DNA from: an uncultured delta proteobacterium | GTDB lineage: Bacteria > Myxococcota > Myxococcia > Myxococcales > Anaeromyxobacteraceae | Reading direction: 5' to 3' | Assembly (NCBI GenBank): GCA_963814585.1 | Contig: CAWFDF010000008.1 | Span: 128,001-192,000 of the forward strand | Length of the DNA: 64,000 bases | Part shown: one piece after another, positions 1 to 64,000 of the stretch | Layout: each line of letters starts with the position of its first letter | Numbering within the stretch: the first letter of the stretch is position 1 | Notes under the pieces: model-generated | Told to the model about the DNA's origin: nothing | The model's database searches: none | Seen by the model: the letters and a program-made list of their open reading frames with translations, nothing else | Translations under genes and position numbers: made by a program

Positions 1-266
1 GCGACCACGTCGTCGTACGACATGACGAGCGCGGTGGGCCCCACGAACCTGTCGGCGACCACCTCCATCGGCGTGCCCTTGGCGGCGCGCGCGGCGAGGG
101 TGTTCTTCACGACGCGGTACTCCACCTTGGCGTCACGCAGCTTCTTGCGCAGCGCGGTGACCGTCTCCACGTCGAGTCCCCTGGGTTCCGCCACGATGGC
201 GGCCCGGGCCTTGGCCATCTTGGCGTGCAGCTCCGCGATGACCGTCTCTTTTTCCGTCCGGTTCAA
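1..266 (-). CDS. rplJ: 50S ribosomal protein L10 (5' part; runs off window start)
   Basis: TTG start at 266 gives MNRTEKETVIAELHAKMAKA...LRKKLRDAKVEYRVVKNTLA (L10 motif). Lies downstream of rplA. Not in the ORF track. Confidence 0.95.
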   Translation of the reverse strand, partial: MNRTEKETVIAELHAKMAKARAAIVAEPRGLDVETVTALRKKLRDAKVEYRVVKNTLAARAAKGTPMEVVADRFVGPTALVMSYDDVV

Positions 267-392
267 ATGTACTCACCACCTTCCTGGCCGGCGACCTCGT
301 GGTCGACGGCTTCGTTCGTGGGCTTCGGACGGCCTTCCGGCCGGCACCAAAACCCCCTGGCCAAGCAGGGGACGCTGCGTACGACACCGCAG

Positions 393-490
393 GTTCCGTC
401 TCGGCGGGTCGGGGCCTCTCGGCTCCGCTTGGCCTCCCTTCCCCTTGGACCACTCGCACTCGGGGTCGGGCGGGCCCGCTGTCTTGGACC
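393..490 (-). promoter_or_regulatory. Ribosomal protein L10 leader (cis-regulatory RNA)
   Basis: Minus strand of the rplA-rplJ spacer reads CCAAGACAGCGGG ... CCCGCCGAGACGG, matching the AAGACAG-stem / stem-CCGAG arms of L10 leaders. Boundaries approximate. Confidence 0.7.
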
Positions 491-564
491 AGAATCCCCG
501 GCGGCGTCATGCCGCCGGGCACATCGTCCCCGCGGGCGAGATGCCCGCGGGTGGAACTCGTGCG

Positions 565-1269
<705 letters not shown>

Positions 1270-1296
1270 GTGGTCGTTCCTCGCTGAAGGCGGCGG

Positions 1297-1743
1297 TCAG
1301 CCGACGATGTCGATGCCCATGGAGCGCGCCGTCCCCTCGATGGTCCGCATCGCGGCCTCGAGGCTGCCCGCCGTCATGTCCTGCATCTTCAGCTTGGCGA
1401 TCTCCTCGACCTTCTTCCTGGTCACCTGCCCGACCTTCTCCTTGCCGGGCTTGTGCGCGCCCGACCCCTTCTTCTTCTCGGTGTGCAGCCCGGCCGCCTT
1501 CTTGAGGAGGACGGCCGCCGGCGGGGTCTTGAGCTGGAACGTGAAGGAGCGGTCCTGGTACACGGTGATGATCACCGGGATGATCAGCGCTTCCTTCGCC
1601 TGCGGCTGGGTGGCGGCGTTGAACTGCTTGCAGAACTCCATGATGTTGACGCCGTGCTGGCCGAGCGCCGGGCCCACCGGGGGTGCCGGGTTGGCCTTTC
1701 CGGCCGGCAGCTGCAGCTTGATCTGTCCTGTGATCTTCTTCAC
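1297..1743 (-). CDS. rplK: 50S ribosomal protein L11
   Basis: [35 protein letters not shown] start. Confidence 0.99.
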
Positions 1744-1864
1744 GTCTTCTCCTCGCGTGGTTCAGTCGAGCCGTCGCTCTCCCACGCTGCTGTGAACTGC
1801 GACCGCAACTGCGTCTTCCTGCTCCTGCTTCTCGAAGCATTCCGCCGGCTGAAGCCGGCGGCGG

Positions 1865-2404
1865 TTAAGTCTTCTCCACCTGCATGAAGTCGAGCTCGAC
1901 CGGGGTGGCGCGGCCGAAGATGGACACCAGCACCCGGACCTTGCCCTTCTCGGGCTTCACTTCCTCGACCGAGCCGTTGAAGTTGGAGAACGGGCCGTCG
2001 ATGACGCGGACCTGGTCGCCCTCCTCGAACTGCACCTTGGGCTTCGGCTTGAGCGATCCCTCGGAGATCTGGGCCGTGAGCCGGGAGACCTCGGCGTCGG
2101 TGATCGACGGGACGTCCTTGGGGTTCTTGGCGGAGCCGACGAAGCCGGTCACCTTGGCGGTCCCCTTGACGAGGTGCCAGGTGGAGTCGGTCATCTCCAT
2201 GTTGACCAGGATGTAGCCGGGGAAGAACTTCCGCTTGGAGGTCTTCTTCTCCCCCTTGACCATCTCCTGGACCACCTCCATCGGGATGAGCACCTCGCCG
2301 AAGTAGTCCTGGAGCGCCTCCTGCTTGACGCGCTCCTCCAGGGACTTCTTCACCTTGTTCTCGAAGCCCGAGTAGGTGTGGACCACGTACCACTTCTTCG
2401 CCAT
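1865..2404 (-). CDS. nusG: Transcription termination/antitermination factor NusG
   Basis: [24 protein letters not shown] motif, [11 protein letters not shown]. Confidence 0.99.
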
Positions 2405-2455
2405 GCCGCTCTCCGTTCCGTCGCCGCCCTGCGCCCTGCGTCCCGCTCCAGCGCC

Positions 2456-2851
2456 CTAGTACACCAGCGCGCTGAGCTGGCCCCAGATGAAGTCGAAGGT
2501 CCCCAGCACGATGGCCGCGATGAAGCTGGCCACCACCACCGCCACCGTCGACGCCCGCGTCTCGCGCAGGCTCGGCCAGGTGACCCGCTTCAGCTCCAGC
2601 GCGATCTCGAGCGAGACCGCCTGCGTCCTGGGAATCCGCCACACCACCACCGCCAGCACCGCGGCGACCACGAAGCCGATGACCGTCGAGAGCGTCCAGC
2701 CCTCGACCAGCACGGTGGCGTCGTTGAAACGGACGTACGAGAAGACCAGCGAGCTGATCTTCTCGAGGAACTTGGCCAGGGCGATCGCCGCGAGGACGTA
2801 GAAGATCGCGACGTACCGCTTGGGCTGTTCGACGCCGCCTGCGTTTTCCAT
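2456..2851 (-). CDS. secE: Preprotein translocase subunit SecE
   Basis: ELKRVTWPS motif plus TM helices; lies between tRNA-Trp and nusG. Start reassigned to ATG 2851 because the longer ORF overlaps the tRNA. Confidence 0.95.
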
Positions 2852-2913
2852 GGCGCTTCGGGCCTTCTCGAAGTGAGGCCCGCCGGCTCGGCGGACCGTC
2901 TTCCGGTGTGTGG

Positions 2914-2989
2914 TGGCAGGCGAGGAGGGATTCGAACCCACAACCCGCGGTTTTGGAGACCGCTGCTCTACCGTTGGAGCTACTCGCCT
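2914..2989 (-). tRNA. tRNA-Trp (CCA)
   Basis: 76-nt cloverleaf AGGCGAGTAGCTCCAACGGTAGAGC...CTCCAAA...GTTCGAATCC...CCA. Confidence 0.97.
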
Positions 2990-3004
2990 AGCTTCTGCGC
3001 GGGA

Positions 3005-3160
3005 CTACTTGGTCTCCTTGTGCGGCACGTGCTTGCGGCAGCGCGGGCAGAACTTCGAGAGGTTGAGCTTGTCCTGCGTCTTCTTCTTGTTCTTGGTGGT
3101 GGAGTAGTTCCGCTCCTTGCAGGCGGAGCACTCCATCGTGATGATGCTTCGATTCCCCAT
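3005..3160 (-). CDS. rpmG: 50S ribosomal protein L33, zinc-binding (C+) type
   Basis: [51 protein letters not shown] (51 aa, two CxxC). Too short for the ORF track. Confidence 0.97.
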
Positions 3161-3190
3161 GATCGCTCCCGCCGCCGTGTGGCGGACTGG

Positions 3191-4381
<1,191 letters not shown>

Positions 4382-4438
4382 GGTGCGCTCCCGGTGACGG
4401 CCCTGCGGTGCGGTGTGCGGCCCTGCGACTTCACGAAT

Positions 4439-4514
<76 letters not shown>

Positions 4515-4541
4515 TTTCCCTGTTGTCTGGCTCGACCTCAC

Positions 4542-4617
<76 letters not shown>

Positions 4618-4682
4618 ACAAGTCGCTGCTCCTCTGGCCCAGCGCGGCTCGTTCTCCGTCGATTCGATGTGGACTGAAAGTG

Positions 4683-4768
4683 TGGTGGAGGGGGGTGGAT
4701 TCGAACCACCGAAGGCGTGAACCGGCAGATTTACAGTCTGCTCCCTTTGGCCGCTCGGGAACCCCTCC
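4683..4768 (-). tRNA. tRNA-Tyr (GTA)
   Basis: 86 nt with long variable arm, anticodon loop CTGTAAA, CCA end. Confidence 0.96.
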
Positions 4769-4804
4769 GGATGAACTTCGTTCGACGTCTCTCGTCCCAC
4801 GACC

Positions 4805-4880
4805 TGGAGCTGGCGGTGGGAGTCGAACCCGCGACCTGCTGCTTACAAGGCAGCTGCTCTGCCAACTGAGCTACGCCAGC
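4805..4880 (-). tRNA. tRNA-Thr (TGT)
   Basis: 76-nt cloverleaf, anticodon loop TTGTAAG; canonical Thr-Tyr-Gly-Thr-tuf order. Confidence 0.96.
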
Positions 4881-4959
4881 CCAAACCTTCGGAAGTCTTC
4901 GACAACGAGCCCACCGTGCTCCGCGCGACAAGCTCCACCCGTCCCGAGTGGAGCCGCGT

Positions 4960-4988
4960 CTTTTAGACGAAGGGGGATCTGCTGTCAA
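4960..4988 (-). promoter_or_regulatory. Sigma70-type promoter of the tRNA-tuf operon
   Basis: TTGACA-17 nt-TAAAAG on the minus strand, about 80 nt upstream of tRNA-Thr(TGT). Confidence 0.75.
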
Positions 4989-5017
4989 GCCGCGGGCGTG
5001 ACCTTGGAATCACCCCA

Positions 5018-5776
5018 CTATCCCCGGCGTTGGCGCGCCACCTCGTAGAGCGCCACCGAGGCCGCCGCGGAGACGCTCAGGCTCTCGACCTGCCCCTTCA
5101 TGCTGATGCGAGCACCGTGATCGCAGCTCCTCCGAACGAGGGACCGGATGCCCTCGCCTTCACTCCCCATGACGAGGGCGGTAGGCCCCTTCAGGTCGAG
5201 CTCGTGGAGCTCGCGATCGCCGTCGGCGGCCAGCGCCACCGACCATATCCCGGAGTCCTTCAAATCCTCAATTGTTCTCGATATGTTCGTCACCCGGGCC
5301 ACCCCGCAGCGAGCCACCAGCCCGGCCGAGGCCTTCACCACCACGGGCGTCACGCCGACGGCTCGGTCGCGCGGGATGACCACGCCGTGGGCGCCGAAGG
5401 CCACGGCTGAGCGGACGATGGCGCCGAGGTGCTGGGGGTCCTCCACCCCATCGAGGATGACCATAAGGGGGGGCTCCCCGGCGGTCCGGGCAAGCTCGAG
5501 GAGCTCAGCCACCTCGGCGTACCGGTACGACCCGGACAGGACCGCCACGACGCCCTGGTGACGGTCGGTCCCGGCCAGCCGATTGAGGGCCTGGCGGGGG
5601 GCGTGTCTGACCCGGGCCCCCGCGGCGCGGGCACCCTGCTCCAGCTCCGCCACCGCGGCGGAGCGGGCCCCCTCCGCCAGCCAGAGCTCCGCGAGCTCCC
5701 CGCCCCCCCCGCGCAGCAGCTCCTTCACCGGGTTGACGCCGTAGACGAGCCGCGTCGGGCCTTCCGGCCGCTTCAC
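5018..5776 (-). CDS. rlmB: 23S rRNA (Gm2251) 2'-O-methyltransferase, SpoU family
   Basis: HQGVVA, LDGVEDPQHLGAIVRSA, GSEGEG, VESLSVS motifs. Confidence 0.93.
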   Translation of the reverse strand: MKRPEGPTRLVYGVNPVKELLRGGGGELAELWLAEGARSAAVAELEQGARAAGARVRHAPRQALNRLAGTDRHQGVVAVLSGSYRYAEVAELLELARTAGEPPLMVILDGVEDPQHLGAIVRSAVAFGAHGVVIPRDRAVGVTPVVVKASAGLVARCGVARVTNISRTIEDLKDSGIWSVALAADGDRELHELDLKGPTALVMGSEGEGIRSLVRRSCDHGARISMKGQVESLSVSAAASVALYEVARQRRG

Positions 5777-6198
5777 TTGACGTCAACCGCCACGGTGACG
5801 TCGCGGACCTGCTTGACGCACCACTGGTCGGTGCAGACGAAGAAGTCGAGCTTGGCCTTGACCTCCTGCTTCCCCGCGGCGATGGCCGTGAAGGGCGCCT
5901 CGAACGACACGCCCTGGCCGGCCTGGACCGCGTCCGGCCGGCCCAGCAGCGCCTTCTTGAGCGTCAGCCCCGCCGTGGCGCTGAGGGTGATTTTGAGCGG
6001 AGCCTTGGGATCGACATGAACCGCTCCGGTCGGCTCGATGAAGAGGCGGACCAGGCCGGTCGCGCCCGCCCGCAGCGAGGCCGGCTCGGCGGTGGCGCGC
6101 AGGGCATAGCTGGTGGCCGCGTCGGCGGACGGGTCGGCCGCGGTGGCGGCGGCGGCCCAGGTGAGCCCGGCGAGGGTGGTGGCGAGGACGAAGCGCAT
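5773..6198 (-). CDS. Secreted beta-sandwich protein, DsbD N-terminal-like
   Basis: Signal peptide MRFVLATTLAGLTWAAAATA; C-terminal FFVCTDQWC Cys pair. Start reassigned. Confidence 0.55.
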   Translation of the reverse strand: MRFVLATTLAGLTWAAAATAADPSADAATSYALRATAEPASLRAGATGLVRLFIEPTGAVHVDPKAPLKITLSATAGLTLKKALLGRPDAVQAGQGVSFEAPFTAIAAGKQEVKAKLDFFVCTDQWCVKQVRDVTVAVDVK

Positions 6199-6256
6199 GT
6201 GGTGAACCTCCGTGGTTGTTGCCCCATAGCAGGGACGGCCGGGGCCGAACAGACCT

Positions 6257-7138
6257 TCACGAGGCGCGGGCCAGCCCCTCCGCACAGGCCACCACCCGTG
6301 CCGCCACGTCCACGTCGCAGGCAGCCTCGGCCTCCCGGATCGAGGGCGAGGCGTTGACCTCGAAGACCAGCGGACCGTCCCTCTCGTCGAGCATGTCGAC
6401 CGCGCAGACGCGCAGGTCGAGCACCCGCGCCGCCTCGACGGCGACGGCGGCGTGGCGCGGCGGCAAGGCGACGGCGTCGAAGCGCGCCCCCCGCCGCAAG
6501 GTGCGCGCGAAGCGCCCGGCGGCGGCCCGGCGGCGAAGCGCCGCCACCACCTCGCCGCCCACCACCAGGGCCCGCAGGTCGCGCCCGCGCCCGCCGCGGA
6601 GGTATTGCTGGACCATGAGGTCCTTGCCAAGCCCGTGCACCGCCTCCAGCGCCGCCTCCAGGGACTGGAGGCTCTCGCAGATCATCACCCCGCCCTTGCC
6701 GTGGGGCGAGAGCACCTTCAGCAGCACCGGCACCCCGCCCACCCGCTCCACCAGCCCGGCCAGGCCGCGAGGTCCGCTCGCCATCACGGTCCGCGGAACC
6801 GCCAGCCCGGCGGCGGCCAGCAGCTGCAGGCTGCGCATCTTGTGGCGGCTGGCCTCGATGGCGGCGGCGCCGTTGAGCACGGGGATCCCGACCAGCTCCA
6901 GCTGCTTCACCACCGAGAGCCCATACTGGTGGATCGAGACGCCGATGCGCGGGATCACCACGTCGGCGCCGGGGAAGCGCGCCCCCTTCCAGAGGAGCGA
7001 GGGCCCCGGCGCGGCCAGCCCCAGCTCGACGTCGAGCGGGTCGACGACCCGGGCCGAGTGCCCGGCGGCGCGCGCCGCCGCCACCAGCCGCGCGGTGCTG
7101 TGGATCCGGATCGACCGGGAGAGGACGACGAGGCGCAC
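6257..7138 (-). CDS. RimK-family ATP-grasp alpha-L-glutamate ligase
   Basis: VIPRIG, RDLRALVVGGEVVA, AVDML, FEVNASP; GTG start 7138 (C-terminal part of track ORF 6257..8161). Confidence 0.85.
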   Translation of the reverse strand: MRLVVLSRSIRIHSTARLVAAARAAGHSARVVDPLDVELGLAAPGPSLLWKGARFPGADVVIPRIGVSIHQYGLSVVKQLELVGIPVLNGAAAIEASRHKMRSLQLLAAAGLAVPRTVMASGPRGLAGLVERVGGVPVLLKVLSPHGKGGVMICESLQSLEAALEAVHGLGKDLMVQQYLRGGRGRDLRALVVGGEVVAALRRRAAAGRFARTLRRGARFDAVALPPRHAAVAVEAARVLDLRVCAVDMLDERDGPLVFEVNASPSIREAEAACDVDVAARVVACAEGLARAS

Positions 7139-7209
7139 GCTGGCGGGGATGGTACGGCCCGCGCCCGCCGAAAGCGAGCGCGGGCCGCGAGCCGCAGGGT
7201 GGACGCCGG

Positions 7210-9105
<1,896 letters not shown>

Positions 9106-9132
9106 GTGTCCGTGTTCCTCCTGGTCGACGGC

Positions 9133-9160
9133 AACCTAAGCACCTGTCTCGACGTGTCAA
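9133..9160 (-). promoter_or_regulatory. Candidate promoter upstream of dnaK
   Basis: TTGACA-16 nt-TAGGTT on the minus strand, just upstream of the GGAGGA ribosome-binding site. Confidence 0.45.
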
Positions 9161-9367
9161 ATGTGGCCCCTCCGCTTTTCGTGGTGCCCTCCCGGGTGTG
9201 TAGCCGGCTTCGCGGCCGTCACCCATTCTTCACGCCTCGTGGGGGACGCACTGGGGGCGGCATCGTCGTATCCCATTGACTTCACGGAGGCTCCAAGCTG
9301 ACGCAGCGTGGCATATCGCTTGCTCAAGTGACAGGACAACCGTGTCAGGTCTCACTTCGGGGATTGA

Positions 9368-10438
9368 ATGATCCAACTGGTCGCCAGCGCCCGCCAGCTC
9401 CACGCACCGGTCCAGCTCCAGGCCGCGCCACCCAGGGTGGCCGTCCTGCTCAACGCCCGGGCCAAGGCGGTCACCGATGGCGTCCGGCGGGCGCTCTCCG
9501 AGGTCGTGCCGCACGAGGATCTCTACCTCTCTCACGGCCCGGACGAGGCCACCGAGATCGCCGACTGGGTGGTGGCGCGCCGCTACGGGACCGTCTTCAC
9601 CGGCGGCGGGGATGGGACCTTCGTCTCCTGGGTCAACCGGATCACCGACGCCGCCGAGAGGCGTCACCAGCGGACCCCCCGCTTCGGCGTGCTGGCGCTC
9701 GGCACCGGGAACGCCGTGGCCGAGATGGTCGGCGCCGCCCCGCGCCACCACCTCCGCGACCTCACCCGCTTCCTCGACGGTGAGGTCTCCGCCACGCGTC
9801 AGGTCGATCTCGTGACCTGGGAGGGGCGCCGCACCCCCTTCGCCGGGGTGGGCGTCGACGCCGCCATCCTCAACGACTACAACTGGCTGAAGGACCGCCT
9901 GGCTGGAACGCCGCTGCGGGGCCTCGGCGTCGGCGTCGCCGGATACGGCCTCGCCGTGGCGCTCCGATCGGCGCCACGCAAGCTGCTGGAGCGGCGCCCC
10001 ACCTACTGCGAGATCGTCAACAGCGGCCGCCACGCCTGGCGTCTCGACGCCCAGGGCCGCCGCCTCGGCCCGTCCATCGGCCCGGGCGAGCTGCTCTACG
10101 CAGGCCCCTGCATGATGGCCGGCGCCAGCACCGTCCCCTTCTACGGCATGGGGCTCCGCATCTTCCCCCACGCCGACAAGGCGCGCGGGATGATGCACCT
10201 GCGCGTGGTCTCGGACCCGGCCATCTCCACGCTGGTGATGAACCTGCACCGGATCTGGGCCGGCGACTTCGCCCACGAGAAGATCCTCGACTTCCACGCC
10301 GACCAGGTGACGCTCCGCTTCGAGCGCCCCATCCCGCTGCAGGTCGGGGGCGACGCCGAGGGCTGGAGGGAGTCCGTCACCTTCGGCATGGCGAAGTCGC
10401 CGGTCGAGCTGGTCGACTTCCGCGGCGTCGCCGCCTAG
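9368..10438 (+). CDS. Diacylglycerol/lipid kinase family protein
   Basis: LLNARA, GGGDGT, LALGTGNAVA, GVGVDA, QVGGD motifs. Confidence 0.85.
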   Translation: MIQLVASARQLHAPVQLQAAPPRVAVLLNARAKAVTDGVRRALSEVVPHEDLYLSHGPDEATEIADWVVARRYGTVFTGGGDGTFVSWVNRITDAAERRHQRTPRFGVLALGTGNAVAEMVGAAPRHHLRDLTRFLDGEVSATRQVDLVTWEGRRTPFAGVGVDAAILNDYNWLKDRLAGTPLRGLGVGVAGYGLAVALRSAPRKLLERRPTYCEIVNSGRHAWRLDAQGRRLGPSIGPGELLYAGPCMMAGASTVPFYGMGLRIFPHADKARGMMHLRVVSDPAISTLVMNLHRIWAGDFAHEKILDFHADQVTLRFERPIPLQVGGDAEGWRESVTFGMAKSPVELVDFRGVAA

Positions 10439-10477
10439 GGGCCTGCCCCGGCACCTCCCAGTGCCGCGCCCCAGGCA

Positions 10478-11801
10478 CTAGAGCAGGTTGGCGGCCAGCT
10501 CGGCCAGCGGCGACCGCTCGCCCTTGGAGAGGGTGATGTGCCCGGCCAGGCGCTCGTCCTTGAACCGGTTCACCACGTGGACCAGGCCGTTGTTGGTCTG
10601 GTCCACGTAGGGGTTGTCGATCTGGTAGGGGTCGCCGGTGAGGACGATCTTGGTGCCGTCGCCGACGCGGGTGATGATGGTCTTCACCTCGTGCGGGGTC
10701 AGGTTCTGCGCCTCGTCGACGATGATGAACTGGTTGGGGATGGAGCGACCGCGGATGTAGGTGAGCGGCTCGATCTCGAGGATGCCCAGGTCCATCAGCT
10801 CGTGCCAGCCCGCGCCCCGCCTTCTTCTCCGAGCGTGACAGGTTCATCAGGTACTCGACGTTGTCGAAGATGGGCTGCATCCAGGGGTTGAGCTTCTCCT
10901 CGACCTCGCCCGGCAGGTAGCCGATGTCGCGCCCCAGCGGGAAGATGGGCCGGGACACCAGCAGCTTCTGGTAGACCGACTCCTCCATGGTCTTCTGCAG
11001 GCCGGCGGCGATGGCCAGCAGCGTCTTGCCGGTGCCGGCCTTGCCCACCATGGTGACCAGGCGGATCTCGTCGTTGAGCAGCACGTCGAGCGCGAAGGAC
11101 TGCTCCTTGTTGCGCGGCCGGATCCCCCAGACCCCTTCCTTGGGGGTCTTGATCAGCTGGACGAAGGAGCCCCGGGCGGCGCTGTACTTGCCCACCGCGC
11201 TGTGCTGTGGGGCCAGCTTGTCCCGCAGCACCACGAAGGCGTTGGGCGGCGGCGTCGCCACCCCGGCCGGGCAGGCCACCGAGCCGGAGGCGTAGAACTC
11301 GTTCACCACCTCCGGGTCGACGTCGAGCTCGGCGACGCCGCTCCAGAGCTCGTCGATCTCCACCCCTTCGACGTCGTAGTCCTCGGCGTGGAGCCCGAGG
11401 GCGTCGGCGCGGATGCGGAGGTTGGTGTCCTTGGAGACGAAGACGCAGGGCGTCGCCTTCTCCTTGGTGGCCAGGTCGAAGGCCACCGCCAGGATCTTGT
11501 CGTCCATGGCGTGGCCGTCGCCCACCTCGGGAGGCAGCTTGCGGTCGGCGAAGAGCACCCGCAGCCTGCCCTTGCCGGGCCCGATGGAGACCCCCTCTCG
11601 CAGCTTCCCGGCGCGGCGGAACTCGTCGAGCGAGCGGGAGACCTGGCGGGCGTTGCGCCCCAGCGAGGAGAGGTCGCGCTTGAAGTTGTCGATCTCCTCG
11701 ATGGCGTGGATGGGGATGACGACGTCGTTGTCGTCGAACCCGTACAGGCTCCTGGGGTCGTGCAGCAGGACGTTGGTGTCGAGGACGAAGTTCTTTTTCA
11801 C
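10478..11801 (-). CDS. PIN-PhoH (PhoH2-type) protein, split by a +1 frameshift near 10810
   Basis: N-terminal PIN domain [21 protein letters not shown]-terminal YIRGRSI/DEAQN/GDPYQID in another frame. Removing one G from the GGG restores [11 protein letters not shown]. Confidence 0.88.
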
Positions 11802-11898
11802 GCCGGCGCGGCTCCTCGCAACCGCCTTCCGTGGCGGTCCGGGGAGTCTAGCAGGGGGTGGTGGCGCGCGCCCATCCGAGACGCGCCTCCGTGCCGAT

Positions 11899-14213
<2,315 letters not shown>

Positions 14214-14217
<4 letters not shown>

Positions 14218-14516
14218 GGGGTGCCCCCGGGCCGGCCGTCGAGCCGGTAGATCACCTCGCCCGGCCGGATGAAGCGGAGCTCCTCGCGGGCGGCGCGCTC
14301 CCGGGCCTTGGGATCGACGAGCAGCGCCCGGGCCTCCCGGGCCAGCCGGTGGTTCTCCTGGCGGACCCGCTGGTTCTCGTCGGCCAGCCGGACGCACTCC
14401 TCCTCGAGACGGTAGCTCTTGGCCAGTCCGGATGGATCCAGGGCTCCGGCCACCGCCAGCAGGATGGCGGCGCCGAGCAGGACCAGCCAGGCTGTGCGCC
14501 CCCGATGCCAGGACAT
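14214..14516 (-). CDS. ftsB: FtsB/DivIC-family septum formation initiator
   Basis: One TM helix, coiled coil, ERAAREELRFIRPGEVIY. Confidence 0.8.
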
Positions 14517-14597
14517 TCGTCGACCCGTCGCCGAAGGTACCAGCGAGGCCCGCCGCGTCCAGAAATCTACCGATACCGCCCGGGATGGGCGCTCGCC

Positions 14598-15266
14598 TCA
14601 GCGCGACTCGACCGCCTTGACGAAGATCTCGCCGGCGATCTCGGGGTCGAGGGCGATGGTGGTCTCGCCGATCTCGATGACGTAGGAGGGCGAGCGCTGG
14701 TGGAGGCGCAGGTCGCTCCCCGGGATCACCCCCAGCGCGGCCAGCCGGTCCATGCAATCGTGGAACTTGGGGGCGATGAACACGATCCGGCCGGTCGCGC
14801 CCAGCTCGAAGTGGCGCAGCCCGGTCACCAGCGGCCGCACCGTCTTCTGGAACGCGGCGCAGCAGGCGCCCGGCGGGATGGGGCGGCCGTGCGGACAGGT
14901 GGGCGGGTGGCCAAGCAAGGTGCAGACCGACTCGGTCGCCTCGGGCGAGAGGATGTGCTCGAGCTCGCAGGCCTGCGCTTCCATGGTCGACTCGGAGACC
15001 GCCAGCAGGTCATGGAAGAGCCGCTCGGTGAGGCGGTGGCGCCTCACCACGTCGCGGGCCAGCGCCTCGCCGGCCGGCGTCAGGGCCACCGCGGCGCCGT
15101 CCAGCCGGAGGAGCCCGTCGGCGGCCAGCGCCTCGAGGTCGGCCCGGGCGGCGTCCGGGGCGTGGGCCACCGCGGCGTGCGAGAGGATCGACGGGGCCTG
15201 GTCGCGCCCCTCCTCCCGCTCGGTGAAGACGGTCTCGAGCAGCTCCTCGAGCCGGCGTGACGGCAT
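14598..15266 (-). CDS. DtxR/MntR-family metal-dependent regulator with C-terminal FeoA domain
   Basis: LTPAGEALA..VVRRHRLTERLF, ACELEH, TCPHGRPIP, then the FeoA-like RLAALGVIPGS...IALDPEIA. Confidence 0.88.
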   Translation of the reverse strand: MPSRRLEELLETVFTEREEGRDQAPSILSHAAVAHAPDAARADLEALAADGLLRLDGAAVALTPAGEALARDVVRRHRLTERLFHDLLAVSESTMEAQACELEHILSPEATESVCTLLGHPPTCPHGRPIPPGACCAAFQKTVRPLVTGLRHFELGATGRIVFIAPKFHDCMDRLAALGVIPGSDLRLHQRSPSYVIEIGETTIALDPEIAGEIFVKAVESR

Positions 15267-15271
15267 GGTGC

Positions 15272-15523
15272 TCAGGTGGTGCTCCCCTTCTCCGCCACGG
15301 GGCGGCGGCGCGCCTCCAGGAACCGCTTGAGCCGGCCGGCCAGACCGGTGTTCTCCTGCGGGAAACTGTAGCCGCAGCCCGGGCAGCAGACCACGTGGCA
15401 GCCGGTCGCCATGGGGCAGCTGGGGCGGCACCCCTGCCCGGAGGCGTCGAAGTCGACGCCGCAGAGCGGGCAGCGCTCGAGGCGGCCGGAGGGGCCGGAG
15501 GTGGCGGCGGGGAGCGCGGCCAT
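15272..15523 (-). CDS. Small Cys-rich protein downstream of feoB
   Basis: 83 aa with CPLC, CxxxC, C, CCPGC; ATG overlaps the feoB stop. Hidden at the end of track ORF 15272..17818. Confidence 0.75.
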   Translation of the reverse strand: MAALPAATSGPSGRLERCPLCGVDFDASGQGCRPSCPMATGCHVVCCPGCGYSFPQENTGLAGRLKRFLEARRRPVAEKGSTT

Positions 15524-17571
15524 CAGTAGGTCCACCGCATCAGCTGGTTCACCAGCGCGCCCACGCCCACCGAGAAGGGCAGGATGAAGCCCATCATGGC
15601 CAGCCCGGTCTTCAGGCCACGCTCCTTGAGGATCATGAAGAAGTTGGCGATGCACGGGATGAAGAGCGTGATGGTGATCAGGGCCACCACGATCTCGATC
15701 TCCATGGCCCGGGTCATGGTCCCGGCCGCGATGTGCGGCTGGTAATGGGAGAAGAGCCCGGCCGCGGCGTAGTCGCGCCGCAGGAAGCCGAGGATGAAGG
15801 CGCCGGCCGCCTCCTTGGGCAGCCCGAGCACCCCCGACATGACCGGCTCGGCGGCGCGCTCCAGCGCCGCCAGCAGGTGGAAGCGATCCATCCCCCAGAG
15901 CAGCAGCGTGCCGAGCAGGAAGAGCGGCATGGCCTCGCGCAGGTACCACTCGATCCGCGCCAGCGTCTTGATGGCCACGTTGCCGGCCTGGGGCAGGCGC
16001 AGCGGAGGCAGCTCGAGCATGAAGTCCGACCCCCGACCCGGGATGACCCTGGCGGCCAGCCAGCCGATGAGGAAGATCACGCCCAGCAGGGTCCCGCCGA
16101 ACCAGAGCAGCGCGGCCAGGGGCAGCCCGGCGGTCATGGCCAGGATGACCGCCAGCTGGGCGCTGCAGGGGACGGCCAGCGCCAGCAGCAAGGTGACGAT
16201 GACCCGCTCCTTGCGCGTCTCCATGATCCGCGCCGTCATGGTGGCCATGGTGTCGCAGCCGAGCCCCAGGACCATGGGGAGCACCGCCTTGCCGTTCAGC
16301 CCCATGCGCTTGAAGACCTGGTTCACCATCACCGCCAGCCGCGGCAGGTAGCCCGAGTCCTCGAGGATGGAGAAGGCCACGAAGAAGGTGGCGACGATGG
16401 GCAGCACGATGGCCACCGCGTAGGAGAGCCCCATCGAGACCAGCCCGTAGCGGCCGATGATGAAGCCGCCGTGCTCGGCGGCGGGCACGCCGGCCGGGCC
16501 GATGAGGAACTCGCGCAGCGCGCCGCCGGGGAGGATGGCCTGGAGCGCCGCCTCGGTCCAGGGCACCAGGTGCTGGCGGAAGACGGTGTCCTCCAGGAAC
16601 TCGACGGCGGTCCCGGCCCCGAAGACGCCGACGAAGGCCCAGGCGAGGAAGAGCACCAGCACCAGGAGCGGGATCCCGTAGACCGGGTGGGTGGACCAGC
16701 CCCCCAGTTGCCGGGCGAAGTCGCTGCCCGCGCTCCGCGTCCCGCGGGTGACCACGGCGTCGTGGAGGCGGTCGACGGCCGCCAGCCGCTGCCTGGCGAC
16801 CACGAAGCGGAGCGACTCCGGGTAGCGGGAGGCCAGCTCGCGCTGCACCTCGTCCACCCGGGCCAGCGCCCCCGGGGTGAGCCGGGCCGCGAGCAGGCCG
16901 CGGAGCGAGTCGTCCCCCACCAGCGCCATCAGGCCGAGGGCGCGGGCGCCCAGGCCTCCCCTCGGCATCAGCGGCGCCACCTCCCCCAGGGCCTCCTCGA
17001 TGGCCTCGTCGTAGCGCGGGACGAAGCGCGAGGTCCGCGCCTCGGCGAGGCGCGCCTGCAGCGTGGCCAGCCCCTGCCGCTGCACCGCCACCGTCGGCAC
17101 CACGTCGACGCCCAGCGCCTCGGCCAGCCGGGCCTCGTCGACCTGGAAGCCCCGGCTGGCGGCCTCGTCGGCCATGTTGAGAGCCAGCAGGAAGGGCACC
17201 TGGGCCTCGGCCAGCTGCGACGCGAGCAGCAGGCCACGCCGCAGGTTCTTGGCGTCGCAGACCTGCAGGGCGACGTAGCCGGTCTCGGCCTGGAGGATGT
17301 CCCGGGTGACCTGCTCGTCCTCCGACATGGGGAGCAGGTTGTTGGTCCCGGGCGTGTCCATGACGTGCCAGGGGGCCCCGTCGATGGTGGCCGTGCCGCG
17401 CGTCACCTCCACGGTGGTGCCGGGGTAGTTGGAGACCGTGACGTACCGGCCCGTCAGCGCGCCGAAGAGCACGCTCTTGCCGACGTTGGGGTTGCCGACC
17501 AGGATCACCGACCTCGCCTGCGGCAGCAGGTCCTTGGCCTCGAGCGCCTGGGCGCTGGACGGCGGCGTCAT
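15523..17571 (-). CDS. feoB: Ferrous iron transport protein B
   Basis: GNPNVGKS, NYPGTTVE, DTPG, NMAD GTPase motifs; LEDSGYLPR, GLGC and PCSAQ membrane motifs. Confidence 0.97.
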   Translation of the reverse strand: MTPPSSAQALEAKDLLPQARSVILVGNPNVGKSVLFGALTGRYVTVSNYPGTTVEVTRGTATIDGAPWHVMDTPGTNNLLPMSEDEQVTRDILQAETGYVALQVCDAKNLRRGLLLASQLAEAQVPFLLALNMADEAASRGFQVDEARLAEALGVDVVPTVAVQRQGLATLQARLAEARTSRFVPRYDEAIEEALGEVAPLMPRGGLGARALGLMALVGDDSLRGLLAARLTPGALARVDEVQRELASRYPESLRFVVARQRLAAVDRLHDAVVTRGTRSAGSDFARQLGGWSTHPVYGIPLLVLVLFLAWAFVGVFGAGTAVEFLEDTVFRQHLVPWTEAALQAILPGGALREFLIGPAGVPAAEHGGFIIGRYGLVSMGLSYAVAIVLPIVATFFVAFSILEDSGYLPRLAVMVNQVFKRMGLNGKAVLPMVLGLGCDTMATMTARIMETRKERVIVTLLLALAVPCSAQLAVILAMTAGLPLAALLWFGGTLLGVIFLIGWLAARVIPGRGSDFMLELPPLRLPQAGNVAIKTLARIEWYLREAMPLFLLGTLLLWGMDRFHLLAALERAAEPVMSGVLGLPKEAAGAFILGFLRRDYAAAGLFSHYQPHIAAGTMTRAMEIEIVVALITITLFIPCIANFFMILKERGLKTGLAMMGFILPFSVGVGALVNQLMRWTY

Positions 17572-18104
17572 GGCCGCGCCTCCCGGCCCGGGGCGCGCCG
17601 GCAGGCGGCGCAGCGCCCGTAGAGCTCCAGCTTGTGGGTCTCGACCACGAAGCCGTGGCTGTGGGCGACGCGCGACTGGAGCACCTCGATGCGCTCCTCG
17701 GCGAATTCCTCGATGGCGCCGCAGCCGGTGCAGATGAGGTGATCGTGGTGCGGGCGGCCGGCGGCCGGCTCGTAGCGGGTCTGGGTGCCGTCGAACTGGC
17801 GCGGGAAGGCCAGCCCACAGCCGGCCAGCAGCTTCATGGTCCGGTACACGGTGGCCACGCTGACGCGCGGATCGCTGCGTCGCGCGGCGGCCACCAGCTG
17901 CTCCACCGAGACGTGGCCGCCCATGTCGAAGAAGGTGTCGGCCACCAGGTCGCGCTGGCGCGACCGCTTGAGCCCGAGCCGGGCGATCTCGGCCTGCAGC
18001 GCGGCCCGACCAGCGTGGGGGCCGGGCCTGGCCCGGCCCGCGAGCCGCCGCGGCCCGCCCCGCAGGGTCTGGTTGATCTGGCTGTTGGGGCTGGTCGAGG
18101 CCAT
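17568..18104 (-). CDS. fur: Fur-family transcriptional regulator
   Basis: SVATVYRTMKLL, HHDHLICTGCG, LYGRCAAC. Start uncertain. Confidence 0.9.
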   Translation of the reverse strand: MASTSPNSQINQTLRGGPRRLAGRARPGPHAGRAALQAEIARLGLKRSRQRDLVADTFFDMGGHVSVEQLVAAARRSDPRVSVATVYRTMKLLAGCGLAFPRQFDGTQTRYEPAAGRPHHDHLICTGCGAIEEFAEERIEVLQSRVAHSHGFVVETHKLELYGRCAACRRAPGREARP

Positions 18105-18129
18105 CTTGATAACGGTTCTCATTATCAAG
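18105..18129. promoter_or_regulatory. Fur box
   Basis: Inverted repeat CTTGATAA-N9-TTATCAAG. Minus strand GATAATGAGAACCGTTATC matches the 19-bp Fur consensus GATAATGATAATCATTATC at 16 of 19 positions. Confidence 0.9.
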
Positions 18130-18185
18130 AACCCCGCCGGCCCGCAAGCCCTTCCGGCCCGGTCCGGGAGGGACGGCCGCTCGGC

Positions 18186-18788
18186 CTAGGGAACCGCCTT
18201 CACGCCGGCGGCGCTCCAGTAGGCGCGCCAGCGATCGGCGGCGCCGCCGGACTCGCCGACGTCGCGGCCGGCCAGCACTACCAGGGTGGCGTGGGCCTCA
18301 CGCCGTACCAGCGCCGACTCGTCGTCGAGCAGGGCGATCAGCCGCGGGACATGCGCCAGCGCCTCGACGCGAGGACGGAAGCGGACCAGCTCGCAGGCCA
18401 CGGCCCGGCCCAGCGGGTCGGCGCTGGCGAGTGGGACGGCCAGGTCCAGGCCGGGCGTGGGTGGCCTGGTGGCGGGGCGGTCGAGGGCGATGCCGGCGAT
18501 GGCCCCGGTGAGGAGCACCAGCGCCCCCACGCGCACCAGCGCCTTGCCGGCCGAGTAGTGGCCGGCCCGGACCAGCGTGAACCGGTAGGTGGCGTAGCCG
18601 CCGATGAAGAGCACCAGCAGCAGGACCGGCACCAGGCGCAGCCAGGTGGACCAGCCGCTCGCCTCGGCCCGGGGCAGCCCGATGAGCGCGGCCCCGCTGG
18701 CCAGCAGAAGGATCGCGAAGAGGCTCCAGCGCAGGACCGGGACGACGACGGGGACGGCCTCGTCGCGCCTGTTTGGCTCGTTCGACAT
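18186..18788 (-). CDS. Membrane protein with C-terminal HEAT-like repeat
   Basis: Three TM helices, then HVPRLIALLDDESALVRREAHATL. Start reassigned to ATG 18788. Confidence 0.65.
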   Translation of the reverse strand: MSNEPNRRDEAVPVVVPVLRWSLFAILLLASGAALIGLPRAEASGWSTWLRLVPVLLLVLFIGGYATYRFTLVRAGHYSAGKALVRVGALVLLTGAIAGIALDRPATRPPTPGLDLAVPLASADPLGRAVACELVRFRPRVEALAHVPRLIALLDDESALVRREAHATLVVLAGRDVGESGGAADRWRAYWSAAGVKAVP

Positions 18789-18891
18789 GGCGGGAGTGAA
18801 CCACGCGGCGCAGGGACGAGCAACCGAGGCGCCGGACACCGCGGCGCCGGCGCCTTGACTGGACGCGGCCGGCGTCGCAGGGTGCGCCCCC

Positions 18892-20403
18892 ATGGCGGGA
18901 CTGGAGCTGGAGACCATCGAACGGGCGGTGCGCTGGTGCGCCGAGGCCGGGCGGCAGACCACCCCGGTCGAGGTGCGCGCGGCGCTGGCGCCGCTGGGCT
19001 GGGACCAGCTCCTGGCGGTCCGCGCGCTGCTGGCCAATCCGCCCCCGGGGCGACCGCTCGGCCCCCACGCGCTCGCCAATCTGGGGCGCGGCGTGCCCGC
19101 CGACGTGGCCGCCGAGCGGGAGCGGGAGCAGCGCTACCCACGCGCCGGCGCGGTCCCTTCCGGCCCTCCCGCGGGGTCCACGCCCTCGGCGCCCGGTCCC
19201 ACCGCCCGGGCCAGGGCGAGCCGGCGCTCCCGCCGGGCCCAGGTGGTGGTCCGCAAGGCGGTGGCCGCGGCGCCGGCCCCGCCGCTCCCGGCCACCCGCC
19301 TCCCGCTCCTCGAGGAGCTGCTCCTCCCCGCCGGCCGGGGCGAGCTCGAGCGCCTGCTGCGCAAGCACGGCGGTCGCCGCCCCCACCTGGTCGCCGCGCT
19401 CGGCGCGACACACCGGCGTGCCGGCGGCGCCGCGATCGGAGACGCCGATCTCGATGCCGCGCTGGAGCATCACGGGCTCGACCGCGCCTTCGCGCGGCGG
19501 GAGCGGGACGAGCTCCGGCACGCCGTCCGGGCCGCCGGCGCGGTGCTGTCCCGGGCCGCGTCGGCGCTCGGCCACGACCTGGCCGGCCTCGGCGCGGCCA
19601 TCGCCAGGCTGGGGCTCGACACCGAGGTGATGCGCCTCCGCGAGGCCCGGCGCCGCGACCTGCGCGCGCGGGCCACGCTCGCGGAGAGAGCGCTGCTGCT
19701 GGTCGGAAGCACCGACCTGCTGGCCGACCTCGAGCTCCTCGCCGAGTTCGAGCTCGACCTGAGAAAGCGGCTGCCCGGACACCTGCGGGCGCTCTCCTCC
19801 ACCGCCGAGCCGCTCGAGCTCGGGCTGGCCCGGACCCTGGCCATCCCGGGGGAAGCGGTGCGGACGCTGCTGGAGCGACTCGGCGTGGACCTCCACGCCT
19901 CGGCGCCCGCACCTCGAACGCCGGCCGGCCCCGCGGCAGGAGCCTTCGGTCGGCCGGCGCGGGTTCGCGAAGCGGCCAGTGGACCAGGGCCGACGAGCCG
20001 GCGCCCCCCAGCCGGGCGTCCAGGCCGCGACCGTCCCCTCGATCCCCTGCCGCCCGTGGGTCATACATCCGGTTCGCGTCCGTCCGGTTCGCGTCCGTCC
20101 GGTTCGCGTCCGTCCGGTCCACGTCCGTCCGGTTCGCGTCCGTCCGGTTCGCGTCCGTCCGGTTCGCGTCCGTCCGGTTCGCGTCCGTCCGGTTCGCGTC
20201 CGTCCGGTTCGCGTCCGTCCGGTTCGCGTCCGTCCGGTTCGCGTCCGTCCGGTTCGCGTCCGTCCGGTTCGCGTCCGTCCGGTTCGCGTCCGTCCGGTTC
20301 ACGTCCGTCCGACAGCAGGAACGCGGGAGACAGGTGGTCCGGAGCGCGCACCGCAGGACCGCGCCGCCCCAACCCAAGCGGCGGACGCCGCCCACCCCGC
20401 TGA
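18892..20403 (+). CDS. Hypothetical helical protein with Fis-like HTH segment and (SGSRP)16 tail
   Basis: 503-aa ORF; AVRAAGAVLSRAASALG resembles a Fis-type HTH; low-complexity C-terminus. Confidence 0.6.
   Translation: MAGLELETIERAVRWCAEAGRQTTPVEVRAALAPLGWDQLLAVRALLANPPPGRPLGPHALANLGRGVPADVAAEREREQRYPRAGAVPSGPPAGSTPSAPGPTARARASRRSRRAQVVVRKAVAAAPAPPLPATRLPLLEELLLPAGRGELERLLRKHGGRRPHLVAALGATHRRAGGAAIGDADLDAALEHHGLDRAFARRERDELRHAVRAAGAVLSRAASALGHDLAGLGAAIARLGLDTEVMRLREARRRDLRARATLAERALLLVGSTDLLADLELLAEFELDLRKRLPGHLRALSSTAEPLELGLARTLAIPGEAVRTLLERLGVDLHASAPAPRTPAGPAAGAFGRPARVREAASGPGPTSRRPPAGRPGRDRPLDPLPPVGHTSGSRPSGSRPSGSRPSGPRPSGSRPSGSRPSGSRPSGSRPSGSRPSGSRPSGSRPSGSRPSGSRPSGSRPSGSRPSGSRPSDSRNAGDRWSGARTAGPRRPNPSGGRRPPR
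20068..20307. repeat. 15-bp tandem repeat, 16 copies of TCCGGTTCGCGTCCG
   Basis: Head-to-tail units without spacers; only copies 4 and 16 vary. Confidence 0.97.
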
Positions 20404-20440
20404 ACCGATCCCGGCCCTCGACGGGCCCCTCGGAGGCCTC

Positions 20441-20848
20441 ATGCCAATCTACGAGTTCAGGTGCGCCAAGTGCGGAAACCTCTCCGAGGTGGTCCAGCGC
20501 GTGGGCGCGCGCGCCCCCCCCTGCCCGGTCTGTGGCAGCAAGCGGATGGCCCGGGCGGTGTCCCGGACCGCCTTCCATCTCAAGGGCGGCGGCTGGCACG
20601 CGGACCTCTACGCCACACCGCGCCCCGGAGCCACCCAGCCGGAGGGCGCCGAGGCGGCCAAGCCGACCGAGGAGAAGCCCAAGGACGGGAAGGCGAAGGA
20701 CGGGACGCCCGCCGCTGGCGCCACGGCGGACGGGGCCGCCAAGCCGGCCACCCCCCCCGCGACGACCTCGAAGCCGGAGGCGGCGCCCAGGGAGGGCTCC
20801 GGCCCACCTCGGCGCCGCCCCGCCGTGACGCCCCGCAAGCGGCGGTGA
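20441..20848 (+). CDS. FmdB-family zinc-ribbon protein
   Basis: MPIYEFRCAKCG...CPVCG...FHLKGGGWHADLY; GGAGG ribosome-binding site. Confidence 0.88.
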   Translation: MPIYEFRCAKCGNLSEVVQRVGARAPPCPVCGSKRMARAVSRTAFHLKGGGWHADLYATPRPGATQPEGAEAAKPTEEKPKDGKAKDGTPAAGATADGAAKPATPPATTSKPEAAPREGSGPPRRRPAVTPRKRR

Positions 20849-20857
20849 CCGCCGACC

Positions 20858-21208
20858 CTACTTGGACTTGGGCGCCGGCTTGCCCTTCTCGAAGACCACG
20901 CCGTCGCCGTACTTCCCGACGATGGCCTTCTTGGTCTTCAGCCCCGTCATGTCGATCACGAAGGTCGGCACGCGCCGCGCACGCCGATCAGCGGCCCACC
21001 TGGTGATCTCGGCGCGCGGGCGCGTCCCGGTGCCCCGGGCCTTGCGTCCACGGCCTCCCTTCCCCACCGTCTTCTTCAGCTCGGCCTCCAGCCGCTGCGC
21101 GACCGTGTCCGCGATGGAGCGGGCGATGGCGGCGGAGACGCGCTCGACCACCCCTTCGATGCTGTTCTTGACGATCTCGTCGAGCGAGGCGGCGGGGCGA
21201 CTTGCCAT
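20858..21208 (-). CDS. Small basic hypothetical protein, possible nucleoid-associated protein
   Basis: 116 aa from ATG 21208 with AGGAG RBS; helical N-terminus, K/R/G-rich linker, compact C-terminal domain. Confidence 0.7.
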   Translation of the reverse strand: MASRPAASLDEIVKNSIEGVVERVSAAIARSIADTVAQRLEAELKKTVGKGGRGRKARGTGTRPRAEITRWAADRRARRVPTFVIDMTGLKTKKAIVGKYGDGVVFEKGKPAPKSK

Positions 21209-21347
21209 GGGGACTCCTGATTGGATTGAATCGTGATTGCTACGGAGCGTCAACCTTCGGTCAAATTGGATTGGGTATTATAACGACAATCTCCCCGGCG
21301 GCAATTCCGAATCTCTGCTACTGTCGGGCGCCGCCGGCGTGGTGCCC

Positions 21348-21431
21348 GGCCCTCTGGCGAAACGGTATACGCGCTCGACTCAAAATCGAGTGGGGCGACC
21401 CCCCGTCCCGGTTCGAGTCCGGGGAGGGCCA
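21348..21431 (+). tRNA. tRNA-Leu (CAA), CCA not encoded
   Basis: GGCCCTC/GAGGGCC acceptor stem, CTCGA-CTCAAAA-TCGAG anticodon arm, long variable arm, GTTCGAGTCC. Confidence 0.92.
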
Positions 21432-21518
21432 ACTACACCACCCGGAGGGCCCGTTTCCCCTTGCGGCAAGGGCGAACGGGCGTGTATTGCTCCCCCCTTT
21501 CCGCCGTCTGGAGCCGCC

Positions 21519-22271
21519 ATGTACAACCTCCTCATCAGCGCCGCCGCCGGGGCCCTGGTCGCCCTCGCCATCTCCTTCGGGACCAGCTTCGGCTGGGTGG
21601 CCGCCTTCCTTCCAGGCCTGGTGGTCACGGCGGTCAGCTACTTCGCCATCTCCTTCCGGATCCGCAAGCGCCTGGAGGCCATCAACGCCACCATGCAGAA
21701 GGAGCTGATGGCCCGCCACGTCGAGAAGGCGGTGGCGGCCCTCCAGTCCGGCTTCCCGCTGGGGCGCTGGCAGTTCCTGGCGGCCGGGCAGCTCCACGCC
21801 TCCATCGGCATGCTGCGCTACATCACCGACGACCTCGAGGCCGCCCTCCCCGAGCTGGAGGCCGGGCAGCCTCGCGGCTGGCTGGCAAAGCTGCTCAACC
21901 GCGACTGGCTCTCCCGGGGCATCCTCGCCGCCGCCCGGTATCGCAGGAAGGACCTCCCGGGCGCCTGGGCCCTGCTCGAGGAGGCGGTCAAGGTGGCGCC
22001 CAAGGAGGGCCTGGCCTGGTCCACCTACGCCTGGCTGCTCGAGAAGGAGGGCCGGCACGACGACGCCGTGACCGTGCTGGGGCGCGGCGCCCGGGCGGCA
22101 CCCAACGACGAGAAGCTCAAGGAGTCGCTGCAGGCGCTCCAGAATGGCAAGAAGCTCAAGCTCTGGAAGCTCTACGGCGAGCAGTGGTACCAGTTCCGGC
22201 TCGAGCCCCCGCGCATGGAGATGGACCCGGCCGCGGCCCGGAGCCGCCGGCAGCTCTTCCGCAAGCGCTGA
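21519..22271 (+). CDS. Membrane-anchored TPR-like protein
   Basis: Two N-terminal TM helices, then TPR-like helices (AWSTYAWLLEKEGRHDDAVTVL). Start reassigned to ATG 21519. Confidence 0.75.
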   Translation: MYNLLISAAAGALVALAISFGTSFGWVAAFLPGLVVTAVSYFAISFRIRKRLEAINATMQKELMARHVEKAVAALQSGFPLGRWQFLAAGQLHASIGMLRYITDDLEAALPELEAGQPRGWLAKLLNRDWLSRGILAAARYRRKDLPGAWALLEEAVKVAPKEGLAWSTYAWLLEKEGRHDDAVTVLGRGARAAPNDEKLKESLQALQNGKKLKLWKLYGEQWYQFRLEPPRMEMDPAAARSRRQLFRKR

Positions 22272-22284
22272 CGCGCGGGCCTGG

Positions 22285-22304
22285 GCGCTCCCGACCGGGA
22301 GCGC
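22285..22304 (-). promoter_or_regulatory. Bacterial SECIS-like hairpin
   Basis: GCGCTCCC-GGTC-GGGAGCGC; the G-initiated loop starts 16 nt after the TGA at 22313-22315. Confidence 0.7.
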
Positions 22305-22534
22305 TAGACGCCTCAGGTCCCGCCGAAGCCGACCGTGATGCGGCCTCGCTCGACGATGAGCGGCACCCGCCGCTCACCGCCCGACAGCTCCAGGAAGCGG
22401 GACATCGCGGCCGGATCCGCCTTGACGTCGAAGTACTCCACCGGATGGCCGCGGGCCGCGTAGTCCTTGCGGGCGGCGCTGGTGTAGCCGCAGCTCTCCT
22501 TGCCGTAGATCTGGACCGCTTCCCGGTTCGCCAT
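22304..22534 (-). CDS. Glutaredoxin-like selenoprotein (Uxx-star type), 76 aa
   Basis: MANREAVQIYGKESCGYT...RRVPLIVERGRITVGFGGT, then TGA GGC GTC TAG (U-G-V-stop). AGGAGG RBS; SECIS-like hairpin follows. Confidence 0.8.
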
Positions 22535-22542
22535 GGTTCCTC

Positions 22543-23052
<510 letters not shown>

Positions 23053-23162
23053 CGTCCCTCCGGTGGCTCCCCGTGAGCCCGCATGCTACCCCACCGCTCC
23101 GACGCCGGAGTCCGGTCAGGAACCGTGCCGCCGGCCCTGCTGCGTAGTAGGCTGGCGCCACG

Positions 23163-24692
23163 ATGAACACGCTGGGACCCGACACCATCATCGGGATCGA
23201 TCTGGGCACCTCCAACTCGTGCGCCGCGGTCGCCTACGGCGACGGCCAGGTGAAGCTCATCCCCTACAAGGGCGGGGAGTCGATCATCCCGTCCATCTTC
23301 GCCATCGACGACAAGGGCAACGAGCTGATCGGCCACGAGGCCAAGCGGCAGTGGCAGCTCAACCCGCGCAACACGCTCTACGCCACCAAGCGGCTCATCG
23401 GCCGGGCCCCCAAGGACGACGTGGTCGAGTCGGTGCAGCGGTCGGTCCAGTACCAGGTCCACGCCGGCGCCGAGAACGACGTGGCCGTCGACTGCCATGG
23501 CCACGCCTTCTCGGTCCACGAGGTCAGCGCCAAGATCCTGCACAAGATCCGCGACGTGGCCGCCGACCACCTCGGCTTCAAGGTGACCCGGGCGGTGGTG
23601 ACCGTCCCCGCCTACTTCACCGATCGCCAGCGGCAGGCGGTCAAGGAGGCGGGGCGGCTGGTCGACCTCGAGGTGGTCCGGATCATCAACGAGCCCACGG
23701 CGGCGGCGCTGGCCTACGGCCTCGGCAAGCAGCTCGACCAGCGCGTGCTGGTCTACGACCTGGGCGGCGGCACCTTCGACGTCTCCATCATCGAGATCCG
23801 GGACCGCGTCTTCGAGGTGAAGGCCACCGGCGGGGACATCTTCCTGGGCGGCATCGACTTCGACAACGCCATGATCGGCCACGTGCTGGCCGGCTTCCAG
23901 GCCAAGCACGGCATCGACCTCTCCACCGACCCGGTCGCCATGCAGCGCATCAAGGACCTGGCCGAGCGGACCAAGATCGATCTCTCCTCACGCACCGAGG
24001 CCCCCTTCTCCATCCCCTTCATCACCATGACCGCGCAGGGGCAGCCGCTCAACCTGGAGGTCAAGTTCGACCGCGCGCTGCTGGAGAAGCTGACCTACCC
24101 GCTGGTCGATCGCACCCTCAAGATCCTCGGCTCGGTGATGGTGGACGCCGGCGTCACCGCCGCCGACATCGACGAGGTGATGCTGGTGGGCGGCCAGACC
24201 CGCATGCCGATCGTGCAGGACCGCCTCACCAGGTTCTTCGGGAAGCCGCCGTCCAAGGGCGTCCACCCCGACGAGGCGGTGGCCATCGGCGCCGCGCTCT
24301 ACGGCTGGTCGCTGCAGGAGAACAGCGACCTCAAGCTGCAGCTGCTCGACGTCATCCCCATGGCCATCGGCCTCGAGCAGGCGGGCGGTGCCATGCACGT
24401 GATCTTCCCCCGGAACGCCCCCATTCCCAACGCCAAGGCCATCGCCGCCACCAGCTCCGTGGACGGCCAGACCGAGCTGGTGGTGCGCATGTTCCAGGGC
24501 GATCAGGTCGAGACCATCGAGAACGAGCTGCTCGGCGAGTTCACCTTCAGCGGCGTGAACCCCGGGCAGGCCGGACAGGCCCGCCTGGAGATCCTCTTCG
24601 AGGTGAGCATCGAGGGCATCCTGACCATGAGCGCCCGCGACGTCGACAGCGGGCGGCAGATGAAGACCACGGTCCGCGTCACCTCGGGCTGA
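23163..24692 (+). CDS. Hsp70-family protein lacking the helical lid
   Basis: [31 protein letters not shown]; ends at 509 aa just after the SBD-beta region. Confidence 0.9.
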   Translation: MNTLGPDTIIGIDLGTSNSCAAVAYGDGQVKLIPYKGGESIIPSIFAIDDKGNELIGHEAKRQWQLNPRNTLYATKRLIGRAPKDDVVESVQRSVQYQVHAGAENDVAVDCHGHAFSVHEVSAKILHKIRDVAADHLGFKVTRAVVTVPAYFTDRQRQAVKEAGRLVDLEVVRIINEPTAAALAYGLGKQLDQRVLVYDLGGGTFDVSIIEIRDRVFEVKATGGDIFLGGIDFDNAMIGHVLAGFQAKHGIDLSTDPVAMQRIKDLAERTKIDLSSRTEAPFSIPFITMTAQGQPLNLEVKFDRALLEKLTYPLVDRTLKILGSVMVDAGVTAADIDEVMLVGGQTRMPIVQDRLTRFFGKPPSKGVHPDEAVAIGAALYGWSLQENSDLKLQLLDVIPMAIGLEQAGGAMHVIFPRNAPIPNAKAIAATSSVDGQTELVVRMFQGDQVETIENELLGEFTFSGVNPGQAGQARLEILFEVSIEGILTMSARDVDSGRQMKTTVRVTSG

Positions 24693-24725
24693 AGGCCGGC
24701 GCCGGAGCTTCGCGGCCCCTCGCCA

Positions 24726-26012
<1,287 letters not shown>

Positions 26013-26138
26013 TCGTGCCCTCTCCCCCGCGATGGTACCAGAATCGCGGCGGCCCCCAAGAACCAGGGCCGCCTCACCTTCTTAACCCGGACCTGTCCGG
26101 TCCGCCCGTTCCCGGCCAGGCCCGGACCCGACCGGTGC

Positions 26139-26756
26139 TCAGGCGTCTCCCCCGAGGCCCTCCAGCTCCTCGGCCAGCGCCTCGGCGCGTGCGGTGAGCG
26201 CGCGCGGGACCGCTCCGTCGGCGGCGCAGGCCTCGGCCAGGCGCCGGGCCGCCGCGGCCAGCCTCCCCAGCCGCTCGGCTCGCGGGGGGCGCGGCGCCCT
26301 GGGCTCCGGGCCGAACTTCTCGGCCAGCGTCCTCGTCATCGCCGCCGGGGTCGGCGGCCGGTCGATGACCTCGTCGCGGAGCTCCCGCCAGCCGTCGGCC
26401 GAGAGCCGCCCGGCCGCCTCGGCCCGCGACAGCACCTCGATCACCTCGAAGGGCGGTGCCTTCCCGTCCCCCAGCCCCTGGGCCAGCCCCGGCTCGTGCC
26501 GCTCCAGGAAGCCGTAGCTGGCGGTCAGCTTCTCGGCCGTGGCCTTGCGGACGAAGAGCTCGGAGGCGCAGTAGCGGTCGAAGCTCGGATACCCCCACTC
26601 GCGCCAGAGCTCGCCGCGGCGCACCTCGGAGAGCAGCCGGGCGAACTCGACCCAGGCCGCCTTGAAGCGGCGCGCCCCCTCGATGACCCGCCGCCTGGTC
26701 GAGCCCGGCGGCAGCCCCTCGGCCCGGGCCGCCAGCGACTCGGAGGCCCCGCTCAC
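26139..26756 (-). CDS. Hypothetical helical protein
   Basis: ARRFKAAWVEF...WREWGYPSFDRYC; GTG start overlapping the upstream stop. Confidence 0.65.
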   Translation of the reverse strand: MSGASESLAARAEGLPPGSTRRRVIEGARRFKAAWVEFARLLSEVRRGELWREWGYPSFDRYCASELFVRKATAEKLTASYGFLERHEPGLAQGLGDGKAPPFEVIEVLSRAEAAGRLSADGWRELRDEVIDRPPTPAAMTRTLAEKFGPEPRAPRPPRAERLGRLAAAARRLAEACAADGAVPRALTARAEALAEELEGLGGDA

Positions 26757-27631
26757 TTCCCCACCCTGAAGACCAGCGCCACGCTGGGGCGCTGACCCGG
26801 GAACCTGTCGAACGACCAGCCGGAGAGCACGCGCTCGAAGCAGTCGCGCAGCGCGCCCTGGCGCATCCTGGGGTCGGTGATGGCCACGCGGACCACCTTG
26901 CCCTCGTTGCCGATGGTGAACTCGAGCGGCACCTCCCCGGCGAAGCCGGGCACCCGCTCCGCCTCGGCGCGCAGGCACGGCGCCAGCGACCGCTGCTGCC
27001 GGCCCACCACCTCCTGGATCCGCCCCGCGTCGAACTGGGTGGCCACCAGCTCGCCACCTTCGGCCGATCCCGCCGAGGGCCCCGCCGCCGGACGGGTGAG
27101 GCGGGAGCCATCGGACCGTCGCGGGGCGGGGGCGTCGGGCGTCAGCGCCACCTCGACCTCGCCCGGCCCCCCGCGGCCGGCCACCGCGATGCGAGCCGGC
27201 GCGGCGATGGAGATGCCGGCGCCGAAGTCGTCGAGCAGCGGGCTGCGATCGCCACGCTGGCCGAGCCAGAGCGCCAGCCCGCCGGCGCCACCCACCAGCG
27301 CCACGGCGCCGAGCAGGAGCCCGGCCGTCCTGGTCCAGGCCCGCCTGGCCCGCAGCGCGCGGGCCCCGGTGACCTCCTGCTCCACGCGCAGGGCTGCCTC
27401 GGCCTTCTTCACGTGGAGGAGGAGCTGCGGGACCTGGGCGGCCGGATGCCAGGTCCCGTCGCCGGAGGAGACGAGCGACGCGGCGTGCAGCTCTCCGCGA
27501 TAGAGCAGCTGGGCCAGCCGGAGTCCCTCGACCGGGCCGTAGACCCGGCCCTCGCGCTGGAACAGCCAGTCACCGCCCTCCAGGGTGGGGTCGTCGATGG
27601 TGATCTCGGGGGGACGGATCGGATCGGGCAT
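26753..27631 (-). CDS. GYF-like domain, TM helix and AgmX/PglI (TonB-C-like) C-terminal domain protein
   Basis: WLFQREGRVYGPV (GYF_2-like), one TM helix, C-terminal LAPCL..EFTIGNEGKV..CF..WSF. Confidence 0.7.
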   Translation of the reverse strand: MPDPIRPPEITIDDPTLEGGDWLFQREGRVYGPVEGLRLAQLLYRGELHAASLVSSGDGTWHPAAQVPQLLLHVKKAEAALRVEQEVTGARALRARRAWTRTAGLLLGAVALVGGAGGLALWLGQRGDRSPLLDDFGAGISIAAPARIAVAGRGGPGEVEVALTPDAPAPRRSDGSRLTRPAAGPSAGSAEGGELVATQFDAGRIQEVVGRQQRSLAPCLRAEAERVPGFAGEVPLEFTIGNEGKVVRVAITDPRMRQGALRDCFERVLSGWSFDRFPGQRPSVALVFRVGK

Positions 27632-27693
27632 GCCGCGGGCGCGCTCCCAGGCGGCTCGCGCCGGGCGAAGAGGCGTGCTCAAATTACCATGAC

Positions 27694-28479
27694 GTGGAAC
27701 GGCGCCGCTACGCACTCCGACTGGCCTACGACGGGCGCGCCTTCCGCGGCTTCCAGCGGCAGCCCGGCCTGCCGACCGTGCAGGCGGCGCTCGAGACGGC
27801 GCTCCGGCCGCTCGGCGTCGGCGGGCCCCTGCAGGTGGCGGCCAGGACCGATGCCGGGGTCTCGGCGCTCGACCAGGTGGTCGGCTTCTCGGCTCGCCTC
27901 GACCTCGACCTCGAGGCGCTCCGGCACGCCGTCAACGCGGCGACCCCCGACTCGCTCCTTTGTCTCGCCGCCGCGCGCGCTCCGCCTCACTTCCATGCCC
28001 GCGCCTCGGCGCAGGGGCGGCGCTACGTCTACCTGGTCGGCTCGCCACCACCGCCCGTCCTGGCGCCGTGGTGCTGGACGCTCCCCGACGAACGGGCCTT
28101 CCCCGGGCTGGCCTGCCGGCTGCCCGACGCGAGCCTGGTCCGCGAGACGCTGGCCCACGCCATCGGCGAGCACGACTTCTTCGGCTTCGCGCGGCCCGGT
28201 GACCAGCGTGGATCGGTGAGGACCCTGACCGGCGTCGAGGTGATCTCGGCCACCGACGCGCCCCTGCTGGCGGTGGTGCTGGATGGGCGCGGGTTCCTGC
28301 GTGCCATGGTCCGGAACCTGGTCGGCACGGCGGTCGCCGCGGGGCTGGGCCTCGGTCCGACGACCCTGATCCGCGACCTGCTGGCGCGGCGCGAGCGCTA
28401 CCGGGGGGTCCGCGCTCCGGGCTGGGGTCTCACGCTGGCGAGCGTGAGCTACCCCCCGGGTATGCTGGAGTGGCGCTGA
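27694..28479 (+). CDS. truA: tRNA pseudouridine(38-40) synthase
   Basis: AYDGRAFRGFQRQ, RTDAGV, FHAR, GEHDF, FLRAMVR. Confidence 0.92.
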   Translation: MERRRYALRLAYDGRAFRGFQRQPGLPTVQAALETALRPLGVGGPLQVAARTDAGVSALDQVVGFSARLDLDLEALRHAVNAATPDSLLCLAAARAPPHFHARASAQGRRYVYLVGSPPPPVLAPWCWTLPDERAFPGLACRLPDASLVRETLAHAIGEHDFFGFARPGDQRGSVRTLTGVEVISATDAPLLAVVLDGRGFLRAMVRNLVGTAVAAGLGLGPTTLIRDLLARRERYRGVRAPGWGLTLASVSYPPGMLEWR

Positions 28480-28483
28480 CGCG

Positions 28484-28696
28484 TCAGTGGGAGGCGTCGG
28501 CCTCGCCCGCCAGCGGGTGGCGCCCGTACTTGAGCAGCAGGTCGCCGACGGCCTCGCGCAGGTAGTCCGACTGGCGGACGCGAGTCCGCTTGGCCAGGTT
28601 CCTGAGTTCGGTGGCGAACGCCGGCGGGAGGCGCACCAGCATTGGCTCCAGTCGGTTGGCCGGCTCGGACGGGACGGTGTCGAACTCTGTGGTCAT
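28484..28696 (-). CDS. Ribbon-helix-helix DNA-binding protein
   Basis: MLVRLP..ELRNLAKRTRVRQSDYLREAVGDLLLKY. Confidence 0.75.
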   Translation of the reverse strand: MTTEFDTVPSEPANRLEPMLVRLPPAFATELRNLAKRTRVRQSDYLREAVGDLLLKYGRHPLAGEADASH

Positions 28697-28799
28697 ATGT
28701 AGGCTCCAGGGGTGCATTGACTACGTTTACCTACACGCTACCACCTGATAGCAACCGCGCAAGAATCCGGCAATTGGACCCATCCGGGATGGTCCAGGC

Positions 28800-29357
28800 C
28801 TACCAGCGGAGCTGCACCCCGGACCCGAGCCCCACGCTGGTGATGCGCGCCTCGCCATAGCCACCGCTGAAGCGGGCTGCGGCGTAGAAGCCCCAGGCCC
28901 GCGACGGGTCGTAGGCCAGACCGAGCCCGGCCAGGCCCCCCACCGCCACACGTGAGGCGAGGTTGGCCCAGAGGCCGATCTCGATGAAGGTCTTCAGCTC
29001 CTCCGAGCCGAAGTAGGCCCGGTAGCGGGCGTCGACGCCATAGAGGCACTTCACCTCGTCCGGATCGGACCAGTCGCCGAGCCGGGCCATGCCGCCCACC
29101 TGGAGCTCGTCCCCCTCACCGCTCACGTCGATGCTCCAGGCCAGCCGGAGCGACGGCCGAACGCTGGCGCTGGTGAGCCCTTCGACCACCACCGAGTCCC
29201 GGGCCAGCCCCAGCTCGGCCAGCACCCCCTGCTGGTCGCGGTGGTCGAAGCGCGGCTCGAAGGCGCTGGCGCCCACCGGCGCCACCAGGGCCGCAGCCGC
29301 CAGGGCCAGGACACGAGCCGCCACGCCCGAGGCGCCCGGTGCCGCGCCTCCACTCAC
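28800..29357 (-). CDS. Secreted/outer-membrane beta-strand protein
   Basis: Signal peptide, amphipathic beta strands, C-terminal VQLRW. Confidence 0.6.
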   Translation of the reverse strand: MSGGAAPGASGVAARVLALAAAALVAPVGASAFEPRFDHRDQQGVLAELGLARDSVVVEGLTSASVRPSLRLAWSIDVSGEGDELQVGGMARLGDWSDPDEVKCLYGVDARYRAYFGSEELKTFIEIGLWANLASRVAVGGLAGLGLAYDPSRAWGFYAAARFSGGYGEARITSVGLGSGVQLRW

Positions 29358-30214
29358 GGTGCCACCACCGGCAGCGAGATGCCGGCCAGCTCGTTCATCC
29401 GGCCCGACCGGAACGGCTCGAGGTCCAGCGCCGCGCTGCGGAACCCGGCTTGCTTGACCGCCGCCGCCAGCGCCTCCCGCCGCGCGAAGGCCCCGGCCAG
29501 CTCCTCCTCGGACACCTCGAGCCTCGCCACCTCGCCGTGGTGACGCACGCGGAAGCTCCGCAGCCCGAGCGCTCGCACCGCCGCCTCGGCGCGCTCCACC
29601 TGCCCGAGCCGCTCGGGCGTCACCGGCGTGCCGTAAGGGATCCGCGACGCCAGGCAGGCCAGCTGCGGCTTGTCCCAGGTCGGCAGTCCGAGCGCCTGGC
29701 TCCAGGCCCGGATGGCCGCCTTGCCCAGGCCGGCCTCGGCCAGCGGCGAGCGGACCTCGGCCTCGGCGGCGGCGCGGTGTCCGGGCCGATGGTCGAGGCG
29801 ATCGTCGGCGTTGAAGCCATCGGCGATCACCGTCATCCCCTCCCGCCGGGCCACCTCGCGGCAGCGCTGGTAGAGCTCCCGCTTGCAGAAGTAGCAGCGC
29901 TGATCCGTGTTGGCCTGGTACCCAGGGTCCTCCCCTTCCCGGCTCACGACCTCGAGGTGCCGGGCCCCGAGCCGGGCGGCCAGGTCGCGCGCCGCGATCC
30001 GCTCCGCCTCGGGGACGCTGGGCGAGTGGGCCGTGACGGCGAGGACGCCCTCGCCGAGCACCTCGCGGCCGACCGCCAGCAGGAACGTGGAGTCGACTCC
30101 CCCCGAGAAGGCCACCACCATCCGGCCGAAGCCCGCCAGCTGCCGCCGGAGCAGCTCCAGGTGCGGGCGCGTCGCCAGCCTGAGCTCTTCGAGGTCACCC
30201 TGCATGGCGTCCAT
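29354..30214 (-). CDS. larE: LarE-family ATP-dependent sulfur transferase (PP-loop)
   Basis: AFSGGVDS, RCYFCK, RPG, SPL, WDKPQLACLASRIPYG. Confidence 0.88.
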   Translation of the reverse strand: MDAMQGDLEELRLATRPHLELLRRQLAGFGRMVVAFSGGVDSTFLLAVGREVLGEGVLAVTAHSPSVPEAERIAARDLAARLGARHLEVVSREGEDPGYQANTDQRCYFCKRELYQRCREVARREGMTVIADGFNADDRLDHRPGHRAAAEAEVRSPLAEAGLGKAAIRAWSQALGLPTWDKPQLACLASRIPYGTPVTPERLGQVERAEAAVRALGLRSFRVRHHGEVARLEVSEEELAGAFARREALAAAVKQAGFRSAALDLEPFRSGRMNELAGISLPVVAP

Positions 30215-30257
30215 CGTACCGCGGCGGCACCCGCGCCGGCGGGACGTCGCCGGGGCG

Positions 30258-30956
30258 TCAGCGCCTCTTCTTGGTCGGGCTGGCCGCCTTGGCGGGAGCC
30301 CTCTTCGCCAGCGCGATCTTGATGACCCGGGGCGGCTTCTCGCCCCTGGCGACCTTCCCGGCCTTGCTCTTGCGCTTCGGCTTGAGGCCTCCGGTGAGCC
30401 GCCCGAACTCGGTGGGACCGATGAACTTGCCGTCGACCAGGGTCTGGAAGATCCGCGTCAGGCTCGCCTCGACCGGCTCCTGGTCGGTGTGGAGCACCAG
30501 CTCGGCGTGCACCGGCGGCTCGTACGGGAGGTCGACGCCGGCCACCTGGGTGACCTCGCCGGTCATCGCCTTCTTGTAGTAGGCGTCCTTGCCGTCGCGA
30601 TCCATCAGCTTCTCGATGGTGCAGTCGACGAAGACCTCGACGAACCGGCGCGCCTCGCGCCGCAGCTGCTCGCGCGGCTCGCGGAAAGGTGAGAGCGCGG
30701 CGCAGACCGCGATGCCCCCGGCCCTGGCCACGGCCTTGGCCGTGTAGCCGAAGCGCTTCACGGCCATGACCTGGCCATCCTTGGACGGCCCGAGCCCCTC
30801 GATGAGGAACTTGGCCTCGCCGTCCTCGTCGAGCAGCTGGACCACGCGGCCGGCCTGCGCCAGCCGGAGCGCCAGCTGGTTGGCGAGCGTGGTCTTCCCG
30901 GCCTTCTTCATGCCGGTCAGCCAGATGATGAACCCGGTGCTCTGCTGAAAGTCCAT
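30258..30956 (-). CDS. cysC: Adenylyl-sulfate kinase-like protein with basic C-terminal tail
   Basis: WLTGMKKAGKTT, ALSPFR, FVEVFVDC, YKKA, GVDLPYEPP. Start at ATG 30956. Confidence 0.8.
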   Translation of the reverse strand: MDFQQSTGFIIWLTGMKKAGKTTLANQLALRLAQAGRVVQLLDEDGEAKFLIEGLGPSKDGQVMAVKRFGYTAKAVARAGGIAVCAALSPFREPREQLRREARRFVEVFVDCTIEKLMDRDGKDAYYKKAMTGEVTQVAGVDLPYEPPVHAELVLHTDQEPVEASLTRIFQTLVDGKFIGPTEFGRLTGGLKPKRKSKAGKVARGEKPPRVIKIALAKRAPAKAASPTKKRR

Positions 30957-31070
30957 GCAGACCTCGAGACGGGGTGAACAGAGAGTATATCCCGCCACCT
31001 CGCCCAAACCAAGTGGAGTTCGCAGGTCTGGGTTCGTTTTCCTGCGTTCTGTCGGCAGGTTAGGCCGAGT

Positions 31071-31517
31071 TCACCCTTGCGGGGGATCCAGGCGGTCTGG
31101 CCACACGTCGGAGGGCTCGAAGGCGTGGCCGGTCCACCGGTGGGCCCGGATGGCGGTCACCCGCCCTCCTTCCAGGGCCACCACCAGCTGCGCCACGCCG
31201 CCCAGGAACGGGGCGCCACCGGCCAGCGCACCGTCCAGGTCCCGGGTCGAGAGGCCGGCCCCACCGGCAAGGTGGGAGTGGTAGATGGCGACCACCTCTC
31301 CGCCGGTCTCGTCGAGCCGCTGCATGGCCAGGAGCAGCCCGTTCGGCTCGAGCTCGAAGGCGGTCGCCGGCGTCGGGGAGGCGTTGGCGATCGGCCACGC
31401 CGCCACCTCACCCCCCGGGCTCCGGACCAGCAGCCCGCAGACCTCCTCCGCGGGGGCGGCCTCGGCCAGCGCCACCAGTCGGGGCAGCGGCCAGCCTGCG
31501 CCACGCTCAGGGGTCAC
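31071..31517 (-). CDS. JAB/Mov34 (JAMM) metalloprotease
   Basis: EEVCGLL...YHSHLAGGAGLSTRD fits E-xn-HxH-x7-S-x2-D. Start (GTG 31517) approximate. Confidence 0.88.
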   Translation of the reverse strand: MTPERGAGWPLPRLVALAEAAPAEEVCGLLVRSPGGEVAAWPIANASPTPATAFELEPNGLLLAMQRLDETGGEVVAIYHSHLAGGAGLSTRDLDGALAGGAPFLGGVAQLVVALEGGRVTAIRAHRWTGHAFEPSDVWPDRLDPPQG

Positions 31518-32475
31518 TCGCGGGGACCTCGCCGCAGACGCAGCCCGGGAGCCGCTGGGTGGCTCGGAGGGTGGGGACGCCCCGGACCACGTCGATCCGC
31601 CGGCCCTCCTTCGCGTCCGGCTCGACCAGCAGGCGCAGCAGCTCCTGGGCGGCCAGCGAGGCCAGCGCCAGCGCCCCTGGCACGGGCGGGCGCCCACCCG
31701 CGGCGGAGAAGCGCCCGCAGGCAAAGCACGGGGCGCCGGGCGGGACCGAGACCACCTGGCCCGCCTCCCCGTCCAGCTCCAGGACCACGTGCGGGATCCT
31801 CGCGCGGCGCGCCACCTCGGCGGACGCCAGACCCTCCGCCGACGCCGAGGCACAGATGAGCGCCGCCGTGGGCACGGCACCGGCCGGGTACGGGCGCGCC
31901 GAGACGAAGCGGGACAGCGCGCCGAGCGCCGCCGCGGCCGCCCGCGCCCTCGGCTGCCCGACCTCCTCCGGCCGGTAGAGCCAGCCCGCCTGGTCGGCCG
32001 GTTCGAGCACCTCCGGATCGTCGATCCAGATGGTGCCGACGCCGGCCTGGGCCAGCGCCACCAGCGCCGGCGTGGCCACCCCGCTGGCACCGACCATCCG
32101 GATCCGGGCCGACATCAGCCGTTCCTGGCCCGCAGCCCCGAAGCCGGGGACCAGCAGCTGGCGCGCCCAGCGCGCGATCCGCTCGGCGTCGAGCTCCGGC
32201 GCGCCGCCGGCGATGGCCGGCACCAGGCAGATCCGGTCTCCGTCGCGCACCGGCGTGGCCAGGCCGCCCAGCTCGCGCAGCTCCTCCTCGCCGAGGAACA
32301 CGCCGACGTGGCGGCGCACCCGTCCGTCCTCGTCGAGGAGGCGCTGGCCGAGCCGCGGGTGGGCGTGCGCCACCTGGCGAAGCACCTCGCCGACGGTGGC
32401 GCCGACCGCCGTGAGCTCGGCCTGGCCACCGGCCAGGTCGCGCAGCGGCGCGGGGACGGCGATGATCACGGGCAT
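31507..32475 (-). CDS. MoaD/ThiS ubiquitin-like domain fused to a degenerate ThiF/MoeB (E1-like) domain
   Basis: Residues 1-91 form a beta-grasp ending VPAIAGG, followed by ARWARQLLVPGFG..GQERL, PCFAC and C-terminal CVC. Confidence 0.82.
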   Translation of the reverse strand: MPVIIAVPAPLRDLAGGQAELTAVGATVGEVLRQVAHAHPRLGQRLLDEDGRVRRHVGVFLGEEELRELGGLATPVRDGDRICLVPAIAGGAPELDAERIARWARQLLVPGFGAAGQERLMSARIRMVGASGVATPALVALAQAGVGTIWIDDPEVLEPADQAGWLYRPEEVGQPRARAAAAALGALSRFVSARPYPAGAVPTAALICASASAEGLASAEVARRARIPHVVLELDGEAGQVVSVPPGAPCFACGRFSAAGGRPPVPGALALASLAAQELLRLLVEPDAKEGRRIDVVRGVPTLRATQRLPGCVCGEVPASDP

Positions 32476-32485
32476 GGGCTCGGCC

Positions 32486-32764
32486 TCACGGCAGGTCCAG
32501 CGCCGCGCGCGGCGCCCCCTTCTCCAGCACCAACTCCCACGCGCCCGGACCCTGGTCCTCGAGCGGCTCCATCGAGACCACCCGGTGCCCCTCCTCCGCC
32601 GCGCTGGCCGGGACGCTCCTCAGCGGCTCCCCCTCGCGCAGCAGCACCACCACGCGCTCGCCCGGCCCCACCCTCTCCAGCGCGATGCGGGTCTTCACCC
32701 AGGTGATGGGGCAGCTGTCGAGCCGCACGTCGATCATCGCCGAGGCGATCCGGGGCGGCTTCAT
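32486..32764 (-). CDS. TusA/SirA-family sulfur carrier
   Basis: IDVRLDSCPITWVKTRIALE, EPLRSVP. Confidence 0.85.
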   Translation of the reverse strand: MKPPRIASAMIDVRLDSCPITWVKTRIALERVGPGERVVVLLREGEPLRSVPASAAEEGHRVVSMEPLEDQGPGAWELVLEKGAPRAALDLP

Positions 32765-33497
32765 GGCGCCGGTTCCCTGGCGGCCGGTGCGCAGGCGGCC
32801 GGCCTGCTCGGCTCGAGCGGCTGCGTGCCGGCGCAGGCCGGACAGCCGGGGCGGCGCCGGACCAGCACCAGTCGGCCCCGGCCGGTGCGCGCCTCGAAGA
32901 CCAGGAGCCGTCCGGCGTAGGCGCCGCGCTCGCCGGCCAGCAGGCGCAGCGCCTCGGCCCCATCAGGCCCCCGGCGAAGCCGGCCAGCGCGCCGACGATG
33001 CCCGCCTCGGCGCAGGAGGGGACCTGGCCGGGCGGTGGCGGCGCCTCGAAGAGGCAGCGGACACAGCCCGAGAAGCCGGGGACCACCGTGAGGATCTGGA
33101 GCGAGGTGCGCAGCACGCCGCCGTGGACCAGCGGCTTGCCGGCCCGGAGCGCGGCGTCGCTGGCGAGGAACTTGGTGGGGAAGTTGTCCGAGCCGTCGAG
33201 CAGCACGTCGACGCTCGAGGCCAGCTCGACCGCCTCCTCGGTGTCGAAGCGGCGCCCCAGGGGGACCGCCTGGAGCGCCGGGTGGAGCGCGCGCAGCCGG
33301 GCCGCCGCCACCGCGGCCTTGGGCTGGCCCAGGTCGGCCTCGCCGAAGAGCGGTTGGCGGTTGAGGTTGGAGGTCTCGACCACGTCGTCGTCGATCACCA
33401 GCAGCCGGCCGACACCGCCCGCCGCCAGCGCCAGCAGGGCCGGACCGCCGAGGCCACCCGCGCCGATCACCAGCGCGCTCTTGTTCGAGAGGTCCAT
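32761..33497 (-). CDS. HesA/MoeB/ThiF-family E1-like enzyme, frameshifted near 32960
   Basis: IGAGGLG, DDDVVETSNLNRQ, DGSDNF, CVRC, PSCAEAG. One missing G in a G-run restores GAEALRLL...CPAC, ending at 32761. Confidence 0.87.
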
Positions 33498-33577
33498 CCG
33501 GGCCCGGTCATAGCCCGCGTGCCGGGGTGGGGCAATGCCGAGGACCCGTGCGGAGGGACGGTGCCGGGCCTCGGCGC

Positions 33578-33952
33578 CTAGAACGACAGCGCCCGGCCCT
33601 GCTGCGCCAGGCGCCACAGCGACGGCAGCGGCTCCAGCCCGTCGAGCCTCGTGCGCACGGCCTCGGGCTCGAGCCCGGCCAGCCGCACCGCCGTCTCGCA
33701 GGCCACCACCCGCAGGCCCAGCTCGCGCCGGGCCTCGGCGAGCGTGGGCTCCAGCGGAGGGACGCGCGCCCCGCTGGTGGTCGGCGGCGCCCCCTCCTCG
33801 AAGCGGCCCTCGACGAAAGCGCGGAGCGGCTCGAAGGCCAGGACCAGCGTGACCGGGTCCCCCAGCGAGGCGGCGGTGACGCCGAGCATGACCGCCTGGT
33901 AGCGCTCCGGCCAGCCGCGGCCGGAGAGGAAGATGACGAGCGGTCGGGACAT
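33578..33952 (-). CDS. DsrE/DsrF-like protein
   Basis: 124-aa alpha/beta protein with AASLGDPVTLVL and VVACETAV. Confidence 0.65.
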   Translation of the reverse strand: MSRPLVIFLSGRGWPERYQAVMLGVTAASLGDPVTLVLAFEPLRAFVEGRFEEGAPPTTSGARVPPLEPTLAEARRELGLRVVACETAVRLAGLEPEAVRTRLDGLEPLPSLWRLAQQGRALSF

Positions 33953-34027
33953 GGCGGGCCTCCGGGGGCGGCCATTCTACCTTCGAATGTCGCGCCGCCA
34001 TTTCGCCCCGGACGCGCTCGCCCGCGC

Positions 34028-34056
34028 TTGCAGCCACCCCGGGCCTCTGCTACATA
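34028..34056 (+). promoter_or_regulatory. Candidate promoter of tRNA-Leu(GAG)
   Basis: TTGCAG-17 nt-TACATA with TGn extension, just upstream of the tRNA. Confidence 0.5.
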
Positions 34057-34071
34057 CCGACCCCGCTTCGA

Positions 34072-34153
34072 GCCCAGGTGGTGGAACTGGTAGACACACC
34101 ATCTTGAGGGGGTGGCGCCGTAAGGCGTGCGGGTTCGAATCCCGCCCTGGGCA
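34072..34153 (+). tRNA. tRNA-Leu (GAG), CCA not encoded
   Basis: GCCCAGG/CCTGGGC acceptor stem, CCATC-TTGAGGG-GGTGG arm, variable arm, GTTCGAATCC. Confidence 0.94.
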
Positions 34154-34161
34154 ATCAAGCG

Positions 34162-34194
34162 AAAGGGACCCGGCCAGCGCCAGGTCCCTTTTTT
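34162..34194. terminator. Intrinsic terminator between convergent tRNA-Leu and secG
   Basis: AAAGGGACC...GGTCCCTTT stem followed by a T-run. Confidence 0.8.
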
Positions 34195-34217
34195 CTGCTC
34201 GCCGCCCGGCGGCTCGC

Positions 34218-34586
34218 CTACCTGGCGGGCGCGGGTGCGTGCGCGGGCGCAGGCGCCGCCGGGACGGGAGCCTGGGCCGGGGCGAACGGCGCGGCCGGGG
34301 CCGCCGGAGCCGGCGCGGTCGGGGCCGCCGCCTCAACGGCGTCGAGCACCGACTTGGTCTTCGACGAGTTGTAGGCCAGCGTGAGCGAGGTCAGCATGAA
34401 GATGAAGGCGCTGACGCTGGTCACCTTGCCGAGGAAGGTCTGGGCGCCGCGGCCGCCGAACACGGTCTGCGCGCCGGCGCCGCCGAAGGCGGCCCCCATT
34501 CCGCCGCCCTTGCCGGCCTGCAGCAGGATGATGAGGATGAGGAAGATGCAGACGAAGACGTGGAGGATGGTGACGATGGTGATCAA
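34218..34586 (-). CDS. secG: Preprotein translocase subunit SecG
   Basis: [22 protein letters not shown]; directly downstream of tpiA. Confidence 0.95.
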
Positions 34587-35341
34587 CGGAGTGCACCTTT
34601 CACGATGGCGAGGAAGTCCTTCGCCTTGAGGCTGGCCCCGCCGACGAGCGCGCCGTCGACGTCGGCCTGGGACATGAGCTCGGCGGCGTTCTCGGGCTTC
34701 ACCGAGCCGCCGTACTGGATGCGGATGGAGTCGGCCATCGCCCCGCCCAGCTCGCGGAGGATGGCCCGAATGGCCGCGTGGACCTCCTGCGCCTGCGCCG
34801 TGGTGGCGGTCTTGCCGGTCCCGATGGCCCAGACCGGCTCGTAGGCCAGCGTGACGGCGGCCAGGGCCCCAGCGGGCAGCCCGGCCAGCCCGCCGCGCAC
34901 CTGCCGGCCGACCACCTCGAGGGTCTTGCCCGCCTCGCGCTCGGCCAGCAGCTCGCCGACGCAGACGATGGGGCGCAAGCCGGCGTCCAGCACCGCGCCC
35001 ACCTTCTTGCGGACCGTCTCGTCGGTCTCGCCGAAGAGCTGCCGACGCTCGCTGTGGCCGACGATGACGTGCGTGACGCCCACGTCGGCGAGCTGCGGCG
35101 CCGAGACCTCTCCGGTGAAGGCGCCCTGCGCCTCCCAGTGGACGTCCTGCGCGGCCAGCTGGATGGGCGACCCGGCCAGCGCCTGGGCCACCGCCGGCAG
35201 CGACGTGAAGACCGGCGCCACCGCCACCTGGACGCGCGCGTCGCCGGCCAGGCCCTCCGACAGCTCCTTCACCAGCGCGGCGGCCTCGGCCACCGTCTTG
35301 TGCATCTTCCAGTTGCCGCAGACGAACTTCTGGCGCGCCAT
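34583..35341 (-). CDS. tpiA: Triosephosphate isomerase
   Basis: [36 protein letters not shown]. Confidence 0.98.
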
Positions 35342-35343
35342 GG

Positions 35344-36534
<1,191 letters not shown>

Positions 36535-36558
36535 GGGCCTCCCTCCGGGACCGGACGG

Positions 36559-37566
<1,008 letters not shown>

Positions 37567-37608
37567 GTCAGGGTCCTCCCCCCGCAGGGGTCAAGAATTG
37601 GGGGGGCC

Positions 37609-37637
37609 AAGCTACTTGCAGCGCCCTGGGGTGTCAA
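37609..37637 (-). promoter_or_regulatory. Sigma70-type promoter of gap-pgk-tpiA-secG
   Basis: TTGACA-17 nt-TAGCTT on the minus strand. Confidence 0.65.
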
Positions 37638-37745
37638 CGTCGACTCCGGGCGCTTCCGGGGTCCCAAGAAGGAGGACGGCGCCCAGGGGGGCGCCGTCCC
37701 GTTGCTGGTGCCACTGGCCTCGGAGTCGAGTCGCGACCGGACGAC

Positions 37746-37958
37746 CTACAGCGCCGCCCGCCACCCCTCGCTCGGCGGCGCGTCGACGGCCGTGAGGTGC
37801 GGCTCCTGACCCGACTTGAGGTCCTTGGTGACGAGATCGATCAGCTCGGTCGAGAGCCCCAGGATCTGGTTCGGCGTGTAGCCACTGCCGCGCAGCTCCT
37901 TGAAGAGCGTCTTGGCGAGGATCTGTGTTCCCTTGGCGTCGAGCTTGGCGGGTATCAT
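37746..37958 (-). CDS. Small hypothetical helical protein (70 aa)
   Basis: MIPAKLDAKGTQILAKTLFKELRGSGYTPNQILGLSTELIDLV; GGAG RBS; typical codon usage. Confidence 0.7.
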   Translation of the reverse strand: MIPAKLDAKGTQILAKTLFKELRGSGYTPNQILGLSTELIDLVTKDLKSGQEPHLTAVDAPPSEGWRAAL

Positions 37959-38196
37959 GGGGTCTCCAGAGCGCGCGAGCAGCCGCGGTGGGTGCGACGA
38001 CAGGCACCAAAGCAAGCTGCGGACCAATCGGGGCATGGACGCGTTCGGGCCTGATATCGATGGGTTGCCGATCGGGGCGGGTCCCCTGTAGGCTGCTCGG
38101 TGCGTAGGTGCTTACGCGAAACGCCCGTTGTGCCGTGTTCATGGTGCGTACCGGGCTTCACGCCTCCCCGACCTCCCGCTGCCCGTGAACCACGCG

Positions 38197-39789
38197 ATGC
38201 GCTACCGGATCCAGAACCTCCCCCACTGGCTCGACGAGGACGACGAGGTCCTGCTGCGGCGGGCCGCCGAGCGGCTCTCGCTCCAGCCCTCCGACCTGCG
38301 CGACGTGGTGGTGCTGCGCCGCTCGCTCGACGCGCGGAAGAAGGGGCACGCCCGCTGGCTGGTGAGCCTCGAGGTGTCGCTGGAGGGCCCGCTCGCCTCG
38401 CCTCCCGCCGAGGTGCTGCCCGTCCCGGCCTCGGCGCCGCCGCCCACGCCCGTCCGGCCCCCGGCCGCCCGCCCCGTCATCCTGGGCGCCGGACCGGCCG
38501 GCCTCTTCTGTGCCTGGGGCCTGCTGGAGCGCGGGGTCCCCTCGATCGTCGTCGACCGGGGCCGGACCGTCGGCCCGCGCCGGCGCGACGTGGCCGCGCT
38601 GATGCGCGACGGCTCGCTCGACCCCGAGTCGAACATGAACTTCGGCGAGGGGGGCGCCGGGGCCTACACCGACGGGAAGCTCGGCACCGGCATCCACCAC
38701 CCCGCGGTCCGGACCGTGGTCGAGCTCTTCGCCCGGTTCGGCGGCGTGACCCGGATCCTCGCCGAGGGGAAGCCCCACGTGGGCTCCGACGTGCTGCCCT
38801 CCGCCATCTCGGCCATGGTGGAGGAGCTGACCCGGGGTGGCTGCGAGTTCCACTGGGGCGCGCGCGCCGTCGACATCGAGCTGCGCGGGGGGCGCTTCAG
38901 CGGGGTGCGCCTCGCCGACGGCCGGACGCTCGAGTCGGACCGGCTGGTGCTCGCTCCCGGCAACTCGGCGCGCGAGCTCTTCGAGCTCTTCGCCGCGCGA
39001 GGCTGGCCCATCGAGGCCAAGCCCTTCGCGGCCGGCTTCCGCGCCGAGCACCCGCAGCCGCTCATCGACTCGATCCAGTACGGCAGCGCCAGCCGCCACC
39101 CTCGCCTCCCCCCGGCCGACTACAAGCTGGCCGACAACCCCAGGCTGGGAGGCGCGCCGCGCGGCGTCTTCTCCTTCTGCATGTGCCCCGGCGGCGTGGT
39201 GGTGCCGACCCCCACCGAGCCGGAGATGCAGTGCACCAACGGCATGTCCAACTCCCGGCGCTCCTCCCCGCTCGCCAACGCCGGCATCGTGGTGGCGGTC
39301 TCGCCCGGCGACTTCGCCGCCGAGGGCTTCACCGGTCCGCTGGCGGGGCTGGCGTGGCAGCGGAAGTGGGAGCGGGCCGCCTACCGGCTCGGTGGCGGCG
39401 GGTTCCGGGCGCCGGCGCAGCGGCTCTCCGCCTGGCTGGCCGGCAGGCCGGGCGCGGCGCCGGGGCGCTCGAGCTACCGGCCCGGGCTGACCCACGCCGA
39501 CCTCGAGCCGCTCTACCCGGCCGCCGTGAAGGAGGCCCTGCGCGCCGGCCTGCGCGCCTTCGACAGGCGGATGCGCGGCTTCGTCACCGACGAGGCGGTG
39601 CTGATCGGCGTGGAGACCAGGACCAGCGCTCCCTGCCGGCTGCTGCGAGGCGCCGACCTGCAGTCGCCATCCTTGCGTGGCGTCTACCCGTGCGGCGAGG
39701 GGGCCGGTTACGCGGGCGGCATCGTGTCGTCGGCGGTGGACGGGATCAGGGTGGCCGAGGCCATCGCGGCCGAGCTGGGGCCGGCGTGA
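38197..39789 (+). CDS. NAD(P)/FAD-dependent oxidoreductase (uncharacterised FAD-dependent protein)
   Basis: GAGPAG, FGEGGAGAYTDGKL, SFCMCPGG, GEGAGYAGGIVSSA. Confidence 0.88.
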   Translation: MRYRIQNLPHWLDEDDEVLLRRAAERLSLQPSDLRDVVVLRRSLDARKKGHARWLVSLEVSLEGPLASPPAEVLPVPASAPPPTPVRPPAARPVILGAGPAGLFCAWGLLERGVPSIVVDRGRTVGPRRRDVAALMRDGSLDPESNMNFGEGGAGAYTDGKLGTGIHHPAVRTVVELFARFGGVTRILAEGKPHVGSDVLPSAISAMVEELTRGGCEFHWGARAVDIELRGGRFSGVRLADGRTLESDRLVLAPGNSARELFELFAARGWPIEAKPFAAGFRAEHPQPLIDSIQYGSASRHPRLPPADYKLADNPRLGGAPRGVFSFCMCPGGVVVPTPTEPEMQCTNGMSNSRRSSPLANAGIVVAVSPGDFAAEGFTGPLAGLAWQRKWERAAYRLGGGGFRAPAQRLSAWLAGRPGAAPGRSSYRPGLTHADLEPLYPAAVKEALRAGLRAFDRRMRGFVTDEAVLIGVETRTSAPCRLLRGADLQSPSLRGVYPCGEGAGYAGGIVSSAVDGIRVAEAIAAELGPA

Positions 39790-39797
39790 GGGGAGGC

Positions 39798-40061
39798 ATG
39801 CGCTACCAGGTCCGCGACAGCCAGGGGCGCGAGCTGACGGTGCCGTCGCTCGACGACCTGCACGCGCTCTACGATCAGGGCTTCCTCGACGACGAGGACC
39901 TGGTCCGGCAGGAGCGGGGCGAGCGCTGGGTGAAGGCCGGCGCCATGCCGGCCCTGGCGGGAGCCCGTCACCGGAGGGCCGGGCCCCGCTGGATCCTGGT
40001 GGTCCTGGCGGCCGCGGTGGCCCTGGCGGCGGCGATCGGCCTGATGCTGGCGGGCCGGTAG
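39798..40061 (+). CDS. Small membrane-anchored hypothetical protein
   Basis: 87 aa, GGAGG RBS, C-terminal TM helix. Confidence 0.6.
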   Translation: MRYQVRDSQGRELTVPSLDDLHALYDQGFLDDEDLVRQERGERWVKAGAMPALAGARHRRAGPRWILVVLAAAVALAAAIGLMLAGR

Positions 40062-40083
40062 CGGCCCGGGCGGGGGAGCGATC

Positions 40084-40437
40084 TCAGCGGCCGTAGTCGT
40101 CCTGCACCCGGACCACGTCCTCGACCTCGGGCGTGGAGACCTCCCAGACGTCGACGTCGGTGATGGCGCGCATCCGGTGGACCGTGCCCGGTCGGACCCG
40201 GTAGCTCTGGCCGACCTGCATGGGGTGGTCGACCAGCCGGCCGCCCTCCTGGAGCACCAGCACCATCTGGCCGGCGGCGAGGTGGATCGTCTCGTCCTTC
40301 TTCACGTGGTACTGGAGCGAGAGCTGGAAGCCGGCCTTCACGTGGAGCAGCTTGCCCACGTACTTCTCCGACTGGGCCCACCAGAGCTCGTGGCCCCATG
40401 GCTTCTCGACGCGCTTCGGCACCTCGAACGGGCTCAT
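40084..40437 (-). CDS. Cupin (mannose-6-phosphate isomerase type II-like) protein
   Basis: VEKPWG, LSLQYH..KDET, EVSTPE, DVVRVQDDYGR. Confidence 0.88.
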   Translation of the reverse strand: MSPFEVPKRVEKPWGHELWWAQSEKYVGKLLHVKAGFQLSLQYHVKKDETIHLAAGQMVLVLQEGGRLVDHPMQVGQSYRVRPGTVHRMRAITDVDVWEVSTPEVEDVVRVQDDYGR

Positions 40438-40448
40438 GGCGGCCGACT

Positions 40449-41075
40449 CTACCTGGGGCGGATGGTGACGACCATCCCCTTGGCGCTGGTGCGGCCGGCC
40501 AGGGTCCTGAGCAGCTTCTCCGCCTCGGCGCGGGTCTCCAGCGAGCCGACCCGGACCCGGTAGACGCGCCCCTTGCCGGTCACCTCGGCGGACTCCACGC
40601 GCGGGTCGAACTCATGCAGCTTGCCGGCCAGCTTGTCGGCCTCGGCCCGGCTGGTGGTGGAGACCAGCTGCACGGCGAAGCTGCCGGCGGTGGGCGCCGG
40701 GGTGGGCGCGGCCGCTGGCGGGGCGGCGGCCGGCGTGGCCGGCGGCGCCACGGTGGACGGGGGAGGCGAGGCAGGCGCGATCCTGGCGGGCGGGTCCTCG
40801 GCGGGCGGCGGGCGGTCCCGGGTGAGCCGGTCGTGGAAGGTGAGGGCCTCGTCGGAGATCGGCCCGGCGGGCGACGGGGGCGGCCGATCCAGCGCCGCCA
40901 GCGCGTCGCCGCGAGTCGCCTCGATCTGCTTCACCGCCAGCTGCCGGCCCAGGTTGAGGCCGAGCACGAAGATCACGCCGAGGAGCACCAGCGCCCCGAC
41001 CACGATCGACGCGATCTGGCGGCCGTCGAGCGCCAGCTCGATCCGCTCCTTCACCCTCACGTTCCCGACGTCCAT
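40449..41075 (-). CDS. SPOR-domain cell division protein (FtsN/DedD-like)
   Basis: TM helix, Pro/Ala linker, FAVQLVS...YRVRVG; downstream of argS. Confidence 0.85.
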   Translation of the reverse strand: MDVGNVRVKERIELALDGRQIASIVVGALVLLGVIFVLGLNLGRQLAVKQIEATRGDALAALDRPPPSPAGPISDEALTFHDRLTRDRPPPAEDPPARIAPASPPPSTVAPPATPAAAPPAAAPTPAPTAGSFAVQLVSTTSRAEADKLAGKLHEFDPRVESAEVTGKGRVYRVRVGSLETRAEAEKLLRTLAGRTSAKGMVVTIRPR

Positions 41076-41133
41076 GGCCACCCGCCTGCCGGTCGCGGGC
41101 CCCTCGCCCGCGCCACCGACGCTGGCGGCGAGT

Positions 41134-42939
41134 CTAGGCCTCGGCGCCGATATCGCCAGTTTCCGGAAGCTCCATCCGCTCGGGCGCCGAGACCCCCAGC
41201 ACCGCGAGCCCGTTGGCCAGCACCTGCGCCAGGCCCCGGCAGAGGAAGAGGCGCGCCCGGGTGCGTGCCGGATCGCTCCCCAGCACCCGCTCGCCCGTCC
41301 GCTTCCCCTGCGTGTACCAGGAGTGGAAGGCCGCGATGGTCTCCTGCAGGTAGAAGACCACCCGGTGGGGCTCGAAGGCGGACGCCGCGCCGGCCAGCAT
41401 GTCGGGGAAGGCGGCGATGCGGCGGACCAGGTCGAGCTCCTCGGGTACGGTGAGCATCCGCGCCTCGTCCAGATCGAAGGCCGGCAGGTCCACGCCGCTC
41501 TCGGCCGCCTTGCGGAAGATGGCGTGGAGGCGGGCGTGGCCGTACTGGACGTAGAAGACCGGGTTGTCCAGGGTCTGCCTCTTGGCCAGCTCGAGGTCGA
41601 AGTCGAGCGGCGCATCGGAGCGGCGGGTCAGGAAGATGTAGCGGGTGGCGTCGCAGCCCACCTCGTCGACCACCTCGCGCAGCCAGACCACGTTGCCGGA
41701 CCGCTTCCCCATCTTCACGGCCTCGCCGCCGCGGGTCAGGTTGACCATCTGGATGAGGACCACGTGCAGGTCGTCGCGCGAGTGGCCCAGCGCCTCCAGG
41801 GCGGCCTTGAGCCGGGGCACGTAGCCGCCGTGGTCGGCGCCCAGCACGTCGACGAGCAGGTCGGCCCGCTGCCGCTTCTCCCAGTGGTAGGCGATGTCGG
41901 CGCAGAAGTAGGTGGGCGTGCCGTCGGCCTTCTTGACCGGGCGATCCACCTCGTCGCCGTAGCTCGACGACCGGAAGAGCGTGAGCAGGTCGGTGGCGGC
42001 GATCCCCTCCTCGTCCGGCCCGGCCGGCGCCGGCGGGGGCGCCGCCTCGCCCTTCCTCGACTTGGGAGGCGGGAGCTGGCCCTGGTAGACGAGGTCGCGG
42101 GCCTCCAGGTCCTTGACGAACCGCTCCACCGTCCCCGACTCGTAGAGCGCCTTCTCCGAGGTCCAGCGGTCGAACTGGATCTGGATGGCCCCCAGGTCGC
42201 CGCGGATCATGCCGAGCACGTGCTGGACGGCCCGGTCCCTGAAGAGCGCCAGCCACTCCGCCTCGGGCGCGTCGAGGTAGCGCGTGCCGAGCTCGCCCGC
42301 CAGCCCGGCGGCGATCTCCCGCACGTACTCGCCCGGGTAGGCCTTGGCCGGGAACTCGACGGTGCGCCCCAGCGCCTCCTGGTAGCGGAGGTGGACCGAG
42401 CGGGCCAGCGTCTGGACCTGGGCCCCGTAGTCGTTGACGTAGTACTCGCGGGTCACGTCGTAGCCGGCCCAGCGGAGCAGGCTCTGCACGCCGTCGCCGG
42501 TGACGGCGTTGCGGCCGTGGCCGACGTGCATGGGACCGGTGGGATTGGCCGAGACGTACTCGACGATGACCTTCTTCCCCTGCCCGGCCGTGGTGCGGCC
42601 GTACCGATCACCCGCCGTCACGGCCCGCTCCAGCGCGCGCAGCCAGAGATCCGGGTTCAGCCGGAGGTTGATGAACCCCGGCCCCGCCACCTCGAGCGAG
42701 GCGAGGTCGCCGGCGGCGTCCACCTCGCGGAGGGCCCCGATGATGGCGTCGGCCAGCTGCCGGGGCGGCTGGCCGGCTCGCCGGGCCAGCACCATGGCGG
42801 CGTTGACGGCGAAGTCCCCGTGCCTGGGGTCCCGGGGCGCGTCGACGCTGAAGCCGACGTCGCCCTCCGGCCACTTCCCCTCGGCGGCGCCGCGGGCCAG
42901 CGCGGCGCGGACCAGCTCGATGACGCGTTCACGGACCAT
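41134..42939 (-). CDS. argS: Arginine--tRNA ligase
   Basis: HGDFAVN, AGPGFIN, EYVSANPTGPMHVGHGR, KMGKRSG, LGVSAPERM. Confidence 0.98.
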   Translation of the reverse strand: MVRERVIELVRAALARGAAEGKWPEGDVGFSVDAPRDPRHGDFAVNAAMVLARRAGQPPRQLADAIIGALREVDAAGDLASLEVAGPGFINLRLNPDLWLRALERAVTAGDRYGRTTAGQGKKVIVEYVSANPTGPMHVGHGRNAVTGDGVQSLLRWAGYDVTREYYVNDYGAQVQTLARSVHLRYQEALGRTVEFPAKAYPGEYVREIAAGLAGELGTRYLDAPEAEWLALFRDRAVQHVLGMIRGDLGAIQIQFDRWTSEKALYESGTVERFVKDLEARDLVYQGQLPPPKSRKGEAAPPPAPAGPDEEGIAATDLLTLFRSSSYGDEVDRPVKKADGTPTYFCADIAYHWEKRQRADLLVDVLGADHGGYVPRLKAALEALGHSRDDLHVVLIQMVNLTRGGEAVKMGKRSGNVVWLREVVDEVGCDATRYIFLTRRSDAPLDFDLELAKRQTLDNPVFYVQYGHARLHAIFRKAAESGVDLPAFDLDEARMLTVPEELDLVRRIAAFPDMLAGAASAFEPHRVVFYLQETIAAFHSWYTQGKRTGERVLGSDPARTRARLFLCRGLAQVLANGLAVLGVSAPERMELPETGDIGAEA

Positions 42940-43050
42940 GAAGCGCCCGGTTCTACCGGCTGGCTGCCCGGGGCCGCAAGCGCCGGCCGTCGGGATGGTG
43001 CCGGCCGAGGAAAAATGGACGGGACCTGCTCCCCCGGTAGCATCGCGCCG

Positions 43051-43659
43051 ATGGCCTCGCCCCGGATCCTCCTCCTGGTCACCGCCGCGCTCACCGGCGC
43101 CTGCGCCGCCGCGCCACCCCGGCCGGTCTCCCCCGCCAGCGCGGCCGCCACGGCCGGGCCTCCGGCCCCGGTCCGACCCGCCGATCCGGCCGCGGCCCGC
43201 CGTGCGGTCGAGACCGCCCGTTCCCTGGCCGGCCGCAAGGAGATCGTGGTGGGCGGCGTCAGCTTCGGCGACGGCTGCGCGGCCCTGGTCCGGGCCGCCT
43301 ACCAGCAGGCCGGCCGGCAGCTGCCCGCCAGCGCCGCCGACGTGCCGTCGCTCCACGCGCTGGCCAGGGCCGGAGGCCTGCTCCGCCGCGCCCGCCCGGC
43401 CCCCGGCGACCTGGTCTTCCTCTCCGACCGGCCCGGCGGCCAGGCCGAGCACGTCGGCCTGGTGGAGAAGGTCGGCACGGGTGGAACGGTCACCCTGCTG
43501 CACCGGACCGGACGCGGCGTGGCCCGGGTGCGCGTCAACGCCGGCCAGCCGTGGAAGGCTCGCGGCGACGACGGACAGATCCTCAACGACGTGCTGGTGG
43601 TCGGCGGCGGTCGGGTCTCGGCCGGCCGGCTGCTGGTCGCCTACGCCACGCTGCTCTGA
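43051..43659 (+). CDS. CHAP/NlpC-P60-like lipoprotein
   Basis: Lipobox LTGAC, GCAALV, PAPGDLVF, HVGLVE. Confidence 0.8.
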   Translation: MASPRILLLVTAALTGACAAAPPRPVSPASAAATAGPPAPVRPADPAAARRAVETARSLAGRKEIVVGGVSFGDGCAALVRAAYQQAGRQLPASAADVPSLHALARAGGLLRRARPAPGDLVFLSDRPGGQAEHVGLVEKVGTGGTVTLLHRTGRGVARVRVNAGQPWKARGDDGQILNDVLVVGGGRVSAGRLLVAYATLL

Positions 43660-43675
43660 TCGGCCCCGGGCTCCG

Positions 43676-45214
43676 TCATCCCGCCGACGGGTCGAACGGC
43701 GAGACCGGCGCGGGCGGAGGCTCCCTCTTCGGAGGCGGCTCCGGCCTCGGCGGCGCCGGTTCCGTCGTCGGCTCCGTCGTCGGTGACGGCGCCTCCAGCG
43801 CTGGGGGCGCGACGGGCGGCGCTGGCGCCGCTCCAGGAGCCGGAGCCCCCGGCGGGCTCGCGCTCGCGTCCGGTGCGACCGCCGCCGGGGCCTGCACGGC
43901 GTTGGTCGCCGCCGGGGCCAAGTGCGGCACGGCCGGTCGTGCCGTCCAGGCGGGTCGCTCGGGCGGGGGCGGTGGGGCCGGGACCGGTGCCGCCACCGGA
44001 GTCGTGGCCAGCTGGGCGCGCAGGCGCTGGGCCCGCTCATGGTGGGGATTGGCGGCCAGAAGGAGGCCGACGGTCGAGATGGCCTCTTCGCGGCGGCCGG
44101 CCGAGACCTGGGCGCGGGCCAGCACGAAGCGGGCCCGGATCAGCGCCGGATGGGCTGCGGCGAGCGCCACCAGCCGCGGGATGGCCCGGTCCCGCGCCGC
44201 GCCGTCCTGCCGCACGGCGAGCCAGAGCTCGGCCAGGTCGGCCCAGGGATCCGGCCCGGCCTGGCGAAGCCGCGCCGCGGCCGCCTCGACGGCCATCGCG
44301 TTGGAGTCGAGCACCGCGAGCACCGCCTGGCCTCGCGCGGCGGCCCCTTCCTTCGGCGAGGCGGCCACCGCCTCCAGCTCCTCCGCGGCACGGCGCCGGA
44401 GCGCCTCGAGCCTCTGGCGCCGGGGCGCGAGCTCCACCTCGCCCCGCGTGATCTCCATGGCCAGGGCCCGCAGCGCGTCGCCCGCCCCCGGCGGCTGCTC
44501 GCGCTCCAGCCTGGCCTTCTCGGCCGACGCCGCGGCCAGGCGCTCGACGAGCGGCTCGATCTCCTCGGCGTGGGCGGTGGCGAGCAGCGCCCGGGCCAGG
44601 CCCCGATCGCCGTCGGCGTCGCGGGTGGCGCGGTCACCCTGCTGGATGGCGTCCAGCAGGTCCAGCGCGCGGGCCAGGCTGGCGGCGTCGTCCTGCGCGA
44701 TCAGGGCCATCGCCTGGGCCCGCTGCCGCTGGACCTCGGGGTCCGGGAGCCGCCTCCAGGCCGACCAGGCGAGGTAGGCCGCCCCCAGCAGCACCACGGC
44801 GGCCAGCGGCACGATCGCCAGCTTCCACCGGGCCAGGCTCCGCAGGCGGGCATCCATGGCCGAGACCGCATCGCGCGGCGGAGCGCCCGGGCGGCTCGCG
44901 CCGCTGCCAGGGGGACGGCCACGGGCCGGTGGCGTGGCGGAGGGCCGCGGCTTGGGGGGCCGGTAGATGTTGGGGCCGGCCTGAGCGGCGCGTGGCGGCG
45001 GTTCGGAGGGCCTGGCGAAGATCGGCGGGACGGCGGAGGGGGGCTCGGACCGCGCCGGGGGCGGTGGCGCGCCCTGGGGCGCGGCGCCCGGCCTGGGCCG
45101 AGCCACGGTGAAGACCGCCTGGCACCTGGCGCACTGGACCGGCGACCCCTCCGGAGCCAGGAGCGCCTCGTCCAGTTCGTAGAGCGTCGAGCAGCGCTCG
45201 CAACGGATGATCAA
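43676..45214 (-). CDS. MJ0042-type zinc-ribbon membrane protein with TPR-like region
   Basis: IRCERCSTLYEL...VQCARCQAVF, Pro-rich linker, TM helix, helical repeats. TTG start inferred. Confidence 0.75.
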   Translation of the reverse strand: MIIRCERCSTLYELDEALLAPEGSPVQCARCQAVFTVARPRPGAAPQGAPPPPARSEPPSAVPPIFARPSEPPPRAAQAGPNIYRPPKPRPSATPPARGRPPGSGASRPGAPPRDAVSAMDARLRSLARWKLAIVPLAAVVLLGAAYLAWSAWRRLPDPEVQRQRAQAMALIAQDDAASLARALDLLDAIQQGDRATRDADGDRGLARALLATAHAEEIEPLVERLAAASAEKARLEREQPPGAGDALRALAMEITRGEVELAPRRQRLEALRRRAAEELEAVAASPKEGAAARGQAVLAVLDSNAMAVEAAAARLRQAGPDPWADLAELWLAVRQDGAARDRAIPRLVALAAAHPALIRARFVLARAQVSAGRREEAISTVGLLLAANPHHERAQRLRAQLATTPVAAPVPAPPPPPERPAWTARPAVPHLAPAATNAVQAPAAVAPDASASPPGAPAPGAAPAPPVAPPALEAPSPTTEPTTEPAPPRPEPPPKREPPPAPVSPFDPSAG

Positions 45215-45292
45215 GAAACGGCCTCCCAGCAGCGGGGAATCCCTCTTTACCCCGGGGCGGCACCGCGGCGCCATGCCGGCGCCGCGGCGGGA

Positions 45293-45697
45293 TCACGGCG
45301 GCGCCACCACCAGCGCGCCCCTCGCCTTCTCCAGCCGCTTCTCACCGATGCCGCCCACCCGGCGCAGGTCCTCGACGTGCTCGAACCGTCCGCGCGACGA
45401 CCGATCGGCCGCCACGGCGACCGCCAGCCGGCGGGAGAGGCCGGGCACGAAGGCCAGCGCCTCGGGGCGGGCGGTGTTCAGGTCGAGCGGCAGCCGAAGC
45501 AGGAGCCGCTCCTCGTCCGCCAGCGGCCGGGAGGCGGCCGTCGGCACCCGGGGGCAGGCCAGCCAGTGGTGCGGGGGCCGGCCCGCCGGCGTGGGCTGGC
45601 ATCCCGGCGGTCGGGGCGCCGGGCGGAGCCAGCGCCGGGCCGGCGCAGCCAGGAGCAAGGGGACGAGGGCGATGACGAGCGCGAGCCGCCGGGCCAT
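45293..45697 (-). CDS. ComEA-like helix-hairpin-helix DNA-binding protein
   Basis: LDLNTA..EAL..VPGL..RGRF..VEDLRRVGGIGEK. Confidence 0.8.
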   Translation of the reverse strand: MARRLALVIALVPLLLAAPARRWLRPAPRPPGCQPTPAGRPPHHWLACPRVPTAASRPLADEERLLLRLPLDLNTARPEALAFVPGLSRRLAVAVAADRSSRGRFEHVEDLRRVGGIGEKRLEKARGALVVAPP

Positions 45698-45824
45698 GCG
45701 CTGCCAAGGAGCAAGAACCGGGCGAGCCCGGGTGCGCTCACCTGGCGGTGGCCACCGGGCCGGAAACGTGGTTACTTCTTGCCCCCAAAAGCGACCATTC
45801 CCCGCCCGGAACGGAGGCCAGTCC

Positions 45825-47216
45825 ATGATCACCGTCGAGAAGATCGGCGGCACCTCGATGTCGCACTTCGAGGACGTCATCAAGAACATCATGCTGCGGG
45901 ACCCGAAGCACGTCTTCGGCCGGGTCTACGTGGTCTCGGCCTACGCCGGGGTGACCAACCAGCTGCTCGAGCACAAGAAGACCGGCGAGCAGGGCGTGTA
46001 CGCCAGGTTCGCGGCCGGCGGCGACTACGCCGGCGCGCTGGACGCCCTCACCGGCAAGCTGAAGGAGATCAACCGGGGGCTGGCGGCGATCGGCCTGCCG
46101 CTGGCCGTGGCCGACGGCTTCATCTCGCAGCGCATGTCGGTGCTCAAGGAGTACCTGGACTCGATGCGCCACGTGCTGGCCTCGGGCTACCTGAAGCGCG
46201 AGAACGTGCTGCTGGCCGGGCGGGAGATGCTGGCCGCCATCGGCGAGGCCCACTCCGCCTTCAACAGCGTGGAGATCCTGAAGGCCAAGGGCATCCCGGC
46301 GCTCCTGCTCGACCTCTCCGGCTTCGACGACGACGAGCCGCTCACCATCGACGAGCGGATCCACGAGTCGTTCAAGGGCGTGGACCTGGCGCGCCAGGTG
46401 GTGGTGGTGACCGGCTACACCAAGGGCGTCGAGGGGATCATGCGGGAGTTCGACCGCGGCTACTCCGAGGTCACCTTCAGCAAGGTGGCGGTGGAGCTCA
46501 AGGCCGACGAGGCGGTCATCCACAAGGAGTTCCACCTCTCCTCGGCCGACCCGGAGATCGTGGGCGCCGGCAACACCGTGGTGGTCGGCAACACCAACTA
46601 CGACGTGGCCGACCAGCTGGCCGACGTGGGCATGGAGGCCATCCACCCCAAGGCCGCCAAGCCCATGGAGCTGGCCAGCATCTCCATCCGCCTCAAGAAC
46701 ACCTTCGAGCCGGACCACCCGGGCACGCTCATCACCAAGGACTACGTGGGCAAGCAGGCCCGCATCGAGGTCATCGCCGGCACGCCCAAGGTGACCATCG
46801 TCGAGATCCACGACCCCAGCATGGTGGGCACGGTGGGCTTCGACCTCGGCCTCATGCAGATCTTCCAGCGCCACGGCGTCTCGTACATCCTCAAGGCCAC
46901 CAACGCCAACTCGATCACCCACGTGGTCTGGGAGAAGTCGGCGACGCCGAGCTTCGTCGAGGAGCTGGAGAACACCTACGAGGTGGTCTCGGTGGTGCCG
47001 GCGGCGGTGGTCTGCGTCATCGGCTCCAACATCGCCATCCCCGGCGTGCTGGCGCGGGCGGCCCAGGTGCTGGCCGACGGGAAGATCAACGTCAACTGCG
47101 TGTCGCAGTCGCTGCGGCAGATCAACATGCAGTTCGTCATCGACCGGGCCGACTACAAGAAGGCCATCGCGGCGCTCAACAAGGCGCTCTGCCTGGAGCC
47201 GATCCGGGCGGCCTGA
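45825..47216 (+). CDS. Aspartate kinase (Ask_Ect-like subgroup)
   Basis: MITVEKIGGTSM, VVSA, FDRGYSEVTF, LSSADP, GMEAIHP, ACT domains; GGAGG RBS. Confidence 0.9.
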   Translation: MITVEKIGGTSMSHFEDVIKNIMLRDPKHVFGRVYVVSAYAGVTNQLLEHKKTGEQGVYARFAAGGDYAGALDALTGKLKEINRGLAAIGLPLAVADGFISQRMSVLKEYLDSMRHVLASGYLKRENVLLAGREMLAAIGEAHSAFNSVEILKAKGIPALLLDLSGFDDDEPLTIDERIHESFKGVDLARQVVVVTGYTKGVEGIMREFDRGYSEVTFSKVAVELKADEAVIHKEFHLSSADPEIVGAGNTVVVGNTNYDVADQLADVGMEAIHPKAAKPMELASISIRLKNTFEPDHPGTLITKDYVGKQARIEVIAGTPKVTIVEIHDPSMVGTVGFDLGLMQIFQRHGVSYILKATNANSITHVVWEKSATPSFVEELENTYEVVSVVPAAVVCVIGSNIAIPGVLARAAQVLADGKINVNCVSQSLRQINMQFVIDRADYKKAIAALNKALCLEPIRAA

Positions 47217-47345
47217 GCGCGGACCGGCGGCCGGGGAGACCGTGAGACGGGGCGACCGGCCGGGGGCGACCGTGCGTCCGCGGCGCGACCGGGCGATCGG
47301 TCGCCTCCCCGGGTCGTGGTGGGCGCCACCCCTACATCCATGAAT

Positions 47346-47374
47346 TTGCAGGGTGCTTTCCGAGGTGCTAGATC
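47346..47374 (+). promoter_or_regulatory. Candidate promoter of the RiPP-like operon
   Basis: TTGCAG-17 nt-TAGATC with TGn extension, upstream of the AAGGAG RBS at about 47411. Confidence 0.4.
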
Positions 47375-47424
47375 TCACTTGACGCGGCGCAAGCAGCCCG
47401 GCGCCCGGCCAAGGAGAAGCCCCG

Positions 47425-48464
47425 ATGCGCCGATCCGCCCTCCACGCACTGACCGTCACCGCGCTGATCGGCCTGGCCGCCTGCGGTGAGGCACCTCCGG
47501 TCGAGGCGACATCGGCCGATATCGCCGCGCCCGGGCCGGGACTCCAGCAGGTCTCCTTCACCGGCGTCGGCGACCCGGCGACAGGCCGGCTCCAGATCTT
47601 CATGGGACCGCAGGCGTCCATCGGCACCATCACCGAGGACAAGGACGGCAGCGCCGCCACGGTGACCGCCGACACGGCGCAGGTCTATGGCCCAACGCGG
47701 TCACCTTCATCGCCACGGGCGGCGTCGGGCTATCCGGCCGGTTGCAGCAACACGGCCGCCCTAGGCATGGTCGCCAACGTCGAGGTCTTCTCCGGCTTCA
47801 AGGAGCAGCTCCGCAACGTCTACGCCCGGATCACCAGCGTGAGCGGCGGCCAGACCTTCTGCACCAGGGCGACGCCCGGCGGCCATCGCGCCGCCCGCTC
47901 GGCACCTACTCCGGGCTCTACTTCTACCAGCCGCTCAACAGCTGGCACGTCCCCGAGCGCCATCAAGCGGTCCGGTCCAGTGGGCCCTGAACCTGCCCGA
48001 CAATGGCGCCCTTCTGGTTCAGCGGCGACGCTCTGCGCCGAGGTCATCCCGGCGCCGCCCGACCTGCGTCGCGCCGGCGGACAACCTCGTCATCCAATCT
48101 GCCACGCACAAGCCCCAGCGTCACCTTCTCCTGGACCAACGATCCGCGGGCCGACGGAGGGACCTCGGGCGAACGGCTATCGCCGTGGCGCGCCCGAGCG
48201 GCGGCGCCTACCTGACCGCTACGCAATGCGGGAGCGCCGGGACTGCTGCCGCGCCCATCGCCTTCGATCCGGAGCTCTGCCGTCGCGACGACCTACTACA
48301 CCCACGGACCCTTCAACCGGAGAACCACAAGCTACAGGGCTCGCTACGCCAGGGGATTCTGGTACCAGTGGACACTCCAGAGCGCCTTCCTCTTGCCCGG
48401 AGCGAGGACCACCCGGACTCTTGGAAGCACGTTCATGACCCGCCACTTCGCCGTCGTCCAGTAG
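47425..48464 (+). pseudogene. Lipoprotein with multiple apparent frameshifts (assembly error or decay)
   Basis: Clean N-terminus with lipobox LAAC. Coherent segments continue in alternating frames (ANVEVFSGFKEQLRNVYARITS; YSGLYFYQPL; FWFSG; PSVTFSWTND) to a probable end TRHFAVVQ-TAG at 48464. Confidence 0.55.
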
Positions 48465-48481
48465 GCCTTGGGTCAGCCCCC

Positions 48482-48659
48482 ATGAACAACTCAATCACGC
48501 TTACGACGCCTGCCCCTCCCAGCCGGCCACCCCCGCGCCGTGCCCCTACGAGTCGCCCCGCCTCACCGGCAAGCGCGTCACTCGATCGGGTGACGCTCCT
48601 CAGCAGCGCGTCTCTGCGCGCCGAGCGACCCGCGTCCTGCACATATCGGTCACCTGTAG
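48482..48659 (+). CDS. Putative lasso-type RiPP precursor peptide (reading frame disrupted)
   Basis: ATG 48482. PYESPRLTGKR (YxxPxL) reads from 48544 in one frame, SLDRVTLLS in another, and ...CAPSDP...IGHL-TAG(48659) in the third. About 55-59 codons. Confidence 0.55.
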
Positions 48660-49662
48660 TGCCGCTGAGGACCGCTCCCGCTCGCGCTCGCCGCTCGCCG
48701 CGGCCCTGCTGGCCTGCGCCGCGGATCCCGCCCCCGCCCTGCCCCTGCCCCGACGGCTACCCGGCCACCGCGACGCGCCCGGCCGGCTGCAGCCCCGGAC
48801 GTCGACTGGCTCGCCTTCGCCTTCACCAGGCCAGGGCACGCTCGACGCCGGCCGTCTTCATCGGCAAGCCGGACGGCAGCTGCGCCCAGCGCCTCACCAC
48901 CGACGCGCGCCTACTACGGCGACCCGGCCTTCTTCCCGGGCGGCAAGAAGCTGGTCTACGCCAGCACCAGGAGCGGCCTGAACCAGCTCTACGTCCGCGA
49001 CCTGGTGACCGGCGCGGAGACCCGACTCGACACCACCTACACCTTCGCGCCGCCGACCGGCCACCGCGGACACGCTGACCGCCGCCATGCCGTCGGTCTC
49101 GCCGGACGGCGCCACCATCGCCTTCGAGGGAAGCCTGGCCGCCTACCCGGGCTGGAGCGACGTCTTCACGGTTCCGGTCGTCGGGCGGCGACGTGGCGCG
49201 GGTGACGCACGATCCGGCCGCGGCCACCAGCCCCAGGTGGTCGCCTGACGGGGCGCTCCTCTACTACCTCTCCTACCAGACGGGCGCCGAGGAGCTCTTC
49301 TCGGTCCAGCCGGACGGCACCGCCGAGGTGACCCGGATCACCACCGGCTCTGCGCTCTCCAGCCGGTTCGACGTCTCCGGCGACGGCCGGCGCTGGTCTA
49401 CGCCCGCCACTCGACGACCGGCGCCGGCCCCCAGCCGACCGAGCTGGTCGCCTACGACCTCGCCACCGCGCCGGTGCGCGTCATCTCCTCGGCCAACGAG
49501 GCCGACCCGGCGGTGGACGCAGCGAACACCTCGGTGGCCGTCTCCCGCCGCAACGCCGCCAGCGGCTACGACCTCTTCCTGCTCGACTACGCCAGCGGCG
49601 CGGTGAAGCGGCAGCTCACCAGCTGCCCCGGCCAGGCCTTCGGCGCCGCCTTCGCCCGTTGA
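48659..49662 (+). pseudogene. TolB-like/PD40 beta-propeller lipoprotein with several apparent frameshifts
   Basis: Lipobox ALLAC; segments PAFFPGGKKLVYASTRSGLNQLYVRDL, PSVSPDGATIAFEG and PRWSPDGALLYY in different frames. Stop overlaps the next start. Confidence 0.7.
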
Positions 49663-50372
49663 CCGGCGCGGCCCCGCTCTTCCGGCTCCGCCAGGCCGCC
49701 CGCGGCCTGGCGCTGCGCGCCCTCCTGCCTCTCATGGTGAAGCAGCGGGCGCTCCCCGACCTGCTGGCCCGGCTCGACCTGCCGAGGGAGCCCGGCGCGC
49801 CACCGGGCGACGGCCAGCGCCGGCTGGCCGAGCGGCTCTTCCAGCCGCTCCGCTTCTGGCCCACCACCTGCCTCTACCGGGCGCTGGGGAGCTACGCCCT
49901 CCTGCGCGCCGCCGGGCAGGAGGTCCGGTTCGTCATCGGCGTCTCCAGGGCCGGCGGGGAGCTGGTGGCGCACGCCTGGCTGGAGCGCGACGGCCGGGCC
50001 ATCATCGACCGGCCCGGCCCCGGCGAGGGCTACGCGGTGGCCTACGCCTGGCCGGCCGACCCGGCTATGCTGCCGGCGCCGAGGGGGAACGCCAGCGTGC
50101 CCGGGATCAGCTGCAGCGACGACGCCGTGCTCACCGAGCTCCAGGACGGCACCGGCGTGCTGCTCCACCTCCAGACCCGCTTCTACTTCACGCTCAACCC
50201 CAGCGGCGTGCAGGCCTGGAAGCTGATCGGCGCCGGCGCCCGGGACGCCGCCGAGCTGGCGCGGCGGCTGGCCGCCGCCTTCCCGGACGCCGACCCGGTG
50301 AAGGTCCGGGCCGACGTCGACGCGCTGCTGGCCGACCTGGTGCGCGAGTCCCTGGTCGTCGTCCGGGGCTGA
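49659..50372 (+). CDS. Lasso B2-type leader peptidase (transglutaminase-like) fused to a C-terminal PqqD/RRE domain
   Basis: TCLYRAL...FVIGV...AHAWLE (B2 Cys/His motifs), then GVLLHLQTRFYFTLNPSGVQAWKLI...RADVDALLADLVRESLV (PqqD). Confidence 0.88.
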   Translation: MTGAAPLFRLRQAARGLALRALLPLMVKQRALPDLLARLDLPREPGAPPGDGQRRLAERLFQPLRFWPTTCLYRALGSYALLRAAGQEVRFVIGVSRAGGELVAHAWLERDGRAIIDRPGPGEGYAVAYAWPADPAMLPAPRGNASVPGISCSDDAVLTELQDGTGVLLHLQTRFYFTLNPSGVQAWKLIGAGARDAAELARRLAAAFPDADPVKVRADVDALLADLVRESLVVVRG

Positions 50373-50379
50373 GCCGACC

Positions 50380-51327
50380 GTGCCGGCCTTCGCGCTCCAC
50401 CACCTGACGGTCAAGACCGTCTCCGCGCTGGACGTCGATCCCGGGGCGCTGCTGCTGGCCGGCTTCCCCCCGTCCGAGGACTGGCGCCGCCCCGCGCTCA
50501 CCATCGCCTTCGAGGCGGCCACCGGGCCGCTGCCGCCGCCGCGGGGTCCGGCCTTCTTCGAGCACGGCGACGTCTCCGTCCACCTCGACGGCGGCGTGGC
50601 GGTCGTCTCCGGGCCGGGCACCCGGCTGCGGGTCTCGGAGCGTGGCGAGCGGATCGACGGCCTGCTGGTCCCGGCCGCCGCCGGCGAGCCCCGCGAGGTG
50701 GCCGAGATCGACCTGATGCTGGCGCTGACGCTGGCGCTCCGCTCGCACGGCCTGGTCCACCTGCACGCCGCCGCCACGGTGTCGCCCTCCGGCCAGGTGC
50801 TGCTCATCACCGGGACGGGCGGCGCCGGCAAGAGCACGCTGGCCGCGGCGCTGGTGGCCGCCGGCCACGGCTACCTCGGCGACGACGTGGTCCTGGTCGC
50901 GCCCGGCGGCGCCCTGCTGGCCTTCCCCCGCCCCTTCCACCTCTCCCCGGCGTCGGCGCGCGCGGTGGGCGTCGAGGCCGGCCCGACGCGTCCCCGGACC
51001 GGCAAGGGCGACCTCGACGCCGGTGCCGCCTTCCCCGGCCGCTTCCGCTGGTTCGCCCCGGCGCCCGACCTGGTGCTGATGCCGCGCGTGGCCAGCCAGC
51101 CGTCCACGGCGCTGGAGCCGTCCACCCGGGCCGAGGGGCTCGGCGCGCTCCTCTCGCTCAGCGCCTTCGCCGCCTCGGCGCTCCCCGGGGCCGCCGAGCA
51201 GCGGGCCCGGCTGGCCTCGGTGATGGACGGGGCCCGCCCGGTGAGCCTGGCGCTGGGGCGCGACCTGCTCGACGACGCCGCCAGGACGGTGGCCCGGCTC
51301 GAGGCGGCGCTGGCCCGGAAGGAGTAG
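50380..51327 (+). CDS. HPr-kinase-like P-loop kinase (RiPP-associated type)
   Basis: HLHAAA...GTGGAGKSTLA...YLGDDVV. Confidence 0.8.
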   Translation: MPAFALHHLTVKTVSALDVDPGALLLAGFPPSEDWRRPALTIAFEAATGPLPPPRGPAFFEHGDVSVHLDGGVAVVSGPGTRLRVSERGERIDGLLVPAAAGEPREVAEIDLMLALTLALRSHGLVHLHAAATVSPSGQVLLITGTGGAGKSTLAAALVAAGHGYLGDDVVLVAPGGALLAFPRPFHLSPASARAVGVEAGPTRPRTGKGDLDAGAAFPGRFRWFAPAPDLVLMPRVASQPSTALEPSTRAEGLGALLSLSAFAASALPGAAEQRARLASVMDGARPVSLALGRDLLDDAARTVARLEAALARKE

Positions 51328-51421
51328 GCGGCCGGCTCCGGCTCGACGTCGCCCGGCCGGCGCGGCCCCGAGTCGCACGCACCCAGGGTCACACGCACCT
51401 CCCGGCCCCGGTGGCGCCCTG

Positions 51422-52513
51422 CTACCCCTGCCCCGTCGCCAGCCGGATCGCCTTGCAGAGCCCGGCGAAGCGCGGGATGCGCGCCGCCTCCGCCGGCGGG
51501 TGGAACGCCGCCTCGACGTGCTCCTCCGAGAGGCGCGGCACGAAGCCGGCCGGCAGCCGCGCCACGAAGGCCTCCTCGATGCAGCCTCGCACCGGTCCCG
51601 GCGGGCGCCCCAGCGAGACCGGGTCGTAGCCGAAGCCGTGGCGGTAGCCGAGCGGCGCCACGGCCACGTCGGCCCCGGTCTCCTCGCGGAGCTCGCGGCG
51701 AGCGGTCTCGATGGGCGTCTCCCCCGGATCCATCCGCCCGGTGACGGGCTGCCAGAAGCCGCCTCGCTCCGGCGCGCGCCTGAGCAGCAGCACGCGCCCG
51801 TCGGAGGCCACCGGCACCACCGAGACGGTGCGCAGCGGGTCCGGCCCCGGCGTGAGCCGCCGCCCCAGCGCCTCGGCGGCGTGCCGGGCCAGCTGGGCCT
51901 CCACCTCGTCGACCGGCGGGGCGGCCCGGCCACGCGCCGCGAGCTCGGCCGCCAGGCTGGTGACGCCGAGCCGCGGGTCGGCGATGCCGCACGGGACGAT
52001 CGCCTGGAAGTGGGCGAGATCCGGCGAGAGGTTGAAGGCGAAGCCGTGGCTGGTGATCCAGCGGGCCAGGTGGACGCCGACCGCGCCGATCTTCCTCGTC
52101 CCCACCCAGGCGCCGCGGTGCTCCTCGTGGCGGCCCGCCACCACGCCGTGATCGGCGCAGGTCCGGATCATCGCCTCCTCCAGCGCCGCCACGTAGCGGC
52201 GCACGTCGGGCCGATCGGCGAGGTCGAGCACCGGGTACCCGACCACCTGTCCGGGGCCGTGGTAGGTGACGTCGCCGCCGCGGTCGGTCTCGTGGAGCTC
52301 GAACCCCTGCGCCTCCAGCCAGGCCGGCGCGGCGATCAGGTTGGCCCGGTCGGCGCTGCGGCCGAAGGTGAGCAGCGGCGGGTGCTCGAGCAGGAAGAGG
52401 TGGTCGGTCTCCGGCGGGGTGGCCGCCCGCAGGGCGTCGCCGGCCAGGCGCATCAGCGCCAGCCCGTCCTGGTACTCGACGCGCCCGAGCCGGTGGACCT
52501 GCAGCGCCCTCAC
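51422..52513 (-). CDS. lipB: Octanoyltransferase LipB fused to a NUDIX hydrolase domain
   Basis: LLEHPP, DRGGDVTYHGPGQ, RKIGAVG, HGFAFN, IVPCGI; then FWQPVTGRMDPGETPIETARRELREETG. GTG start overlapping the lpdA stop. Confidence 0.9.
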   Translation of the reverse strand: MRALQVHRLGRVEYQDGLALMRLAGDALRAATPPETDHLFLLEHPPLLTFGRSADRANLIAAPAWLEAQGFELHETDRGGDVTYHGPGQVVGYPVLDLADRPDVRRYVAALEEAMIRTCADHGVVAGRHEEHRGAWVGTRKIGAVGVHLARWITSHGFAFNLSPDLAHFQAIVPCGIADPRLGVTSLAAELAARGRAAPPVDEVEAQLARHAAEALGRRLTPGPDPLRTVSVVPVASDGRVLLLRRAPERGGFWQPVTGRMDPGETPIETARRELREETGADVAVAPLGYRHGFGYDPVSLGRPPGPVRGCIEEAFVARLPAGFVPRLSEEHVEAAFHPPAEAARIPRFAGLCKAIRLATGQG

Positions 52514-53946
52514 GCCTTGGCGTCCGCCTTCTTGGGCCGCGCCGGGCGGTTGAGGGCGTGGATGGCCTCGCCCAGGGCCGCCTTGCAGGCCTCCATGAAG
52601 GCCTCGGGCAGCGTCGGATGGGCATGGACGGTGAGCGCCACGTCCTCGACGTAGGCCCCCATCTCCAGCGCCAGCGCCGCCTCGGCGATCAGGTCGGACG
52701 CCTCCGGTCCGCACATGGTGACGCCGAGCAGGAGGCCGGTCTTCCTGTCCCCCACCACCTTCACGAACCCTTCGGTGTGATCCATGGCGATGGCGCGTCC
52801 CAGCGCGCCGAAGGCGAACTTGCCGACCATGGGCTCGTGGCCGGCCGCCACCGCCTGCTCCTCGGAGAGGCCGACCGCCGCCACCTCCGGATCGCTGAAG
52901 ATGGCCGCCGGCATGGCCACCCAGTCGCGAGCGCTCTTCTTTCCGGCGATGACCTCGGCGGCGATCTCGCCCTCCCTGGAGGCCTTGTGGGCCAGCAGCG
53001 GTGGTCCGGAGAGATCGCCGACGGCGAAGACACTGGGCGCGCTGGTCCGGAACTGCGCGTCCACCTCGACGAAACCTCTCGGCCCGACCTTGACGCCGGC
53101 CGCCTCCAGCCCCAGGCCGTCGGTGACAGGCTTCATGCCGACCGCCACCAGGATCTTGTCGCAGGTGACGGACTGCTCGGCGCCGTCCACCTCGAACTTG
53201 ACGGCGAGCTCCTTCCCCTTCCTCTCGAAACCCCTGGCCTTGGCGTTGACGTGGACGGTGGCCTTGCGCAGTCGAAGCCCCTTCTGCACCAGCCGGACCG
53301 CCTCGGGGTCGATGCCGGCCAGGATGGTCGGCAGCGCCTCCAGGAAGGTCACCTCGCTGCCCAGCTTGGCGTAGACGGTGCCGAGCTCGAGGCCGATGAC
53401 GCCTCCGCCCACCACCACCAGCCGCCTCGGCACCTCGGGAAGGTCGACCGCCTCCCTGGCGCTCCAGACGTCCTTGCCGTCGAAGGCGAAGCCGGGGATC
53501 TCGATGGTGCGGGCGCCGGTGGCGAGGATGAAGGCCGGGGCCTCGAGGCGGAGCGGCTCGGCGCCGCCGGTCACCTCGACCGCGGTGGGCGAGACGAACC
53601 TGCCTGTCCCCTTCACCACCTCGACGCCGTTCCCCTTCTCGAGCTGGCCGACGCCACCGACCAGCTTCTTCACCACGCCGGTCTTGAACTCGCGCAGCCT
53701 GGCCACGTCCACGCGCGGGGAGTCGGCCAGGATGCCTCGCTCGGCGGCGCCCCGGACGTCCTCCACCAGGTTGGCCGCGGCGATGAGCGCCTTCGACGGG
53801 ATGCAGCCCCAGTTGAGGCAGACCCCGCCCAGCGACTCCTTCTCGACCAGCGCCACCCGCTTGCCGAGCTGGGCCAGCCGGATGGCGGCCACGTACCCGC
53901 CGGGGCCGGCGCCGACCACGACCGCGTCGAATGTCTTGGTTGCCAT
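52510..53946 (-). CDS. lpdA: Dihydrolipoyl dehydrogenase (E3)
   Basis: GAGPGGY, GGVCLNWGCIPSKAL, GGGVIG, HAHPTLPE. Confidence 0.97.
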   Translation of the reverse strand: MATKTFDAVVVGAGPGGYVAAIRLAQLGKRVALVEKESLGGVCLNWGCIPSKALIAAANLVEDVRGAAERGILADSPRVDVARLREFKTGVVKKLVGGVGQLEKGNGVEVVKGTGRFVSPTAVEVTGGAEPLRLEAPAFILATGARTIEIPGFAFDGKDVWSAREAVDLPEVPRRLVVVGGGVIGLELGTVYAKLGSEVTFLEALPTILAGIDPEAVRLVQKGLRLRKATVHVNAKARGFERKGKELAVKFEVDGAEQSVTCDKILVAVGMKPVTDGLGLEAAGVKVGPRGFVEVDAQFRTSAPSVFAVGDLSGPPLLAHKASREGEIAAEVIAGKKSARDWVAMPAAIFSDPEVAAVGLSEEQAVAAGHEPMVGKFAFGALGRAIAMDHTEGFVKVVGDRKTGLLLGVTMCGPEASDLIAEAALALEMGAYVEDVALTVHAHPTLPEAFMEACKAALGEAIHALNRPARPKKADAKA

Positions 53947-53987
53947 GTGCTCCCTCGCTTGGTGCCCGGGTGAATATACGCCCGGGG

Positions 53988-54827
53988 TCAGTCCCGCGCT
54001 CGCTTGCGCCGCCGCCTCAGCTCCCGCTCGTCGACCAGGGGCGGCGTCGCCGGCCGGATCCCGGTGAGCCGCTGCACCACCGCCCCCGCCGCGGCCAGCC
54101 CGAAGGCGCCGGTGACGAAGGCGATCGAGCCGTGGCACCTCGGCTCCCTGCGCCGAGGCCCCTCCCCGCGCGGGCGCGTCCCCGGGATCCCGGCCTCGTC
54201 CCCGGGCAGCGGGAGCGCGCGGCGCGGCGGCTCGATCGACCAGACCGCCAGCACGCCGGTCGGGGCGCTGGCCGAGATGCCGAACCGCTTGCGCAGGTAC
54301 TTGCGGACGTCCTTGGCCAGCTGGTCGGTGTGCGAGTCGCACAGGTCGGTCACCTGGATGGCGGTCGGATCGACCCGCCGCGCGGCGCCCAGGGCGGTGA
54401 CCACCGGGATCCCCAGCGTCAGGCACCGGTCGATGACGTGGAGCTTCGCCACCACCGTGTCCATGGCGTCGACGACGAAGTCGACGCCGGCGGGAGGAAC
54501 CAGCCGCTCGGCGGTCGACTCGTCGTAGCGGACCGCCACCGGCGTGACGGCGCCAGTCGAGATGCGCGAGAGCCGCTCGGCCAGGGCCTCGGCCTTGAGC
54601 CTGCCCACCTCGCCGTCGAGCGCGTGGAGCTGCCGGTTGACGTTGGTCTCGTCCACCCGCTCGCCGTCGACCAGCGTGAGCCGCCCCACCCCGGCGCGGG
54701 CCAGCGCCTCGGCGGTGAAGGAGCCGACGCCGCCGAGCCCGAGCACCACCACGTGGGATCGGGCCAGCCGCGCCTGGGCCTCCGCGCCCAGCAGCCGGGC
54801 GTTCCGGTCGAGCCGCGGCGGGATCAT
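53988..54827 (-). CDS. tcdA: tRNA threonylcarbamoyladenosine dehydratase (TcdA/CsdL, ThiF family)
   Basis: GLGGVGSFTAEALARAGVG, TNVNRQLHA, VVDAMD, GSIAFVTGAFG. Confidence 0.85.
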   Translation of the reverse strand: MIPPRLDRNARLLGAEAQARLARSHVVVLGLGGVGSFTAEALARAGVGRLTLVDGERVDETNVNRQLHALDGEVGRLKAEALAERLSRISTGAVTPVAVRYDESTAERLVPPAGVDFVVDAMDTVVAKLHVIDRCLTLGIPVVTALGAARRVDPTAIQVTDLCDSHTDQLAKDVRKYLRKRFGISASAPTGVLAVWSIEPPRRALPLPGDEAGIPGTRPRGEGPRRREPRCHGSIAFVTGAFGLAAAGAVVQRLTGIRPATPPLVDERELRRRRKRARD

Positions 54828-55624
54828 CGCGCCCCCCCGGCGGCCGGCGGCGCCGGCAGGAACAGCCGCCTGGCGTTGGCGCTGGTGAGGGCGTCCACCT
54901 CCGCCACCGGGCGACCCAGCGCCGCGGCCAGCGCCGCGGCGGTCTCGGCCAGCCAGGCCGGCTCGCAGCGGCCGCGGTGAGGGCGCGGGGTCTGGTCGGG
55001 TCCGTCGGTCTCGAGCAGCAGCCGGTCGGGCGGCACCGCGCGCGCCGCCAGCAGCGGCCTCCTGGCCCCCGGCCAGGTGATGGCGCCGGCGAAGGAGAAG
55101 TGGAGCCCGAGCGCGGCGAACGGCGCCGCCTGCTCCGCCGAGCCGGAGTAGCTGTGGAGGGCGCCGCCGAACGGCAGGCCGTCGCGCTCCAGCACCGGGA
55201 GGAGCGCCGGGAGCGCGTGCAGCGCGTGGAGCGAGACCGGCAGCCGGTGCTTGCGAGCCAGCGCCAGCTGCCCCTCCAGCACCGCCACCTGGCGCTCCAT
55301 CGAGGCCCCCTCCCCGACGCTCCCGCCGTCGAGGCCGCACTCCCCCACCGCCACCACGCCGCCGCCTCGGAGGGCCGCGTCGAGATCGGCGAGCCGGCGG
55401 TCGTCGCCGCCCGGGTCGAGGTCGGGGAGGAGCTGCGGGTGGATCCCCAGCCCCGCGTGGAGGCCAGGCGTGGCGCTCGCCAGCGCCAGCAGGCGCGCCC
55501 AGCCATCCGGGCCGATGGCCGGGACCAGGACGTCGGTGACGCCGGCTCGGCGGGCCCGCTCGACCACGTCGCCGCGGTCGGCGTCGAAGACCGGGAGGTC
55601 GAGGTGGCAATGGGTGTCGAACAC
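54824..55624 (-). CDS. TatD-family hydrolase/DNase
   Basis: FDTHCHLD, GIHP, VGECGLD, HSYSG, LETDGP. Confidence 0.92.
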   Translation of the reverse strand: MFDTHCHLDLPVFDADRGDVVERARRAGVTDVLVPAIGPDGWARLLALASATPGLHAGLGIHPQLLPDLDPGGDDRRLADLDAALRGGGVVAVGECGLDGGSVGEGASMERQVAVLEGQLALARKHRLPVSLHALHALPALLPVLERDGLPFGGALHSYSGSAEQAAPFAALGLHFSFAGAITWPGARRPLLAARAVPPDRLLLETDGPDQTPRPHRGRCEPAWLAETAAALAAALGRPVAEVDALTSANARRLFLPAPPAAGGAR

Positions 55625-55633
55625 GCGGTGGGT

Positions 55634-56957
55634 TCAGACCAGCCGCATGAAGAGCAGCCCCGGCTCCTCGAGGTACTTGATCACCTCGTAGCAGAAGGCC
55701 GCCGCCTCGTGGCCGTCCACCACCCGGTGATCGCTGGTGACCGAGACGTGCATCACGTCGCGGATGACGATCTGGCCGTCCCGCACCACCGGGGTCGGGC
55801 GCATCCGGTGGATGCCGAGGATGCCCACCTCGGGGTGGTTGAGCACCGGCGTGGCGAACATCCCGCCCAGGGCGCCGAGGCTGGTGATGGTGAAGGTGGA
55901 GTGGCCGTGGTCCTCGGCGCGGGCCCGGCCGGCCCTGGCGTCGGCCGAGAGCCGATCGAATCTCGCGGGCCAGGTCGAGCAGCGAGCGCGCGTCCGCGCC
56001 CCGGACCACCGGCACCAGCAGCCCCTGCTCGGTGGCCGCGGCGATGCCGATGTCCCAGTGCCTCTTGATGACGATCTCGCCGGCCTCCTCGTCGAGCTCG
56101 GCGTTGAGCTTCGGGTGGGCCTGGAGCGCCGCCACCACCGCCTTGACGACGAAGGGCAGGAAGGTGAGCTTGACGCCCTCGGCCCCGGCGCCGGCCGTCA
56201 TCCGCTCCTTCAGGCGGACCAGCTCGGTCACGTCGCACTGCTCGACGAAGGTGAAATGGGCGGCGGTCCGCTTGGAGAGCGCCATCTTCTCGGCGATCTT
56301 CCTGCGGACGCCGCGCAGCGGGATCCGCTCGTCGGTGCCGCGCGAGACCCGCGGCACGGCGCGGCGCTCCGGCTCCCGGCCGCCGCCCTCCTGGTCACCA
56401 CCACCCTGGAAGGCCTGCAGGTCCTGCTTGGTGACCCGACCGCCCTCGCCTGTCCCCGCCACCCGCTGCAGGTCGAGCTCCAGCTCCCTGGCCAGCGCCC
56501 GGACCGCCGGGGTGGCGAGCGCCCGCCTGCCCGCAGGGCGGACCGCCTCGGCCCGGGGAGCGGCCGGACGGGCGGGCGCGGAGGCGGGGGCGGGCCCGGT
56601 CGAAGCCTGGGCCGCGGCCGCCGCCGTATTCGCGGGCGCGGGCGCGGGCGCGGGCGCCGCCGGGGTCGAGGGCGAGGCCGGGGCCGCCTTCGCCTTCGCT
56701 GGCGGAGCGGCGGCCGAGTCCGACGGCTCGAGCTCGATCAACGCCGAGTGGACCCTGGCGACGTCCCCCTCCTTCCAGCAGCGGCGCAGCACCCGCCCGC
56801 GCCTCGGCGACGGGATGGTGACGGTGGCCTTGTCGGTCATCACCTCGACCAGCGGCTGGTCCTCGGCCACCTCCTCACCCTCGGTGACGAACCACCTCAC
56901 GATCTCGGCCTCGACGACCCCCTCGCCGATGTCGGGCAGCTCCAGCGTGTAGGACAT
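55634..56957 (-). CDS. 2-oxo acid dehydrogenase E2 (dihydrolipoamide acyltransferase), +1 frameshift near 55960
   Basis: Lipoyl domain EVMTDKAT, E3-binding ATPAVRALAR; catalytic TFTITSLG and DHRVVDG in a shifted frame. Removing one base gives a 440-aa protein. Confidence 0.92.
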
Positions 56958-56974
56958 GGCGAGCCTCGCTTCGG

Positions 56975-57949
<975 letters not shown>

Positions 57950-57961
57950 GCCGGCGCTCGC

Positions 57962-59158
57962 TCAGCCTTCCACGTGGCGGGGGTTGGCGACGCGCGGATC
58001 GGCGTCCATGGCCTTCTTCAGCTCCGCCAGCTGCTCGCGCTGCGCCCAGCCCGGCTCGGCGTAGACGTCCTCGAACAGCGACTCCACCGGAGGCCTGGGC
58101 GGGAGGGCCTCGGCCTCCCTGAGCGCCGCCTGGATCTCGATCCGGACCTCCTCGCGCAGCGCCTCGTCGCCGGCCTCGTCGAGGAGGCCGCGCGCCGCCA
58201 GCAGCTTCTGGACCCGCTGGATGGGATCCTTGCGCTTCCACGGCTCGACCACCTCGGCGGGCCGGTAGGCGCGCGGGTCGTCGGAGGTGGAGTGACCCTC
58301 CATCCGGTAGGTGACCAGCTCCAGCAGCGTCGGCCCCTCCCCGGCCGCCGCCCGCTGCCGGGCCCGCCGCGTGGCGGTCCACACCGCGACCAGGTCGTTG
58401 CCGTCCACCCGCTCGCCGCGCATGCCGTAGGCGATGGCCTTCTGGGCCATGGTCTCGGAGACGGTCTGGCTGGCCGAGGGCGTGCTGATGGCCCAGCCGT
58501 TGTTGCGGCAGGCGAAGAGCACCGGGACCTTCATGACGGCGGCGAAGTTGAGCCCGGTGTGGAAGTCGTGGGCGCTGGTGGAGCCGTCGCCGAAGAAGGC
58601 GACCGGGACCATGTCGTCCCCCTGGATCCGCGCCGCCCAGGAGGCCCCCACCGCCTGGGACAGCTGCGTGGCGATGGGCGAGCTGATGGAGACGAAGTGG
58701 CCTGGCGCCCAGGTCTCGTGGCAGGGCATCTGCCGGCCCTGGACGACGTCCCCGGAGTTGCCGAAGAGGTTGGCCATGAAGGTGACCAGCGGCAGGCCGC
58801 GCATGAGGGCGGCGCCGTGCTCGCGGTAGGAGGGGAAGATCCAGTCCTGCGGGTGGAGCGCCGCCACGGTGCCGAACACCGTCGCCTCCTCCCCGATGGC
58901 GCCGATGTAGAAGCCGATGCGCCCCTGGCGCTGCAGCGTGATCATCCGCTCGTCGAGCGAGCGCCCCAGCACCATCCAGCGGTAGAGGGCCAGCAGCTCC
59001 GCCTCCGGCATCTCCAGCTCGGCGCCGGCGACCAGCCGTCCCTCCTCGTCCACCACCCGGTAGACCGGGAACTCCTCCAGGAAGCGACCCGGGGCCCACT
59101 CCCTCGCCGTGCCGATGTCGGGGCGGACCCGGGCCCGGTGCGCCCGCTCCCGCCTCAT
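57962..59158 (-). CDS. 2-oxo acid dehydrogenase E1 alpha (branched-chain type likely)
   Basis: [27 protein letters not shown] ThDP motif, HSTSDDP. Confidence 0.93.
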
Positions 59159-60156
59159 CGCGCCTCCACGGGGCCGGGCACCGGCCGCGCCGCCAGCTCG
59201 CCCCGGAGGAACAGCTCCGCGGCCCGGTAGGAGGAGCGGACCAGCGGGCCGCTGGCCACGTAGCGGAAGCCCAGGGCCAGCCCCTGCTGGCGCAGCGCCT
59301 CGAACCGCTCCGGCGGGACGAACTCGGCCACCGGCAGGTGCCAGGCGCTCGGCCGCAGGTACTGGCCCAGGGTCAGGATCTCCACGCCGTGGGCCCGCAG
59401 GTCGCGCATGGTCTCCACCACCTCGGCCTCGGCCTCGCCCAGCCCGACCATGATCGACGACTTGGTGACCACGCCGGGGAACTCGGCCTTCATGAGGGCC
59501 AGCACGTCGAGCGTCTGCTGGTAGCCGGCCCGGGCGTCCCGCACCACCGGGGTCAGCCGCCGCACCGTCTCGATGTTGTTGGCGAAGACGTCGGGCGCGG
59601 CTCGCCCCACGGTCCGGACGGCCTCGGCGTCCCCCTGGAAGTCGGGCGTCAGCACCTCGACCAGCAGGCCGGGGATGGCCTTGAGCCGCCGGATGGCGTC
59701 GGCGAAGTGGGCGGCACCGCCGTCGGGCAGGTCGTCGCGATCGACGCTGGTCACGACGATGTAGTCGAGCCCGAGCGCGGCCACCGCCTCGGCCAGGTGA
59801 CGCGGCTCGTCAGCGTCGAGCGCCGGCGGACGAGCGGCCGTCTTCACCTGGCAGAAGCGGCACCCGCGCGTGCAGGTGTCGCCCATCAGCATGACCGTGG
59901 CGGTCCCGCCCCCCCAGCACTCGCCGACGTTGGGGCAGTGGGCCTCGGCACAGACGGTGTGCAGCTTCAAGGTCGTGAGGGTGGCCTTGACCTGCTGGTA
60001 GCGCTCCCCGCCCGGCACCGGCACCCGGAGCCAGCGCGGCTTCGGGGCCTGGATGGGCAGTCCCTGACCCCACATCGAACTGGCCAGCTCGCGCCGGGAG
60101 CTCGGCCCCGGATCGGGACTGACGATTGGCAAGCGCTGGCGCGTGGTGCCGGACAT
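59155..60156 (-). CDS. lipA: Lipoyl synthase
   Basis: [25 protein letters not shown]. Confidence 0.97.
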
Positions 60157-60168
60157 GGTGATGGCGGC

Positions 60169-60197
60169 GACTTATCCGCGACGGGCCCCGGGGTCAA
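60169..60197 (-). promoter_or_regulatory. Candidate promoter of the lipA-bkd operon
   Basis: TTGACC-17 nt-TAAGTC just upstream of lipA. Confidence 0.45.
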
Positions 60198-60238
60198 GGT
60201 TCAGAGGGGCCGTGGAGCGATGTTATGCTGGATTCCCG

Positions 60239-61237
60239 ATGACCGCCCAGGCACAGGCACCTGCCTCCGCGCTGCGCGACGCCCAGGGGCGGAGCATCAG
60301 CTACCTGCGGCTCTCGCTCACCGATCGCTGCAACTTCCGCTGCAGCTACTGCTCGCCGCTCTCGCTGGAGCACCACGAAGATCCGCTCACCCGCCCCGAG
60401 GTGGCGCGGCTCACCGGCATCTTCGCGTCGCTGGGCATCCGCCGCGTCCGCCTCACCGGCGGGGAGCCGACGCTGCGCCGCGACCTGGTGGAGATCGTCC
60501 GGGACGTGGCTGGCTGCCGCGGGATCGAGGAGGTGGCGCTCACCACCAACGGCCAGGCGCTGGCGGAGCTGGCCGGGCCGCTGCGCGCCGCCGGGGCCGC
60601 CCGCATCAACATCTCGCTCGACACCCTCCACCCGGAGCGGCTGGTGGCCATCTCCGGCCGCGCCGCCTCGCTCCAGCGCATCACCGAGGGGATCGCCGCG
60701 GCGGGGGCGGCTGGCTTCCTCTCGGTGAAGCTCAACGTGGTGGTGATGAAGGGCGTGAACGACGGCGAGCTGGCCGAGCTGGCCCGCTTCGGCTGGCGCC
60801 ACGGCGCCATCGTGCGCTTCATCGAGCTGATGCCCTTCGGGAAGGGGGTGCCGGTCCCGCTCGCCGAGGTGCGGCGGCTGCTCACGGCGCAGGGGCTGCG
60901 GCTGGAGCCCGACGCCACACGCGGCTGGGGGCCGGCCTCGCACATGCGTGGCTTCGGCGACGGGGCGCCGCCGGCGGGCGGCCTGCTCGGCTTCATCGGC
61001 GCCATGACCGAGAACTTCTGCGAGGGCTGCAACCGGGTCCGGGTCGCCGCCGACGGCTCGCTGCGCGCCTGCCTGGGCGGGCGCGACCAGGTGTCGCTCA
61101 AGGCGCTGCTGCGCGACGGCACGCCGGACGGGGCCATCGGCGCCCAGATCGTGGCCGCGCTGGGGCGGAAGTCAGAGCGCCACGAGATGGGCACCCCCGG
61201 GAACAAGCTGCTGCCGATGGTGGGGACGGGGGGGTAG
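60239..61237 (+). CDS. moaA: GTP 3',8-cyclase MoaA
   Basis: YLRLSLTDRCNFRCSYC, LTGGEP, FCEGCNRVR..C, C-terminal GG. Start at ATG 60239. Confidence 0.95.
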   Translation: MTAQAQAPASALRDAQGRSISYLRLSLTDRCNFRCSYCSPLSLEHHEDPLTRPEVARLTGIFASLGIRRVRLTGGEPTLRRDLVEIVRDVAGCRGIEEVALTTNGQALAELAGPLRAAGAARINISLDTLHPERLVAISGRAASLQRITEGIAAAGAAGFLSVKLNVVVMKGVNDGELAELARFGWRHGAIVRFIELMPFGKGVPVPLAEVRRLLTAQGLRLEPDATRGWGPASHMRGFGDGAPPAGGLLGFIGAMTENFCEGCNRVRVAADGSLRACLGGRDQVSLKALLRDGTPDGAIGAQIVAALGRKSERHEMGTPGNKLLPMVGTGG

Positions 61238-61283
61238 GCGGAGCCGGGGAGGCGGCGCGCCCTGCGGGACGCGCCAATCAGGC

Positions 61284-61703
61284 CTACGCGGCCGCCCCGT
61301 GCGGCTTCACGTTGGCGCGGATCCACTCCACCGTGGTCTGCGTGGTGGTGCCGGGCAGGAAGAGCTCGGCGACGCCCTTGGCCTTGAGCTTGGGCACGTC
61401 GTCCTGGGGGATGATGCCGCCGCCGAAGACCTGGATGTCCGAGGCCTTGTTCGCCGCCAGCAGCTCGATGACCGCCGGGAAGATGGTCATGTGCGCGCCG
61501 GAGAGGATGGAGAGGCCGACCGCGTCGACGTCCTCCTGGATGGCGGTGGCCACGATCATCTCCGGGGTCTGGTGCAGGCCGGTGTAGATGACCTCGATGC
61601 CGGCGTCGCGCAGCGCCCGGGCGATGATCTTGGCGCCGCGGTCGTGGCCGTCGAGGCCGGGCTTGGCAACCAGGATGCGGAGCTGACGGTTCACGGTGCT
61701 CAT
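61284..61703 (-). CDS. Cobalamin-binding small subunit of acyl-CoA mutase (IcmB-like)
   Basis: [25 protein letters not shown]. Confidence 0.93.
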
Positions 61704-62443
61704 GGCTTCTCCAGCAGGGCGATGAGGTCTGGCGCCTCGGGTCCAGGCAGGCCGCCGGCAATCGTCGTGGTGCTCGTCACGTCCGTGAGGAGGAGCCCGG
61801 CGCGCCGCGCGAGGGGCTCCCACTCCGAGGGACTGTAGTACCTCAAATGGGCCGTCCCTTCCAGCCGGCTCCCGTCGGCGCGCAGCAGCCGCCGGGCGCA
61901 GCGATCCACGCCGGTCCGCGCGTCGAACTCGGAGACCTCCTCGACCACCCCGCCATCCGCCAGGGTCCGCCGGGCCTCGGCCCGCGGCTGGCGCGCCAGC
62001 GCCAGCGGGTTGGCGTGGTGGACCAGCAGCCGCCCGCCCCGCCGCAGCGGGCGGGCCGCCTCGCGCAGGACGGCCTCGTTCCCGGCCTCGTCGTACATGA
62101 AGAGCGAGGCGTACCAGGAGAAGGCGGCGTCGAAGCGCCCCTCCCGGAGCGGCAGGGCCCTCAGGTCGCCGCGCAGCCAGCCGACGCCCGCGGGCGGTGG
62201 ACCGGCGCGGCGCAGCGGCTCGGGCCAGCGCTCCAACCCGCAGCACCACCCCACCCGCCCGGCCAGCGCCCGCGCATGGCGGCCGTGGCCACAGCCCAGG
62301 TCGAGCAGCCGGTCGCTCCGCGCCAGCCCCATCAGCTCGGCGATCCGGGCCGCCTCGACGGCCGTGAGGCGCGCCGTCAGCAGGTCGACCGCCGTGGCCA
62401 GGTAGAGGTCGCCGCCGTAGTAGCCGTCGGTCCAGTCGCCCAC
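61700..62443 (-). CDS. Class I SAM-dependent methyltransferase
   Basis: [26 protein letters not shown] start inferred. Confidence 0.85.
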
Positions 62444-62474
62444 GCGCCCGCCCGCCTCCGCGCCGCCCGGGCCG

Positions 62475-64000
<1,526 letters not shown>

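Follow-up and report, generated by a model that had tools for sequence, protein, structure and literature searches.

A putative cyclase-less RiPP system in Anaeromyxobacteraceae-like bacteria, with dispersed precursor genes paired with lipoprotein genes

The linear polyphosphorylated peptides (LPPs) of Bacillota (Popov et al. 2026, PMC13381572) are encoded in clusters which, like those of paeninodin, are located in capsule loci, and the roles of both are stated there to be unknown. In the pseudomycoidin and paeninodin pathways, an Asp-x-Asp motif of the nucleotidyltransferase is required for hexose addition, and PsmN places a hexose on phosphoserine (PMC6993621). An earlier note on the DNA analyzed here had proposed an undescribed RiPP arrangement. 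Since LPPs were described in 2026 (PMC13381572), cyclase-less linear phosphorylated chemistry is not undescribed, but no description of a version with a B2 leader peptidase and paired surface lipoproteins was found in the open-access literature, where the supplements of PMC13381572 could list such clusters.

The present locus lies in a window of 64,000 nucleotides from an uncultured delta proteobacterium. On balance we favour, with somewhat better than even confidence, the reading that it belongs to a RiPP system without a cyclase, dispersed in the genomes of Anaeromyxobacteraceae-like bacteria, whose linear phosphopeptides or phosphoglycopeptides would act at the cell surface as partners of a propeller and of lipoproteins sharing an N-terminal domain, here called LIPO.

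The locus and its genes

The operon consists of five plus-strand genes flanked by an aspartate kinase gene (45825-47216) and a lipB-Nudix gene (51422-52513, minus strand). The five packed genes that the earlier note placed between aspartokinase and lipB are real, but the first three are not open frames; of the several starts said to overlap stops, two overlaps were seen directly (48659; 49659-49662). The first gene (47425..48464, plus strand, 10 apparent frameshifts) encodes a lipoprotein with an N-terminal LIPO domain and a C-terminal beta-rich domain, and is followed by a precursor peptide gene with a YxxPxL leader motif and a Thr-Leu junction (48482..48659, plus strand), which is split over three frames, and by a gene for a PD40 beta-propeller lipoprotein (48659..49662, plus strand, PF07676, 8 apparent frameshifts). 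The two remaining plus-strand genes are intact and encode a B2-type Cys peptidase with a C-terminal RRE (PqqD) fusion (49659..50372; PF13471, PF05402, NF033537) and an HprK-like peptide kinase (50380..51327; TIGR04352 E 3e-13, below cut-off). Upstream of the lipoprotein gene, a conserved non-coding element (47330..47395, plus strand) consists of blocks common to 7 aligned upstream regions, including those of both tandem lipoprotein genes of locus L016; it is a putative promoter or operator, although it contains no match to the sigma-70 consensus, and a promoter and terminator search found no sigma-70 promoter or terminator match.

Frameshifts were counted by frameshift-aware alignment against intact homologues. 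The lipoprotein required 10 shifts, the precursor at least 2 and the propeller 8, at 58-76% identity and without any stop; B2-RRE, the kinase and lipB aligned without a shift. The lipobox LAAC of the lipoprotein can be read directly in the window sequence, and the protein aligns with its L013 homologue over residues 1-332 of 334 (58% identity, no stops), while the propeller is 76% identical to its L015 homologue over 324 residues, also without stops. The precursor, whose pieces YESPRL, VTLL and IGHL sit in different frames, is 64% identical to the L013 precursor over 44 residues with 2 shifts. A nucleotidyltransferase gene on contig C9 of the source genome is also frameshifted (5 shifts). The approximately 20 frameshifts in the lipoprotein, precursor and propeller are probably assembly errors; the contigs from four DNA runs belong to related strains rather than to the source strain, so they do not discriminate error from decay.

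The assignment of the fourth gene as a B2 peptidase-PqqD fusion was borne out by matches to both PF13471 (58.5 bits) and PF05402 (52 bits), as well as to NF033537 (54.6 bits, cut-off 33). Cys71 and the His105 of an AHAW motif are invariant in 10 homologues and the third (Asp) position varies. The fusion is the only PqqD match in the source genome, where the RRE is thus not discrete; discrete copies exist in some relatives. The kinase scores below the cut-offs of PF07475 (24.6 bits) and TIGR04352 (49.4 bits), but His129, Gly148, Gly150, Lys151, Asp168 and Asp169 are invariant in 14 sequences, and this retention of the His, Walker A and Asp-Asp elements upholds the description of the enzyme as HPr-kinase-like; the conserved residue types match those important in BsfK (PMC10368454). 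Membership of the HPr-rel-A system (TIGR04352/TIGR04353) was rejected, the kinase reaching 49.4 of 200 bits and a relative's discrete RRE 21.6 of 35. PD40 matched two pieces of the third gene product, in agreement with its earlier identification as a TolB-like propeller lipoprotein. It is nevertheless a PD40 lipoprotein specific to the cyclase-less system and not the TolB of Tol-Pal: its homologues score 96-126 of 343 bits against TIGR02800, and the source genome has another gene, tolB-like, within a tol operon on contig C4.

Cyclase absence and the precursor family

The operon contains neither a cyclase gene nor an ABC exporter gene, as had been stated, and a PF00733 search of the whole source genome found no lasso cyclase: the three full AsnB-like genes all begin with Met-Cys-Gly and are found in loci for polysaccharides or carrier proteins, and the remaining matches are short PP-loop matches. 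A locus search found a cyclase-like gene in none of 26 family loci, compared to 18 of 33 distant B2 loci used as a positive control; the NF033535 cut-off alone is insensitive, because the canonical cyclases of genome G057, which carries canonical lasso clusters, also fall below it. An AsnB-like gene is present in 16 of 24 genomes, and the 8 without a match at E 1e-15 include G091 (98% complete, 6 contigs). Among 26 matched AsnB-like loci, 20 start Met/Val-Cys-Gly and 3 are unreadable at the start; genome G063 carries one AsnB homologue without an N-terminal Cys. These results support the earlier proposal of an RRE/B2/kinase pathway that has a conserved precursor and no cyclase, as opposed to a split or decayed lasso cluster.

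The precursors carry a YxxPxL leader with Thr(-2), as in lasso peptides, in family alignment A5, where the Thr was fixed by the search pattern; with a looser pattern, 42 of 48 distinct matches still had Thr-Leu/Phe at Tyr+15. The cores are 13-24 residues long and 33% Gly. A Ser or Thr occupies core position 2 in 37 of 45 precursors, and lies within positions 1-3 in 44, exactly in register with the LPP phosphosite, the phosphorylated Ser3 of LppA (PMC13381572). None of the 45 ends in Ser, the paeninodin/pseudomycoidin-type phosphosite, and because of these two counts the paeninodin-type phosphorylation that had been suggested is unlikely. Disulfide bonding, also suggested, would apply to a minority, two Cys being found in 7/45 cores. 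Asp or Glu is present at core positions 7-9 in 25/45 precursors, mostly from one clade, so that sequence alone leaves room for a ring in those; the other 20 lack it, including the intact precursor on C4. Cores are conserved rather than diversified within genomes and near-identical across many copies in one genus, and dispersed precursor-LIPO pairs without enzymes encode near-identical peptides with differing cargo alongside. At L015 the precursor is seemingly absent, but a genome search located a precursor and a LIPO gene together on another contig from the same genus.

The LIPO domain and its pairing with precursors

LIPO is an unannotated beta domain of about 170 residues at the N-terminus of lipoproteins, and the window lipoprotein matches its A3 profile with E 8.5e-26. 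The family comprises 517 clusters at 50% identity, with up to 11 copies per genome, and is fused to varied adhesin and hydrolase domains: 144 cargo tails form 59 clusters and include Ig-like, FG-GAP, RCC1, lectin, cadherin, nuclease and phosphoesterase domains. No Pfam family covers the domain; a PDB sequence search gave one weak match (E 0.006), Atlas matches were nameless or below 0.9, and a plasmid search gave no match. Structure prediction yielded a domain model with pLDDT 87.7, compared to 52 for an earlier, poor fold of the full lipoprotein from 4 sequences. A Foldseek search with this model returned no match at E 0.001, and the best VIA match, to the beta-barrel of a viral envelope with Z 9.8 and an rmsd of 3.5 over 114 residues, shows no function. 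When precursor and LIPO profiles were compared, the core aligned on the N-terminal hairpin of LIPO (P 0.028, probability 1.8%), a possible resemblance that had been chosen by eye before the profile test and is a lead only. A complex prediction with LIPO domain, propeller and peptide scored 0.00, uninformative either way.

Of the 92 family genomes, 25 have a match to the B2-RRE profile, with the B2 half present in 22 and the RRE alone in 3; they are distributed patchily inside three genera. With profiles built from the very genomes counted, analyst-set thresholds and related genomes that are not independent, LIPO was found in 25/25 of these genomes and 0/67 others, the propeller in 24/25 and 0/67, the precursor in 24/25 with 1 marginal match among the 67, a nucleotidyltransferase in 23/25 and 1/67, and a radical SAM enzyme in 15/25 and 0/67; the nucleotidyltransferase belongs to the system, and the radical SAM enzyme often does. 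A LIPO gene lies within 3.5 kb of 38/43 precursors and a precursor within 4.5 kb of 45/56 LIPO genes, and copy numbers of the two correlate over the 25 related genomes (Spearman 0.89). Such co-occurrence and adjacency support a functional link to the two lipoproteins, as had been suggested. Some of the 11/56 LIPO genes without a nearby precursor are at contig ends, and those at L278 and L279 are mid-contig with a propeller only. Genomes G332 and G389 of another family, the latter one complete contig, have a LIPO-domain gene with no B2-RRE match, and no precursor was found nearby.

The nucleotidyltransferase is of family PF14907 with conserved active-site motifs; in the source genome it lies on C9 beside polysaccharide genes, on a contig that also carries an MsbA-like ABC gene, and C4 holds a second set of precursor, lipoprotein and propeller genes together with one for a radical SAM enzyme. 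Clusters lie among polysaccharide genes at L171, L174, L175, L180, L275 and on C9, some interleaved with rml, WecA-like, GT4 and Wzc genes. L178 and L179 contain an archaeal-type signal-peptidase-like gene and no B2 above cut-off, and only there does SpI-like TIGR02228 score (38.5 and 41 bits, respectively; cut-off 51.85). The MsbA-like ABC transporter adjoins 10/26 loci and was at first assumed to be a core gene, but was downgraded as not specific, being present in 61/92 family genomes, including 38/67 without the system. In the complete single-contig genome G003, locus L169 holds all core genes and could serve directly as a template for heterologous expression.

Proposed model, alternatives and comparison with known systems

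From the gene content, co-occurrence, pairing, motifs and cyclase absence observed, we infer every chemical step, the export and the physical contacts of a model in which one enzyme set would serve several precursors in trans. The RRE would bind the YxxPxL leader, the kinase would phosphorylate Ser/Thr at core position 2, and B2 would cut after Thr-Leu, releasing a linear Gly-rich core. The PF14907 enzyme would add a sugar or nucleotide to the phosphate, the optional radical SAM enzyme would modify some cores, and export of the product may fall to the MsbA-like transporter. Once outside, the peptide would act jointly with the propeller lipoprotein and the LIPO lipoprotein of the neighbouring gene; its most likely role would be that of a binding partner or tether in displaying variable adhesin, lectin or hydrolase cargo in the polysaccharide layer; the repeated pairing of precursor and LIPO genes suggests such an aid to the display of surface proteins. 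A more specific version, which we offer tentatively, is that the processed phosphoglycopeptide docks into or replaces the LIPO N-terminal hairpin and fastens interchangeable adhesin and enzyme cargo to the polysaccharide coat, the propeller serving as chaperone or receptor. If true, the modified peptide would be a structural linker for protein sorting and not an antibiotic or signal, and the phosphopeptide clusters of capsule loci would gain a first testable function.

Immunity lipoproteins are frequent in RiPP clusters, and the distribution is patchy, as would be expected if the product were a linear antimicrobial and the two lipoproteins immunity factors; this is very improbable, given that the cores are short, rich in Gly and conserved, and that LIPO proteins carry large unrelated cargo domains, reaching 2709 residues. 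The peptide could instead be a diffusible density or kin cue received by the propeller, with LIPO genes as co-transcribed outputs making no contact with it. PD40 propellers, as TolB, bind peptides; the propeller is rarely missing and usually has fewer copies than the precursor, and near-identical cores recur in one genus. We nevertheless consider a signal rather unlikely, because the inspected loci share no recurring regulator or sensor kinase and a signal would not need a fresh precursor copy beside most LIPO genes.

More doubtful is an LPP-like peptide that primes or carries a surface glycan, in which case LIPO and propeller would be peptide-independent proteins of the glycan layer in the same cassette. 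The capsule-locus setting of LPP and paeninodin clusters (PMC13381572), the interleaving with glycan genes and the enzyme-free LIPO genes of G332 and G389 agree with it, but the exact co-presence in 25/92 genomes and the repeated precursor-LIPO adjacency far from polysaccharide or enzyme loci do not. Cyclisation in trans by an asparagine-synthetase homologue, which would make this a split or decayed lasso cluster, would account for the lasso-type leader and B2 and for the acids at core 7-9, and AsnB-like genes in 16/24 genomes, the G057 lasso clusters and the G063 homologue could supply the enzyme. It is highly unlikely in view of the cyclase-free loci, the 8 genomes such as G091 without an AsnB-like match, the Met/Val-Cys-Gly starts of most matched loci and the 20 acid-free cores.

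On the favoured reading of peptides that partner surface lipoproteins, this variant links phosphopeptides gene by gene to a defined lipoprotein family, which supplies candidates for binding partners and a clear phenotype to seek in knockouts. The work also defines LIPO as a domain family that lacks annotation and has a confident predicted fold, a radical SAM subfamily that occurs only with the system, and a natural exchange of leader peptidases between the B2 and SpI-like types inside one family.

In PEP-CTERM/exosortase systems and type V pili, one processing machine serves many surface proteins sharing one module. The likeness would be one of logic only, the shared module here being an N-terminal lipoprotein domain together with a separate RiPP. 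Pseudomycoidin and paeninodin clusters (PMC6993621) likewise have an HprK-like kinase and then a nucleotidyltransferase with an Asp-x-Asp motif, but their products undergo cyclisation and carry the modification on a C-terminal Ser, which is missing in 45/45 precursors here. The bsf cluster of Bradymonas sediminis, a phosphorylated lasso cluster, shares the leader spacing Tyr(-17), Pro(-14), Leu(-12), as well as B2, RRE, nucleotidyltransferase and a kinase acting near the core N-terminus (Ser3); it differs in having a cyclase, a discrete RRE, Ile(-2) and a phosphosite one residue further on, and the accessible text reports no paired lipoproteins (PMC10368454). LPP clusters resemble the present system in lacking a cyclase, in combining RRE, HprK-like kinase and NTP transferase, perhaps with an MsbA-like ABC transporter (although in the source genome the NTP transferase lies on another contig than the kinase), in the YxxP leader followed by Thr at Tyr+15 and by Ser at Tyr+18, in the tie to polysaccharide loci and, at L178 and L179, in a signal-peptidase-like gene with no B2 over cut-off (PMC13381572). 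They differ in that the leader peptidase here, of the lasso B2 type, forms one protein with the RRE instead of being an SpI-like enzyme with a discrete RRE, and in that the present system belongs to another phylum, with Gly-rich cores of 13-24 residues, an optional radical SAM enzyme, and dispersed precursors paired with LIPO-domain lipoproteins and a propeller, which the accessible part of the LPP report does not mention (PMC13381572).

The operon and its reading frames

The five operon genes sit between the aspartate kinase gene and lipB in a source assembly of 4.34 Mb that is 91.7% complete (window, G000:C8:128001-192000), and the B2-RRE homologues nearest in identity (62-71%) are from Anaeromyxobacteraceae, Anaeromyxobacter and an uncultured delta proteobacterium. 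Uninterrupted reading frames encode the B2-RRE fusion (49659-50372) and the kinase (50380-51327), and both products match the families expected of them; the frames of the lipoprotein (47425-48464), the precursor (48482-48659) and the propeller (48659-49662) are each broken across several frames. Frameshift-aware alignment with intact homologues places 20 shifts in these three genes, 18 of them scored as extra bases, and yields 58-76% identity over nearly their full length with no stop codons. Contigs of related strains show few differences, mostly gap-free, from the B2-RRE and kinase genes, but 3-6 gaps per piece against the genes upstream, and assembly error seems a likelier cause of the frameshifts than decay. 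The E2 gene of a dehydrogenase complex (55637-56957, minus strand) carries one frameshift near 55950, so that errors reach housekeeping genes too. A lipB-Nudix hydrolase domain fusion at 51422-52513 (minus strand) is also found in relatives.

The search for a cyclase and for other parts of the system

The earlier note had described the operon as lacking a lasso cyclase, and this is borne out by a PF00733 search of the whole genome, which returned three full asparagine-synthetase homologues, all with a Met-Cys-Gly start and with polysaccharide or carrier-protein genes as neighbours; the remaining matches are short PP-loop ones, to proteins that differ in length. A cyclase-like gene was found in none of the 26 family loci (some from one genome) and in 18 of 33 distant B2 loci searched likewise, which shows that the search works. 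At E 1e-15, 8 of the 24 other system-bearing genomes have no match; among the 26 matched loci, 20 have a Met/Val-Cys-Gly start, two, both from G057, are canonical lasso clusters, one (G063) lacks the Cys, and three have an unreadable protein start. The NF033535 model was given no weight because even the canonical lasso cyclases of G057 stay below its cut-off.

An intact second set on another contig (G000:C4:342978-347386) comprises radical SAM, propeller, precursor and LIPO-domain lipoprotein genes, the last fused to a metallophosphoesterase, with RRE, B2 and kinase all absent; its precursor has the family F-T-G-S-G-P motif ten residues into the core. Since the sole PqqD match of the genome lies in the window, any processing of the two precursors would have to rely on the enzymes encoded there. 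A third contig, C9, holds two further genes that adjoin a polysaccharide cluster: one for an MsbA-like ABC protein, and one for a nucleotidyltransferase that aligns at 49% identity, with 5 shifts, to its counterpart at locus L016.

Pairing of the precursor with lipoproteins

In counts that rest on profiles built from the same 92 family genomes, on thresholds of our choosing and on related, non-independent genomes, the B2-RRE profile matched 25 genomes (the B2 half in 22). The LIPO domain is present in all 25 and in no other, the propeller in 24 and no other, the precursor in 24 with one marginal match outside, the nucleotidyltransferase in 23 and one other, and radical SAM in 15 and no other; the ABC transporter, in 23 and 38 others, is therefore not specific to the system. 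The system is patchy within three genera (7/12, 8/37 and 9/14, source genome not counted). Precursors adjoin a LIPO gene in 38 of 43 cases and LIPO genes a precursor in 45 of 56. One genus has up to 11 LIPO genes per genome, and most of its scattered copies have their own near-identical precursor and no enzyme gene nearby. Genes of ~320-350 residues flank dispersed precursor-LIPO pairs at L255, L257 and L247-L248 and, by eye, look like AraC-type regulators.

The LIPO domain comprises ~170 N-terminal residues common to the upstream lipoproteins, has no Pfam match and is represented by 517 proteins at 50% identity. In the best 150 of these it begins within the first 87 residues, a lipobox-like motif occurs in 100, and 144 tails fall into 59 clusters; of 31 proteins sampled, 20 have tails that Pfam assigns to Ig-like, FG-GAP, RCC1, NHL, lectin, cadherin, PKD, nuclease, deacetylase or phosphoesterase domains. 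An AlphaFold2 model (127 sequences, pLDDT 87.7) predicts an eight-stranded beta fold, with a flexible loop after the first hairpin; no close match to it was found among solved structures. Outside the family the domain occurs in 7 more genomes of a 401-genome sample of the phylum. Three of five tested have RRE and B2 matches, kinase and precursor, with no cyclase in the fetched loci; in the other two (G332, G389) no RRE/B2 match or precursor was found, so the domain can occur apart from the pathway.

Gene content also varies. At L171 (9522-16334) dTDP-rhamnose genes, preceded by GT4, WecA-like and nucleotidyltransferase genes, lie between the propeller and B2-RRE genes, a hint of the sugar donor. 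In clusters of genomes without B2 over the cut-off, an archaeal-type signal-peptidase-like domain is fused to a nucleotidyltransferase (L178:5631-7460) or a GNAT domain (L179:6213-7094). In another family, B2 and RRE enclose a 7TM-transglutaminase, an ATP-grasp and a TPR protein (L276:4518-18653).

Probable chemistry, proposed function and known systems

From 61 pattern matches 45 distinct precursors were retained, the 16 dropped being from distant B2 loci. Their common features are a YxPPR(I/L) motif, a Thr-Leu pair at Tyr+15 and a core 13-24 residues long, with Phe at position 1 (30/45), Ser/Thr at position 2 (37/45), Gly at position 3 (33/45) and an acid at positions 7-9 (25/45); two Cys occur in 7 cores, and a C-terminal Ser in none of the 45. 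B2-RRE loci with a kinase and an 8-residue core (L110, L114, L119), with no LIPO or propeller match, are possibly a separate subfamily. The leader consensus of the linear polyphosphorylated peptides (LPPs) of Bacillota has Thr at Tyr+15 and a phosphorylated Ser at Tyr+18, the same register as here (PMC13381572), the lasso-cluster kinase BsfK phosphorylates Ser3 with the help of the RRE (PMC10368454), and the nucleotidyltransferase PsmN is required for adding hexose to phosphoserine (PMC6993621); from these three points we infer the chemistry of the system.

The product is probably a linear phospho(glyco)peptide for which the enzymes of the window act in trans, and a lasso peptide cyclised in trans is highly improbable. 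As to function, we lean slightly towards a peptide whose role is coupled to the LIPO and propeller lipoproteins, either as their partner or as a tether; in its boldest form, in which the peptide is a structural linker that displays proteins on polysaccharide, this reading is speculative. That the peptide is a signal is unlikely, that it is a glycan primer with the lipoproteins as passengers is more doubtful still, and a bacteriocin with immunity proteins is scarcely credible.

For the B2 version and the lipoprotein pairing no account was found in the main text of the open-access literature; chemistry of this kind was first described in 2026 (PMC13381572). The Rhodothermales loci L021-L023, canonical lasso-type clusters with three precursors, a kinase, a nucleotidyltransferase and a cyclase, have B2-RRE fusions of the same order as here. 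In G055 and G056, where B2 is below the cut-off, an SpI-like peptidase gene lies inside the cluster, as in LPPs, which ties the family to them.
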